This document shows positions 1-64,000 of a DNA stretch of 64,000 nucleotides, in pieces. A model generated the notes under the pieces. It ran no database searches, had not been told where the DNA came from, and was given only the letters and a program-made list of their open reading frames with translations. The position numbers were made by a program, and so were the translations under genes. This DNA comes from Hyphochytrium catenoides (Eukaryota > Protista > Hyphochytriomycota), in the NCBI GenBank assembly GCA_900088475.1, contig FLMG01003022.1:44989-108988 (forward strand), written 5' to 3'. Within the stretch, counting starts at the first letter, position 1. The number at the start of each line of letters is the position of its first letter.

Positions 1-2343
1 TAGCAACTTTTCGTTAGTACCTTCATTGCCTGACATCCTGACTTCAGGAGAGAAGAAAGTACGGCGCTATTGGCTGGACTGTACCTTATGAGTTCAATAA
101 CAGCGATCTGACAGCTGGACTGGAGTTTTTGGAGAGAACTATCATCCCCTCTGGCTCAGTACCGTGGGGAACTCTTCAATACATGGTAGGCCAACAGACA
201 GAAATCAGCTTTGAAGGGAACGGGGGAGAGAGAGAACAAGGAGGCTGTATTGAGGAGGTTGCGTTTCTCATTCGCTTCCTTTCGGGTAGCAAGCAACTAT
301 CATACGTTTCTACCCGCACAGATTAGTTTACTTTACCTTTCGTCTTTTCTTGTCTCACTGACGTGATTTTTACCATGGTCAGCTGTCCGATGTCCATTAC
401 GGGGGCAAGATAGTTGACAAGACGGACGCTCGCCTCTTTCTCGCGTACACGGAGCAGTGGCTGCGCCCGGAGATCCTCCATTCCGCTTTCTCGTTCAGCC
501 CAGAGAAGGTGCTGGGGAAGATCCCTGAGGATTTTATGTACAAAGCGCCAGATGCCCAGGACGTGGAGGAATATATCCGATACATTCAATCGTTTCCAGA
601 GGTACAGAGAGAGAGAGAGAGATGTTCTCTTCACTATTCTTTGTGGGGCAAGAAGATGTATTGGTCCAACCTCGTCGGAAATGAGCTTCTGAATACTTAA
701 GCTTTCCAACCCATTCCTCTTTATTGATTGCTTGGCTTTTCCATGTTCTGCATGCTGCCATCAAGAAGTCAAGGTCATCTATGTACTCGAGTTCTTGCTT
801 CTTGGCGTGGCTTCTGCCTTGCCTTGCTGTCCCCTCTCCACTCCGCACTAACTCTGTACCTCTAGACTGACTCTCCCGAGATCTTTGGTTTACATCCGAA
901 TGCGGACCTCTCGCATCGAGTGAGAGACTCGTCACGACTGATTCAGAGCTTGATAGACATCCAACCAAAAGTGGGACAAGGAGTTGCTAGCTCTTCGAGG
1001 GACGAAATAGTCCTTCAGACAGTGGATAATTTGCTGAAAGCCTTGCCATCCCCTCTCAGCCATTCCGAGATTATGATGGTAAGAAGTGAGGAGTTAGAGA
1101 CACTATTAGTCTCTCTTTATGCAGCTCCTCTTCTGGAATTCATTCCCCCTCTTCACATGAAGGTGGCTCAGCACCCTGCCTTACCCTTCACTAGGCTCTC
1201 GAAAGACAAGGGGGATTCCTTCTGCCTCTGAATATATTCCTGGCCCAAGAGGTGGAGGTGCTGAGGAAAATTATTGAGGTGGCATCCTCGTCTCTCCTAA
1301 CGATTAAAAAGACCTTCACTGGGGAGATTCTTCGAACTCCAGAACTTGGGCTCGCCATGGATGAAATCTATGATGGAAGACCACCTAGTCTATGGACGAA
1401 AGCAAGAAACGGAGATGAGTTGAGCTGGACGAGCAGCTCTTTAAGCTCTTGGTTCTCAAGTTTGCTAAAGAGAGAAGCGCAGCTACAGAAATGGCTCATC
1501 CACGGAAGGCCAGCCAGTTACTGGTTAGGAGGGTTCCGCAATCCACAGGTAACTTCATTAGAGTATGGTTGCTCTGTGATTAACATCCTGCTCGCGATGG
1601 CCAGTTCGGTCCTCTCCTGAGTCTCCAACTTTTCCTTATGCTGATCTGGACCTCATCGGGGCAGTGGCGGCTAACAACTCTTTATTTACTAGGGCCTACT
1701 CACGGCAGCCCGACAAGAAGGAGCAAGGAACCACAAAGCCGAAAAGTGGACTCTAGATGAGACTGCATTGCAGTATGAAGTCCAGCACGCTGGGCCGAAA
1801 GAGAAAGAAGAAGCCAAAGCAATCGTCAAAGAAGGCATCCTTATCCAAGGATTATTTATTGAAGGTGCTGCCTGGTGCATGTAAGTATACGCGTCATGGA
1901 AACTGCGGGACCCGGTCTGGGCTCCTATCAGCTTCACTGCTTTGCACAAATTTCCCTCGCATACTTCCACTTCCGTCTTCGCTTTTATTTTTGCGCTCTT
2001 TTTCTATAACACTTTCTTCGCTCGTTTGAAGAGGTAATTTCACTCTATGTGGACGCCTAAATAACTCTTATCCTGTCTTTTGTCGTGCTGCAGAGACCGC
2101 AACTGTCTAATGGACTCTAAGCCAAAGGTTCTATTCGAGGAGATGCCCCTCATTCATGCGACAGCAGTGGTCAAATCTCAGCAGAGAAAGTCCAGAATTG
2201 AGGTCTACGAATGTCCACTCTACAAAGACAGCAGCAGAACTGCAAGCTCCTTTATTGTTCCCATCGAATTGCCCGCGGGTGACGTACGACCAAGCTACTG
2301 GACCCTGAGAGGTGTAGCACTTCTTTGTTCCAATGAGTTCTAG
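1..2343 (+). CDS. Axonemal dynein heavy chain, C-terminal part (AAA6 lid and C-terminal domain); 5' truncated by the window; resembles the outer-arm gamma/DNAH5-8 type
   Basis: Spliced exons read PWGTLQYM|LSDVHYGGKIVD, TDSPEIFGLHPNADL, IDIQPK, LQKWLIHGRPASYWLGGFRNPQ|GLLTAARQE, GILIQGLFIEGAAW and YECPLYK...YWTLRGVALLC, ending TAG at 2341-2343. The subfamily is inferred. Confidence 0.95.
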
Positions 2344-2853
2344 GTTCACATGTTACAGCACAGAGAAGCGCTTGGTCGGTCGAAGGAGTTCCCTTAGATC
2401 ACAATCAATAGGGATTCTTAACCTAGCCACGGATTATAAATAGTCAGGTTTAGTTTATTTTTCTCTTACAACTCCGGGTAATCGCTTACATGGTAGACAC
2501 CCTGCCAATAGAGGTCGAGAAGGAATGAGATGTCCAGATGCAAAAGGCATTTATTGGAGAGGGAGGAAGATGGGAAATGAGACTGAAACCCGTTGGAGAA
2601 AGGAGTAGGAATAACAAGCTAAGAAAGGGACATGCACACACGACACCCTTCTCCAGCAGTCCCGCGCGGACAGTTGTGGGCTCTGGTTAATTGGAGCGTT
2701 CTGTACTATACATAATCTAATTAAAAAAGCAGTAGGTAGACCGATGTCTCGTCCTTATTCTACTCTGCTCCTGTTTAGTAGGCTTTTCTGTCACAAAGGC
2801 TGGTTCACAAAAGAGACAACCATTGTCCGTACCATCAGAAGATCTACTCGCTC

Positions 2854-4612
2854 TCATAAGGCAGGGTCTACATCTATTTCAGGAGTTACGTAGACCTTGG
2901 ATCTGCTGAACACCCTGATTGCCTCCTCGACCTCCTGCAGCTTAGCATCCAGCACGTTCTTTCTTCTTATTTGTCCCGGAGTCTCAATCCGGAGGGGCAG
3001 CTTGTTGATCTGCAGTCGTATCTCTTCTAAGCGTATCTAAAGAGTTAAGGTCTATCCGGGATGATGACTAAAGAAGCCAGGTGACTGGAGGAAGGAGAGA
3101 GGATATTCACGGGAATGCCGATGACAGAGTGGAAGCAAGGAAGGTTCAGGCAGTCCGAAGGAAGGAGACAATATGCCGAGGCATAAGACATGGATGTGCT
3201 GCCTTCCACAGGGGGTCAAAACCTATGCATTAAAATGAAAGTCAAGGACGAAGAGAATAGTAGAGTTGACAAAGGTCTCCAGATTGGCAATTCAGACGGT
3301 CAGAGAAGGATATTGTCCTCAAGGGCTTTGAGTGTGTTGAGCCTCTCCTCTTCCTTCATTCGGACCATTCCTGGAGGGCAATCCGGATCCTCATCCCTCT
3401 TTCTTCTCTCTTCCTCCTCAAGCGCTCGCTACCAGGGATTCAGAAGTATAAGCGCTGAAACAGAGCGTCCCGTAAGAACAAGAATATTCCATTTTACCTG
3501 CTCCTTCAGTCTAAGAAGATATTCGGGGACTTTCCCAAAGTTGGGGTGCTTTCTTTCCCGTAACACCGCTTCAGGCTGCGGTGGTCGCATTTTGGTGGCC
3601 TCGTAGGCATTGCCAAAAATAAAGTTAACTGGCTCCTTGGACATCTGAAGACCAACAAAGCTCGTTCAGCTAGGGACGAAGCAAAATCACTAGTCATGTG
3701 AGGACTCAGATCTACAGGATATGAGTGAAGGGGAGATGGTAGTGTCCGGGGAACTGAAGCAACATCGGTGTGAGTGGGAGCTACGATACCAAGAACTTCA
3801 ACTCTTGGTCTCTCCTCCTTAGCTCATCCAAAGTAGGAGTGGGTTCTTTCTTGTGTTTCTCAGAGGGACTGCCAGCCCCTGTCCTTGCAGACATAGAATT
3901 TGGCCTTTGAAGTGGTGATCTGACGCTCCTCTCACTCCTTTGTGAGGTAGCACTGCGTGGCCTGGCCCCACCTTCCCCTTTTCGAAGAAATTCATGCCGG
4001 GCAGATTCTTCTGATTTCTAGAGCGGATGGTTGGTGACCCTTGACCATTAGACATCGGTGTATTCTTTAACCTACCTTAGCTGTCGCGTCAAGAGCCCGG
4101 GACGAAACATTGGCGAACCTGGACAGCTTAAAGGGCTGCTTTCCGGGCTGGGCCTACCAGTAGAGTAGCAGAAACAGTATTTAAGAGAAAGAGAATATAG
4201 CAGTCTCAGACCACAGCCAGAACAAAGGAAAGAGTGTTACGAGTGCATGGATAGGAAAGGGAAGACGGACTAAGATTGACGGGCTTTAGCCAGCTCAGTG
4301 CAGAGGGATGTTACACATTAAGAAGACAAGATCAGAACAAGGCGGTTGAGCGAGAGAGGCGAACAAAGAAGGAGCTCTTAGGAGTCCGATAGAATAGTTT
4401 GCGCCTTGAAGGGCACCTGTTCAAGAAGCCTTTGCCGATTCTGATTCTGGATTTCTTTGAGCACCAACCGATTAAGCCGCTCGTGGTCCTTTGGGCGAAT
4501 CCCCTTCCGCATCATTTCATCTCTACATCGGAGGGTATCGGTCAGGCAAGAAAGAACCTCACTGTGTCTCAACTCCTGCGTAAATGTGGCTGCCAGAGGC
4601 CCAAACCGCCAT
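2854..4612 (-). CDS. ENKD1: Enkurin domain-containing protein (ENKD1-like), multi-exon
   Basis: Exons encode RKGIRPKDHERLNRLVLKEIQ, HPNFGKVPEYLLRLK, DPDCPPGMVRMKEEERLNTLKAL and INKLPLRIETPGQIRRKNVLDAKLQEVEEAIRVFSRSKVYV (enkurin domain). Stop TGA at 2856-2854. Start placed at ATG 4612; an upstream in-frame ATG also exists. Confidence 0.85.
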
Positions 4613-5836
4613 GTCGCTCTCGATCTCTTCTCCGTCGGCACAACGAACGCTTTTTCTACCAATCAATGGCAGGACAAAGCCAAAAGAGAACGCCGCCCCT
4701 ACTACGTTCCACTTTTGTGCCCAGAACTGACCTGTAGCCCCTCGCGGGATTGAGAATGGAGGCGACAGCCTGCCCTCCAAGCTGACTCCTTGCCTTTTGC
4801 TTCTTCTCCATGGGTTTCGATACCTTGGCCCAATCAATGTGAGATGATCAGCCCACGAAAGGCGGCCGATGAAAGGAGGTTGAAGGTACAAAGGGTAAGA
4901 GACCAGAGATGGTCGAAAAAAGGGTCCACTTCCGAAGCTAAGACGGCCCGGCTCTGCCTTTGGCATCCACCTGTGAGGTTTGGGCTCTATAGCCCCCACC
5001 TTTCTCTTACCTTTATCTCTGCCCTAGCTGTCGTTAGATGGCTTCTCAAACTGTATCTCCTCACAGAACCTCTTTGGTGGCAGTGACCCACTACTGAGGA
5101 GCCACTACTGATCCTCACCAGCGAGGCAGATCGTCAGCTAGCGGAGGTGGACAAGGTGACTGTTACTTAGAGGCACGAGGAAACAGGCCGCAGAAGGGCG
5201 ACCGAGTGAGAAAGAGGAGGAGAGAGGAGAGAGAGAGCGCGGACAACAGAGGTAGGGATATGTGAAGTGGGAAGCCTGGTGCGGGCCAAGGCGCGAATCG
5301 AGAGGCGAGCGAGACGGAGAGGCGACGCGCCGATGCGCCGGAGCAGCAGGAGGAAGGGCAGAGGCAGGAGCGGGGACGGTGGTGCTGCTGACAATTTGAA
5401 ACGAAACGGTGTGGCCCACATCGCGTACAACCACCGCACAGCCTCGCTCTATTCATAATAACCTACACTCCCTCGAAAATATGTTCTGTGCATGTCAGGA
5501 CTGGAAACCTTTTCAGGCCGCGTTCCAAATAGAGCTCGCACTATTTCGGATACGCTCTTACCTACAACGTACACGTACGCTGCACAGTCCTGGGCCTGAC
5601 CTTGCGAATCCTCTCTCATACTTTAGGCTCTGCATCATCATCATCGGCTCCTTCTCAGCGCCAAATCTTAGAAGATCTCCTTCAGACTTCAGGGCAGTCT
5701 TCTCCGTTTATCTCTGAAGACCCTGCTGGTCATTGTCAGGAAGACTGTCTGGCCGGTCCGCTGAAGGTCACGGTGTACGATGTGCCGCGGCGTGTGTGGT
5801 GCCTGTTAGTGTGAGGCATGCTGTGGGAGTGGGACA

Positions 5837-8800
5837 ATGACCACCGCTTTTGGAGTGCCCAGCTCTTATATCTGCGGGACCGTAGGTCCTTCAGACACTT
5901 CGCCTCCCGGCGCCGGGCTAGCCTTTGACAGCAAGGGAGATTACCTTGCCATCTGTACCAATGACGACGTTCGCATCTGGTCAGGTGGGAAGAACAAGAT
6001 CCCTTTGGGGCATTGTGCCACGGTCAGGTAAGAGAAGCTTACCGGCAAATAGGTGCAGTCAGGGGATCGAAGAGCTTCTGATTCTCTATCTTAGGGATGG
6101 GCCTCCTCGCCTGGCAGCGACTACCACGTTGCCCCTTAGGGTGGAAGCGCTTTGGGCAGCTAACACTGAACTTTTGCTAGTGCTGCACAGTGGAAAGGAT
6201 GTCTGCAGTCTGCACGGCTACACCGTGAAGGTGAGGAAGCTTGACGACACCCTCAGAAGCGTCTATCCTCAACTAACTGTTGGTATCCCTCTCGCCTTAC
6301 CTTGTTTGTCCTTGGTGCTGATGCCCTTGGATTCAAATAGAGGACCGAGTACACAGTCAGTCTTGATCTTCCTAGTTGGTTGGAGGCCGCTCCGGAGAGT
6401 CTTTCTGCACCGAACCTTCTCTACCAGGTGGAAGTACATCATAGTCGAAATTTCTTTCCCCAACATTCTTCTCTTTCCCTCACGGGAGGACCTACAAGTT
6501 TATGCGAGTACAAGGAGGATAAGCTTGTAGTCGGATGCCAGGATGGCTCCGTCCTGTTCATGTCCTTTGACGGGCAGGTCCTTCAGCGGATTATGTTCCA
6601 CAGCCCTCTCCCTGATACACAGCCCAGCCTAAGCTCTTCTCAGACTCTGCCAGATCCCCTCTTGCTGGAAACCAAAAGGTTTGTGGGGATGGTTTTGTCA
6701 CAGTTCAGGGGAGGACCTCTCTCTCTACCATTGCAAGGCAGCCCCTTATTGCCATTCCAACCATTGAATCTTTGCAAATGACGTAGAGGACGTTCTGCTG
6801 TTAAGAGCCTAGCCGTAGCTAGGAAGCTAACCCACTTCCCTGTCTGCCAGCTACTTATATGTGTTTGGTCTACTTCTCCTTCCCTTGCTCCGCGGACTCG
6901 TATCTCAACCCTGTTGCGCATGGGCTCACTCTTACCTTCCCCTCATCCTCCCTTTGAACAATATTATCTCCAGTTTCGATGGCGAGACGCGCAGTCACAG
7001 GAGCCGATCCCGCTCAGCATCTACTCCGATCATCACGAAAGCTTGTGTCGCATGTGCCTACTCTTCAAAATTCTCTCTCCTCTCCTCCCTCTATGAAGAC
7101 GGCAGCTGCATTATCACTAACGTGAAGAAGCTTCTCCATCAAGGCCCTCCTCGAGCTGTAACCATATGCAAGGGCTATGGAGAAGAGAGAAGTGTTACTG
7201 CGGTCTCATTCTGTGACAAGCAGGCGATCATGGCATTGGGAAGACTTAATGGCTCCGTTTCGCTTTACCTTGTAAGAAGCGAGGGAGGAGGGGACAGAGG
7301 AGGACTAGAGAGCAAAGTGGACGGAGAGGAGGACTACATGTGGTCCTTGCACCACACTATCGATCTAACGATGGCTCTCTGGGGATTTCCTGGCACCGAG
7401 CTCGGAGCTGTGAGGACAATGGCGTGGGACACAACGGAGGGGTCCCTTGCTGTCGGCTATGAGCGCCGTGGTTTAGTTGTCTGGGACTCTTCGGGATGCA
7501 GATTGATGACCACGCTGCCTCAGGTAGGATACTTGGCTCTAGTTGCTTCAATGCATTATGCCCTTCATCTCTTCAATTGGTTCAGTCAATATTCTTTTTG
7601 CCACTCTCGAGCGTCACCGAATTGTAAACCTTATTTCAAATGGCTCTCGGTTCGCCGTCTACCACCATGTCTGCTTCTTGCTCGGCCAAGCCGTTGTTCG
7701 CGACCCGCAAATGTCACTTATACCTGTCCATTGCTATTAGGCACGTCCACGCCCGCGCTATGTATCCTATCTTATACCTTCATACCTTGCAACCACCATT
7801 GCTATCTTTGAACTACTGATCAGGTGTACGGGGAGAGCACAAAAGGAGATTCGGAGCAGTTCCTCCACGGCGTCCTAGCACTGGCCTGGAACCGCAGGGA
7901 TTCATCTCTCTGTGGCATCTCTTCTCCTTTTCCGCATGAAGAGGCCCTTCGTTTATCTCTTATGAGGTTTAGAAGAGGAAGCAAATCCTCTGTTGGCACT
8001 AATGAGACTGCGATACCAACCGATCTTTTGGGACTTGCTGGCTCTGCAACGGGTACTCTCTCTTCTGGACAGTGGGACGGAGAGGGCAAGCGGTCTGAGT
8101 CTATAAGCTCTCTTCCTCCGTCTCCGGATCGCTTACCTTCCACCGCTGGTAGCCTTGATTCTTTGCAGGCTGGACGGCGAAAGGACATTGAGCGCTACCT
8201 TTCGGACTTAATGTATGAATGCACTATCATGAAGACTGACAAAGGTTTAGGACTGCACCTTCAGTCTACAGCTGAGGAGCGAGTTTGCTGGATTCACCTT
8301 GAACATCCATTCTCCCCCCTTGCTGACGGCAGTAAAGGACCAGCGGAGCTGCTTGGACTAATCCACAAGGGAGACATTCTGTGGTCAATCAACGGTAGAA
8401 AGGAAGAATACCCGTCTCAACTCCTCCCTACATAATTGCTAAGTTTCATTGCTTGATTCTCTCTCTCTCTCTATCTTGTCGAGATGTTCTAGAGACTCTG
8501 ACAACCTTAGTCAAGTGATCTGTCAGTACTCTGTACCGCCTCTTTATGTTCCCTCACCCTTTGCTATGCATCAACCGTCCATTCTAAAAGTTGCAAAATT
8601 CATGTGATACTTCGGTAGGGAAGTGTGTTCTGGGACTCAAGCTGAAGGATGTGGTGCAATTTCTGCGGCATGCTCCCAGTGGAGAACTATCCCTCCGCTT
8701 GGTCCTTGGAGACTATGACGCACTCTTTGATATCGCTCTCTTTATCGTCAGTCATCTTGGGCTAAACTAGTAAGTAAATTCTGTTGCGCTCATTCCCTAG

Positions 8801-11800
8801 TTCTGTGTGTGGAATATCTCCTTTCTGTCTCTGTTTTTGACGTCTACAGTGCGCAATCATGGTGGGTAATTATTCGGATCTGCCTTTTGGCTCTGTCTGC
8901 CATCAAGGATACTATACTTAGTCTCAGATCGGGCGCCTCCAGGACCGACCCTTCACACCTTCTTTCGCCTCCAATGCCCCGAATCACCCTATTCTTTTAT
9001 CTCTTCCCAAACTAGTGAGACCGGGATATCTACGGCAGAAAAACTCCAGCTCTACGCCTTATTCAAGCAAGCCACGTCAGGGCCTTGCCCTTTTGATGTC
9101 CCTTCGGCGGCAGAAGTAAGTTTTACCCCTATAATAATGTAGTTAGATTTTCGTTCTCTCTCCTCAGGCGATGATGGTCTTGTCAGTAGGCCTTCATCAT
9201 AAAATATCGCAGTAACAATTCGTATTCTTGAAATTAGACGTTCGTCTCTTCTCTTAAAAGGTTTGATCTGTGTGTCACACTGAGTGACTGGACTTCCCTA
9301 TCGTGCTAACTACTTGCACATCTCCTGTTTGGCCATTGTTGATAGACCTTTTCCATTCTCTTTTGCTCTTAGCCGAACAGGAAGAAATGGGCGGCGTGGA
9401 AGGCGCTTGGACAAGACCTCGATGTACACACAGCTAAATCTCGATATGTCCGCCTTTTGTTATCACTCTATGGGTCTAGTCTGCACTCGGAACTGGCAAG
9501 TGCTTCTTCGGTTGAAGTGGAGGGTTGTGAAAGTGGAGAACCAACGACAAGTCGCACTTCGGCCCCCGCAGAGGTGGAGCTCTCTCCTGGTGATAGTCTT
9601 TTCCCCCCTCCATCCCCTCAAACAGTTGAGCGTCGCATTGAAAGTCCTAGCAAGTCCTCTGCAAGTCCAAAATCGCGACCTATTGAGGTCATTGGTGGAG
9701 ACAAGAACGGAAGCGACAGGAGTGATAGGCTAGGCGGATCTCTGGCACTGACTGTATTCAATATTCTTCGGACAGATGGAAGGATGGCTTCCCCTTCTTG
9801 CTCTCCATTTGCTAAGATGGCCCTGGCGGGTCCTGACTTCCTACAGGTTCTAGACCTGGCGGAGTGGGACCCTACCGTTCTCTCCTGGGTTACGATTACT
9901 CTTCCTATGCCCTATAGTGCCGCCAACTGGCCGATTAGCCGATTCTCCTTTAGCAAAGATGGCTCAAGGATCGCTCTGGCAGGTAATGACTCGGGCGGCA
10001 AACAGAGACTGGGTCAGCTATCTTGTTTCCTGTCGCTCACGTACCGCTGCTTCCTCTCACGCTTGTTCCAAGCCTTCCCTTTATCCTCTTTCAAGGACTC
10101 TATATTAGGCAAAAGATGAGTTGGCGTCTTCGTATCCAATCTCGAAGGCGTCATACATAACTAAAGCGATATCGTCTTTGCAGGTACCACTGGTTTCGCC
10201 GTATACAATCGACTTGCTCACAAGTGGCGTCTATTTGGAAATGTGGCACAAGAGAGGGATTTAATAGTTAGTTCACTTGCGTGGCTCGGCTCCGAGTTCA
10301 TCCTCGTGTGCGCCAGGCCAGCAGGAGACAAGGTATGGAGCGATATTTTTCACCTAAGACACAAAGACCAGAAACTTCCTCCTCATCAACCAAAAGTAGC
10401 CATTATCAGCTATTTTCAGTCATTTATTCTTGAGATGATGCGATCCTGGAAATGTGTTATTTTTGCAAGGTCGCGCACAGGCTCTCTTCATTTATCACCA
10501 TTTACATGTTTATAACTCTTGCTCTCAGAGCACCGGACGTGTCACGCTGTACTTGTATCCAAGAAACCATTTAGACCAATCTTCCGTTCTCTTGGAGCAC
10601 TCACTGGAACCACCGAAGGGGGCCGAGGGGCAACATGAGAATGTTGTCATGATAATCGACAATAATGAAGATCTCCTTCTTGTCTTAATAGGCCCTACCT
10701 TATTCGCTTTCAGGCTCAAAGTGACAGGTGAGCCACCCCACTTAGGGCATCTTTCATCCTGAGTATGAGTAGCTCTAAGATCGTAAGCCTTCTAAAGCAC
10801 AATGTAGCTCTGCAGTTATGGAAGGGTTACGTTCTGACCTTGTCGTTTACGTTGTTCTTCCCTTAGGATCAGCGGAAGCGGCAGATGAGTTTCCTGCAGT
10901 AGAGTTTCGCAGCTTAGGCACGTTTACCTTCCCCCTCCCTCCTGAATCGACATCTATCAGAGAAGCATTCGTACTTCCGCGCCTTGTCAATGACTCTCCC
11001 AGTCTACAAAAGGCCTTCGAGGAAAATGCAGCTTCCACACCCTCATCTTCGTGGGGCTGGGGCTTGGGATGGCTATCCATACAGAATTCTGACCCAGAAA
11101 AACCATTCCCAAGGGTGAGGCCTCCGAGGGCAAAATACATAAATTTACAATGTGCTTATTCCTCTTCTATGCCTCACTACGGTGTTAATTTTGCCAAAAC
11201 TGTGATTACACGCCATGCGCTACGGGAAGCGCTAACTTTCGACGTCCTCGTTCGCTTAGCTGGCTCTATTGGATCACTCAGGCGCCCTTTGGCTGTCAGA
11301 CCTAGAAGCGCGGAGCTTCAGAAAGCTAGCCGATGGAGTGATAGAGATTATGCCCCTCTCTCCCGCTCAGGTGTGAGAAAAGGAATGGAGGGAATTGCCA
11401 TTATACGCCAATCATTATGTTGGTATACCTTTCCCGTCTCTTGGAGCGTTCAAGTCGTCAGAATTATCCTGGACTCTCACGTGGATAATCTAATACCTGC
11501 AACTTCACACTCTAGAATTGGCCAACTCCTCTACAACATGGATTCTGCATCTACACACGAGCGGGGATGAGGTACTGGTTTCCACAGCTAGATGGGTTGC
11601 GTTGGGTTAGAGGCCATGGGACTCGAGGTACGAATGACATTCCTGCTCTGACAAGTAGCTCTCCATCTCCTTTCCAGCCCTTATTGCTTTACGTTGACAG
11701 GCCAAAGTTTTAAAAGCTTCGCAATAACCTTCCTATCCGGCCCTTCACCTTTCCATTTAGCAGGAAATGAGTCAATTGAGGAAATTAGTGAAGAGGAGGT

Positions 11801-14800
11801 TCGTAGCGTGCTGTTGAAGCTATATGCAGTTCATAATCCAGGGAAGCTACAACAGCTACACGACGAACGAGGGTCGAAGGAAGGTGATACACTTCTGAAG
11901 TTTATTATCCGGTGGCAGGCTTCTAACATTCCCTGGCCTACTCTGAGCTTTATGCCGTGTCGTCTGTCTATTGTCCTTGCTTTATATCGGCCCTTCGGCT
12001 GGGTGGCCTCGGCACTATCACTCTAAAGCAAACCTAGTGCCGCAGTAGTATTCATTTTCCTAATCCTTTATGATCCTTATAAGTAACTGCGGCAATACTT
12101 AGAAGAACTTGCGGAAGCTAACTATCTCCTCTATGATTACCTTCCCCCATTCACCATCCTCTTTCGTCATAATGCTCATCCCCTAGGCCTTACGAAGCTC
12201 CTTGTCTCCCACTATGCGGAGCTTGGTCTCTTCGGCGAAGATGAAGTTCAGCTGTCCTCTATTTCGAGTCTCAAAGAAGCTAACCCGATGGATCTCATGG
12301 AGTCAACAGTGGACTTCAATGTAGAGGTGGGGCAAAGCTATTGTCTCGTCCTCCTCTGGGTTTGCGCTATTCGTGACGCCGTTCTTATCTATGCGCGCAA
12401 AGCACTCATGCAATCACCCGGGAGTCTTCAAACTTTCACTTTTTCCTTCCGCTGGGTCCTTTATTTCAGACTCTGTCGTCCATGTACTATTACAGGTGAA
12501 GCCATTGGGCCTCCACCCGCGGCTAGGCGTCATGATAGGAGTGTCACAAGACGTCTATTCTCCCGTCAGATCCCTACATCTGCAGCCCTCCCCATCACCT
12601 GCTCCAGTTTATGAGCTTTTGACAGAGACTCAACCTGTCTTTCAGGGCGTACTCAGAGTTCTTCTTTCTGCGGGGCGAAAAGACTGGGCCAAGGAGATAG
12701 GTAAAGGCCATGGGCCCATTCCCTGCGTCCTGCCCTTACCCTCAGAGGCTCAGAGCATGCTATTCGATTTTAATCGCTGGGCAAATGCTGCATTGTGCTC
12801 TTACACCTTTATTCTCCGTGTCCTTTAGAGAGCCACCCCTCTTCACTAGGTGTTACTGCTCTTCCATCAGCCTTTCTGTGCTTTTTATATTCGAGACTGC
12901 ATGTAATCAACGCCTCGCCTGCCACCCTTCCCTCGTGTCTCTTACGTACATTACTCTACAGCTCAAAGTATATCGTTCCTGCCATACTTCTCTGCTTGTC
13001 TGGAGCTGCTGCTTCACTCCGCACTGGAGGAGGCCTACACGATAAGAAGAGCGAGGGAGAAAGCCCAACAATCTGATCGTTCAACTCCCTCTTCTTCGTC
13101 TCCCGCCATACCACCACTATTTTCACAGAACGTGGAACCTCGAGATCCTACCGATCTCTTAGTTGATGTAAGGCTTGTGACCTTACTTGGCAATGGACTT
13201 TGCTCCTCTGCTCCGTTCTCCACTTTGCTGCCGCCACTGTAGACTAGGGCTGAGGATTGTCGTTCTTCCTTGCGCAGCAACTCATCCCTTAGCAGTTGAA
13301 GACTTTTTAGGACTTTACCTTAGCGACAGGGGCTCTCCACCAAACAGCGTTATGATTGACACCTTCCTATTTTTACCTCCAAACTGTCAGGTTCTGGACC
13401 TCTGTCGGTCGTTTCCGAGCTACCCTCACATTGTAGCTTCTACTGCTAGAAAGACAGAGGCCAACCGTTGGCCTCATTTGTTTCCACTCGCGGGCGAGCC
13501 GCGACGTCTGTTTGAGCAATGCCTTAGTATGCAGCAGCTGCAGACAGCCTCGCTCTTCCTTGTGCTCATCAGTGATGTGGAGGAGATGAGCAAAGAGAGG
13601 GTCAGTAGGACCTTCTAGTCCATCCCCAACTTTCTCTTCTAACTAACCTTGCTTGCCGGAAACTGCTTTCCCATATCTTAGCTCTGACTTTTGGGCTTTT
13701 GTCTTTGCCTTACGCGTGTCCTTCCTCATCTATCAGAGGAGTTTCCAAGGACTGTTTGGACCTGACGCCCCGGATGGCGAATGGAAGCTAGGAGCTAAAT
13801 GTGCGGAAAAGCTATTAGAAACGGCTCTGTTAAAGGTTGTGAACACCTCTACCCTGCCGATCCCCCAGCTCCTAGGGTAGCCCCTTCGATAGCTTGGATA
13901 GAGCTATCAACTTTTGTCGCGGATGCTATTTCCTCTGCTTGAACCCTTCCATGTATCTCCATCATCTCCCTTAACGCTGGCTCTATCTCTTTACGATTAT
14001 AGGCGGATTACGAGCTTGCTCGAAGCATCGTAGTCTTCTCCCATCGTTTCAGGGACACCGACGTCCGGGCTTCCTCTACCGAAGGGATGCCAGGCTCTCT
14101 TCTAGGTAATAGATAACAGTTTACAAATTATTCCCAGCGACCCGCTATCCTTCCGCTCTGGTGCTAATTTTCCTTGTTTGCATGCTTTCGTGCAGGAGAA
14201 ATTGGCTTATCAGATAGGGTTCAGGAGCTGGTAAACAGCTTTGCTGTCCGTCTGCTAGGAGCTTATAAGCTATCGGAGCTCTTGAGATTTCTGGAGACTA
14301 TGAAAGTTCCCCTCCCACCAACCTCTTCTTCACCTTCTCTCCCTGTCCCATTTGACCGCGCCTTTGCCACTAAGGCAATAGAGAGCAACTTTGGCTTTAA
14401 AGCCAGCGGTGAGGTGACACTGAAATCTGACAAGGAATACCAGCTGAAAAGGCAGAAGGCAGAGTATGTACTCTTCCTTTTCCGCGTTCTCTTATGCTTC
14501 TTGACATCAACCTTCCTTTCTGCCCTGACGAACCGAGCTCCAAAGCCAGCAGCATCCTTCCTCCCGGATACTACTAGTTCAGTCGACATTTTCATTGTCT
14601 TTTAGAGTGTTCGCCTTTGTGCCATCTCTAGGTCGCAAGGTTTCAATCGAACGGGTCCTCTTTGGCTTCAACTGTTACCAATCTCTTACAAAGTTCATCA
14701 TTGTGTAACGAATCTACGCTCTCACGCACTCATGCATCAACCCATTCTACTTTTTATGCTCGATGCAGTGCCTTGTATCGGATGCTCCAGCAGGGTGGTT

Positions 14801-14871
14801 ATACGCAGTGGGTGTCGTTCCTGCAAACAACACTGATAAAGGTTGACAAGCACAGAGCCAAAGAGGTGTAA
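5837..14871 (+). CDS. RIC1: RIC1 homolog (RIC1-RGP1 Rab6/Ypt6 GEF subunit): WD40 region plus RIC1 domain, with internal PDZ and ACB insertions
   Basis: RIC1 hallmarks PYSAANWPISRFSFSKDGSRIALAG|TTGFAVYNRLAHKWRLFGNVAQERDL and YPHIVASTARKTEANRWPHLFPLAGEPRRLFEQCLSMQQLQTASLFLVLI; N-terminus MTTAFGVP. Many GT-AG introns. The 3' end is approximate. Confidence 0.92.
8211..8710 (+). other. PDZ-like domain encoded within RIC1 (split by intron 8395-8618)
   Basis: YECTIMKTDKGLGLHL...GPAELLGLIHKGDILWSIN|GKCVLGLKLKDVVQFLRHAPSGELSLRLV has a GLGF-like loop, the GPA..G.I..GD.L..ING motif, the alphaB helix and the terminal strand. Confidence 0.85.
8711..9475 (+). other. Acyl-CoA-binding (ACB/ACBP) domain encoded within RIC1 on three exons (to 8769; 9016-9115; from 9373)
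   Basis: Spliced peptide DYDALFDIALFIVSHLGLNYETGISTAEKLQLYALFKQATSGPCPFDVPSAAEPNRKKWAAWKALGQDLDVHTAKSRYVRLLLSLYG contains the ACBP motifs KL.LYAL(Y/F)KQAT.GPC and KW.AW..L and the late Tyr. Confidence 0.9.
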
Positions 14872-15230
14872 GAAGGTGACACATTAGCAAGAAGATGGAT
14901 GAAGTTGGCCAGGAGGAGGAAGACGTTTGCAGATCCTCCTTGCGACAGGAGGGCCTAGAGCTTGGACTGAGCCGCAAACAGTTCTCTCTCTGTAAAGAAG
15001 GCAACCCCTGCAGATCCCACTTCCCGTATCCCCTGCCTTATCTCCTGAAATCCAGTCTTCTCTCGAGCCTCTCTCTCCCCTCACTTCCCACAACGCAACA
15101 TACAAGGCGCCGATACCAAAGTTAGGGAGAAACATCTTATCTTATTTCCAACAAAGCCATTCTAGGTAGCTCGTCAACTTTGGCTAGCCCCTAAGTACCT
15201 AACGGTTGGACCCAATCGCCTATTATTACA

Positions 15231-18200
15231 TTAGAGCCCCTCCTCATCCATCTCGTCCTCAATCTCCTTGGCGATTTCTTCCTCCGTCTTCTCTCTTTCC
15301 TGCCTTTGCTCAGCAGATTCAAGCTCCTTCTTATAAGCGTCAGGTGGATATTGCATCGCCTGGAGGAAAGGATGAGAAAAGCAAAGAAGAAGATGAGGGT
15401 AAGACTCTGTGATGCATGTGTACAAGAGAGAGGGAGAGGAACGGACCTTGACAGCTTCATTGTGTACATCCAAGCAGAAGGTGATTCTCTTATGGAAGGC
15501 CTGCTGTGGCTCGGTAGTGACGTAGATATCAACAAATTCCTGAAACCAAAGATCCAGATAGCGTAACAAGCAAGAGGGTTAAGCGCTTAGTGACAGTTTG
15601 AAAATCCTTGGCAGGAAGAACGAACCTTTGACTGCATCCATCCCTCATCATGGCTGATTACGGCGTCAATAACTCCGTCCTTGATCGCCTATTGGGCGTA
15701 GTAAGAGTAAGACAATTAAATATGCGAAAGCGTTGTCAAAATCCAAGATAGTGGAAAGCAAAGAAGCAGACGCTAGAACAGCAGACTAAGGAAAGAAGGC
15801 GCTTCATCCATCATGAACGATTTTCAAGGCTCAACCGCGAAAGCTTAGATAGATGAATCCCGTGAGTAGGGATACTACCTTCGCGCAGACATACTCGGCG
15901 TTCTGGGCAGTGTCCAGGCCTAGCTTAGTGCATATATCCTGGTGAAGGCGAATACGGAGTCACCCGACGCAATATGGCAAATGGAGGTTAAAACGTGAGC
16001 CAGAGAACGGAGTGACAGAAAGTTAGAGCGCAACAAGCGGCGCAAAGAGTGCAACATTATGGTGCACGCACACCAGAGAGTTAGCGCAGTGCTCAAGCCA
16101 GATAGTAGCCAAAGGATTATCGCGCAAACCTGGAAAGATATCCTTGAGTACGAAGTGTTGATCTTCCTGAGGCCAGTTTTGATCACATTATGCCTCAGTC
16201 GCAAAATAAGAGAAAAGTTCTTGTCTTTCCTAAACTCTGCCTCGTGGCGCTGAAGAACTTGATTGAAGTCAGGGAGACTGCCAACACGTACAGCCTGGGG
16301 TCGCAGACAGTTAGGGATCAGAAAGCGGCACCCCAGAACGTCTCTTGAAGGGCTAGGCTGTGGCCAGCGCTACCCACGGTACTTTTCGAACATATGGCTG
16401 CTCTTCATACGGATAGGGGTTGTCTGCTCTGGCCAAGTCTCCTCCCTTCCTGTTCCTCGCTCACTCACTAAGAACTTAACCTCTCTAGTCGACCCAGCTT
16501 ACCTGAGTGAGTTCTTGATATGCCAATATGTGCTTCTTCAAATCTGTCTGATAGAATATTGAGCGTTCTGGGATCTCTCCCATGAGAAGCTGCACAATGA
16601 TTGCTAGCTTCTGGACCTATAGACCAGACAACGTCGATATTTAAAATCAGTGACCAAACCTCCACCGGCTACGGCGCCAAGAAGCTAGGTGGGTGGAACA
16701 AAGAGGATTATTTCAGGTAGGAGAGAGGAGAGAGAAGACACCAAGAATGGTGGGCCGAGAAGGGCAGCGGAGAAGCACGAAGTCTTCCTTACGGCAATAC
16801 GAAAGCCCAGGGCGGTGTTTTGTGGAGCCTTGCGGATGGATTGCGTGAGCTTGGTAAATGCCTCGGAGTAGTCCAGCTGAACAGCCTGAATGCGACCTAT
16901 CAGAGTGTATGAGGAAAAGGTTAGAGGCCGCCCGGCCAAATAGATGCTACCAAGAACAATATAGGGAGTCTAAAAAGCCAGACGGAAGGCAGGTGCAGAG
17001 GTCGAACCCACTACCAGAAACAAGATAGGAGAGTTAGCAGTTCTCACCAACATAGTAGAGATATCGGACAAATTGGTTGTTTGAGACAGACTCTGGAAAG
17101 TTCGTCTTAGAGAGGAGCTTGTAGGCCTGATCCACTAAATTGTACTGCAGATAGTTACGGAGCAGGAGGTTCACTAAAGTCGCCTGCCAATGAGCGGAGA
17201 AGAACAATGTGGTACGGGGCAAGAAAAGGTTAGGAAAGTCAGCTTCAATTTGAATCAATGGTGTCATTAGTCCTTCACCTGTCCGAACTCGTCATGACGC
17301 AAACAGGCCGTACGGTGGGCGCCGAGTAATAGGCTGAAATAGGAGATCGAGGAATGACGGGACGTCCAGAGAGAGCAGGTAAGTCGGGAAACTAAGCTAC
17401 TAACAGAGGAGCCCACGAACATCAAGCGAAATAAAAAGGGAGACATTGCCGAAAGTGCATAACCTTTCAGGACGACAAGAGGCAGTTGGGCACGTACGCC
17501 TAGAGGGGGTAGGCAGAAAAGCTTGACCATACCTCCTGATCTCGTGAGCTTTGCCTTGCCGCTCCATCAACAAAGAGTACAAAGAGTACGCACGCGCGGA
17601 GAATACGTCCAGGCTCCGTCTGTTTAGCGCTGTAGCACGGTTGATGAGGGAGACAGCTGCTGCAGTTGCCTAATGAGTGCAGTTAGTTAGGCGTGTGAAT
17701 GAGAAGAGATTGCGGATGAGAAGCGACAGGCGTATGAGGAAAGACAGTAGAGAAATGGCCAGGGCGCTTTACAGGGTTCAGGGAGTGCGTGGGACAAATC
17801 CATACCTGCGTGCCCGAACCAGCTCCGACCAATTTGGTCAGAATAACAAAATGTAGATAGATTTCAACCTCGGGCAAAAAGATCGTAGGCTTCTTTTCCT
17901 CTCCGTCTGTAGCTGGTGCGGGACCATCACTATCTACTTCCATTGCCTGTACAGGAGGATCCTGCAGGGCAGAGACGAAGCGCAGAAGTTCTTGCTTCTG
18001 GGGATTGCTATCTTCAACATAGAGCTCAACAGCCTTCTTCAACGTGGCCTTAGTCACGTGCTTCCGCACCCTAGTGGTAAGTCTTAGCACGCGACTGATC
18101 TTCGTGAGGTCCTTCTGGGCTGTGCTCTTTTCTAACAGAGAGATATTCTTCTTCAAATCTGCGAGGCGAGGTAAGAAAGGCAAATGTTTAGTCCTGGAGG

Positions 18201-18355
18201 CTGTTATTCTGGCACCAAATCAAGTGCGACGAGAGACCTCTCCATGGATCAATGGTTTCGGGCTTGGTTTCCGCTGGTGCATCCTGCTTCACAGCTTTTA
18301 CCTCCTCCTTTTCAGAGGGCTTTTTGTCTTGCTTTGAAGTCTGCTCTTTCGCCAT
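15231..18355 (-). CDS. PSMD3: 26S proteasome lid subunit RPN3
   Basis: [13 protein letters not shown]|[38 protein letters not shown]|[56 protein letters not shown] and [26 protein letters not shown]|AMQYP. Confidence 0.97.
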
Positions 18356-19130
18356 GGCCCCTCTCTCCTCACACAACGTAGAGATAAAGCAACACTTTTT
18401 TCAAGTGCCACTGTAATAAGGGCTTCACACTCTCCTCAACCTAAAAAGAGCCTCTCTGACGGACTAAAAGGAGTGATAGAGTCAAATCTCTGCGACTGAT
18501 TTTCAGATTCTATCGCCGATGCTCTGAAGATCTGAACAGTGCAGATGCAGAGATGATGAGCTTCGTGTTGTCTGGAAAAGCTTTTCTGTCTTTTCCGTGG
18601 ACTTCGCAAGATACCAACCGCTAACCCGGATTACCTACCCGTAAACCATGGATAGCACAATGTATTGCCTTCATTCCGACCCGAGATTATTATCCAAACC
18701 CGAAACCCAAATTGCTGTGACTGTTTGTCCATCATCAGAGCGCAGAGTTTGCGGCTAATCAGGAATACCTAAAGTCGTCATTCTGAATGAAAGGCAATGT
18801 GGGATACAGTATAGTGTACGACGTGTACAACTACAGCTCGTCTTTCTCTCTTCACCTCTCAACAATCCATTGATCTGCGTGTTGAGCGCGATGATGGTCG
18901 GCGAGAGAGCTTCATGATTCCTATGAATATCTTCACTCCCCATCGATCAGACCATCAGAAGCACTCATGCGACGCCGTCGGAGATGAAAGGTTTGCCTGC
19001 CTATAAAGCTGCAAGAGAGCCCGGAAGAAGGCTAGTCAGCTAGATTGCTGCTCTACCCTTGTTGTCTTGTTGCGCTTCGGGAGAGAAGCTGGAGTGAGAG
19101 TCGAGACGTCGAGTGTCTGGGAGACTAAGG

Positions 19131-22100
19131 ATGGCGGACTTCAACTTGGTGGTTGCGGACTCGGAGAGCTCGGAGGAGGATGAGCCAATGCCTTCGGTTA
19201 TATCTTCAATAGCCTCTGTAAAAAAGGGTGATGATGTCAGTTACCTTTCATATGTCTTGATGATGCTTCCGCCTGCCTTACTCTGACAAATATCTGCAAT
19301 CAAGAAGCAGGAAGCGGCACCTGTAGAGACCGAGCCGACGAAAGCTGCCGATTCAGAACAACAGCAGGAAAGAGAAAAAGAGGACTCCGGCGTCGATGAG
19401 GCTAGCTCACACCCAGAAAATGGGAATCATGGGGCGAAAAGCGCTCCTTCTGCCGCTGAGGAGCTCACTAACGTAAAGACTGAGGAGCAGCAACAGCAAG
19501 AACCTAAACGGGCAGTCCCCTCTAATGCGCCGACACCCCACGAAGTGCAGGTGGCGCCTCAATCTGAGGCTGCGGTAAGTTAGAAATAAGGTTTTATGAA
19601 GATTTTCTGGTCGCCCCCTTCAATAACCCACTGGGCTGATTCTTATGGTGCTGGACTTTCCCCTTCACCTTCAATCCGAGCTCTGTCCTCTGTCAACATA
19701 ATCTTGCCTCTCCTTTCTGTCTGATCTTGTAGCATCATGGCTTATTCGTTGCCTCCTTCCACAGAGCGACGTAGTGACTGCACAGTCAGCGTTGGACTTA
19801 CCGGTCAGCAAAGAAGATGAGAGAAAAGTTCCCTTCAAGGAGCTGCTCGGTAGGATAAATGTAAGTAGTCGACCGCGCATCTCAGCTCTGGGCAGCTGAC
19901 CCTCAATCTGGCTTATCCTTCCTCTTTTAACTACTCTGCTCCTGTATGCGAACTCCTGGGATTCCCTCAATAAGAGGAGCCAACTGTCTCAAAGGATGCA
20001 GAAAGCAGTCCAGCGTCTGGAGGAGGCTGAGTGGGATATTGAGCCGTGGAATGTTCTTGTGCAAGACGCCCAGTCGTGCAAAATTGACCTCGCGCGGCCC
20101 ATATATAACGCATTGCTTGCCAAGTATCCGACCGCGGTAAGGAATGAGTTTCAGGTTGATAGGGCAATATGGCGCGATCGGGAAGAAAAGCGAGGCCCAA
20201 GCAGCTGTTGGTGGCGGTAGCGTTTGAGGCAATACCATAGCAGTTCGGACGCTCTCTGAACCTTGGGAAGAGAAAACTAGACTCTATCGGGAGACCACAG
20301 GCTGAAGACGCCGCTCGTGATCCCGCACCGCTTTATATTGCTCTCGTAACTCTCTCCACCGAATATTCTTCCATGACTGTGTAGGGTCGTCATTGGAAGC
20401 TCTATGCTGAGCACGAGCTTCGAGCCCAGAATATCCAGCAAGTGCGGGAGATCCTTAACCGGTCGCTTCTGTCTTGTCCCAATCTGGACCTCTGGCGGTT
20501 CTATCTCACAGTCACAAAAATGACAAAGGTAACGTCATTAACTCTGCTCAGCCTTGAAAGACAGAAAATCCCCTTTCTTGACCTCCGTACCTCTCTCCCA
20601 TTAAGCTTGACAGTGTAGACAAAGAAGACCAGCAGGCCATAAAGGATGGGAGGGATGAGATGATCCGCTCATATGACTTTGCTCTGGCCAATGTGGGCAC
20701 AGCCCTAGGATCGAATGTCATCTGGCAGGAATATATTGCGTTTGTCAAAGAGGATATGGTATGCTGAAGTGCTGTAGTACGAAACTGGCACAGTCTTGCT
20801 CTTCCCTGCAGACAGCATTGCGTAGAATGTCAATTTATTGCTCTGAGGCCCTCCTTCCTTGGGTCGTCTGTTATCATCTAGGACTCCATTTTATCTCTTC
20901 ACTATCTCACAACAGCTGTCTTCTATCTCTGACATATAGCAAGAGCGTGGCTTTTATGCACTTCGTAAGATTTATCAGCGTTGCCTTTCGACCCCCATGC
21001 ACAACATGGATAGCCTGTGGAGAGAGTACGAAGCCTTTGAGAAGTCCATCCCTAACAACGAGCATCTTGTATGTACAGTCGACCAATCTCCTACTTTCTC
21101 TGTTAATGTGTCATCTGCTATTTGCTGTAAGTTGACCTTAGCCTGATAGTTTTTGACACATTTCTTATTTTATGGTCAATGTCCTCTTGATAATAGCTGT
21201 GAATAGTCGGCAGAATGACCTTGAATCGATCTGATCTTTTTCTCCTTGGACAGGCCCCAAAACTCTTAAAGGAGATGCGTCAGCGCTTTGAGTCAATGCG
21301 GGCGGTCTATAGGGAAAGAAAGGCGCTCTGGGAGCCTCTTCAAACGAACACCTTGCCCAAAAAGCTTGGTAGAGGAAAGAAAGATAGAGAACAGGTGAAC
21401 CGTCCTATGTCACTAGCAAAATCCAACGACTTTCCTTCCATCGTGGCACTACTCGTGGTCTATCGTGTCAACTCCGGAACATTCCCTGTCTCTTACTCTT
21501 ACTACTCTTATCGGCGCCCGGACCCTAAGACTTCAAGGCAAAAAGACTGCCTTCTGCCAAAAGTATCACTTCTCTGTATCTCTTACTTTAAAGCCACCAC
21601 TTTGCTTAGTCTGGTCCGCGTAGCTCCATCCTGGCGATATGTCTTTTATCATTGTCTTTAGAGTAACCTTCAATGCTGCTCTGCAACTGCTTGCTGCTCC
21701 CTAGCTCCAACAATGGCTGCGCTTGATTGCGTATGAGCTTTCAAATCCAGAGCGTCTGGACCCAGTGGCTATGCGTACTCGTCTTCGCTTCACATTTAAG
21801 AGTTGCCTGACCGCTCTTAGATTCTACCCCGAGATCTGGTGGGTTTGCTGACCTTTCATTGTTACTGGGGCTCCCAAGAATATCTCTTCTGTTTACTTCA
21901 CGTCGAATAGCGAACCGTTGCTTGCACTTCTGATTGTTGCATCACTTTACGTTTACCTGGTGTTGTTGTCCCAATCATAGTCTATTTCATATTGGCTCAA
22001 ACCCCCTTGATTGTTCCCGTCAGGGTTCGCTATGCTCAGTGGGAGCTCTCCAAAGTCGATGTGGAATCCGCTACTACTGTCTATCAAGCCGCTCTTGAGG

Positions 22101-24927
22101 CACTGCCTGAGTCAGAGCTCCTAAACTTTGCCTTCGCTGACATGCTGGAAACGAATAGCAAAAAAGAGGTCTCTCTAATGCCACTCAACGGCCTGGTTCT
22201 GGTCCCACCGCATTTGCTTCAAACAACCTTCTCTACTAGCGGAGCTCTCCTGGACTACTCTCTAGCGCCATTTCGCTCGTTGGGTACCTCCACCTCTGCT
22301 CCTTGTTCTCTTCACGGGTGCAATCTTTGCACAATACGCTGATATGTTCTTAATCTAGGAAGCTAAAAAAGTTTACGAGAATCTGGTGGAGCTCTATCCC
22401 TCACCGCTCGTTTACATCGTATTTATGCGCTTCTCTCTCAGGGCAGAGGTGAGTCAGGCCAGACTCTGCACCTTTTTGGGTGACCTCTGAACAGACTGGG
22501 AACTAATCCAATCATCATGCTATTAGGGCATTGGCGCTGCGAGAGAAGTTTTTAAAAGAGCGCGCAAAGATACGAGGGAAGGTGCCATCACTGGGCGTGT
22601 CTTCTCGGCGGCAGGTAAACCTCTCTTAGCTGGTCTACCAAATCACCCTTGAACGCCACACCGGATCTCTATGTCCCTTGAACCCTGCGATGTTCCTTCT
22701 ATAACGGCTCACGCGTTGATTTATATCTTCTTGTTGCGCCTGCACTTCTCCGATGCATTATGTTATCCCTGTTTATTCAAAAGCGTACTCTGCATGTGAA
22801 TTATCTCCATTGTATCTCAATTGATGGTCATGAACCGCTTGCCTATCGTCATGTTGGCTCGCTAACTCTGGGATCTATGCCGCAAATGCCTGCAGCTTTG
22901 ATGCACTACTACGCAGATAAGACTGAGGAAGGGAGGAATGTCGGCCTGAAGATCTTTCAACTGGGCCTGAAGAAGTACATTCAAGATCCAGACTTCGTGC
23001 TAGATTATCTAGACTTTCTGCAGCATCTCAACGACGACAACAGTAATTTCTACTTCATATCTTTCCTTTTCTCTCCTGCGTGGACGTGTTTCAGTCACCA
23101 GACGGTCAAGATCTGTTCCTCTTTCTACTAGTCATATTGCCATTACCTGTGCATAGGAACTCTTTGACCTGTCTACCATGCCTAATTCCCATCCTTGTGT
23201 CAACATCCGAGTAATTCCGTTTCTTTCCGTTCTTGCTGTCGCAGATACCCGGGTTCTTTTCGAGCATGTTCTCAATCTGATGCCCCCAGAGAAGGCTAAG
23301 CTGATCTGGCGGCGGTACCTTGTATTTGAGCTCAGCCAGGTGGCAGATGGTGGAGACTTTTCGACAGTAGCGAAGGTAGGGAACGCAAATACGGGAGTAA
23401 CTAGTTAGGCGCCAGCCTTAGATAGTTCCCAACTCTTCTGTTCCTGTCGTTTGTAAAGCTCCTCCTCTATCTTGTGTATGCGTGTATCTGTCATCACTAA
23501 CGGATTCTTCCTTTCCCGTTGACACCTCCATTATTCCAATACCTACCTTCTGCTTCATCCGTCTCCGCTGACTTCTCAGATTGAGGCTAGACGGGCGGAA
23601 GCCTATCCACAAGAGTCACAAGAACGGAGGTTTGGGCTCCTCAGTCAGGTGACCCTTCCACGTCTCCCACTTGGTGTTGGCAACGCCATCACACTTACTT
23701 CGGCCTCTGTTCTCTCGTCACTACTTTTGACCACCACCCATCCGTTGTCCAAGGTCCATCGCTATGACTGCTACGGTGTCAAACCTAGCAGTACGGTTGA
23801 CCATCAATTTCTGGAGTCCTATGACAGTGATGGAGATGTCATCCCGTACGAATCTGAGGAAAGGATAGGAGTGTCAAAGGCTGAGCAGAAGGATGGAATA
23901 GGAAGTAGAGGCATAGCAATGTATGTGGATTACCGACATGCTGAAAGAGTCTGTCTCATCGCTCTACATTGAGGAACGACTCTCTCTTCCGACCTTTACG
24001 TGACTTCACTTCCTGGTTGTTCCCTGAGCCATTTTTTCTTCTGGTGTCCCGGTTCCTACTCTTTCCTCAGCCTCAAGTCTACTACTTTACTTCTTTCCAA
24101 TTGTCCCGTCCGCTTCCTGTGCAATCCAGCTGGACCCCCGTCTGAAGTCTGACCACCTCCTGGGTAACCTTGACTCTCTGTAACGCTTTAAAGAGATCCC
24201 ACGCTGCCAGCGCTAGTGCAGAAGTTTTTCTCACAGTTACCGGGAGGAATTTGGACAGGTAGGCTGTCCTCTGTCAAAACGCTTTGTCGGGCTTTTCTAG
24301 GCCCTTTAAATCACTGGCTGGACTGTGTATGCAGAATTGTTCACCATGTGCGACTAACCCTTCCACGCAGGGCCCACCTTTGATGCGAGTTACCTCTTGA
24401 ACTGTTTAGTGAACACTAATTTGCCTGTCGAGGCAACAACAAAGCAAGATGGAGAGGTATGTATGGTTCATTTCTTGATTTGATTGTTCTTTTATTTCTA
24501 GAAAACGCAGGCATTTTACCCGTTGCCCCAAGCGAAGCTACATCTGAACTCCACAACTTGTCTAACCTCTCTTCTCCTTTGCGTTCTTCTGTTCTGGTCC
24601 ATTCTGTTGACGGTACAACCCTAGGGTGATGGCTCGCGGGGAAAGCGAAGCAGAGCCGATAGCGACGATGAGACCACAGGTGATTATTAGAGTTGCCGCT
24701 CGGTCTTGACATTTTCCCCTTACAGCGGTTCCTTTTCTCTGTTTGTCACGACTTTCCTCCACTGACGATTGTTGGGTATGCTTCATTCGTTAAGATAAAG
24801 TAATAGTTGGTCAAGCGAGAAAACTGATTATTAACTGCTGTCTCCGTCCCTTGCAGGCGATGTGGCTAGCAAAGGCGTTGGTGACATCTTTAGGGCCCGC
24901 CAACAGCAGAAGCTTAAGCTAGGATAG
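19131..24927 (+). CDS. CSTF3: Cleavage stimulation factor 77 kDa subunit (Suf/Rna14, HAT repeats) with an acidic low-complexity N-terminal extension
   Basis: HAT-repeat exons ARPIYNALLAKYPTA|GRHWKLYAEHE, CPNLDLWRFYL, YDFALANVG...IWQEYIAFVK, LRKIYQRCLSTPMHNMDSLWREYEAFE, LRFYPEIW, LVYIVFMRFSLRAE|GIGAAREVFKRARK and KIFQLGLKKY; C-terminal DIFRARQQQKL, then TAG at 24925-24927. Confidence 0.93.
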
Positions 24928-25242
24928 AGTGTACAAAGCAGAGATCCAACATGCCTAGCATACATAATAGAACAGACTCAACAAAGCTTTCCTGCCCCCC
25001 GCTTTCCCTTTGTCATCTCCTTCCAGCTTCGCTTTAAATCATCGTATCTCTCTCTTGACAGCCGCTTTCCGCTACATAACGGCCAGTTCCTTATTCTGGC
25101 TAGCTAGTATAGTCCTGCAATATCACTGCAGCAGAGATCTTCTTCTCAAAAGTATAAACGTAAGATGGGAGGACTTCAAGGCAGTAGAGGACCGCACATG
25201 GCCGTGACCACCACGTCACAGCGAGAGAGCTCGCAGAAAACC

Positions 25243-28200
25243 CTAGAATTGTTCTCCATCCCTCCTGGTGGTGTGAGCCAGGACTCGTGTATCATGTGCG
25301 AACCGGTGCATCGCGACCAATCGGCGTAACTGCTCGTAGCGCGCCTCATTGAGGTAGAGTGCCTTGCCTCGCCGAAGATTCCTGTCCTCCTCTCCGTTGT
25401 TATCAAGGTATAATGAGCCCCAAACGCACCTTCTCTCGCCACCCAGAAGCAATAGAACTGTACAAGCACGAACAAGCAGAAACGCGGAATACCCTCCTCC
25501 ACATGACAGAGCATGGGCAGAGCAGGCTCCTATGCCATCCAACTTGCACGAGGAAGAGTGGCAGCAGACCAGTGTACCGCAAAGAAGGCACAGAGCAGGA
25601 TGCTCAGGAATGGCCTGGCAGAAAGCGCAAAGAGACTTCTGGCAATAGTTGATAAAGACATCAGTGTACAAATAGGGGAGCCTCATGAGAGAGAGTGAGG
25701 CGGAGGAGTAGAATGGAGGCAGAACTGCCAACACTCCTCCGCGTCCTCCTCCTCTTGAGCCCAGCTTAGCTGCACAACTCTCCATCTGAGTAAACCACGC
25801 AGGGAGAAGCGAGCGGTGGGTCTCTTGGAGGTATTGTCGAGAGAACACCTGGGTCACAGGTGGTAGACCTAAGTAGCTTGTAAGCCAGAAGACGTCCTCA
25901 AAGGCGTCCGGGGAACGGAGACAAGATCGCCCCTGTCCCGACGGATGTCCAAAGTCGTTGACGCCTAGACAGCATGCTACGTAGATAGACACTTTCTTCA
26001 GAAATGGTCGGCAAAGTTCCTCGATCGCTTTGGTGACTGGCCACAATGGTCCTCTGCCCGTCTCTCTCTCCCCTTCTCGTTGGCGGCGAAATTGGCAGGA
26101 ATACACCTCCAGCTCAAGCGGAAGCGGCAAGGGGTCATCTTTCACTCTTGTCCTTTTCACCAGCTGAAGCATACAAAGCACCGCGTCCTCTAGCGTGAAC
26201 ACCTCCTCGCAGGACAGAACTTTTTCGTCCTCTCCTTGCATACTGACTCGCTTATCCCCAGAAAAAATCGACACAAACTCCTCCTCATTAGTCCCACCCT
26301 GTACCATCACCAGGGCCACCAAAAATGCGGCCTGAAGAACCACGACGGGAAAGAGAAGTAGCAAGCAAAACTTGGCGTGGACTGCTACTCTCCATTCCTC
26401 TTCCTCCTCGTCCTTGAACCAGACTTTCCTCCTGCAAAAAGGGTCAATGTGAATATCAGAACCACTAAGATCATAGTGTGTTGGCTTCAGAAGGAGAGTG
26501 GCTCTGATAAAAGTCTGGAATAGGTCCTGAGAGAAAAGAGGAAGGCCATCGGTGGGATTTAGCAGAGCCTGATTCCCAAAAAGAACTCTCTCTTCAACCG
26601 TTCTCTCTCTCTGCCACCTGCGGTACATGTCCTGCAAGTTTTTGACGTCCACAGCAGAAGGCTCTGAACTCAAAAGATCGTGTCCTCTCTTATAGAACTC
26701 TCTCTTGAACGAAAAGACTAAAGCGGAAACTGTTCGCAGTCCCTCCACTCTGGACGGACATCCACCGCCATTAGCTAAGCTTCGAATCACTGCTCCAGGA
26801 GAAGATGACGAGACAGAAAGAGGAAGAGGAAGGGACGAAGAAGTAGCCTCGAGCTCCTTCGTTCTAAGAGAAAGCTCAACAAGAGCGACATTATCAGATA
26901 GGATCCGATCAAGCTCCCTCATGACGTCAAAATCCGTTGCAGACCCCAAAGTGTTGAGGTACTGATAATGGAAGGGGTAGTCCTTGCTGTAGCTAGCCAT
27001 AGTCAGCCGGACTGCTGCGATTGAGCGACAGCAGCCCTGAATGTATGAAGAGAGAGAGCTCACTTGTTCTTGATCAACCTCACTTTCATCTTCTCTGTCA
27101 GACCAAGCGTGGCGCAAATCATTTTGTCTCCGGGGGTCATTGAGGTGATCCACTAGCCAATGCTCAAACAACGTAGAGCGCACCTCTTGTTTGCTCTCAG
27201 TCGTACTTGCATCTACTTCTCCAGCAGCAGGGGGAGAAGACGTACTCCTACTCGAATCTACCGGCCTCGCTCTACCCCTTCGCATTCCGCTTTTCTGTGG
27301 GGGAGGAGTCAGTGGGATGAGGCAGTTTCCTAGCCTTCTGCAGATAGGACACAGAAACTCTCCCACCCTAAGGTCTACCACGCTGTCCCCTTCAAAACCC
27401 TGCCAATGTTGCTGTCTGTCAATGAGTGTTTCATAATATGCCTTGAAGCAATCAACGTGAATCCGGTGGCCACAGCATTGGATATGGACACTCATATTGT
27501 GAAGTATGGCGGCCTCCTCAGGAATGTTATTCAGCACATTGGGTACATCGGCAGGATCCAGTCTCATTTCTTCCATTCCATACCGCAGTCGCAGCCATGT
27601 ATTGTACGCAGATGATTGCGTAGAGTCCAGCTCGTCTATAGTCCAGCTTTTATTACCCTCTCTGCGTTTGCCTGCCCACGCCTGGCGCTGGCTGGAGGTG
27701 CACAACGAAGTAGAGCTGACGAAAGAGACGAGCCCAAAGACCCCGGCCTGATCACCTCCTGATGATGAAGAGGAAGAAGACCTCGATGTAAAGAAAGTCG
27801 ATCCCTTGCACAAGGCACACTCGACTGCCTGCTCTTCGCCTGCACTTTGGATGGCAATAGCCTCGGCAGGTCTGTCCTCCTGGACGACTTCACTGGCAGC
27901 TGGCAGGGCCTGAGGTCCTAACGAAACGTCCTCTCTATCGGTCTCATCGTCACTTGTCATCTGATCTGCTTCTTCGGTCGCTTTAAAGAGAAAGGAGGCA
28001 GCGTCTTGCTGTTTCTTCATCCTCTCTAGGATCAGGGCTTGACGGGCTTTAGCTTCAAGAAGGCGCTGCTTTCTCTTGTCATCCTCATCTCGTGCTCCTT
28101 CGCTTTTGAGAGCTCCATCGCAGGATAACGCTTTCTCACTCTGCGAGATATCCCTAGCATCAAATGCAGAGGTATCTCGCTCTCGTTTCCTGCTAGACGA

Positions 28201-31200
28201 AGGAAGCAAAGGAAGAAGCAGAAGTTCTCGCCTTTCAAGGAGGTCACGGCATTTGTCATCTTTCTTCCGGAGGGTCGTCAACAACTCGAAAATCAGAGGG
28301 CGTTGGTCGCTCAGGTCGTCTCTGCCCTCAAAGTAAAGCAGAAGAGAGAGTATGCTTGCACCATTGACATCTCTTATCCCCTCTCTTGTTGAAGGAGAGA
28401 CGCTACCATACTGGGGCCGTAAAGGGGGAGACAATGTTCCAGGAACCTGAGAGAGAAGAAATGAGCATGAAACTTCAGTCGAAGTGTTCCACATTACTGA
28501 CCCAGAGCAAAGCACAAGTAAAGGACGCCAGAGGGGGCGCGTCTTATTTCTGGCTATCAATAGGGGTTAGGTCTTACCTCAAAAGAGGCGCATTCGAAAG
28601 GATCATCGGAGGGCATAGACATGGAGCTATCCTCCTTTCTGGATGTGTCATGATTGGCACCAATAGATCTACGGGGTAGCTGCGTATTGAGGCGGAATGA
28701 GTGCGGAAGAGACGCATCAGAAACGATTATGAATCAGGCCAACACCATCGACCATGCCGGTGTAACAGAACTACTGACAAAAGCAACGAGCATGTTAGGA
28801 CAGACAAAAAGGAATGTTTATACACAAGATAGAAGAAAGCTGAATCCTGACGCAAAAAGACAGGATCTAAATCTGAAAGAGAAAAGGGAAAGGTCCGCTC
28901 AGACCTTAATGGCTAGGGCGAAAGTGTATAATGCCAAGTTCAGCAGGCTCTCGGAGGAGGGCCCTCGAGTTGCGGTACGATAGAGAAGGGAGAAGACAGT
29001 GCTGTGCAGCTGGGCACAGTAGAGGAGCCGGTAAGGTAGGTCGCCGAATACAGGATACGAGGGCAGAAGAGTCGGTGGAGGTGGGAAGGGGAGAGGGTCA
29101 TGCTTTGGTTGTTGCCGTGAAGGAGAATCATTGCTGGAACTCCTCTGAGACATTTCTTTTCCTGCTGGCGAGCTGACGTATAGTCTATAGTTCTCTTCCA
29201 GTTTCTGCAAGTCGTGTCGGCAATAGTGTGTGAAGAAGGGGTCGATCTCACCCCACGACTCGGACTTTAGAGTAAAGTATCCGTTTCCCATGTCAGTCTC
29301 TCGAGGAGAGTGAAAGTCACCCACCTCCCGCAGATAGCTGTCGAATTCCTGGCTGTCCGATAGAGAGAGAGCAATCTTTCCTGTTAGCTGACTGGCTGTC
29401 ATGTTTCCCGTCGCCAGCCAGTGAATAATCTCTCTCCGGATTCTTTGTTTCTTGCTGAGCCCAATACGGGACCTATCACACACAACTTGTAAATAAAGAC
29501 GTAGCATTTCTTCAACTGGAGAGAGGCTCGGGTCAGCAGATAGGCCGAGTGGAGCAGGACCAAAGATATCGTCGGTCCCTGTGACGAGGGTAGAGGAGCG
29601 GGAGACGGAGAGAATATCTGTGGCCTCAAATCGCTCAATCATGGCCTTTAGCAACTCCTTTCCTCCTATGAGCATCCCACAAGTCTGTAGCAACATGATG
29701 TCTAGGTCCATCCCGGTATCGTGCCAATACTTGGACTGGTAGTAAGAGACCTAAGCGCAGACGAGAAAATTAGAATGATTTGCCCAGTGGTGATGCCTGC
29801 CCTGGCTCCCACGTCATCAGATTCTTTATGATCTTAGGTCTTTGTCCTCTTTCTTCTATCCTGGCTCCATCGCAACAGGCAGTCGTCTACAACGTCTGCC
29901 ATCATTTCTCTGTTCCTCGTTGTTTGTGCACATGCACACTTACCTGGTGATGAGCCACTTGTCCATTTCTAGCCCACAGTCCATTCACTATCTGACTTCT
30001 CAACACAAGGACTCGCAAGGGATGTTCCAATAACAAGAGTGGGAAAGACGGAGAAAGCTCGTCTAGTACCAGCAACTCCTCGATAGAAAGGGTCTGATAC
30101 TCATTCACCATTGCTGTCTCAACTTTCTGGAAGGTCTCCAAAATTTCACTGATTGCACATGCAAGAAGCCGATGCAGTGGTATGTGGAAGCTTACAGGTT
30201 GCGATGACACCTGACCATGAAGAGGATCCCAGAAGATCAGTACTTTGTGCCAACATCTATGGGTTTTATCGCCAGAAGCAAGCGGAGGATAGGTGGGAAG
30301 CAACGAGCACTCTAGGTGAAGGAATGGACGTATGGAGAGACCTTAGGCGAAAAGCAAAGTAAAATAACGAAGAAGAAAGCTACCAGGACCCAATGGTTAC
30401 CTGAAAGTGGACTTCTTCTCTCTCCTCCTCCCCTTCACCCTCCTGCCAGATATCCCCTAGCAGCAATGTGCCACTGATGCTTCTCAACCACTTCGAAAGA
30501 CTGGACTTGATGGGCCTCAGAACGGCTCTTGCAACCTCCAGGGGTTTGAGACCACGGAGGATAGGCAGATGACGCTCACTAATGGCAGGGAACAGAGCGC
30601 CTCCGAGTCGAGCGCGGCTAGCCTCCTCATTCTGGTCCCCCGGCACGGACCCTGGACACGCGCCAGCGGCGCATTCTATAAGTCGTTTCATGCCGGTAAC
30701 TAGGGTCTGCAAGAGCAGCATGACCTCGTGGTCCAAGATAAAAGCTGCCTGCCATGTCTTGCTCTCGTATTCGACGTGCTGGTACAGCGCCCTCTCTTGT
30801 AGATCCATATTCTGAACAAGGGAGACGAGCGATAGAGCTGTCTCTAGGAAAGAGGATGGGATCACGCCGGCGTACAGGCCTGTCCGGTGAAGGGCTTATT
30901 AGAGAATAGATGCTACGGACGAAGGATATGACAGAAGCCTTTGATTGGGTGAAGCTCGTGTTGAGCCAATAGACCAAGGGACAAAGCGCGCGCCCTTGGC
31001 GGACCGAGGAAAGAAAGAAGACCCTGTCCAAAAGTAGCCATGAGTCCAACACAAAAGGGAAACGGTGGATTCCATCAAATGCTGTTGGTAGGTAGAAGTA
31101 GGGAAAGAATATCATTTGAACCTGCTTTCCTAGTTTGTTCTTCATGTCCTATCACGAGTGAGCTCCACAAACTGTGGCTTGCCACCAAATCATGCTCAAG

Positions 31201-33955
31201 CATAGTTCTGAGATCTGCCGCCAACCGGGAATACAGGTGGTCCTGAACTACGTTGGAAGAACAGTCCAGCACCTGCACCGCAACTGCCAACACGAACAGA
31301 GTAAGTCATTAGAAGTCACTGGGAACTGGCAGCTCATAGCCAAGTAAACCCATTATCGCTTAGCAGCGAGCTCTGAGCTCGTGCAACTTTTACCAGATTA
31401 GGCACCTCCATCACCACAACTCAATGCTATGTTAGTCAAGGATGAAGGTCACTTTTCGACCAGCAATCTCAATGTTATGACTACTCGATCAAAATTCATT
31501 CTTCGACCGTTTAACTCCCTCCTACTCAATCTACGTTGCGTCCTCTTACCCATCTCTTCACTGGTTGAGACGATATTCCGCTTTGATCCCTCCCAACTTC
31601 CATTCTCACCTGAGATACCGCTGTCTCTTAACTTTACAGCCTTCCTAGCCCCTGAGAGAAGTTTATGCATTCTCAGACTTAGAAGAGTAATAAGGTCGTT
31701 CCTTTCCACAATGCGAAGGACTTGCACTGGATTGTGAAAAAGTTGGCAAAAGATTCTGTCCAGAAAGCGTGTAATTGACTTCATAGTACTTGGAGATGAG
31801 TCTGGAGTCACAGGATGGATTGGATGTATAGGATCAGTGGTAAAATTCCTCCAGTCGGGCAGCTACTTCTCGTCCCTTTTTAAGCCCAATTCTTTCATCC
31901 CCATTAATGCCGCCAGTACTTCTCCTTAACTTGGTACCCCTAGCCGTATCTCTCCCTTGCATTCACTTTGCGCATAGGCATTATTACCTCCCTTGCTATT
32001 CCTTCCCTTTCCCCCCAAGAAGTTGCCCTAGTTTTGCTACGGTCTGCATCATCCACGCCTGTCTAGGTTCAAAGCCCCATGAATTTCTTTCCGCTTACCT
32101 ATGTACAGATCAATAAGAGCGGGGTAGTGGCGAGTAAAATGTAGGGTGTACTTTTCCTTGAAGGAGGAGTCAAAGAGTAGCTTCAGGTAGAGAACCCCCA
32201 GCTGGTCGCACTCCTTCTCAGGAAGCAGAACCCCTCCGGCAAGAAGGACGTCTAGATTTGATAACTCTTCCTCTTTCCGAGACCGCGAGAGGTTTCCTAT
32301 ATGGTTAAGATTCATACGGACAGAGGCTATTTTAGTAGAACGCACTACAAAGGGTTCCTATTGGTGGTCGGTAGAGTAAGCCGTCAGCAGTCATGAACAG
32401 GGTAATAACGTGCAATGAGTAAGTTTGGGTTCGCAAAACGTGTGCGAGGGTGAAGGGGAGCAACGGATGACATTCAAGCTTACCTAGCGCGATGGCAGAA
32501 GAAGCATCTGATGAGCTCAGAGTCTGATAATGCTGAAGAATCTCAAGACCCTTTCTCTCTGGATCGGGGGCTTTATCGACGACAACTCCGCACACCACAG
32601 ATCGCAGCGGCGTGCAGACATCGCAAATCTCCACCAGCCAGTCGATGAGCGCCATCATTTTCTGACAATAAATATCAAAGTCAAGTCGGCTTAGAACTTT
32701 CTGTTGGTGACGGATCGTCCGCCCGTAGCCAGCAGCTCTGCGGACAGCTTGCACCAAGCTCTCTACCACTGGCTGCACAGCGGAGGAGATAGTCTCTACA
32801 TCCTGCGGGCTAGTTGGGTGCGGGGCATCTGATGATCCACGATGAAGTGGACAGAAGCCCGACTCTCGCCAAGCTAAAGGGTCACCGCAGTCACAACATC
32901 CTCCGCTGCTACATCTGTGGTCGGACGGATTAGTGCTGGCAATAATGGAACTTATAGATGGCTACAATCTTCCCTCCATAGTTCCCTTTCCAGTATCACC
33001 AATTCCCAAGAGGTTTTCGATGCATCACGTGCAACCGCCTGCCAGCTACAGCGATAAGGCTAAAGAGGTGGCAAGATGGCTATTGATGGCCTCTCGCACG
33101 CTCTTCCTCATATATTGGTGATTGCTTCTCCTTGCGGCCTCAACCTGAACAATCAGTGCGCACTTGTAACCCACTCCTTCCCCGCGTGTTTCCATCCTTC
33201 TCGGTAAGTGTCCCATCAAGTGGCTAACGAACTTCATTTCAGGGCATAGACGAGCTTACCGATATATTCTGAAGTCATGCCCAACGTGATCCTCAGCCTT
33301 GAAGCAGTTTACGCACATGCATGACGAGTCGCTTAGGCCGCAGGTGCGACAGCGGTAGGCGATGTGGTCACCTGTCCATACCTAAGGTTCATGGGCACAG
33401 TTATTAGACCAATGTCACCTAAGAGAAATCAGCCAACGTCCGTCTTGGCCAGAGGTATCAATGTCCTTTCTCTGCTCTCTTTCCTCTACTCTCGTCAACA
33501 ATTGTAACATGCCAATGGGCCCCGACGTACCATCCCATCTCCTGTGTACTACCCCTGCTGCCCTCGTCCTCCTTTATCCTTCAATGTACTCCTAACCCTT
33601 CACCTAGCTGTCTAACTCTAGCTGTGTATCCAATCTCTTCTGGCTTGGGCCTGCTGATTGGTCTGACGCCTACCTCCTGGCACTTGCTACGGATTGGATA
33701 CTTCTTTCTCATGCTCAGGCAAAAGACATCCCAGTCCTGTCCCTGAGCAATCCAAAGACTAGCCATCGATAAGGTCACCGTAGGGTTAGGTGACATCTCC
33801 AAAGCCATAGCCAAGATTCGCCTAAATCCCTCGCTAGTCAGTCCTAAGACATCGGGAGCCGTGGCTTCAAGGCCTTCAGACAGAATTCGGGTAACAAGGG
33901 CAACCTCTGCTATTGACGCGCTGGCCAGCGCCGGAGCACAGTCTATCATATCCAT
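25243..33955 (-). CDS. UBR-box/RING N-recognin E3 ligase (UBR3/PRT6-like; no ClpS-like domain seen)
   Basis: UBR box CQE|VWTGDHIAYRCRTCGLSDSSCMCVNCFKAEDHVGHDFRIYR|CSSGGCCDCGDPLAW. Also FHIPLHR, LEHPLR..VLRSQIVNGLWARNG and RREIIHWLA; split RING CALC...CGHRIHVDC...EFLCPICR; C-terminal PALCLLCG...WGSLYLDNNGEEDRNLRRGK. Confidence 0.93.
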
Positions 33956-35120
33956 GGCCCTGATCTAAGTTTAGAATAAACAGGACACAGCTGCTAGTCA
34001 AAACTTGCGCTCTTCTTTGCTCGTGCCATCCATCAATGTGTCATTGGTAGCTTGTTGGTCACCCCCTCCGCGAGTGGCTAGCTCAAAACACAAATGGTCT
34101 TACAATGTTTCTTGCTAGGAGGCTACAAAGCGCCGTCGCCGTTGTTCTCTCTGAGACCCCAAGCTGTCTCTTCTTCTTCAACGCTATTCTTCTCTTGCTT
34201 GGGAGCCTCGAATGTCTCTGATCGCGGCTGCTGGCGGCGTCTAAGAGGTTGACAGTCCGAGTTGCGTTGCGTAGGACGGGGAGGAGGGCGGAAGAAAGGG
34301 GAGAAAAGGCAGAATTGTGTCTTGGAAAGGTCATTTTTGACAAGAATCATCACTGTTCCTGCCAAGACCAACGTTATTTTACATCACGTTTCTCACAAAT
34401 CCCTAGTTAAGCTGGGGAGTGCAGTATGCAAACCACATTCTGTGAAATTTCAGTAATTAACAATAATGAACTCCTAATTCACACCTTCGTGTCATGTTGA
34501 ACTTTTACCACCACAGTGCCCCTGGCAACGTTTGGGGTTTGGGAAGGGAGCAAGGGAGGGAGGCTCAAGAGTTGGGCTTGGGAGGATCTGGAAAGTTCTT
34601 CACTTTGCCAGACGAAGATCCGCCGTTATTAGTGTCTCAGAGCTCATTGAGTCCTGGGAGCTGGAAGGTGCTAATAAAAGCAGGCTGAAAGAGGCGCTCC
34701 AAGCCTGTAGATCTCATAGAGGACCAAGAGATAGATCCTAGTTATTCACCCCTTTGTTTAGGTTTCGTAAGCGTACTACTTGTACTAGGAAATACATCCA
34801 TTCGGACCAACAAAGGATCTGTCCATAAAAACTAACTGTGCTGTAGACAAAGGATTCGCATCCCACCTACGACACCCTCCTCGAGCTGCGATTAAAGCCC
34901 ACTCCATGGCACGGTAGCTCAAAGAGAGGCGAAAGCTGTTGACAAAGTGTGATCGCAATATAAAATGAGAAGAACCTCTTTGTTATCATGCTTAGGTCCT
35001 TCCAAAGAGCCTTTCTGTATCTTGCCATATATACAACTGTGAGGAACAAGAGCACAAAGGCTTCCGCCAGTCTCCTTATACTCACACAGTAAAAAGAGCC
35101 GGGTGTCGCTCCTGTCATAA

Positions 35121-38100
35121 CTACATCAACCCGAAGCCTTCACATTCGTTGATGGCTAGTAGAAGCTGCTTCCTGAGCTTCTCCTTGCTTGAATACTCGG
35201 GCAACATCAACGTGTTGAAGCACGTGTGGGCGGTAGGAAGCTGAGCCGAATCTGGCCCTGCGCGGTGAATTTTGAAAGCCAACTTGGAAAGACCCCCGAT
35301 TGGAGCTCGTTTCGACCCCGTGGTAAACATTAGGAGCTGGACAGGCATTAAGAACCAGCGGAAGGGTAAAAGAGGGTCAAACAGTGAGGCGACACAGGCG
35401 CTGAATGACAAAAGGGAAGCCATAGAGTGATACCAACAGCCCAGGAAAGCGAAACGCAAGGAAGGACATTGTCGGAAGAGCTTACTTTTTGCTGGTGGGT
35501 AAGATCAAAGCCCTGCACAGTTTCCCAGAACCATCTGATGACAGAATGAGCAGCGGTGTAGCCTCCGTCGTAGAGAGTTACCCGCTCCAGGTCTTTCATA
35601 TCTAGATGAGGGGTGCCGGCAACCAAGAGTTCCAGCTCCTCAGCCCTGAAGGTGTTCAGCACTGGCCCACCTACAACCATAAGGAAGCCCCTAGCAAAGG
35701 CATCGAACTGCACCGCAATTGACTCCTTGAGAAGCCACTGGACGTAGCGCTCTACATATTCCCCCTTGTTGGCACTTGTGACTGGTTTCTGGTTTCCCCC
35801 TGGTACCAGCTCGTAGGAGTAGGTCTGACCTAGAAACTCATAAGTAACCTCAAAGGTCCGACAAAAGATATCTTCGACATCGTCCCCCGTATACTCCAAC
35901 AGCTGCTTCAGACCCTTATACAAGGCCGTATCAATGGATGCGACGTCTTCGATGGTTACTGGCCGTCGCAGTAGCAGCCTGTACACGACTATCGGGAAAT
36001 GGACGTCCAGAATCACCCCATTGTAGATCGCCAAGCCTAAAATGCACCCAATCAAGAAGTACTGGGGCACAAGACGAGTCAGATCTCTTCACTATCGAAC
36101 CCTTGCTGGACCTGGCAAATGTGGTCACATCTATTCCTAACTCTCATGACCTGCTCCCTAAACATTCCTTCCCACCCAGCCTTTCGGCACATTCTCAATG
36201 CCCGTAGCTTAGTTTCCATAAAAGATGCCTACCTCCGACTCAGACTCCAGTGAGTTCTTGTTAAACCAGATGCACCGCGTCTCCTCAATGTAGACGAACA
36301 TGCCATAGCTGGGGTCGAAGAGTTGGTGTACTAGGAGTTGAAAGAACTCTTTCTTTACTCCTCCCTCGTCCACTCCCTCTTCTCCGTGAAATATAACTTT
36401 CAGTTTCTTCTTCATTTCATTGGGTCCGGCAAACGATATCTGAGCTAGGGTATCCTGTAGCAGATGGTCTCTCCGGACCTTAAGAATGAAAAAAGGATTG
36501 CCAAGCTGGAATCCCAGAATAGACAGAGAAACAGCCTGCCCGAACACGATGTCAGCACATCAAATAAGACAAAAAAGTTATAGAGACCTACGAAGTGAGG
36601 TCATAAGAGATATAGGAAGAAAAAGTATAAGGGTCCAAAATCAGGATCGACGACTTAGACACACGATCAAGGAAAGCACTGCAGGCCACCTAAGCTTCCC
36701 AGCAAAGCATCCAACAAATCTATTGGTAATGCTAAACTCCAGACCCTTCATGAGATGCGTATGTATGGAAGGACGGGGGAAGCGTGATGGGTAGAGCGTG
36801 GCACAGAGAAGACAAACAAGATTCGAATAGACCCCGATTTAGGAATTAATGACGTAGAAGCAACATTATCTGCAACTGTGGCTCCGCTTACCTGCTGGGC
36901 TTGCGTGTTCATCTGTATCGCCGCCTCAAAGTGGAGCAATCTTCTCTTGGCGTCAGCACTTAGCAGGAAAGGATGAGCGCAAAAGGTAAACGCTTTGGTC
37001 GGGTCTGGATTGTTCCTCCAATTGATATAGTCGACTTGCAGGGACTGATCAGGCAAAGAGCTTACGGCCTCGTTGTAGAATCGTTCATGCCCGATCAGCT
37101 TAGCCTGTTCGCAAAGTGGCAGGCAAAGGTGCTCAAATGTCGAGGACATTTTACAAATGGTGAAGATCATACAAGGAGATTTGAGGAGTTCATCGTTATT
37201 GATGGCCGAACAAAAGTGCAGTAGACTCCAGTCATCAAGGATTTCTCCACTTATACCTGATCGTTTACAAGGTACAGCATATGAAGTAATCGACCTATCA
37301 TCGGGACTGCTCTGCCAGCACCCTGCTCTCTGTGTAAATGATAGCTCATGTGTTTCTGCAATGGTCCAACGATCCGCGACCCAAAAATATGGGGTGGATA
37401 GTTCGATCGGAAGCACATCATCAGCTGCTTCAGAGTTGGCGCTGGAAGATCCAGTAGAGCGCTCATCAGCTTGATGAACATATGGACGGACATTCCAGCC
37501 GAAGAGTTTAGTGGGCATTGCCAAACGATCAGGAAGAACCTTAGTTGCTCTAAGTCATGCATAAACTTGCAATAACTTCAAAGACACGATGGGAGAAGTT
37601 CGTCAGATGAGGCTATTGTTAAACGCAAAGCGACATTTTGCACCTTTCAGCCTCCTTTAACAACCCATCCATAGTCTTGAGAAGGGTTTCTGCAACTTGA
37701 GCACCATACTTTGAATCTAGTAAGAGCCACCTCAGTGAAAACTAATCCGAGGTATACGCCCAGGAAGATAGTTACGTACTGAAAACAAGGCCAAAAAAGC
37801 GCTCGACGCTTTCGACGTGAACCGCGAGAGAAGACACTCCAGCATTTTCCAGGTTCTCCTTTTCTGTAAGGGAAGGCACCATGAAGCTGCGATTGAGGAT
37901 CTGCGGAGATGAAAAGCACTCTTGAAGGTAGTAGAGAAGTTCTGCAGGGCTTCCTGTGGCATCGGCCTGGCCGGCGAAGGAGACAAGCCGCATGTCGTCA
38001 GGGAACTTGATGACGTCCTCTTTTGCCACTGTTATTCTAGATTCAGACCCTTGGTGTACAGCCAAGACCCCGGCTTTAAGACCATCTCCTATGTATCCCA

Positions 38101-41100
38101 TAATAACTATACCGTAGGCCCACCTTTTTGCTAAGGGTACGCACTTCTCACTCTTACGGATTGAACTTCTTGTCTCCCTTCGCAGCGTAAAAAGGTCCCG
38201 TACCTTCGCTAGTACTCTAGTGACTTCTTCCACACTTAACTCTCTGCACATGCCTGCCCCGTTCGCGCGTGCAGGCACCAAAGGTCTAGGGATGTCCTCT
38301 CCTGGTTGACTGCATACCACCGCCATCGAGTGATCGCCCCCCGCCGCGATAAAGCTGATAGGTTTATCAGTCAAGGAGTCTACAAGCACAGGTAGAGACT
38401 TGTCGGAAACGTCCGAGTTACCCAGTTGGCCAAACTCGCCTAGTATGGGAACCATGAGATGCGGGGAGGAATAAGATCATATGAGTGAATGCCCGTGGAA
38501 GGAACTACCTGTTTCTCTTCCTACCTGAGCCAAATGACCAAATAGATCCTTTGCCTTCCTTATTTCGAACAAGAGCCAAAGTGTGGCTCTGGCCGCAAGC
38601 CACTTGAACCACGCAGAATTTGCGAAGGGCATCCACCACCTGGCGCACAGGCAATGCGAGTTACTTTCTACCCATCCATAGATAACTTATTCAGTTCCTC
38701 TTCGCTCTGAGCAAGTGCATGCTACCTTGGGAGTGTTCACTGATGCCGTCGCAGTCCGGTGCCCCAACTGGCCCCTTGTATTCTTTCCAAAGGAGTACAA
38801 TGTCCCGCCATCCTCTTCAGATATTAGTGCGGAGTGGAGACCCCCACAGGCTATTGCCGCCACTTTGAAGGTAAGTTCCAGCCGCTGAGGCTCATGGATC
38901 TGCCGATCTATCCGAGGAGGCCGACTAGGAGAGACACTAATGATGTTGCTTTTTATCCCAAGCTGACCGCAATCGTTTCTTCCCCAGGCGTAAACGTTCC
39001 CTGATGATGAAAGGGCCAGAGAGTGGTTGTTTCCAGCAGCAATCTAGTTACCAAGAGAGAGCGAACTATTAGTTAGTCCATCACTAGTATACGCATTGGA
39101 CGAATGCTATTCTTCAATTGCACTCGGGCGCCTAATGGTTGTTGGACTGTCTCGCCTCACTGCGGGATGAGCGTACGCGCTTTAAAGCGGTACACCTATG
39201 GCCTCGATATGACTTTGACAAGGAGATTCTGATTACTCAACGTAGGAAGTCCCCATCTTCCCACGATAGCCTCTGTTACGGAGTTTGAGTAGACACCTAC
39301 CTGAACTATCGGCACCCCATAGAGTCCTTTAACTGGAATAACCATCCCGGAGTTAACTCCATGTGGGCTTACAGAAGTAGCCGTTGTACCATCAGGATTC
39401 AGATCACTGTAGCCCAAACCAGCCGCGAAGACTTCTCCTCTGGTACTGAGAATAAAGGTAGATAGTTCTCCGCAAGCAACTGCGCGAGCTTTCCGATTCC
39501 GCATTGGGCCTTCCATGGTCCGTGGCTGAACGTTCTGTAGAGTCCCTCTGCTATGGCCAAGCTACGTAGCATAAGGAGTAATCGGTCGACGACAATGAAG
39601 GTGGCAGAAGAGCATTAGAGGGATAGTAGGCAGCACGTCCCCGTGGTTGCAGAGGTAGATAAGGCTTGGCAAAGTTTACGAGTCAAAGAAAGGGCCTGAT
39701 AACGACTATAGGAGCTGACTGACCTGACCGAACTCGTTTCCCCCATAAGTAATCACTATTCCATCACTAGTCAGGCACGCACTGTGGTAGATGCCGCAGC
39801 TGACTTGGACTATTCGAGTCGCTAAGAGGGATTCTACAAGGCGTGGTGGGGATATGAACTCCTCCTTCTGAAAGAGATAGTTAGAACGATCATTGATGGC
39901 TAGAAGAGGCTACAATCTCACCTTATCCGGTATGATTTGGCCCTCATTATTAGATCCTCCCCCAATTACTTCACCTGTGCGTGTCCAGACGAAAGAGTGT
40001 AAAAGAGAACACGACGCTCCGACAATACTGTGGGCGGTGCCCGGGTGGTGGGCAAGGTAAGCCGTCAAAAGCCGGGACAACAAAGGCTATGGTTAGCTCA
40101 GGAGGTAAGATGCATTAAGAGGTCAACATCTCGAGAATACATCCAGGAAAAACTAGCAACATTCTGACTAAACAACAAAATGGGCAAGATAATAAGCCCC
40201 ATTGAAAAAGCACGAGAAAGGACTCGTAGACTAACTCTGCATCACGGTGGCTTACTCATATTTCGATAGTCTCGCTGACCGATGCGGCCGCCTGCATAAT
40301 AGGGTTCACGATATTAGCAATAGGGCAACCGAGATAGGCCACTGCGTCTCCACGTACGCGTAATTGATCCGGTCCTCTGCCATCAGCAACTGCCCTTGCT
40401 CTCCCCGGCCCCAAGCATAAAAGGTTGATACAGGGGTGGGACGAGGCTCTGCAAGGAGAGAAGCACGGTTTCACCTAGGCTTCTTCCAAGGCCATGCAGA
40501 CATATAACTACATCATACCCTCTGTTGATGCTTCCTCGAGTAAGGCATTGGTGGCGATAGACTGATCAGTCATGACATCATCAGAGCCGACGGTTAAGTC
40601 GCCAGCCACAGTCTTTGCAGGTTCGAGTTCCTCCGCAGCTTTCTCCATTTCCATCTAGGTGAGTTATTCGAGGGAAGAGGTCAAAAAAGGAAGGGATCAC
40701 AGGGCTACCATACCTTAGAACAACTTTGTCTTACCTCAATGAACTCATCTAAATCAGATGATTGGCTTGCGTCTCTGCTTAGGACTTCCCCGTTGACCAC
40801 GTCCGACTCTTGGTCTCGCTTCAGCCTGGCAGGAGCTGATGGGAACAATATATAAACCAGATCTGCAACGTGACGAAAGTAGGTTCAAGTGCATTTCAAA
40901 GAATACCATCTTTAGCTGGTGGAAGCGCCGTAGGTGCTTCCATCTCAGGCCGAGGAGAGGCAGCGACCAATTCGACAACCTTGGCCAATTCGCTATCGTC
41001 TACTGGACCTTGATCTCCAGATGCTAGACGGCGTATCCTAGTCTGCTCTATTGTCTCGACGTCCATAGGGGAGTCGGATCTGTTAAGCTCCGCTTCAGAA

Positions 41101-41653
41101 CCAGATGCAGCAGGTACACCTGTTTCCACTGGTGCAAGTGGAGGAATTCCACTTCTTCGGCGCTCCATTACACTTATTAAGAGGAACATTTTAAGATCTG
41201 AGTATCTTCTTGCTCATGGAGACCGACGTCATCGCATCTCACCTTAAAGGGCAGTTATTGCGGACAGCTGCCATCGCTGTCTCTACTCTGGAAAGAACAT
41301 CTTCTACTCGTTCGTTCAATCTCTCCTTTATTTCGAGCACCTCATCTCTGCGCTCGTTGATAGAGCTGGCGGTTATGGCATCGATCCCCTCAGATTGGAG
41401 TCGGTGAAGTTGCTGCTGAGACTGGGCGAGGCCGTCGAGCACACTCTCCTGCAGGCAACAGCATGAAGACCGGCGTCAAAACATCCGTTATGCATCGCTA
41501 TACCGTTGTTACCCCCTAGTTACACACCCATTCTTGGCGGCCGCTTATCTGAAGCCTCTCCTTCAGTAGTCGCTCGAGATCCTCCACCTGCTTAGAGATT
41601 GTCTGAACCTCGCCCTCGTATCGTGACAGGGTAGACATAGCTTCGTCTGCCAT
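35121..41653 (-). CDS. RCC1-repeat plus HECT E3 ubiquitin ligase (small HERC-like) with an N-terminal BAG-like helical domain
   Basis: RCC1 repeats ([49 protein letters not shown]). HECT: [26 protein letters not shown]-like segment, [16 protein letters not shown], and catalytic [22 protein letters not shown]...EGFGLM. The 5' exons phase correctly back to ATG 41653. Confidence 0.92.
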
Positions 41654-42361
41654 TTGTCCAAAGCTTCTCTTCATCACCAGCTCTCGCACAAAAGTAGTAC
41701 ACAATGGTCAGTGTGTAGTCTTTCCCTTCTCTAACTTGAGCATCAGGCTTCGGACATGATCTAAGCCAAAGATCTCCTATGGGGGAGAGCTCCCATACAA
41801 CTGACGGGAACGGACACTCTCTATCGTCCGGCCCACAGATTGAACTGTAGGCAGGCGCAAGCTCCTTCAGAGCTCCAAAATCTTCTCACGTCAACAGCCG
41901 ATAGTCGAAAGCTTTGACCGGTCTGCTACTTCTTCCAAGACAGTCTCCGCTAATGATTTGCCTTTCCCTTTCCGTTCTGTTCGTTCGGCTTCTCAATTCA
42001 TCGCAATTCTTATGCCTTCCTGAAAGCTTCTGGAAAAAAGTGTTGTTGTGGTGAAGCTTTCACATCTTTACACCGTATAGATTTCCGTTTTTCAAAGACG
42101 TTATTACTGTGTTGTAACTTGTACAGTAGAACTACATAGGCAGCGGCAAGCGAAAGGATGGGGAAACGGGGATAGCCAACAACTTCAACCAACCAGAGTT
42201 GAACTAACAAGGCTAACAACGAGTACGAACACTGGTCACCACCCTCCAACCCAAAGCCGTGTATTATCTTGTGATGGCCTGGGACGAACCATGTGTGAAC
42301 AACAGCTATAAGTTTCAAAGAAGTGGATAAACACAATGTTTCACGTAACTTTCGGTCCTGG

Positions 42362-42369
42362 TTTGGCGC
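42362..42369 (+). promoter_or_regulatory. Possible E2F-type element TTTGGCGC upstream of the FIRRM-like gene
   Basis: Exact TTTSSCGC consensus about 250 nt upstream of the ATG, inside the divergent HERC/FIRRM spacer. A single 8-mer can occur by chance. Confidence 0.25.
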
Positions 42370-42622
42370 CATAAACTAAAGACGAATTTGCAATCTCGCA
42401 CCGCTGCGAAGCCGCCTCAATTGGGAAAAAGTGCGGCAGGCCAGAGCTTTACCGACGTCTCTGTCTGGTAGAACATTAGTCAAAAGTCTGGGAGAGAGAG
42501 CTTCGTACGGTTAGTTTTAGATGGTGATGAAGACAAGGGTACAACAAGAAGGTGGTGAAGCATCTGTGCGACGGGGCGCCGCTGCTGGTGAGGAGCTACT
42601 CACTCGTTGAAGAGAAGTGACC

Positions 42623-45570
42623 ATGACAGGTTCAATGAGCGCATCTGACGGGGACTGTCTCCAGATCTTGACTACCAACATTCAAGAAGGTCAATATGGG
42701 GAGAACTGCAAGTACTTTGATCAAGCCTGTCAACTATTGCGTACCTCTTGCGATCAGGATGAGCTTGACAAATTCTTTGCTGCTATCCTCTTGGCCCTTC
42801 GCCAAAACTACGAAGCGAAGAATGTGGACTCCCCAACAGGGCCTGTCGACCCACTAACGGCGTGCTTGGCCGCTATGAGGGCATTTCAGGAAAATGTGAC
42901 GTCAAAGGGTGTGTTTATGCCGACGCCCTCAACCATTGACTGCCTGGCCAAAACTACGCAGTTCTTCTTTACATGCAGAGAGAGTGATCCTTCGCCTAAG
43001 CCCAGCACTGTGCGTAGCACTTGCCAGAAGGTAAGAGAGAAGAGCTTTCTTATGGCTCGAAAGCGCTTGATACTTACGTCACGAAACAGATTCTGGTTAG
43101 CTTTTTAGATGACATCACAAGAACGCATTTGGGAGAGAAAGGAGATACTGCGAAAGAGAGGCCTCAACTCTCGCTCACAATAGTCCAGAGCCTCTTCTCC
43201 TTAAACACTTGCATCGAGGACTCTCAGGGCTCACTGTACTTTGGACTGATGAGTTGTGTTTGGAAAGGTGTCTCTCGTCTCATGGTAAAAGCAAGTCATC
43301 TACTAGAAAAGCCAGAGAACTTGGTGACGGATCTTGAAGTACCTAGCCTTTCCGACCAACTGGTTCGGTGCGGATTAGCGTGGACATCAAAATTTGCACA
43401 ACAGCTAATACAAGGACTGGCACAAGATGAGAGTACAAAAGTTCTGGCAAGGTGTGCAAAGGTGTTGAAATTCTTTCTGGTCAATGTCTCAACCATCTGT
43501 GGTCACTTCCTGCATCACTGCCCCACTGAGCAAGCCTCAGGCTACGGGGCCCTCCTGGTAGACCTGGTCGGTTCTCTAGTAGTTCATGATGGGTGTTTAA
43601 AGCTAAATGAGTGGACCACGTGCCAAGCACATGCCCAACTGTCTCAAACAATTGGCAAGGAAGCCCAAGAAGTTCTGGTTGCTTCTGTTGCAGCCTTTGA
43701 CAAGATACTGCACTCGTCTCGGCTACCAATAGACCTAAAGGTGAATATGGTTGGCCAGATGTTGAGCCCGAAAGACGGGTGCGGCCTCGGCGGCGGCTTA
43801 TCCAAGGGAACAGATTCCGGTGATGGAGGGAAGACAGCAACATCAGGAGCACTTGTACTCTTGATCTTTGTTCTTAAGCAAACCGCCAGTCTGGACCAAG
43901 AGCTTCTGAGCCATTTCTTTCCCTTTTTCGAGGACTTAGTACGAACTCTGCTCGATCACTATACACTAATTTTCCTGGATAAACAACCAAACGATGCCAA
44001 GGCAAAAGATGGGACAAACAACAAGCATATCAAATCTGAGCTATATGCTCTTCTGCGCACGGCAATTCTGACATATGGAAGTTATGCATCAAGACACCAT
44101 ACGAGGAGATACCAGCAGCATCTTCTACATTTGACTGGCAGCCCTCATCCTCTCCTTCGGACACTGTCGGTGGAAGGGTGGCAGTGCTTCTTCGCAAGCA
44201 TTGGACCAGATCGGGCGCAACAAACTGCTGACGCCCTTTTGGCCATCTTTCTCCACCCTGATTGTGCCGAGCCAGCGGCACAGGTTCTTACTCTAGCCAT
44301 TACGTCCGGCTGCGCGGCAGGCTCTCCCACAGTGCGAGGAGCTGTTATCAGCAAAGTGGGACTTTTGAATCCCTCATTCTCTCGGTTATACGTAGAGAAT
44401 TCTAGAGTTGTTGACCTCGTGGAGAAGCTATCACTCACATCGTCCTGGACAGAAACAGAAGCCTCATTTCTGGCCAAGGTAGTCCAAACAGCTCTTGCGG
44501 CAATTGTAGCTGATGGGACCAAGACGCCGGGCTCGGATATTCCTATCCTATGCCTCCATCTGAGAGTTCTTCGGGCACTTCTTAGGAGTGATCTCTGTCT
44601 CAATGCGCTAACAGTCGAGACTAGGCTCCGGATCTTGGCTTGCACTCTCTCTTTGGCGATAGATATAGCACATAATCCACGAAACGAATCGACGATTGGC
44701 TCGCTGTCTTCTCGATTATCCCAGAACAGGCAAATCTTAGAGCTGTGCTGTGCTCTAGCGACCAGGTTGCTTTCATTTTTTAACCACTATCTTATTGAAG
44801 AGAGCCTTGGAGTACGGTTACCCGAGCTCCTTACTTCTACTCTCGACATGCTGCGCTCTACTTCGGCGAACGAGGTTGCGGTACCCCTTATTAAGGTCTT
44901 TGAACAGCTCTGTATGGTGGCTGCCAAGTCTCCTTCCTCTTCGGATAAAGAGATGGCAAGCATGTTCAAGCAAGCTTTTCACGCCCTCTTCCAACATACC
45001 TCTTGGCCAACGCTTTCTTGCACTCTGCAGGCATTTGAAGGATTCTCACTGTATTCTCCTTATGCTGACCAACAGCCTTTAGACGCTTTAGTGCCGAGAC
45101 CAGAGCTTGTTCCTTTCGCTTACAACTTTGTGCAACGCAACGTGATCTCAGGTGAGGGCAGAAGTATTGCAAGTCCAGATGTCGAGACGTTGATTGTCTG
45201 GGAGGGACAGCAACTGAGGAAACTGAAGGCAGACGATCCAAGATCTGTTCTTCCAAGCAGTGCTTTACCTGAATCATTGCCGACTCAAAGCGGTGGTGTT
45301 TCCCTTGCATCCACCTCTAATTCTAGTCCGGCAGAAGCTCTGAATGATCCCGAACCGCATGCTATGGGGACATCACCACCCATCGGGATTCAGGACGTTG
45401 GTGCATCTCGAATCTCTGGCCCACTTCTTCCCGCCTTCTCACAGGTCTCCACCGCTCTGGATGCCTTAGAAAAGGAACTAGAGCTGACCGCGGACCACCG
45501 GGCTCCCAAACAACTCGCGATCTTACAGCATCGCCTGCTAATGATGAGAAGAAGACTGGAGGGTCACTGA
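42623..45570 (+). CDS. Probable FIRRM/C1orf112/FLIP homolog (FIGNL1-interacting helical-repeat protein, DUF4487-like)
   Basis: Two ORFs are joined by intron 43031-43089 (gtaag...cag). MSCVWKGVSRLM and FHALFQHTSWPTLSCTLQAFEGFS recall the WKG and W....(T/A)L.AF..F motifs of FLIP/C1orf112. The family call is from memory of those motifs. Confidence 0.6.
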
Positions 45571-45887
45571 GTAGAATAATGGCCTACGACACGTAAGGCA
45601 TCTGCCACCTGCAGCTCTTTCTACCGACCTGATTATGCTCCTGTTGGCATCACTTACGTCTCCAAACGACAAACATACTGCTGATTGCGATGGGATACCG
45701 TTCAGCTCTCCCAAGGTTTAGCTCTTCTGTACAGTTCATTGACAGTAAGACCATCTCTTCCTATCCGCGCCGCTTCCGGCTGAGCGCGGAATGTAAGCCA
45801 ATCTAGGCTCCAGAAGATGTACTTGAAAAGTGTGTACATAGTAAAAAGTGCTTTTATTTCCTACATTTTCCCGATCCGCTAATCTCC

Positions 45888-47693
45888 TCAACGGACAGAC
45901 CGCCCAAACTTATCAAAGAAACCGCTATCAATGGCGCCGCGTCCCGCCTGGCGGTTTCTTTGTTCTCTCTCTCTTGCCTCTTTCTTCTGCTGTTCAAGGA
46001 CCATCGTCTGATCCTCTCTAGCCTTTCTCCTTCTCCGAGCTTCTTCCACTTCTAGGGCTTCCACCTTCTGGTGGATGGCTCGTGTTTGGCTCGCCAGGAC
46101 TTTCTCACTTTCCTCCTCTTGAAGCTTTTGCTGTCGCTTGTACTCGGCCAGCTCTCGGTTGGATGCTAAGATTTTGGCCTTCTCCTCCGCGCTGAGACCC
46201 TTATAGTGATCCACACGGAGTCTGACAGGAGAAGTACGCACGCGTTGACGCAAGGCGTTTAGGGTTATATGATTAGATTTGATGCCTAAGCATGTAGTAG
46301 GCAAGCAGCACACCACTTGACAACGAGGAGAGTGGCAGGGAATAATAGTAGAACCAAAGCTGCGTTGATGAGTGACAAACCCTTACTCCATGTGATCTTA
46401 CCTTCCTGCCCGGCCCGCAGCAATGGACGGATCTTCCATGAGAAGCGGATCCTTGGTCTGCAGACTGATTTCCTCCTGAGCCAGTCTTTCTTCTTCAAGA
46501 GCACGTTCTTGTTCCCGCAGTCTTCGTTGTTCGGCCTGTACAACGAGAATTACGATGCAATCCAGGGGAAAGACGAGAAGAAGGCCCCTTGTGAGTAGAA
46601 CGGCAAGAGGCTAGATGCTTTGTCCTTAGGAGCCTTACCATATCTAGATTCTCCTTCTTGACTTCGTAAAGCCCTGTCTTTCGGGTGTACTCGACTTGAT
46701 TCTCAATCTCATCTATGGCAACCTTAAGGGACTGCGTGTATGAGGCATAATCATCCTGTTGCTTCCTCTCCTGGCTCCTCTTCTCCTGCCTTTCTGCCTG
46801 CTGTTGATTATTCCATTGTCGAAACTGTCGAGACAAACAGCAGAGTAAAAGAGAGACTATGACTATGACGTCACGTTTGAGATCACGAGAGAGAAAAGCC
46901 CACCGGTATTACCTGCTCCTGCTGGATTTTCTTTCTTCGTTGGGATGCCACGTCCTCTCCTTGGAAGGATTGTGCTGCGGAAATGCCAACAGCTTCTGGA
47001 TCCAATGCTGGCTCATTATCTTTCACTCCATACTTCGCCTCATGCTGAGCCTTCTGCTGCTTCCACTCCTCAGCTATATTCAGCGCTTCACCTTTCCTCA
47101 CTAGGTGCTGCTTCATCTCCAGCTCAGTCACATAACGCCTAATGTCCTCTCCTTGTCTCACTGCATAATAAGTAGATCGTACGAGCGGATAAACGTGAGG
47201 AAAAGAGGGAACAGTGAAATTTCCAGAAAATGTCTAGCACTATTGTTGGTTATCGCTTGCCTCCAGGAGTGAAGGAGGACTCTTAAGTTGAACAGCAAGA
47301 TATAAATCTGTGTGAGGAGGGAAACCATACCATTCATTTCCTCGTCTTGAGCTTCTCTTCTCTCTCTCATGTGCTTCTCCTCCACCTGCTGGTTTAGTGC
47401 CTGGACATCAAGCTGGCTCGCCAACAAGCAAGACCACGGGAGAATATAACAAAGAAGGTTAGAGACATACACGAGGATATTAAGGCTGAAAGTAAGGAAG
47501 AGCCGAGGGCCAGGTAACACGGTATGTGGGGAGGTACACGAGGCAGACTGACCCCGATAGCCCTCTCTCTCGTGCCTTGCGAGAGTCTTTGCTTCAACCT
47601 CTGCTCATTGCGTGCACGCATTGCCTCAGACCGCTTCTCGAGGGTGGTGTCGTCCACAATAATGCCGCCAGCTCTAGCGACGACGCTGCTCAT
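45888..47693 (-). CDS. RIB43A-like protofilament ribbon / microtubule inner protein
   Basis: RERAIG|LDVQALNQQVEEK, GISAAQSFQGED...RKKIQQEQ, RVDHYKGLSAEE and C-terminal IDSGFFDKFGRSVR match RIB43A/RIBC motifs; five introns phase correctly. Confidence 0.9.
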
Positions 47694-48441
47694 TGTCACG
47701 GTTCTTGGGCTGCAAAACTCTACCTAAGACTTATTTCTCCCCGTCGCAGCAGCTACTGATCTTCTTCGCGGAAATAGCAGCTTGACGGTGGTAGAAGATA
47801 CTGCTGCACGGCCTTCGCGTTCTCTTTGACGGAAAGGGCGGAGATAATGACAAAGTTGATTAAGCTTCTCGTTTCTAATTCTTAGTAGAGCTATAGTTTC
47901 TCTTCTATCTCACTCCTTGGCTGCTTCTCACTAAGAAGGACTGGTACGGCGACTACTGGGCGCGATTTTGTTCAGCAGAAGGTACTTTCTCTCTCTGTCT
48001 TCACCAAAGGAGGAGGCTGGTAAACCAAGAAGCACGGAGCCAGAAATTGATGGGGCAGAAGAGCTTAGAACAGCGGTGCTGGAGGAGGATAAGACTTCCA
48101 ACCGACCAGAAGACGAGTCATATCGTCCAAGAGGGATAAAGCCAAAGGAGACACTATGCCAGAGAGAGAGCTGTATGTACATGCATAAGAAAAGTAAGAC
48201 CCACAGCAAGGGAGAATAAACCGAGGGAGAGACGAAGCAGAGAGAAAGCCGTCCAGCCAAGGGAGAAATGGTGTTAGAATGTGCTTACATTATCTGAGGC
48301 GTCATCAGAACCCGCTTCCCACTGGATGAAGGACCACAGAGAGGGGGAGAGGAAAGAGGGCAAAGCTGTAACGGAAAAACTGAACCGAGACTGATCCTCT
48401 CAAGTCAGTATTTGATAAATCAGTGAGTGATTCATTAATAG

Positions 48442-51400
48442 TTATCGTGCTGGAGCAAGACAGCTCTGTAACCACCGTAGATTCCCTTCCACCAAAAGCT
48501 TGGCCTGCGTCGTCAGAGTCTTCGAAGCACCTTACGGAGGAGACGCACGGCAAGAGGCCCAGAGAGAGCAGAAAGACGGAGACACAGGCAGAGACAGCAA
48601 AAGAGAAGACAATGCTCAGATTTGGACAGTTCTGGTATATGGTTAACCCCTGCCCCAGGCTCACTTAGGAAGAGGATCAGACCGGGTAACGCGCAAAGTC
48701 GTGAGGCGGCGTAAGGGAATAGAGGTTAAGGATTACCGAGCGTGGCAGCGAAGGAACAGCGCGCGAAGCAATAAAGAGAAGTTGAGCTTTAGAATAGTTG
48801 AGACAAAGAATGGCACGTTGCAGCCAGAAGGCGCAAAAGAAAGATAGACTCAAAATCATACCCCCGTTTGACTCCATCAGTGTTTGAGAAAGATTCGTCA
48901 TTGACTGTGCCATTGTGTCTGGGACTCGAGGCTTCAAAATGTCCAGAAGTACTTGAAGCTCCAGGGCAACCTGTGAGATTGCTTAGTGAGCAGCACAAAC
49001 CGACACTGTCAACAGCCAACAGTTCGTACACACACACTCTTTCTCTTTCTCTGAAGACAGACCCTGAGGGTATCTGATGCCCAGAATCTGTAGGCTGACC
49101 CTATTGACCGATAGCCTTGTATCTCCCCTTTCCGATGCCTGTTTGCCCACCTACCGTAAGTGTAGGGCCCTCCGGCGATGGCTCACTCTCTGTCAGAGCC
49201 TCAGAGAGGGACTGAAAGATGCTTTCAGACACCTTGCGCATCGCTTGGTCGCAGATTTCTTCTCCTAGAAGACCGGGAAGACTGGTCTCTATCTCTTTCC
49301 GCATGTAGATCAAAACCATCAGCAAATCCACGACATAGCTCCTCACACTGTCGATATCCTCAAAAGCTTCGTAGGTTGGTTCGCTTAACCCATCCCGAAT
49401 TACGGTGCGGATAGCGCCTCCCTGAAGCTCTATGTACCGCTTCATAGCCGCCTCTTGGACTTGAAAGATCGCGGAGGAAGAGAGAGTGTGGCTTTCTCCC
49501 TCGAGGAATGCTTTTTGAAATATCATCGCTAGACACCCAGAAAGAGAGGGCAAGAGCGATCGTACTGCAAACGTAGAAAGAGCTATCATCAGTCCTTATT
49601 GCGCTAACCTAGGCATCTCTAAGTTGAGGAGAAGAAGAACATAACGGGCTATGTCGAACTCCAACAATAGTCCTGACCCTTGGCCGCAAGGGCTAGATTA
49701 TCAGACTGGCGAAGTAGGCTCTGAAGTCCTGCTATGAATGGTCCTGAACCTTAGAGCCGTGACAGACAATCAACAAGGAAGAAAAGTAGGCTGTAGCGGA
49801 TAGAGAAAGAATGGTCAGACTTCCGCTCACCGGACACGATGATGTTTCCGACTACAAGGAGATACCGATAGGCAGGATCTATAGGACCCTGGGTCGCGCT
49901 TTTGTCATCCAGCAATCTCATTTGCAGTGTGGCGTAAGTGTCAATCAGGCCCTGTGCGAGGACTGGGTCAGATAATTGAACTAGTCGCTTGCAAAGGAAC
50001 GAGTGAAGGGCATTGAGATGTGCCTAGTGATAGATTTTGCTAAGAGAATTAGTTAAAGGAGGAGGAAGGGTTCTCCGGTAAGCAGCATATAAAGTCCAAG
50101 TTACAGAATTGAGTGTGCGGGAGAAGGCTTGCCTGAAGTAGCTCTAGCGCGGCCTTGGCTATCTTGCTCTTCATATTCTTGGTGCTGTGCGAGATCTCGG
50201 AAGGGTTGTATCCGTTCCCATCTAGTTCCCCCACAATTGAGGGACCTCGTTCCTCATCAATATCAGAGAGAAGACATCTAGCGGTTTCCGCGACGTACTT
50301 ATCGATTATCGCCCTCACATGTGAGGGGAGGGTCGAATGGAAGACGATAAGTGTGGAGTCTCTGTCTTCCGGAGAGGGGTCTGGCTCGTTACCCGAGTTC
50401 TCGGGGAGAGCCATAGATGCTGTCATAGGAGCTATTTTGTCATTATGAGAGAGAAACAAGAGGGAGGCAGTATCCTCAGAATGCGCACGCCAGGAGCTCC
50501 GCTCTTCCCTAGCCCACGTCTCCTAAAAAAAAGTAGGAGTCAGGCTTACGCGTTCGACAAAGGAAAAAGCCAGACAAGCCAGCACCACATCGAGGAATCG
50601 GAGCTATTAGAGTCGGCGTATTGGGAGTAAAGTACTTGTAGTCTATTTCTCAGTTGGATGCAAAGAACAGCTGCAGAAGACCCGAAAGTGTCTTTCCTCA
50701 CCTTTAGGCCCAAGATTTCTGGGGCCAGCATATCCTTCACAATACGTAGATGCCGGCGGCAATAATCGGCGTACAAGAGGGAGAAGGCAAGAAAGCCATC
50801 CCAAGACAACTTTTCACCTTTGCCTCTAGAGTTCTTCCGCTTTGGGCTCAACCCCCCTCCCATTCTTCCTCCTCGCACTTGCTTGGGGCTTGCTGGAGCA
50901 TCCGTGGGGCAATGTAGGGCCTCAAGCTTCGACTGTACGGAGTCGAGGATAGTCCAGCAACTCTTGAGCTTTGACAGAGCCTCTCGTGATTCAGCAAAGG
51001 AGAGAATGGCCGCGGAGCCTTGATTCTCTGTAGGAAAAAATAGGTTAAATATCAGGATAAGGACACAGCCTTGACTGAGCCGCGGTGGCGAAGGGAAATT
51101 GAAACAAAAGGTGAGAAAGATATGTCCGTTGCGTATACTGCGTAATAATAGTTACATTGACATTTCCAAGATGGAGCAGATGGGAGTCAAGCGCTGCAGG
51201 TAAAGGACTGCCTGATCCAGGCATTGTGGTTCAGAATGCTCCAGCATGCCGCATCATAGAGGAAAGGGATCAGATGCCACAGGGGAGAGGTAGGTTGAAT
51301 GTACATAATAGAAGGAAAGGAGCATCCAGCAAAGGCACCTACTTGAGGATTCTTCAGGAAGGGAAAGAAGGAGTCGAATTGTGCTGATGCTATTGCTGAG

Positions 51401-54400
51401 GACGTCATTTGCCTCTTTTATCGCTCCCAGTTGGCAGAAGCGGCCAGGTAGAGTTGATACCAAAGAGCACACACTCTTTAGGGCAGTTAGCACCTTGGTC
51501 GGCCCATCTCCATGCTGTCCAGTGCTTCCAAAGCTCTCTTCCTGTCTTGCTGTAGCTGTGGAGAGGTTAGAGGCAGCGGTAGGCTTCTTTGAGTTTTGAA
51601 TAGCCATAGTACTAGGGACGGTGGGTGGACGTCCAACAGCGCTGCTCTTATTCTGAGGGGATAATGCATCCCTTTCTTTGCCACCTTTATCAGCGGCGCC
51701 TTTACTTTGAGGCATCAGAAGTTCGCGTTCTTTTCCGCTCTTTTCAGAACCAAGTTTGTTGGGAGGGGACAATGGCTCTCTCTCCCTGCCAGGCGGTCGG
51801 GTTATTCCTGCAAGCGACGGAAATGAAGGAAAGATCATTTGAGGCTTCCTTGGTCTACCGTCCAGAAACGCAGCCTATCTAGGGCTCTGACCTATGATCT
51901 CTGCTCTCATAGGAGGTACTGCCTCTCTTGCGTGATATCACACCTCACCCCCTCATCGCTACTTATCGCTACTCAAGTGCCGCTTTTAAAAATCTTGAAT
52001 CACCTTGAGGCTGCGGAGCCACCCTAGTCACACCAGCGGCATCTTCTGCCGAGCTTAAGACAGCGAAACATCGCGCCAGTTGACTGTCGAGGAAGGCCCG
52101 CATTGGGTCTACCCCTTTTTCCCCTTTGCAGAACGAGACCAGAAACCGGAGGCGCGCATCCTGGTAAGGCGGGCAGAGGTCAGAAGGGCCTGGAAAAGGC
52201 TTCCGGTAGGGCATAGCACTAGACGAAGCGAGGTTGCCGGACGAAGATTAAGTGGTTGTGCACCCCCGCCAGACGGATGAGGCGAGAGGACACGCTCTCG
52301 CACCTGCTTCCCCCATGGAATCCCATGGTCAGTAAGTAACTGGAACTGGTCTTTTCTCACTTCTTCTGCGACTCTTTCGACCTCCTGTAGCAAGTGTTTG
52401 AATGTCTCCGCACCCGTATTCTCCACCTGCATCTTGACTCTGTGATAGTCTGTCAGAACCTTGAAAAGTTGAGTCAGAAGAGATTTGAACTCTTATGTTA
52501 GGTTCCAGGTATCGGGCTCTATGAAAGGCACACTGTGGGTTAAAAAGGAAGATTCCCCCGCTAGAGATAAGGGCACCATTATTCGTAGAGTAAAGTTAAC
52601 TAAGTGATGGCGCACAAATGATGCCCCTCGAAAGGAGGCACATAAAGCCAATTGCCTACCCCATCATACTCCTCTTTCTGGACCCGCGACTTCATGTTCA
52701 GGGGAAGTTGGAAGAGTAGCTGCCAGCGTTGCAATACGTCCACAATGTTGTGCAGGCGCTTGCCCTCCTTGATTCGGGAGACCACTGGTCCAAACTGTGC
52801 CTCTGCAGCTCCAGTCACCTGTGAAAGTGTTCCCAGAAGCATCTGAGACTTTGAGCTGTCTGCCTTGCCTGGGGAAAGAGTTCGTCAGCTCTAAGTGATT
52901 GGGGAATGGGAAGGCGAAGATTTTTGTGGTGGATCTGGAGATAGAGGAAAGAGCGGGAGAGGATGAAATGGGTAGCACGAATGGCAATACGACAAACTCA
53001 GACTGTCTCTAAGAAGAATCATGAGGTCTAACCCATTATATACTGACTTTGAAACTTCCCATTTCCAGAAGTCTCTTCTCTGGCAATCTGTTGGATCCTT
53101 GTGATGGCCTCCCCACAACGTACGAACTGGTCGAAGTGCTCCGCAACTAACCGCTTCAGATTTTCCATTGCTGCGCCCTTTTCTCTTCTCAAATTCTCCA
53201 AGCCTCGAGTCAGATCCTCATAGGTGGCATCCTAAGGAGGAAGAGGATAAAGGGAACAAGGAGAAGGGTATCGGTAAGATTAACAAGGGCAGCTGGGGTT
53301 AAACGATAGGGATAGCGCGATGTGTGTCGTCAATACGCGAGGCAAACTGCAAGGCCACAACCGCTAGGGATGCCAACCTTTCAACTAGCATAGACTAACC
53401 AAGGCGTCTAGAGACATTTAGTGAAAGAATGAGCGCAATGATCTCGGGTTGTCACTGCTAGGCAGAGAGCTAGAAAGCAGCGAAGATTATAGGCATAAGA
53501 CATGAAGCTCAATCCTTTAATCTTATGAACCTTATGCACTCGTGCCAAGAAGAGCACAGGGCTGAAGTTCTCGTCAAACAAGTGAGTCGTTCCCTGCGGC
53601 CAAAAGCAGTCGCATTACCAAGGTCAGTACACCGTCACAGAGCGCGTTCCAGAGACGGTCAATCAAGCAAGACAACGAACTTTTTGAGAAGAAAATCAAA
53701 TTTTATTTGACATGCGATGCCCCGATTAGAAGGAATGATGGGTATGGGATGCCTCACCTCAATCCCGCCCAAGAAATCTTCACTCTTTGGAGAGCTTAGT
53801 TTGGGCCCCAACTTCAGTTCTTTCCGACTATGGCCAGACGAAGTGGAGGAGGTGTCGCTGGGCTTCTGCAGTGCGGATCGCAGCATTGACGGAATGGAAG
53901 AGGAGGCATTACTCTTTGACCGCTGGTGCCGACTGGATTTAGCTGCTGAGCTCTTATCCCCTTGTGGCGGTGTTCCACCTGAGAGGCCCAGAGGATCCAT
54001 AGTTCCCTCACTGTCGGTGGGTACGCTAATAGACAGACGAGGTTCAATCGTTTGCTACGATAAGAGATGAGTCAGTTTGTCAAGGCTGTAGTCAGCCAGG
54101 AGGCCATAGACGCCAAGGTCTCCTCACATTGATCTTGAGGCCGAGAACTGGAGGAGGAGGCCTGCTAATGCTATCGCTGGTGAGATCCGCTGATCAATAA
54201 CATCAATTAGAACCTTTAGGTCATCCAGCGTTACTTTGGGATACATAAAGAAGCAGACATGGGATCGAAGAGCCAGCTAATTAACCACAGAAAGAAACAG
54301 AGACAAAGAAGTCAGAAAGAGGGCCAGGTGTAGACAAAGAAAAGAAGGGCTCCTTACTCTGCATACTACGCGTCTCATCACTTGTGCTATCGACGGAGGT

Positions 54401-55396
54401 GGTCCTTTCCCCATCTTGTGACTTCTCTTCAGGGAGAAGTACCGAAGATAAGCGCTTCCCTAGCATCGCAATAGAGAGGATTAACGTCTGTTGGTAGGAA
54501 GGGAGAGACACCCTACTACAAAAATGACTAGGATGTTTCAAAGCAGGATAGTGTAGAGAAGTAGACAATGCAGCGAAGAAGAGAAAGCCTACAGTTTCAC
54601 AAGAGAGAAAGAGAGCCAGGAAGGAGTAGTACCAGGACCCAGTGTAGCTTCAGGGGTGAACGTGTCTTCAGTTTGCGCATCAGGGCTTTCTGCCCATTTG
54701 CTATACAAATCGCGAGCCCTCGGATCAGGGAGAATAGTCTCCAATGATAGCTGAGCAAGTGATAAGCTCAGGTAACGATATAGTATTAAGTGAAGAGAAG
54801 AAAGTGAAGAAGCATCAAACGAGGTATCCCAGCGGAGAAGGGGCGGGAGGACAAACAATGAGGGTCCAACAGCTCAATGCAAGAAAAGCGCGAACTATAA
54901 CGGAGGATGTCTCTCTCTTTACCGGGCCTTTGCTCCTATGATCCAAGATCAATTTTACTAAGGAGAACGCCATTGATTGCTCCTTTGGCATGACCTGAGA
55001 GCCCCTTGGCGGTAGGATGTGCCTGCCTAGCTTCATACTCTGGAGCTGTTCAGGCGAGAGGTGGGCGAAGACAGAGACCATCACTTGACTCTCCTGTGGC
55101 CTTCCTGCGGGAGGATGGCGGAGGATATGCCTCAGCAGGGCAAGAGCGTCTACCGTCGTACGCTTAAGCTCTGTGATGTGAGAGGTAGATACCGCGCCAA
55201 CTTCTTGGACCAGTCCTCTTTTCCCTCCCACCTCCCCATCCCCGAAGAGGAGGAGGGATATCTCGTCATGGCTGAGCTCTGGGATCTGAGAATAGTAGTA
55301 CTTTTGGAAGCTCTTTAGTGTCTTCACCCGCCCTGAAGAGTGATCTGTGGCAAGACTTTTCAGAAGAGCCTCGATGTGGTCTTCGTTGGTGCTCAT
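48442..55396 (-). CDS. EXOC2: Exocyst complex component Sec5 with a long unrecognised N-terminal region
   Basis: FDENFSPVLFLARVHK|DATYEDLTRGLENL...LKRLVAEHFDQFVRC, FGPVVSR...LQRWQLLFQLP, EYDG|VLTDYHRVK and SVRSYVVDLLMVL. The last exon (GASKTL...WLQSCLAPAR*) and the start codon are best guesses. Confidence 0.8.
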
Positions 55397-55740
55397 CGTG
55401 TCCAACGACCCTAAAATCTGCTTCGAGAACCCAAAAGAAGGTTGCCTGGCTTCTTTTCCTTGCTGGACGAAGCCCGACCCTGGGTTTCAGCCTGCCACTA
55501 GCGAGCCAGGACTGCTTATTCCCTGAGGTCTGCTCATAGAGGCCGCGGGGCAAGGAACTACTAGGAAGCTCTGTTGCTATTTCATTCGATAGTAGTTTCC
55601 TGACATCCGTCCACCCACTGCCGCAATGACGATCTTTCCTTCTATGAGAGAGAACTCTGTCTCCAGTCTGGTAATGAAACGACACCAATTGTGCACAGCC
55701 ACACACCCCCTCGGACCCAGTCATCTTCAAGTGAATAGGC

Positions 55741-55755
55741 GAGAGACCGAGGGAG

Positions 55756-55786
<31 letters not shown>

Positions 55787-55820
55787 GAATGAGAAAGAGA
55801 GACAGAGAAAGTGGGAGAGA
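55741..55820. repeat. Imperfect (GA)n microsatellite in the divergent EXOC2/UFSP intergenic region
   Basis: gagagaccgagggagagagagaaagagagagaaagagagagagagagaatgagaaagagagacagagaaa seen directly. Confidence 0.85.
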
Positions 55821-55991
55821 ATCTTAATCTGGTGTCTTGAGAAGAGCGGAATGTGTGACGTGTGACCCCTGTCTCCCAGACTCAATCTGAGTCTACTTCT
55901 ACTCCTGATCCTCTTACCCCTAGCTTACTATCACATTGGCTGCCCCTGCCGCAGAGGTTACAAAAGAATCTATAGCGTTGACTACGAACTA

Positions 55992-57169
55992 ATGCAGGGC
56001 GAAGATTGCGAGCTACGCCACCTTAGGCAAGAACTTCAAGGGCTCCAAGCGCAATCCAAGGTTGAGGAAGCTGGCGGAGCGCTTTCACTAGATGAAGGTA
56101 TTGGCCCCACATGAGCAGTACGACGCTATCCTTACTGATTGAGCCCGCACACGTGCGCTATCTGTGTTGTCTCTACTAGAAAATTACAAAGGCCAACAAA
56201 GAGTTTTAATGGACGTCCACCTTCACATTCCCTTCCCTTTCGTATGCAATGGCACTCAATGGGCACAGGTAGGAGAGAATCACCACCATTTATCTAGATT
56301 CTCTTGATTGCTTCAACATTGGTAGCCCCGAGAGCACCGGTCCCTAGACCCTCTACTATTGGCTACTCATCTTCGCTCACCTTCTTGTCGCCCGTGAATA
56401 CCCCTTCTCCTTGCAAAACATGTGACCTCTCCTAGATGTGACAGGTAACAGTCTGCCTTCTGCTGGCTAGGTGTGCGGGTCCTACCACTACTTCCATTAT
56501 GGTCATCAGCACTTTGATGACAGAGAATGGGGTTGCGCTTACCGCAGCTCTCAGACCATAATCTCGTGGTACGTACTTAACGGCGGGCGGTCCGAGAAGC
56601 TGAAAGGGGCGATTGGCGGTGAATTGAAGATAAAAGACTTAGCTGAAGTCATTCCATCCATCCCTGAGCTCCAGCAAATACTGGTTGATTGCGGAGATAA
56701 GCGATCATCTTTCGTTGGCTCTCGACAGTGGATCGGAACTTTTGAGGTCTATTTGCTGATCGACACAATCTTCGACTATTCCGCAAAGATCCTCCACTGT
56801 TCCAAAGGATCCAAGTTCTCCTCAGATATTAATCCAATTCTCAGGGAACATTTTTCCAAGATAGGTTCTCCCGTTATGGTTGGCGGAGAAGTAGGTGGAG
56901 CACTTACAGTCCTAGGCGTTGGCGACCCAGTACAGGAGGATGGAGGAAACAAGGCAGCATTAGTCTTGTTATTGGACCCCCATTACACAGGGGAAGATAC
57001 CATTGACAAAATAGTAGAGGCCGGCTGCTGCCGCTGGGCTAAGGCAGAGGATATTTTCCAATCGAGCGCCTGGTATAACTTCTGTTTGCCTCAGCTGGCC
57101 CCATCTGACCTCCGTCTAAAACCTGAAGCCCCATTGATGTCCGCTGGTTACCGTCTACCGCAGACGTGA
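55992..57169 (+). CDS. UFM1-specific protease, peptidase C78, short catalytic-only (UFSP1-like) form
   Basis: GSYHYFHY...DDREWGCAYRSSQT (catalytic Cys), FVGSRQWIG, PVMVGG, LLLDPHYTG (Asp-Pro-His) and WYNFCLPQ. Two short 5' exons (55992-56097; about 56180-56268, LMDVH) phase into the exon at 56471. Confidence 0.9.
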
Positions 57170-60100
57170 CTACTTCGAACTGTCCTCTCCTTCGCCTCGC
57201 CGCGAGCCGTTGAAAGTTCACACTCCTTACTGGAGTTGCGCGTTCTAGGCAGATGAGTGGAAATACTGAAGGTCGTCCATGAGCGCACTGAAATGGAAAC
57301 TTCGTTCTACCCAGCTTTTTCATTAGACCAACGCAGTCCACAAATGAGAGAGAATCACCGAACATGATGGCCCCTCTGCATGCCTTGGAACTCAAAATCC
57401 ATTGTACGGAAGGTGGACGCTTCACTGTCCTGGTGCCTAGCTTCGCGTAAAACTGAAGAAAGCTAAGGAGATCCGAAGGCTTTAGTTGTACACCAAGTAT
57501 CATCGGGACATGACTGACGTGCAGACTCGGTGGATTGGCACTGGGGATAAGACTCATTCTTCTATCTCCCCCATGTTGGGAACTGGCGGTGTATTTGAAG
57601 CCCCAGGCTGAGATGCGTTCCTGAAATTTATCCGCCAAATCCAGCTCATGAGGGGTGATTGGAAGGGCTGATGACACTTCCAGCTTGAACGAAGTGAGAA
57701 TGGAAGGATTGCTCTGTCCACCGTACACAATGCGATCCAGGTGGCTTTCTAAGAGCTCGAGACGCACCCTTTCGTCAGCTGCATGTTGATCGACACAAAG
57801 GATGTTTCCATCGCTGCAGAGAGCGAGAACAAACTTGTTCTCCACCTGGGAAATCACAGAGGCTAGCTGAATGCTATCTCTCCGCAGAGAGTGAAGAAAG
57901 CCCATGGCCTTTGAGAAAGACTTGCAAGCCGGTCTGGCTAGATTATGTTTATCCATTTCCCCGCAATGTTCAGCGTCTTCTATAACTGTGGCGCGGACAG
58001 CAGAGTCGGAACTGAACATCTCTTCTGCAAATGACGGCTCCGAAGATCTTCTCTCGTCTTTTTGAAGGTCCGTCCTTGGGCTTCCGTGGTCTGTTACTTC
58101 CGTCATCCTATCATCACTTTCGCAATCAGAAAGCCCAGGTCTATCTGATATCACTACCGAAGGATCTTCAGCTGCAAGAGGATTTAGTCCATCGTGGCTA
58201 ATTGACGTATCCACGGCAACCGGGTAAACTTCTCTTCTGGAATTTTCCACCAAGATCTGAGTAATGCAGCTGGAGTGATCTTGTCTATAGACCTTTCTAC
58301 CTGTCACTCTAGGTGAAGTAAGACAGTCTCTTCGCCTGACCGCTTTATCAGCTAAAGAGTTGAATGACGACAGCTTCCTCTTCAGTTGCCGGTGACGGAC
58401 CACAGCGTGAGAGCTGGGGCTTAGGAAGGCTTCCTCAAACAGCTGCTCGAGCTTATCGCTCTCCTCTATCTTTCGAGTAAGGCTTGGTGTGCCTTCTTCC
58501 TCTAGGAAAACTGGTGAACAGCATGATACCGCCGCCGGAGATCGTGGTTGAGGAGGAAGGTAGAGCTCCTTGGCCTGAAAAATTGTGGACACCTCATTGA
58601 TATTGGTGCCATTCATCTTGATTGGCGACTCTACCGAAGGAACGATAGCTGATGACAACAAATCATGAAATGGAGAGCTTGCACTTGCGACTTGACCATC
58701 CGGCTCCTCCCAAGATGGAGCTGGGGAGGGTATCTCGTCTACCAACTGCGGCGGAGTCAAAGTAGAAGGAGGAGTCACTGCCATATGATCCATTGGGCGG
58801 TAGTCTTGTAGCGTCCCTTGTACTATCTGCAGCTGTCCGCCTGCACGTCGGCCTTCCTCCGCCCCGTCTTCATTGGCGGATAGATGGCCCAATGGGAGGG
58901 GAAGCCTATCTTCAGTCCCTACCATGCCATTCACAGACTCGTTTACTCTGGGATGAGTTATTGGTGTCGTCTCCATGGGTGTCGGACAAGAGTTCGACAC
59001 TAAAGATGACTTCAGATGCTTCGTTGTTGTTGGTAGTGAACCACTCGAGGCGTAAGCAGGAGCTATTTTCTCGCGAGCCGCAGTGCCAGCCCTATTACCT
59101 GCAATAGGGTAGTCACCAAGGTATTCCTCTCCAAGACGAGGTTTAAAGAGAATCTAGCCACGTTACGTTTAGTTTAGCTCTTGTGACATGTAAGTATTCT
59201 CTTACCCGGAGCATTCCGTTGAGGCACTCTAGCACGCTCGGCCAGTCCAGAAAGGTAATCTGACTTTTGTCTGGCTCCAGAAGGATGTCGTAAGAGTCAG
59301 GTGGGCACTCCAGGTTCAGAATGAAGATAGGAAACGTCTTGTGCGTCTCGTTTGGGTCTTTGAGAAAACAAACTATTCTTAACCCTCGCTTACTAGGATC
59401 TAAAAGAAGTAGGACTTACCTCGTTTTGAAATGGACTCCAAAGTCCTTCTTCTAGCAAGCCTTCTATCTCCTTGCAGATCATATTGAGCGATTGTCCCTG
59501 CATTTTGGAAAGCCTTGTTTATGACCTTTCAAAGCCACTTCAGCTATGGTCGTCAGCACTTAGTTTGATCGTTGCCATTCTCTGTACCTTGTCGCAGTCC
59601 GTTGTGCGGCGGACCCATCTTCTGTTCACGTAAAAGAACTGGAGCTCCTTCGTTGGATACCCGTCTGGACAATTTTCAGCAGGTGGAGAGATGTACCCGG
59701 ACAGATGGTAGCTGCCATGGGAATAGTCTATAGGTTTTAGCCGCGATGCGTACTCCCCACTGCATAAGCCCGCAAACCGTTTGAGCATAGACTCCTGTGG
59801 CAAAAACCGCAGTAGAGTCTTGTTCCTTGCTGAGGAAGTGAAGGGAATGGTTTACGTCTCATCCGGGAAAAACGTGAGACCTGAGGACGTACCAAGATCT
59901 GTCACACAAAAGCTTATCCCTGGATGTATGAGGCTCAGCCGTAACAGGAACCGCTTGACCTTCTCAACCTCTTTGCTCTCATTGTGAAGCTTTCTTCGAA
60001 CCGGGCGGCAGCCGAAGAGATCTCTGAGAGTTACCGTTGTACCCTGCGAAGGCTTTGTGCTCTTTGACAACCCCCAAAGAAGCGCGCCGTTCCGTGATAT

Positions 60101-60818
60101 CACCTAGACGAAGAGAGGTAGTTGGAGTCAATGATTGCCTGGCCTCTTCCTAGCACCTGGTTGAGGAACAGACCTTCCTGTACGTCTGTGAGCTCTTAAA
60201 GTACCTGCTCTCCACCTCTAGAACCCCCAGAGAAGCAAGAGTATACAAAGCTTCCCCTCGGAACCCATAAGTTGACGATTGAGACGGGACATGCGATGCT
60301 TGGGATGTTTTTGAAGTCGCTAAAGGAGAGTCCTATCAACTCTGGCAAGTTTTAGTAATTGTTGTCAATTGTCATTTAGATTACCTATACATGTTCCCAA
60401 TAGCCCTTTCAGGTCTTCTTTTGGTATTCCACTGCCTAAAGAAGCCATGATTTTAGGGTAGACAGGAGAAGAAAGGCTGTGGGGTCCACATACCATTATC
60501 GGTAACCCTCACGAAGAACTCGTGAAAGCTGAGCCCGACAGAGATCGATGTTGCTTCCGCATCAATGCTGTTGTACACCACTGCTTTAAAGTGAGTCAAC
60601 AGACTGAATCCCCAAGGCACAGATGACCTGGTCACTTACACTCTTCTACGGCTTGGGAGAGGTAGCCGATTGCTGCGGTAGCACGTAACCTTGCTGAAGC
60701 CGTGTCCGGCAGTCTTGCCAAAATGGAGCATGGGAAAATGTTAGACCACCTCCAGGGCAGCCGGAGCTAGTCTCAGACTATGACTGAAGTACTCGCTTAC
60801 CTGACAATCATTTTCCAT
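57039..60818 (-). CDS. MLH3: MutL homolog MLH3 (MutL-gamma endonuclease)
   Basis: GHKL ATPase: AVEE|LVYNSIDAEA, VTDNG, ATSK, YGFRGEALYTL, GTTVTLRDLF..PVRRK. C-terminal DQHAADERVRLE endonuclease motif, SKACRGAIMFGD and FPFQCAHGRPS, an MLH3-type combination. Confidence 0.93.
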
Positions 60819-61413
60819 CTGCAGTCCACATAGCCTCCATTGAGCAAGTCAACCGCCTCTCTTGAATACTCGGTCTGCGCCAGAATCCGATGATGAGAAT
60901 CAGCAGTTGAAGCTTCAGAATTGCGTGTTTCGCAAAATTACCTCAGAAGCTGCGGAAATGCCTTTCCACATCTCCCACAACTCCATCAGAATAAGGGCCA
61001 AATACAGACCTCCTCCTGGAGTAATGACTGAAAGGTTGCACAGATTTCTGAAGGGGAAGAAAAGCGGTTGTCGTGGATCATCACATCAGTCACCAGTTCA
61101 TCAAGACGCGTTCCTACTATTCGGACATGAGGGCATGACAGTATCAGAAGCTTCATAGCTGCAGACGTGCCCAGGACAGAAGACGACCTAACCTCAGTGC
61201 ACCTTAGACTCATTTAAAGCCACTAATCAGTCTCGGGAGAAAAACAGAGCTTCCAGCCACATCCATCCAGTTGTACGACTTAGTGTACAGCCAGCAACGA
61301 AGCTAATCAAGAATAGATGCTAGGACAATAGGATTTCTGGCGCAATACTATAGTAAGGATGAGAGGAGAAGCCTGCAGGAGCTGATTGCTTTGCCATTCA
61401 ACCCCCAATAGCC

Positions 61414-62311
61414 ATGGTCGGCAGAAGGGAGAGCACAAGACTCTCCTACGTTGGCAGCAATGATTCACATATGCTAAAGAGCTGCGATGAACGGGGTGCA
61501 CTGATACTGAAGAAACTCCACAACTTCCAGAACCTTCTCAGCTTCTTTCGAAGTGAGACGCAAAACCTTTTGGCTAGGCATAGAGGCAAGGATATATCGC
61601 TTGAATGAGCCACCTTCTAGACCAAACTAACACAACCGTATAGACATCTCAAACCAGTATTCAGACTTTGCCAACGGCTTGAGAGAATCTGCCGCTAGAG
61701 AGGAGGTTTCAGAGGTTGTCTCTACTTTTGATACCCTAGCTTCATCAACAGACAAGATTGAGCGAGACCGGAGGCAGGTGATGGTAAGTTTATCTCCCAC
61801 TAGCTATGATACGCAATGCAGTTCTCATGGCAGATGCTTAGTGCGACAGACCAGAATCACGGCTACTTCACTTGATACAAGAGTTAGAGCTGTATATCAT
61901 CCATCCAATGAAGGTATAGTTCCAGTAAGCTCTTCACCTCTGTCAGCCACTCAGGAATTGTCTTTCAGGACCTATTACGGGACAGAAACAACCTTGTGAA
62001 AGTAGGGGCCAAGGCAAAAGACTCAAGCCACGGTAAGTCTACCACGTCGAAGACGCCTTGGAGTGTTTTGTTGTTGTTGACTGGTCCTAATAGGCGGCCA
62101 GGAGAGTGCGCAACTCCTGCGTGCGGAGGAAGTCCTTGACCACAACCTGGAGCTTTTTGAGGCACATCGCGTAGCGGCACTGAAGCTGATTTTGGACGAG
62201 CATATCAAGTGTCGGATGTATTATCACGCCAATGCGCTTTCATCTCTCAGCGGTGCAATGCAGTCCTGCAATGCCATAAACCTATATCGCCTGAACACCA
62301 CAGAGGGCTAG
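61414..62311 (+). CDS. FAM92/CIBAR-like BAR-domain protein, about 221 aa, five exons (61414-61585, 61644-61783, 61842-61913, 61969-62032, 62094-62311)
   Basis: Hand splicing gives an open 666-nt CDS: ...NLLARHRDISNQYSDFANGLRESAAREEVSEVVSTFDTLASSTDKIERDRRQVM|CDRPESRLLHLIQELELYIIHPMK|DLLRDR...LDHNLELFEAHRVAALKLILDEHIKCRMYYHANALSSL. The C-terminus resembles FAM92 (FE.QK..D.K.IF...I..EM.FH.KAL). Needs a GC-AG first intron. Confidence 0.7.
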
Positions 62312-62498
62312 ACACGTAAGCAGGAAGAAAAGAGCTAGCTTTCTCCTTCTTTTCTGCGCGTGTCAGTTCTGTGCGTTCTCATTGCCGGTCACATTGTCCA
62401 TATTCAAGTCGTCTTGAAGTCGCTGGATTAAATAAACTTAGGTTCGGTAGTGCCTTTGATCAGATTGGCACTGTTAGCCGGTGGCTAAGAACTATACA

Positions 62499-63353
62499 CT
62501 ACTTGGACGGAAGCCGCGGTTGGGTTTCCTTCCGTCTCCTTGCCATTTCTACGAAATATTTGTGCCATCTATCATCATCGGTGAGCTCAGGGTGGAAGGC
62601 AGTCGCAAGGATGTTACCCTACGGAGACAGTTGAGCTCCACGAATTCCCCAGCCGCACATAAATTCTCTGCATACCTGCTTAGCAGCCACGACCACAGTT
62701 TCATCTTCGGTTTGTGTAGCTCCATTGCCTAAGGTAGCGGGTACGGTGGAAAGAACTTGAACATCTTTGCCCGTCTTCGTTATGGCCGGTGCTCGGATAA
62801 AAACAGCTTTGTAAGGGTGCACGGAGTCGGGATCATCCTTCTCTGTAAGAGGAACCGCAAGGTCCATTTCGCAGCTGCACTTGCGGTGAGCATGGAAGTC
62901 CTGGTTCGGTTTAATCAGTGTAGTAATACCTTTTGATCTGGGAGCCGAAATAGTTGCGCTGGACCTCTACATCTAATCCTCCAATAAGCCGCTGCCCTCC
63001 CTCTTTCTGGCCCGTAGCAGAGTTCGATAAGAGGATCATTCCAGCGCAGGTTCCCCAGACGGGTTTACCCGTTTGAACCCAGTCCTGAAGAGGATCAAAC
63101 TGGGCAAACTCATTAGAGAGCCATGCACGGATCTTTAACATTAGTCGGTGAGAATTCTTACCATGCCCCACCTCTCAGCTAGGTTGGCCATTGCAGTGCT
63201 TTCTCCACCTGGGATAATCAATCCATCCAGACCATCAAGCTGCTGAGGCAAACGCACCTCCTTGCTCTCAACCCCCAGCTTGTCGAGCACTTCTCTGTGC
63301 TCTTTGAAGGCACCTTGCAGTGCTAAAACACCTATCTTTAAATCTTCGGCCAT
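62499..63353 (-). CDS. PDX2: Pyridoxal 5'-phosphate synthase glutaminase subunit (PDX2/SNO/PdxT)
   Basis: [33 protein letters not shown] (catalytic Cys), RNYFGSQ, VFIRAP and ATAFHPEL (His/Glu). Three introns; stop TAG at 62501-62499. Confidence 0.96.
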
Positions 63354-64000
63354 AGTAGCTAACTCCGCCAATCAGGCCACGCCAGCTTGCAGGTGGACAA
63401 GGTTCAAAGTAGGTACGCCGTTGAAGCAGCGCGACGCCCCGTTGAAAAGACCCCTACTTCCAGACGTTTGAGAGAAGTATCTGGTCCCAACAAGCAAAAC
63501 GAGTGTATACAGGCAGTAATCCTGAAGTACTATATGCTAAGGAAAGAGCTTCATTCTCTCCCCGACTGAGGCTCTTCAAGGGATCCGAAGTGACGCTGAT
63601 AGACTCTGTACACTTCTATCAGCTCATGTCCAGCTCTCATCTCGCAGCTTTCCTCATTATTCCTTTGACAGTTGACAGTCACATCATCACATCATGTCCA
63701 TCATCAGAAACTTCACCTGGCCTCCATTCAATATTTGACCGTTCCATATTGGGGCCCCGTAGTCGTTGTAACTCGTTGAACAGTAACAAAGGGCATGAGC
63801 ACCTTGTTCTGTATGAAGGTGGGATGTACACTACCGTACACCAGTGTTACATGCCTCTCATCAGAACTGCATTCAGAATACTGTACGGCTGCACGGGAAT
63901 GTGTACAGTACAGTTGTACTGTATTGTAGCGGCTCTCTGTCTCTCTCCCTTCTCTCGGCAGCCCCTTTATGTCTAGGGTATTCAACGCAAATGTTATACG

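Follow-up and report, generated by a model that had tools for sequence, protein, structure and literature searches.

RIC1 proteins consist of two β-propellers followed by a C-terminal α-solenoid (PMC11618376). Yeast Ric1 and human RIC1/KIAA1432 share this plan, and the gene described here appears to follow it, with matches to the Pfam families PF25440 and PF07064 in the right order; it differs in carrying an additional 374-residue insertion with a PDZ and an acyl-CoA-binding (ACB) domain, neither of which is present in the RIC1 clusters listed in ESM Atlas. In yeast Ric1, the C-terminal α-solenoid region bears the GEF activity.

The added domains have a likeness in ACBD3/GCP60, a Golgi scaffold and trafficking regulator that also carries an ACB domain and is complexed with a PDZ protein, GRASP55. 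ACBD3 binds palmitoyl-CoA and is found together with GRASP55 and the Rab33b GAP TBC1D22, upstream of Rab6 (PMC6514682). The architectures differ: ACBD3 combines an ACB domain with Q and GOLD domains and lacks a PDZ, a propeller, or a GEF domain, whereas here the ACB domain lies in cis with a GEF; and the GRASP PDZs belong to a Pfam family other than the canonical PDZ found here. The parallel with ACBD3 drawn in the initial annotation of this DNA is fair as an analogy, and goes no further than that. A PDZ domain places several other GEFs, including PDZ-RhoGEF/LARG, RAPGEF2/6, and Tiam1, beside the C-terminus of a membrane protein; unlike RIC1, these have Rho or Rap targets and use DH-PH or CDC25 catalysis. 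We know of no PDZ domain in a Rab6 GEF.

A RIC1 gene with a coding insertion

We examined a window of 64,000 nucleotides from Hyphochytrium catenoides (contig FLMG01003022.1), in which the RIC1 gene occupies ~5837-14871 on the forward strand, where its exons and introns given below also lie. The gene was delimited by ORF tracks, a crude DP gene model, and Pfam RIC1 matches, has its ATG at 5837 and its TAA at 14869-14871, and contains numerous short exons. These limits are approximate, and hand curation was confined to 6974-10332; the DP model misplaced several exons, one of them an 11-nt micro-exon, and our model of the cassette (the four exons carrying the insertion) is independent of it.

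RIC1 identity is clearest in the C-terminal α-solenoid, where the exon at 13391-13600 matches PF07064 with 71.4 bits (cut-off 27) and RIC1 clusters of the ESM Atlas with a score of 0.94, and the exon at 12964-13167 adds a collinear PF07064 match (profile 23-55, 22.3 bits). The predicted second β-propeller gives partial matches to PF25440, beginning right after the insert in cassette exon 4 (profile 22-58, 27.2 bits) and continuing in the following exon, 10184-10332 (profile 61-104, 48.5 bits), with which it joins in phase; these scores are for single-exon pieces, and the 150-bit cut-off refers to the whole domain. Upstream of the cassette, the exon at 6974-7523 gives generic WD40/β-propeller Pfam matches, belongs to the first β-propeller, and joins in phase to 7824. 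The predicted product is the RIC1 orthologue of an intron-rich, thinly sampled eukaryote, RIC1 being the large subunit of Ric1-Rgp1, which acts as exchange factor for Rab6. Genes for Rgp1 and Rab6 are absent from the window.

Four exons make up the cassette. Exon 1 (7824-8394) encodes a RIC1 blade strand (7860-7892), a Ser-rich linker of 107 residues (linker 1, 7893-8213), and the N-terminal half of a PDZ domain (8214-8394). Intron 1 (8395-8618, 224 nt, GTAGAA...TAG) interrupts the PDZ domain, has stops in all frames, and is bridged by the PDZ HMM match. Exon 2 (8619-8769) completes the PDZ domain (8619-8710) and continues directly, without a linker, into ACB helix 1 (8711-8769). After intron 2 (8770-9015, 246 nt, GTAAGT...TAG), exon 3 (9016-9115) encodes the ACB core, including helix 2 with its LYALFKQAT motif; after intron 3 (9116-9372, 257 nt, GTAAGT...TAG), exon 4 (9373-9982, with a donor GT at 9983) encodes ACB helices 3-4 (9373-9474), a Ser/Pro/Glu-rich linker of 89 residues (linker 2, 9475-9741), and the resumption of RIC1 (9742-9982), in which the second propeller begins. 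The junctions proposed in the initial annotation, AACG/gtagaa...tag/GG, AACTA/gtaagt...tag/T, and GCAGAA/gtaagt...tag/CCG, are exact to the base, and the frame is also as it had claimed.

Spliced through these GT..AG introns, the four exons yield 477 codons with zero stops. In codon usage, the log-odds of each cassette exon are positive in the proposed frame only, and those of introns 1-3 are negative in every frame, with stops in all three frames. Linker 1 stays open over its 107 codons (P ~0.006) and linker 2 over its 89 (P ~0.014); because both linkers remain open and the PDZ and ACB domains each resume in register across introns, we exclude chance as an explanation.

The insertion spans ~374 residues: a linker of 107, a canonical PDZ domain of 91, a four-helix ACB domain of 87, and a linker of 89. 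Its position is a surface loop in the final blade of the first β-propeller, ~45 residues ahead of the second propeller. The insertion point was placed by Pfam profile coordinates only, as the PDB gave no detectable RIC1 match for these exons. Both end exons mix RIC1 and cassette sequence, with RIC1 and PDZ sequence in one uninterrupted ORF in exon 1, and ACB and RIC1 sequence (PF00887 and PF25440 matches) in another in exon 4; and the exon lengths, 571, 151, 100, and 610 nt, are such that loss of any one exon, or of all four, breaks the frame. For these reasons we regard the PDZ-ACB cassette as part of the RIC1 chain, and the RIC1, PDZ, ACB architecture in a single chain as very probable.

The PDZ and ACB domains

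The PDZ domain is recognized across the junction of exons 1 and 2, where a 51-residue piece matches PF17820 with 33 bits (cut-off 27) and PF00595 with 27.6 bits (cut-off 23.2, profile 36-79). Its N-terminal half alone gives a further, collinear 14.3 bits to PF00595 (profile 8-53). In the ESM Atlas the top matches of exon 1 are all PDZ families, and exon 2 matches PDZ families too; searching the PDZ halves against the PDB by phmmer gave no meaningful match. A predicted carboxylate-binding loop, K-TDK-GLGL (8244-8255), precedes the second strand as read from the sequence, and fits the pattern Lys/Arg-x3-Gly-hydrophobic-Gly-hydrophobic.

The ACB domain is recognized by PF00887 in exon 3 alone (31.6 bits, cut-off 28.3, profile 18-43) and again, collinearly, at the start of exon 4 (an additional 15.3 bits, profile 50-76). 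All 11 PDB matches of exon 3, and 7 of the 8 at the start of exon 4, are ACB domains, and the best match of each exon is 2cqu, to which both align collinearly. The Pfam check matched all three identities that had been proposed, ACBP, PDZ, and RIC1, on exon pieces and the one 51-residue junction piece. The initial annotation had also listed ligand-binding residues, and the 2cqu alignments bear these out: the Tyr of LY, KQAT, KW, and a late Tyr are retained, and the Tyr just before KQAT is replaced by Phe. Measured against the acyl-CoA contacts of bovine ACBP, which we take to be Tyr28, Tyr31, Lys32, Gln33, Lys54, and Tyr73, all positions are kept except Tyr31, where Phe is still aromatic. As these contact residues are kept, the domain would be expected to bind long-chain acyl-CoA; it may instead use its fold for membrane or protein contact like ACBD3.

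2cqu comes from human peroxisomal enoyl-CoA isomerase (ECI2/PECI), whose ACB domain shares LYAL-KQAT-GPC and KW-AW-ALG with that of the cassette; the GPC after KQAT is of the type found in ECI2/PECI and ACBD4/5. In those proteins the ACB domain is N-terminal on an enzyme or a tail-anchored tether, whereas here it lies within a propeller loop.

Searches for relatives returned none: phmmer with exon 1 against 1.84 billion representative proteins gave 0 matches, word-indexed searching gave 0 for exon 4 and also 0 for the RIC1 exon upstream of the cassette, and two metagenome scans, queried with exon 4 and with an exon of the RIC1 solenoid, came back without one. Among the RIC1 clusters that the ESM Atlas lists, RIC1 families are the only ones shown, which weakly suggests that RIC1 of other organisms lacks PDZ and ACB domains. 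We found no literature joining RIC1 with ACBP and PDZ, and the combination is absent from the literature and databases searched. A UBR-type ORF has relatives that are only ~40% identical, a chytrid protein and unnamed proteins, and Rfam and tRNA scans across the window returned nothing.

Variants and alternative explanations

Three DNA runs from two samples carry the locus, and their contigs cover 6063-8775 and 8835-10082 without joints, bridging exons. These runs are genomic DNA, as the contigs cross introns and contain no splice joints; among the runs listed for 7600-10400, none was RNA. All six indels listed fall in introns (P = 0.0015), at 8458 and 8601 in intron 1, at 8821, 8834, and 8999 in intron 2, and at 9187 in intron 3; introns 1 and 2 each carry six SNPs in addition, and intron 3 carries SNPs at 9329 and 9357. 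Exonic SNP density is one quarter of the intronic density (P = 0.002). The domain-coding sequence contains only two SNPs, both in exon 3 and both synonymous, and linker 1 contains four, all residue-changing; neither haplotype has a frameshift or stop. The variant pattern fits the exon model. An arrangement in which PDZ joins ACB directly inside RIC1, with Ser/Pro-rich linkers on both sides, had been proposed from the letters of the DNA, and now has support from HMMs, from the logic of the reading frame, and from the pattern of variants.

The PDZ and ACB exons could be an artefact, either a separate nested gene or the product of a chimeric contig, and an ATG at 8211, just 5′ of the PDZ domain, would suit a nested gene. 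This is highly improbable, as no stop codon separates the PDZ domain from the RIC1 blade before it or the ACB domain from the RIC1 blade after it, the linkers are open over their full 107 and 89 codons, and the jointless contigs of all three runs argue against a chimera. We also consider it unlikely that the cassette is optional, with the main RIC1 mRNA dropping both domains and the PDZ-ACB form being a minor or conditional isoform. Such splicing could use a cryptic donor (GT 8213) and acceptor (AG 9479), which are in frame and lie a few bases from the outer domain edges; the donor, GTATGA (4/6), is the sole one in linker 1 that scores like real introns, and the acceptor has a pyrimidine tract of 0.64. 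These sites are average at best, however, about one third of GT/AG pairs would be in frame by chance, and skipping of whole exons breaks the frame. Because variants in the domain-coding sequence are only synonymous, that sequence is kept in use even if the cassette is optional.

The insertion may alternatively be a tolerated product of domain shuffling, in which case its ACB domain would have lost the ability to bind acyl-CoA and the cassette would affect Rab6 activation little, if at all. The Phe in place of Tyr before KQAT would be consistent with this, as would the searches for relatives, which gave none showing conservation. We nevertheless find it doubtful: both domains exceed Pfam cut-offs; the sequence retains the ACBP contacts Tyr, Lys-Gln, Lys-Trp, and late Tyr; and both haplotypes are free of frameshifts and stops, with no residue-changing variant in the domains.

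Possible role of the PDZ-ACB module

The best explanation overall, and one that we think probable if far from certain, is that the gene encodes a RIC1 orthologue with a tethered PDZ-ACB recruitment or regulatory module. How such a recruitment module would work we can propose only tentatively. The PDZ-ACB pair would hang off the propeller by two flexible tethers, most likely as a recruitment or regulatory module and not as catalytic machinery, leaving the exchange site in the C-terminal α-solenoid unaltered. The PDZ domain may bind the C-terminal tail of a golgin or of a membrane protein from the Golgi or endosomes, and the ACB domain may bind long-chain acyl-CoA, or contact a membrane or protein as in ACBD3.

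The earlier suggestion that Rab6 activation is gated by acyl-CoA is speculation, and its companions, localisation by acyl-CoA and capture of cargo tails by the PDZ domain, are likewise inference; it is more likely that the cassette is a tethered module serving recruitment or regulation. It is also conceivable, though quite improbable, that the PDZ-ACB pair acts as a single sensor, tying Rab6 activation to local acyl-CoA or recognizing a lipidated C-terminal tail, for which palmitoylated cargo or a prenylated Rab tail would be candidates. If this were true, the fusion would be a Rosetta stone for a general functional link, as yet unseen, of Ric1-Rgp1 to Golgi ACB and PDZ proteins, the partners being the ACBD3-GRASP55-TBC1D22 complex, upstream of Rab6.

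The finding is confined to one thinly sampled lineage, in which a PDZ domain fused straight to an ACB domain makes a two-domain unit without prior description within the searches made. The specific targeting of Ric1-Rgp1 to Golgi membranes is described as an open question (PMC11618376). A RIC1 with its own predicted peptide- and acyl-CoA-binding domains on flexible tethers suggests one answer, targeting through the tail of a membrane protein together with input from a lipid metabolite, and suggests Golgi ACB and PDZ proteins as classes of partner in model organisms.

Host gene and insertion point

Profile matches identify the host gene (~5837-14871, + strand) as RIC1, the large subunit of the Ric1-Rgp1 exchange factor for Rab6, with two β-propellers and a C-terminal α-solenoid. 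The solenoid profile PF07064 (cut-off 27 bits) scored 71.4 bits at 13391-13600, with a second match of 22.3 bits at 12964-13167; PF25440, the second β-propeller, ran over two consecutive exons, with profile positions 22-58 falling in the last part of exon 4 (9373-9982) and 61-104 on the following RIC1 exon (10184-10332, + strand); and in the ESM Atlas the solenoid exon resembled RIC1 clusters (0.91-0.94). The gene identity proposed in the initial annotation is borne out by the solenoid profile. RIC1 sequence returns at 9742, and the second propeller, counted back from PF25440 position 22, starts ~45 residues later, so the insertion is placed by sequence within the first propeller's final blade, flanked by strands 7860-7892 and 9742-9768. 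It totals 374 aa: a linker of 107 aa (linker 1), a PDZ domain of 91 aa, an acyl-CoA-binding (ACB) domain of 87 aa, and a second linker of 89 aa (linker 2).

Two neighboring features were also seen. A stop-free RIC1 exon between the second propeller and the solenoid (11763-11918, + strand; motif LYAVHNPGKL...LLKFIIR), for which Pfam and PDB matches were looked for and none found, may be a second lineage-specific insertion. Convergent on the RIC1 3′ end is a multi-exon gene on the opposite strand (15231-18183, −), presumably for the proteasome lid subunit Rpn3/PSMD3, as recognized by eye in ORF translations from a PCI-domain motif and an acidic tail.

Gene structure and domain content of the cassette

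The cassette lies on the + strand of an intron-rich eukaryotic gene (GC 49%) and occupies four exons: exon 1 (7824-8394, 571 nt) carries the RIC1 blade, then linker 1 and the beginning of the PDZ domain; exon 2 (8619-8769, 151 nt) the PDZ end and then the ACB start; exon 3 (9016-9115, 100 nt) 33 aa of the ACB domain; and exon 4, ending at 9982 (610 nt), the ACB end, linker 2 and RIC1 propeller. The introns between them, 8395-8618 (GTAGAA..TAG), 8770-9015 (GTAAGT..TAG) and 9116-9372 (GTAAGT..TAG), all on the + strand, match exactly the positions and canonical sites first annotated. Joined, the exons give 477 stop-free codons, while stops interrupt all three frames of every intron. A codon log-odds score trained on long ORFs from other parts of the window was positive in each exon only for the proposed frame, and negative for every intron in all frames.

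Pfam scanning of the separate exons left the PDZ domain unmatched, because intron 1 splits it. A 51-residue piece across the exon 1/2 junction scored above cut-off with both PDZ_6 (PF17820, 33 bits; cut-off 27 bits) and PDZ (PF00595, 27.6 bits, profile 36-79 of 81; cut-off 23.2 bits), and this match across the junction validates the weak GTAGAA donor of intron 1. The N-terminal half matched PF00595 profile 8-53 at 14.3 bits and has the K-x3-GLGL carboxylate-binding loop; language-model look-alikes of the two halves, each searched alone, were all PDZ families, and serve as leads only. With the final PDZ strand finishing at 8710 and ACB helix 1 beginning at 8711, the domains adjoin without a spacer, as had been annotated.

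The ACB domain is recognized by Pfam ACBP (PF00887) from exon 3 alone, at 31.6 bits (profile 18-43; cut-off 28.3 bits), and the profile goes on at 50-76 over the initial 29 residues of exon 4 (15.3 bits). PDB sequence matches were ACB domains in 11 of 11 cases for exon 3 and seven of eight for the start of exon 4; on chain 2cqu, exon 3 aligns at residues 38-60 and exon 4 adjacently at 66-96. These alignments show the ACB contact residues LY, K-Q-A-T, K-W and the late Tyr (in S-R-Y-V) retained, with Phe in place of Tyr just before KQAT, the same ligand residues named in the initial annotation.

One reading frame, genomic variants and a possible isoform

RIC1 and cassette parts share single frames: exon 1 runs uninterrupted from the RIC1 blade through linker 1 into the PDZ start, exon 4 from the ACB end through linker 2 into the RIC1 propeller, and no stop codon separates the RIC1, PDZ and ACB parts. 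Across the two linkers the frame is free of stops for 107 and 89 codons (chance P ~0.006 and ~0.014). A look for sequencing runs covering the locus listed none of RNA; the locus is present in three DNA runs of the same organism, from two samples, whose contigs (for example, pieces 6063-8775 and 8835-10082) cross introns without joints, so that the runs are genomic and the arrangement is confirmed. Among the differences listed within 7824-9982 (30 further differences exist), all six indels relative to the window are confined to the cassette's three introns, at a binomial P = 0.0015, and there are 14 SNPs over 727 bases of intron vs. seven over 1432 bases of exon (Fisher P = 0.002); among these listed SNPs, the two in ACB-coding sequence and the one in linker 2 are synonymous third-position changes, and the four in linker 1 alter residues. 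This pattern is as expected under the proposed gene model. Over 6000-11900, numerous SNPs and short indels set the runs apart from the window (~1.9% in cassette-region introns), in places with two variant contigs at similar depth within one run, suggesting heterozygosity or mixed strains.

An isoform lacking the cassette is possible. Skipping of any whole exon, both middle exons or all four would shift the frame, given lengths of 571, 151, 100 and 610 nt. A cryptic donor, GT at 8213 (GTATGA), and acceptor, AG at 9479 (..GGGTCTAG), are mutually in frame, mark the exact outer edges of PDZ-ACB and appear as good as the real RIC1 splice sites; used together, they would remove both domains and fuse the two linkers. 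As to the architecture itself, PDZ and ACB domains inside RIC1 as originally observed, reading frame, splice sites, Pfam and DNA-run contigs agree, and it is very probably real at the DNA level.

Distribution and possible function

No relatives of exon 1 were found by phmmer among 1.84 billion representatives, none of exon 4 or the upstream RIC1 exon in a word-indexed collection, and none in two metagenome scans; in the ESM Atlas listing, RIC1 clusters comprised RIC1 families only, and a literature search for RIC1 with ACBP and/or PDZ found no such protein described. These absences are compatible with a novel architecture, without proving novelty. Elsewhere in the window, a 1105-codon single-exon ORF (25243-28560, − strand) encodes a UBR-type E3 ligase (precomputed Pfam families on its matches: PF02207, PF18995, PF22960); because its nearest database relatives are only ~40% identical over ~16% of the query, the lineage appears poorly sampled or isolated.

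Ric1 forms a clamshell of two propellers with a solenoid performing exchange, and disordered loops project from its presumed membrane-facing surface; an amphipathic helix of Rgp1 aids Golgi binding, and a further unknown partner has been inferred for Golgi specificity (PMC11618376). The Golgi protein ACBD3, whose ACB domain binds palmitoyl-CoA, is in a complex with GRASP55 (a PDZ protein), Golgin45 and TBC1D22, a GAP for Rab33b; Rab33b acts upstream of Rab6 via Ric1-Rgp1 (PMC6514682). We suggest that the tethered PDZ-ACB pair would be a built-in localization or regulation module of RIC1, in which the PDZ domain might hold the tail of a membrane protein and the ACB domain might bind acyl-CoA, a membrane or a partner protein, and the catalytic solenoid would be left untouched. 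The stronger proposal of the initial annotation, a putative gating of Rab6 exchange by acyl-CoA, is possible.
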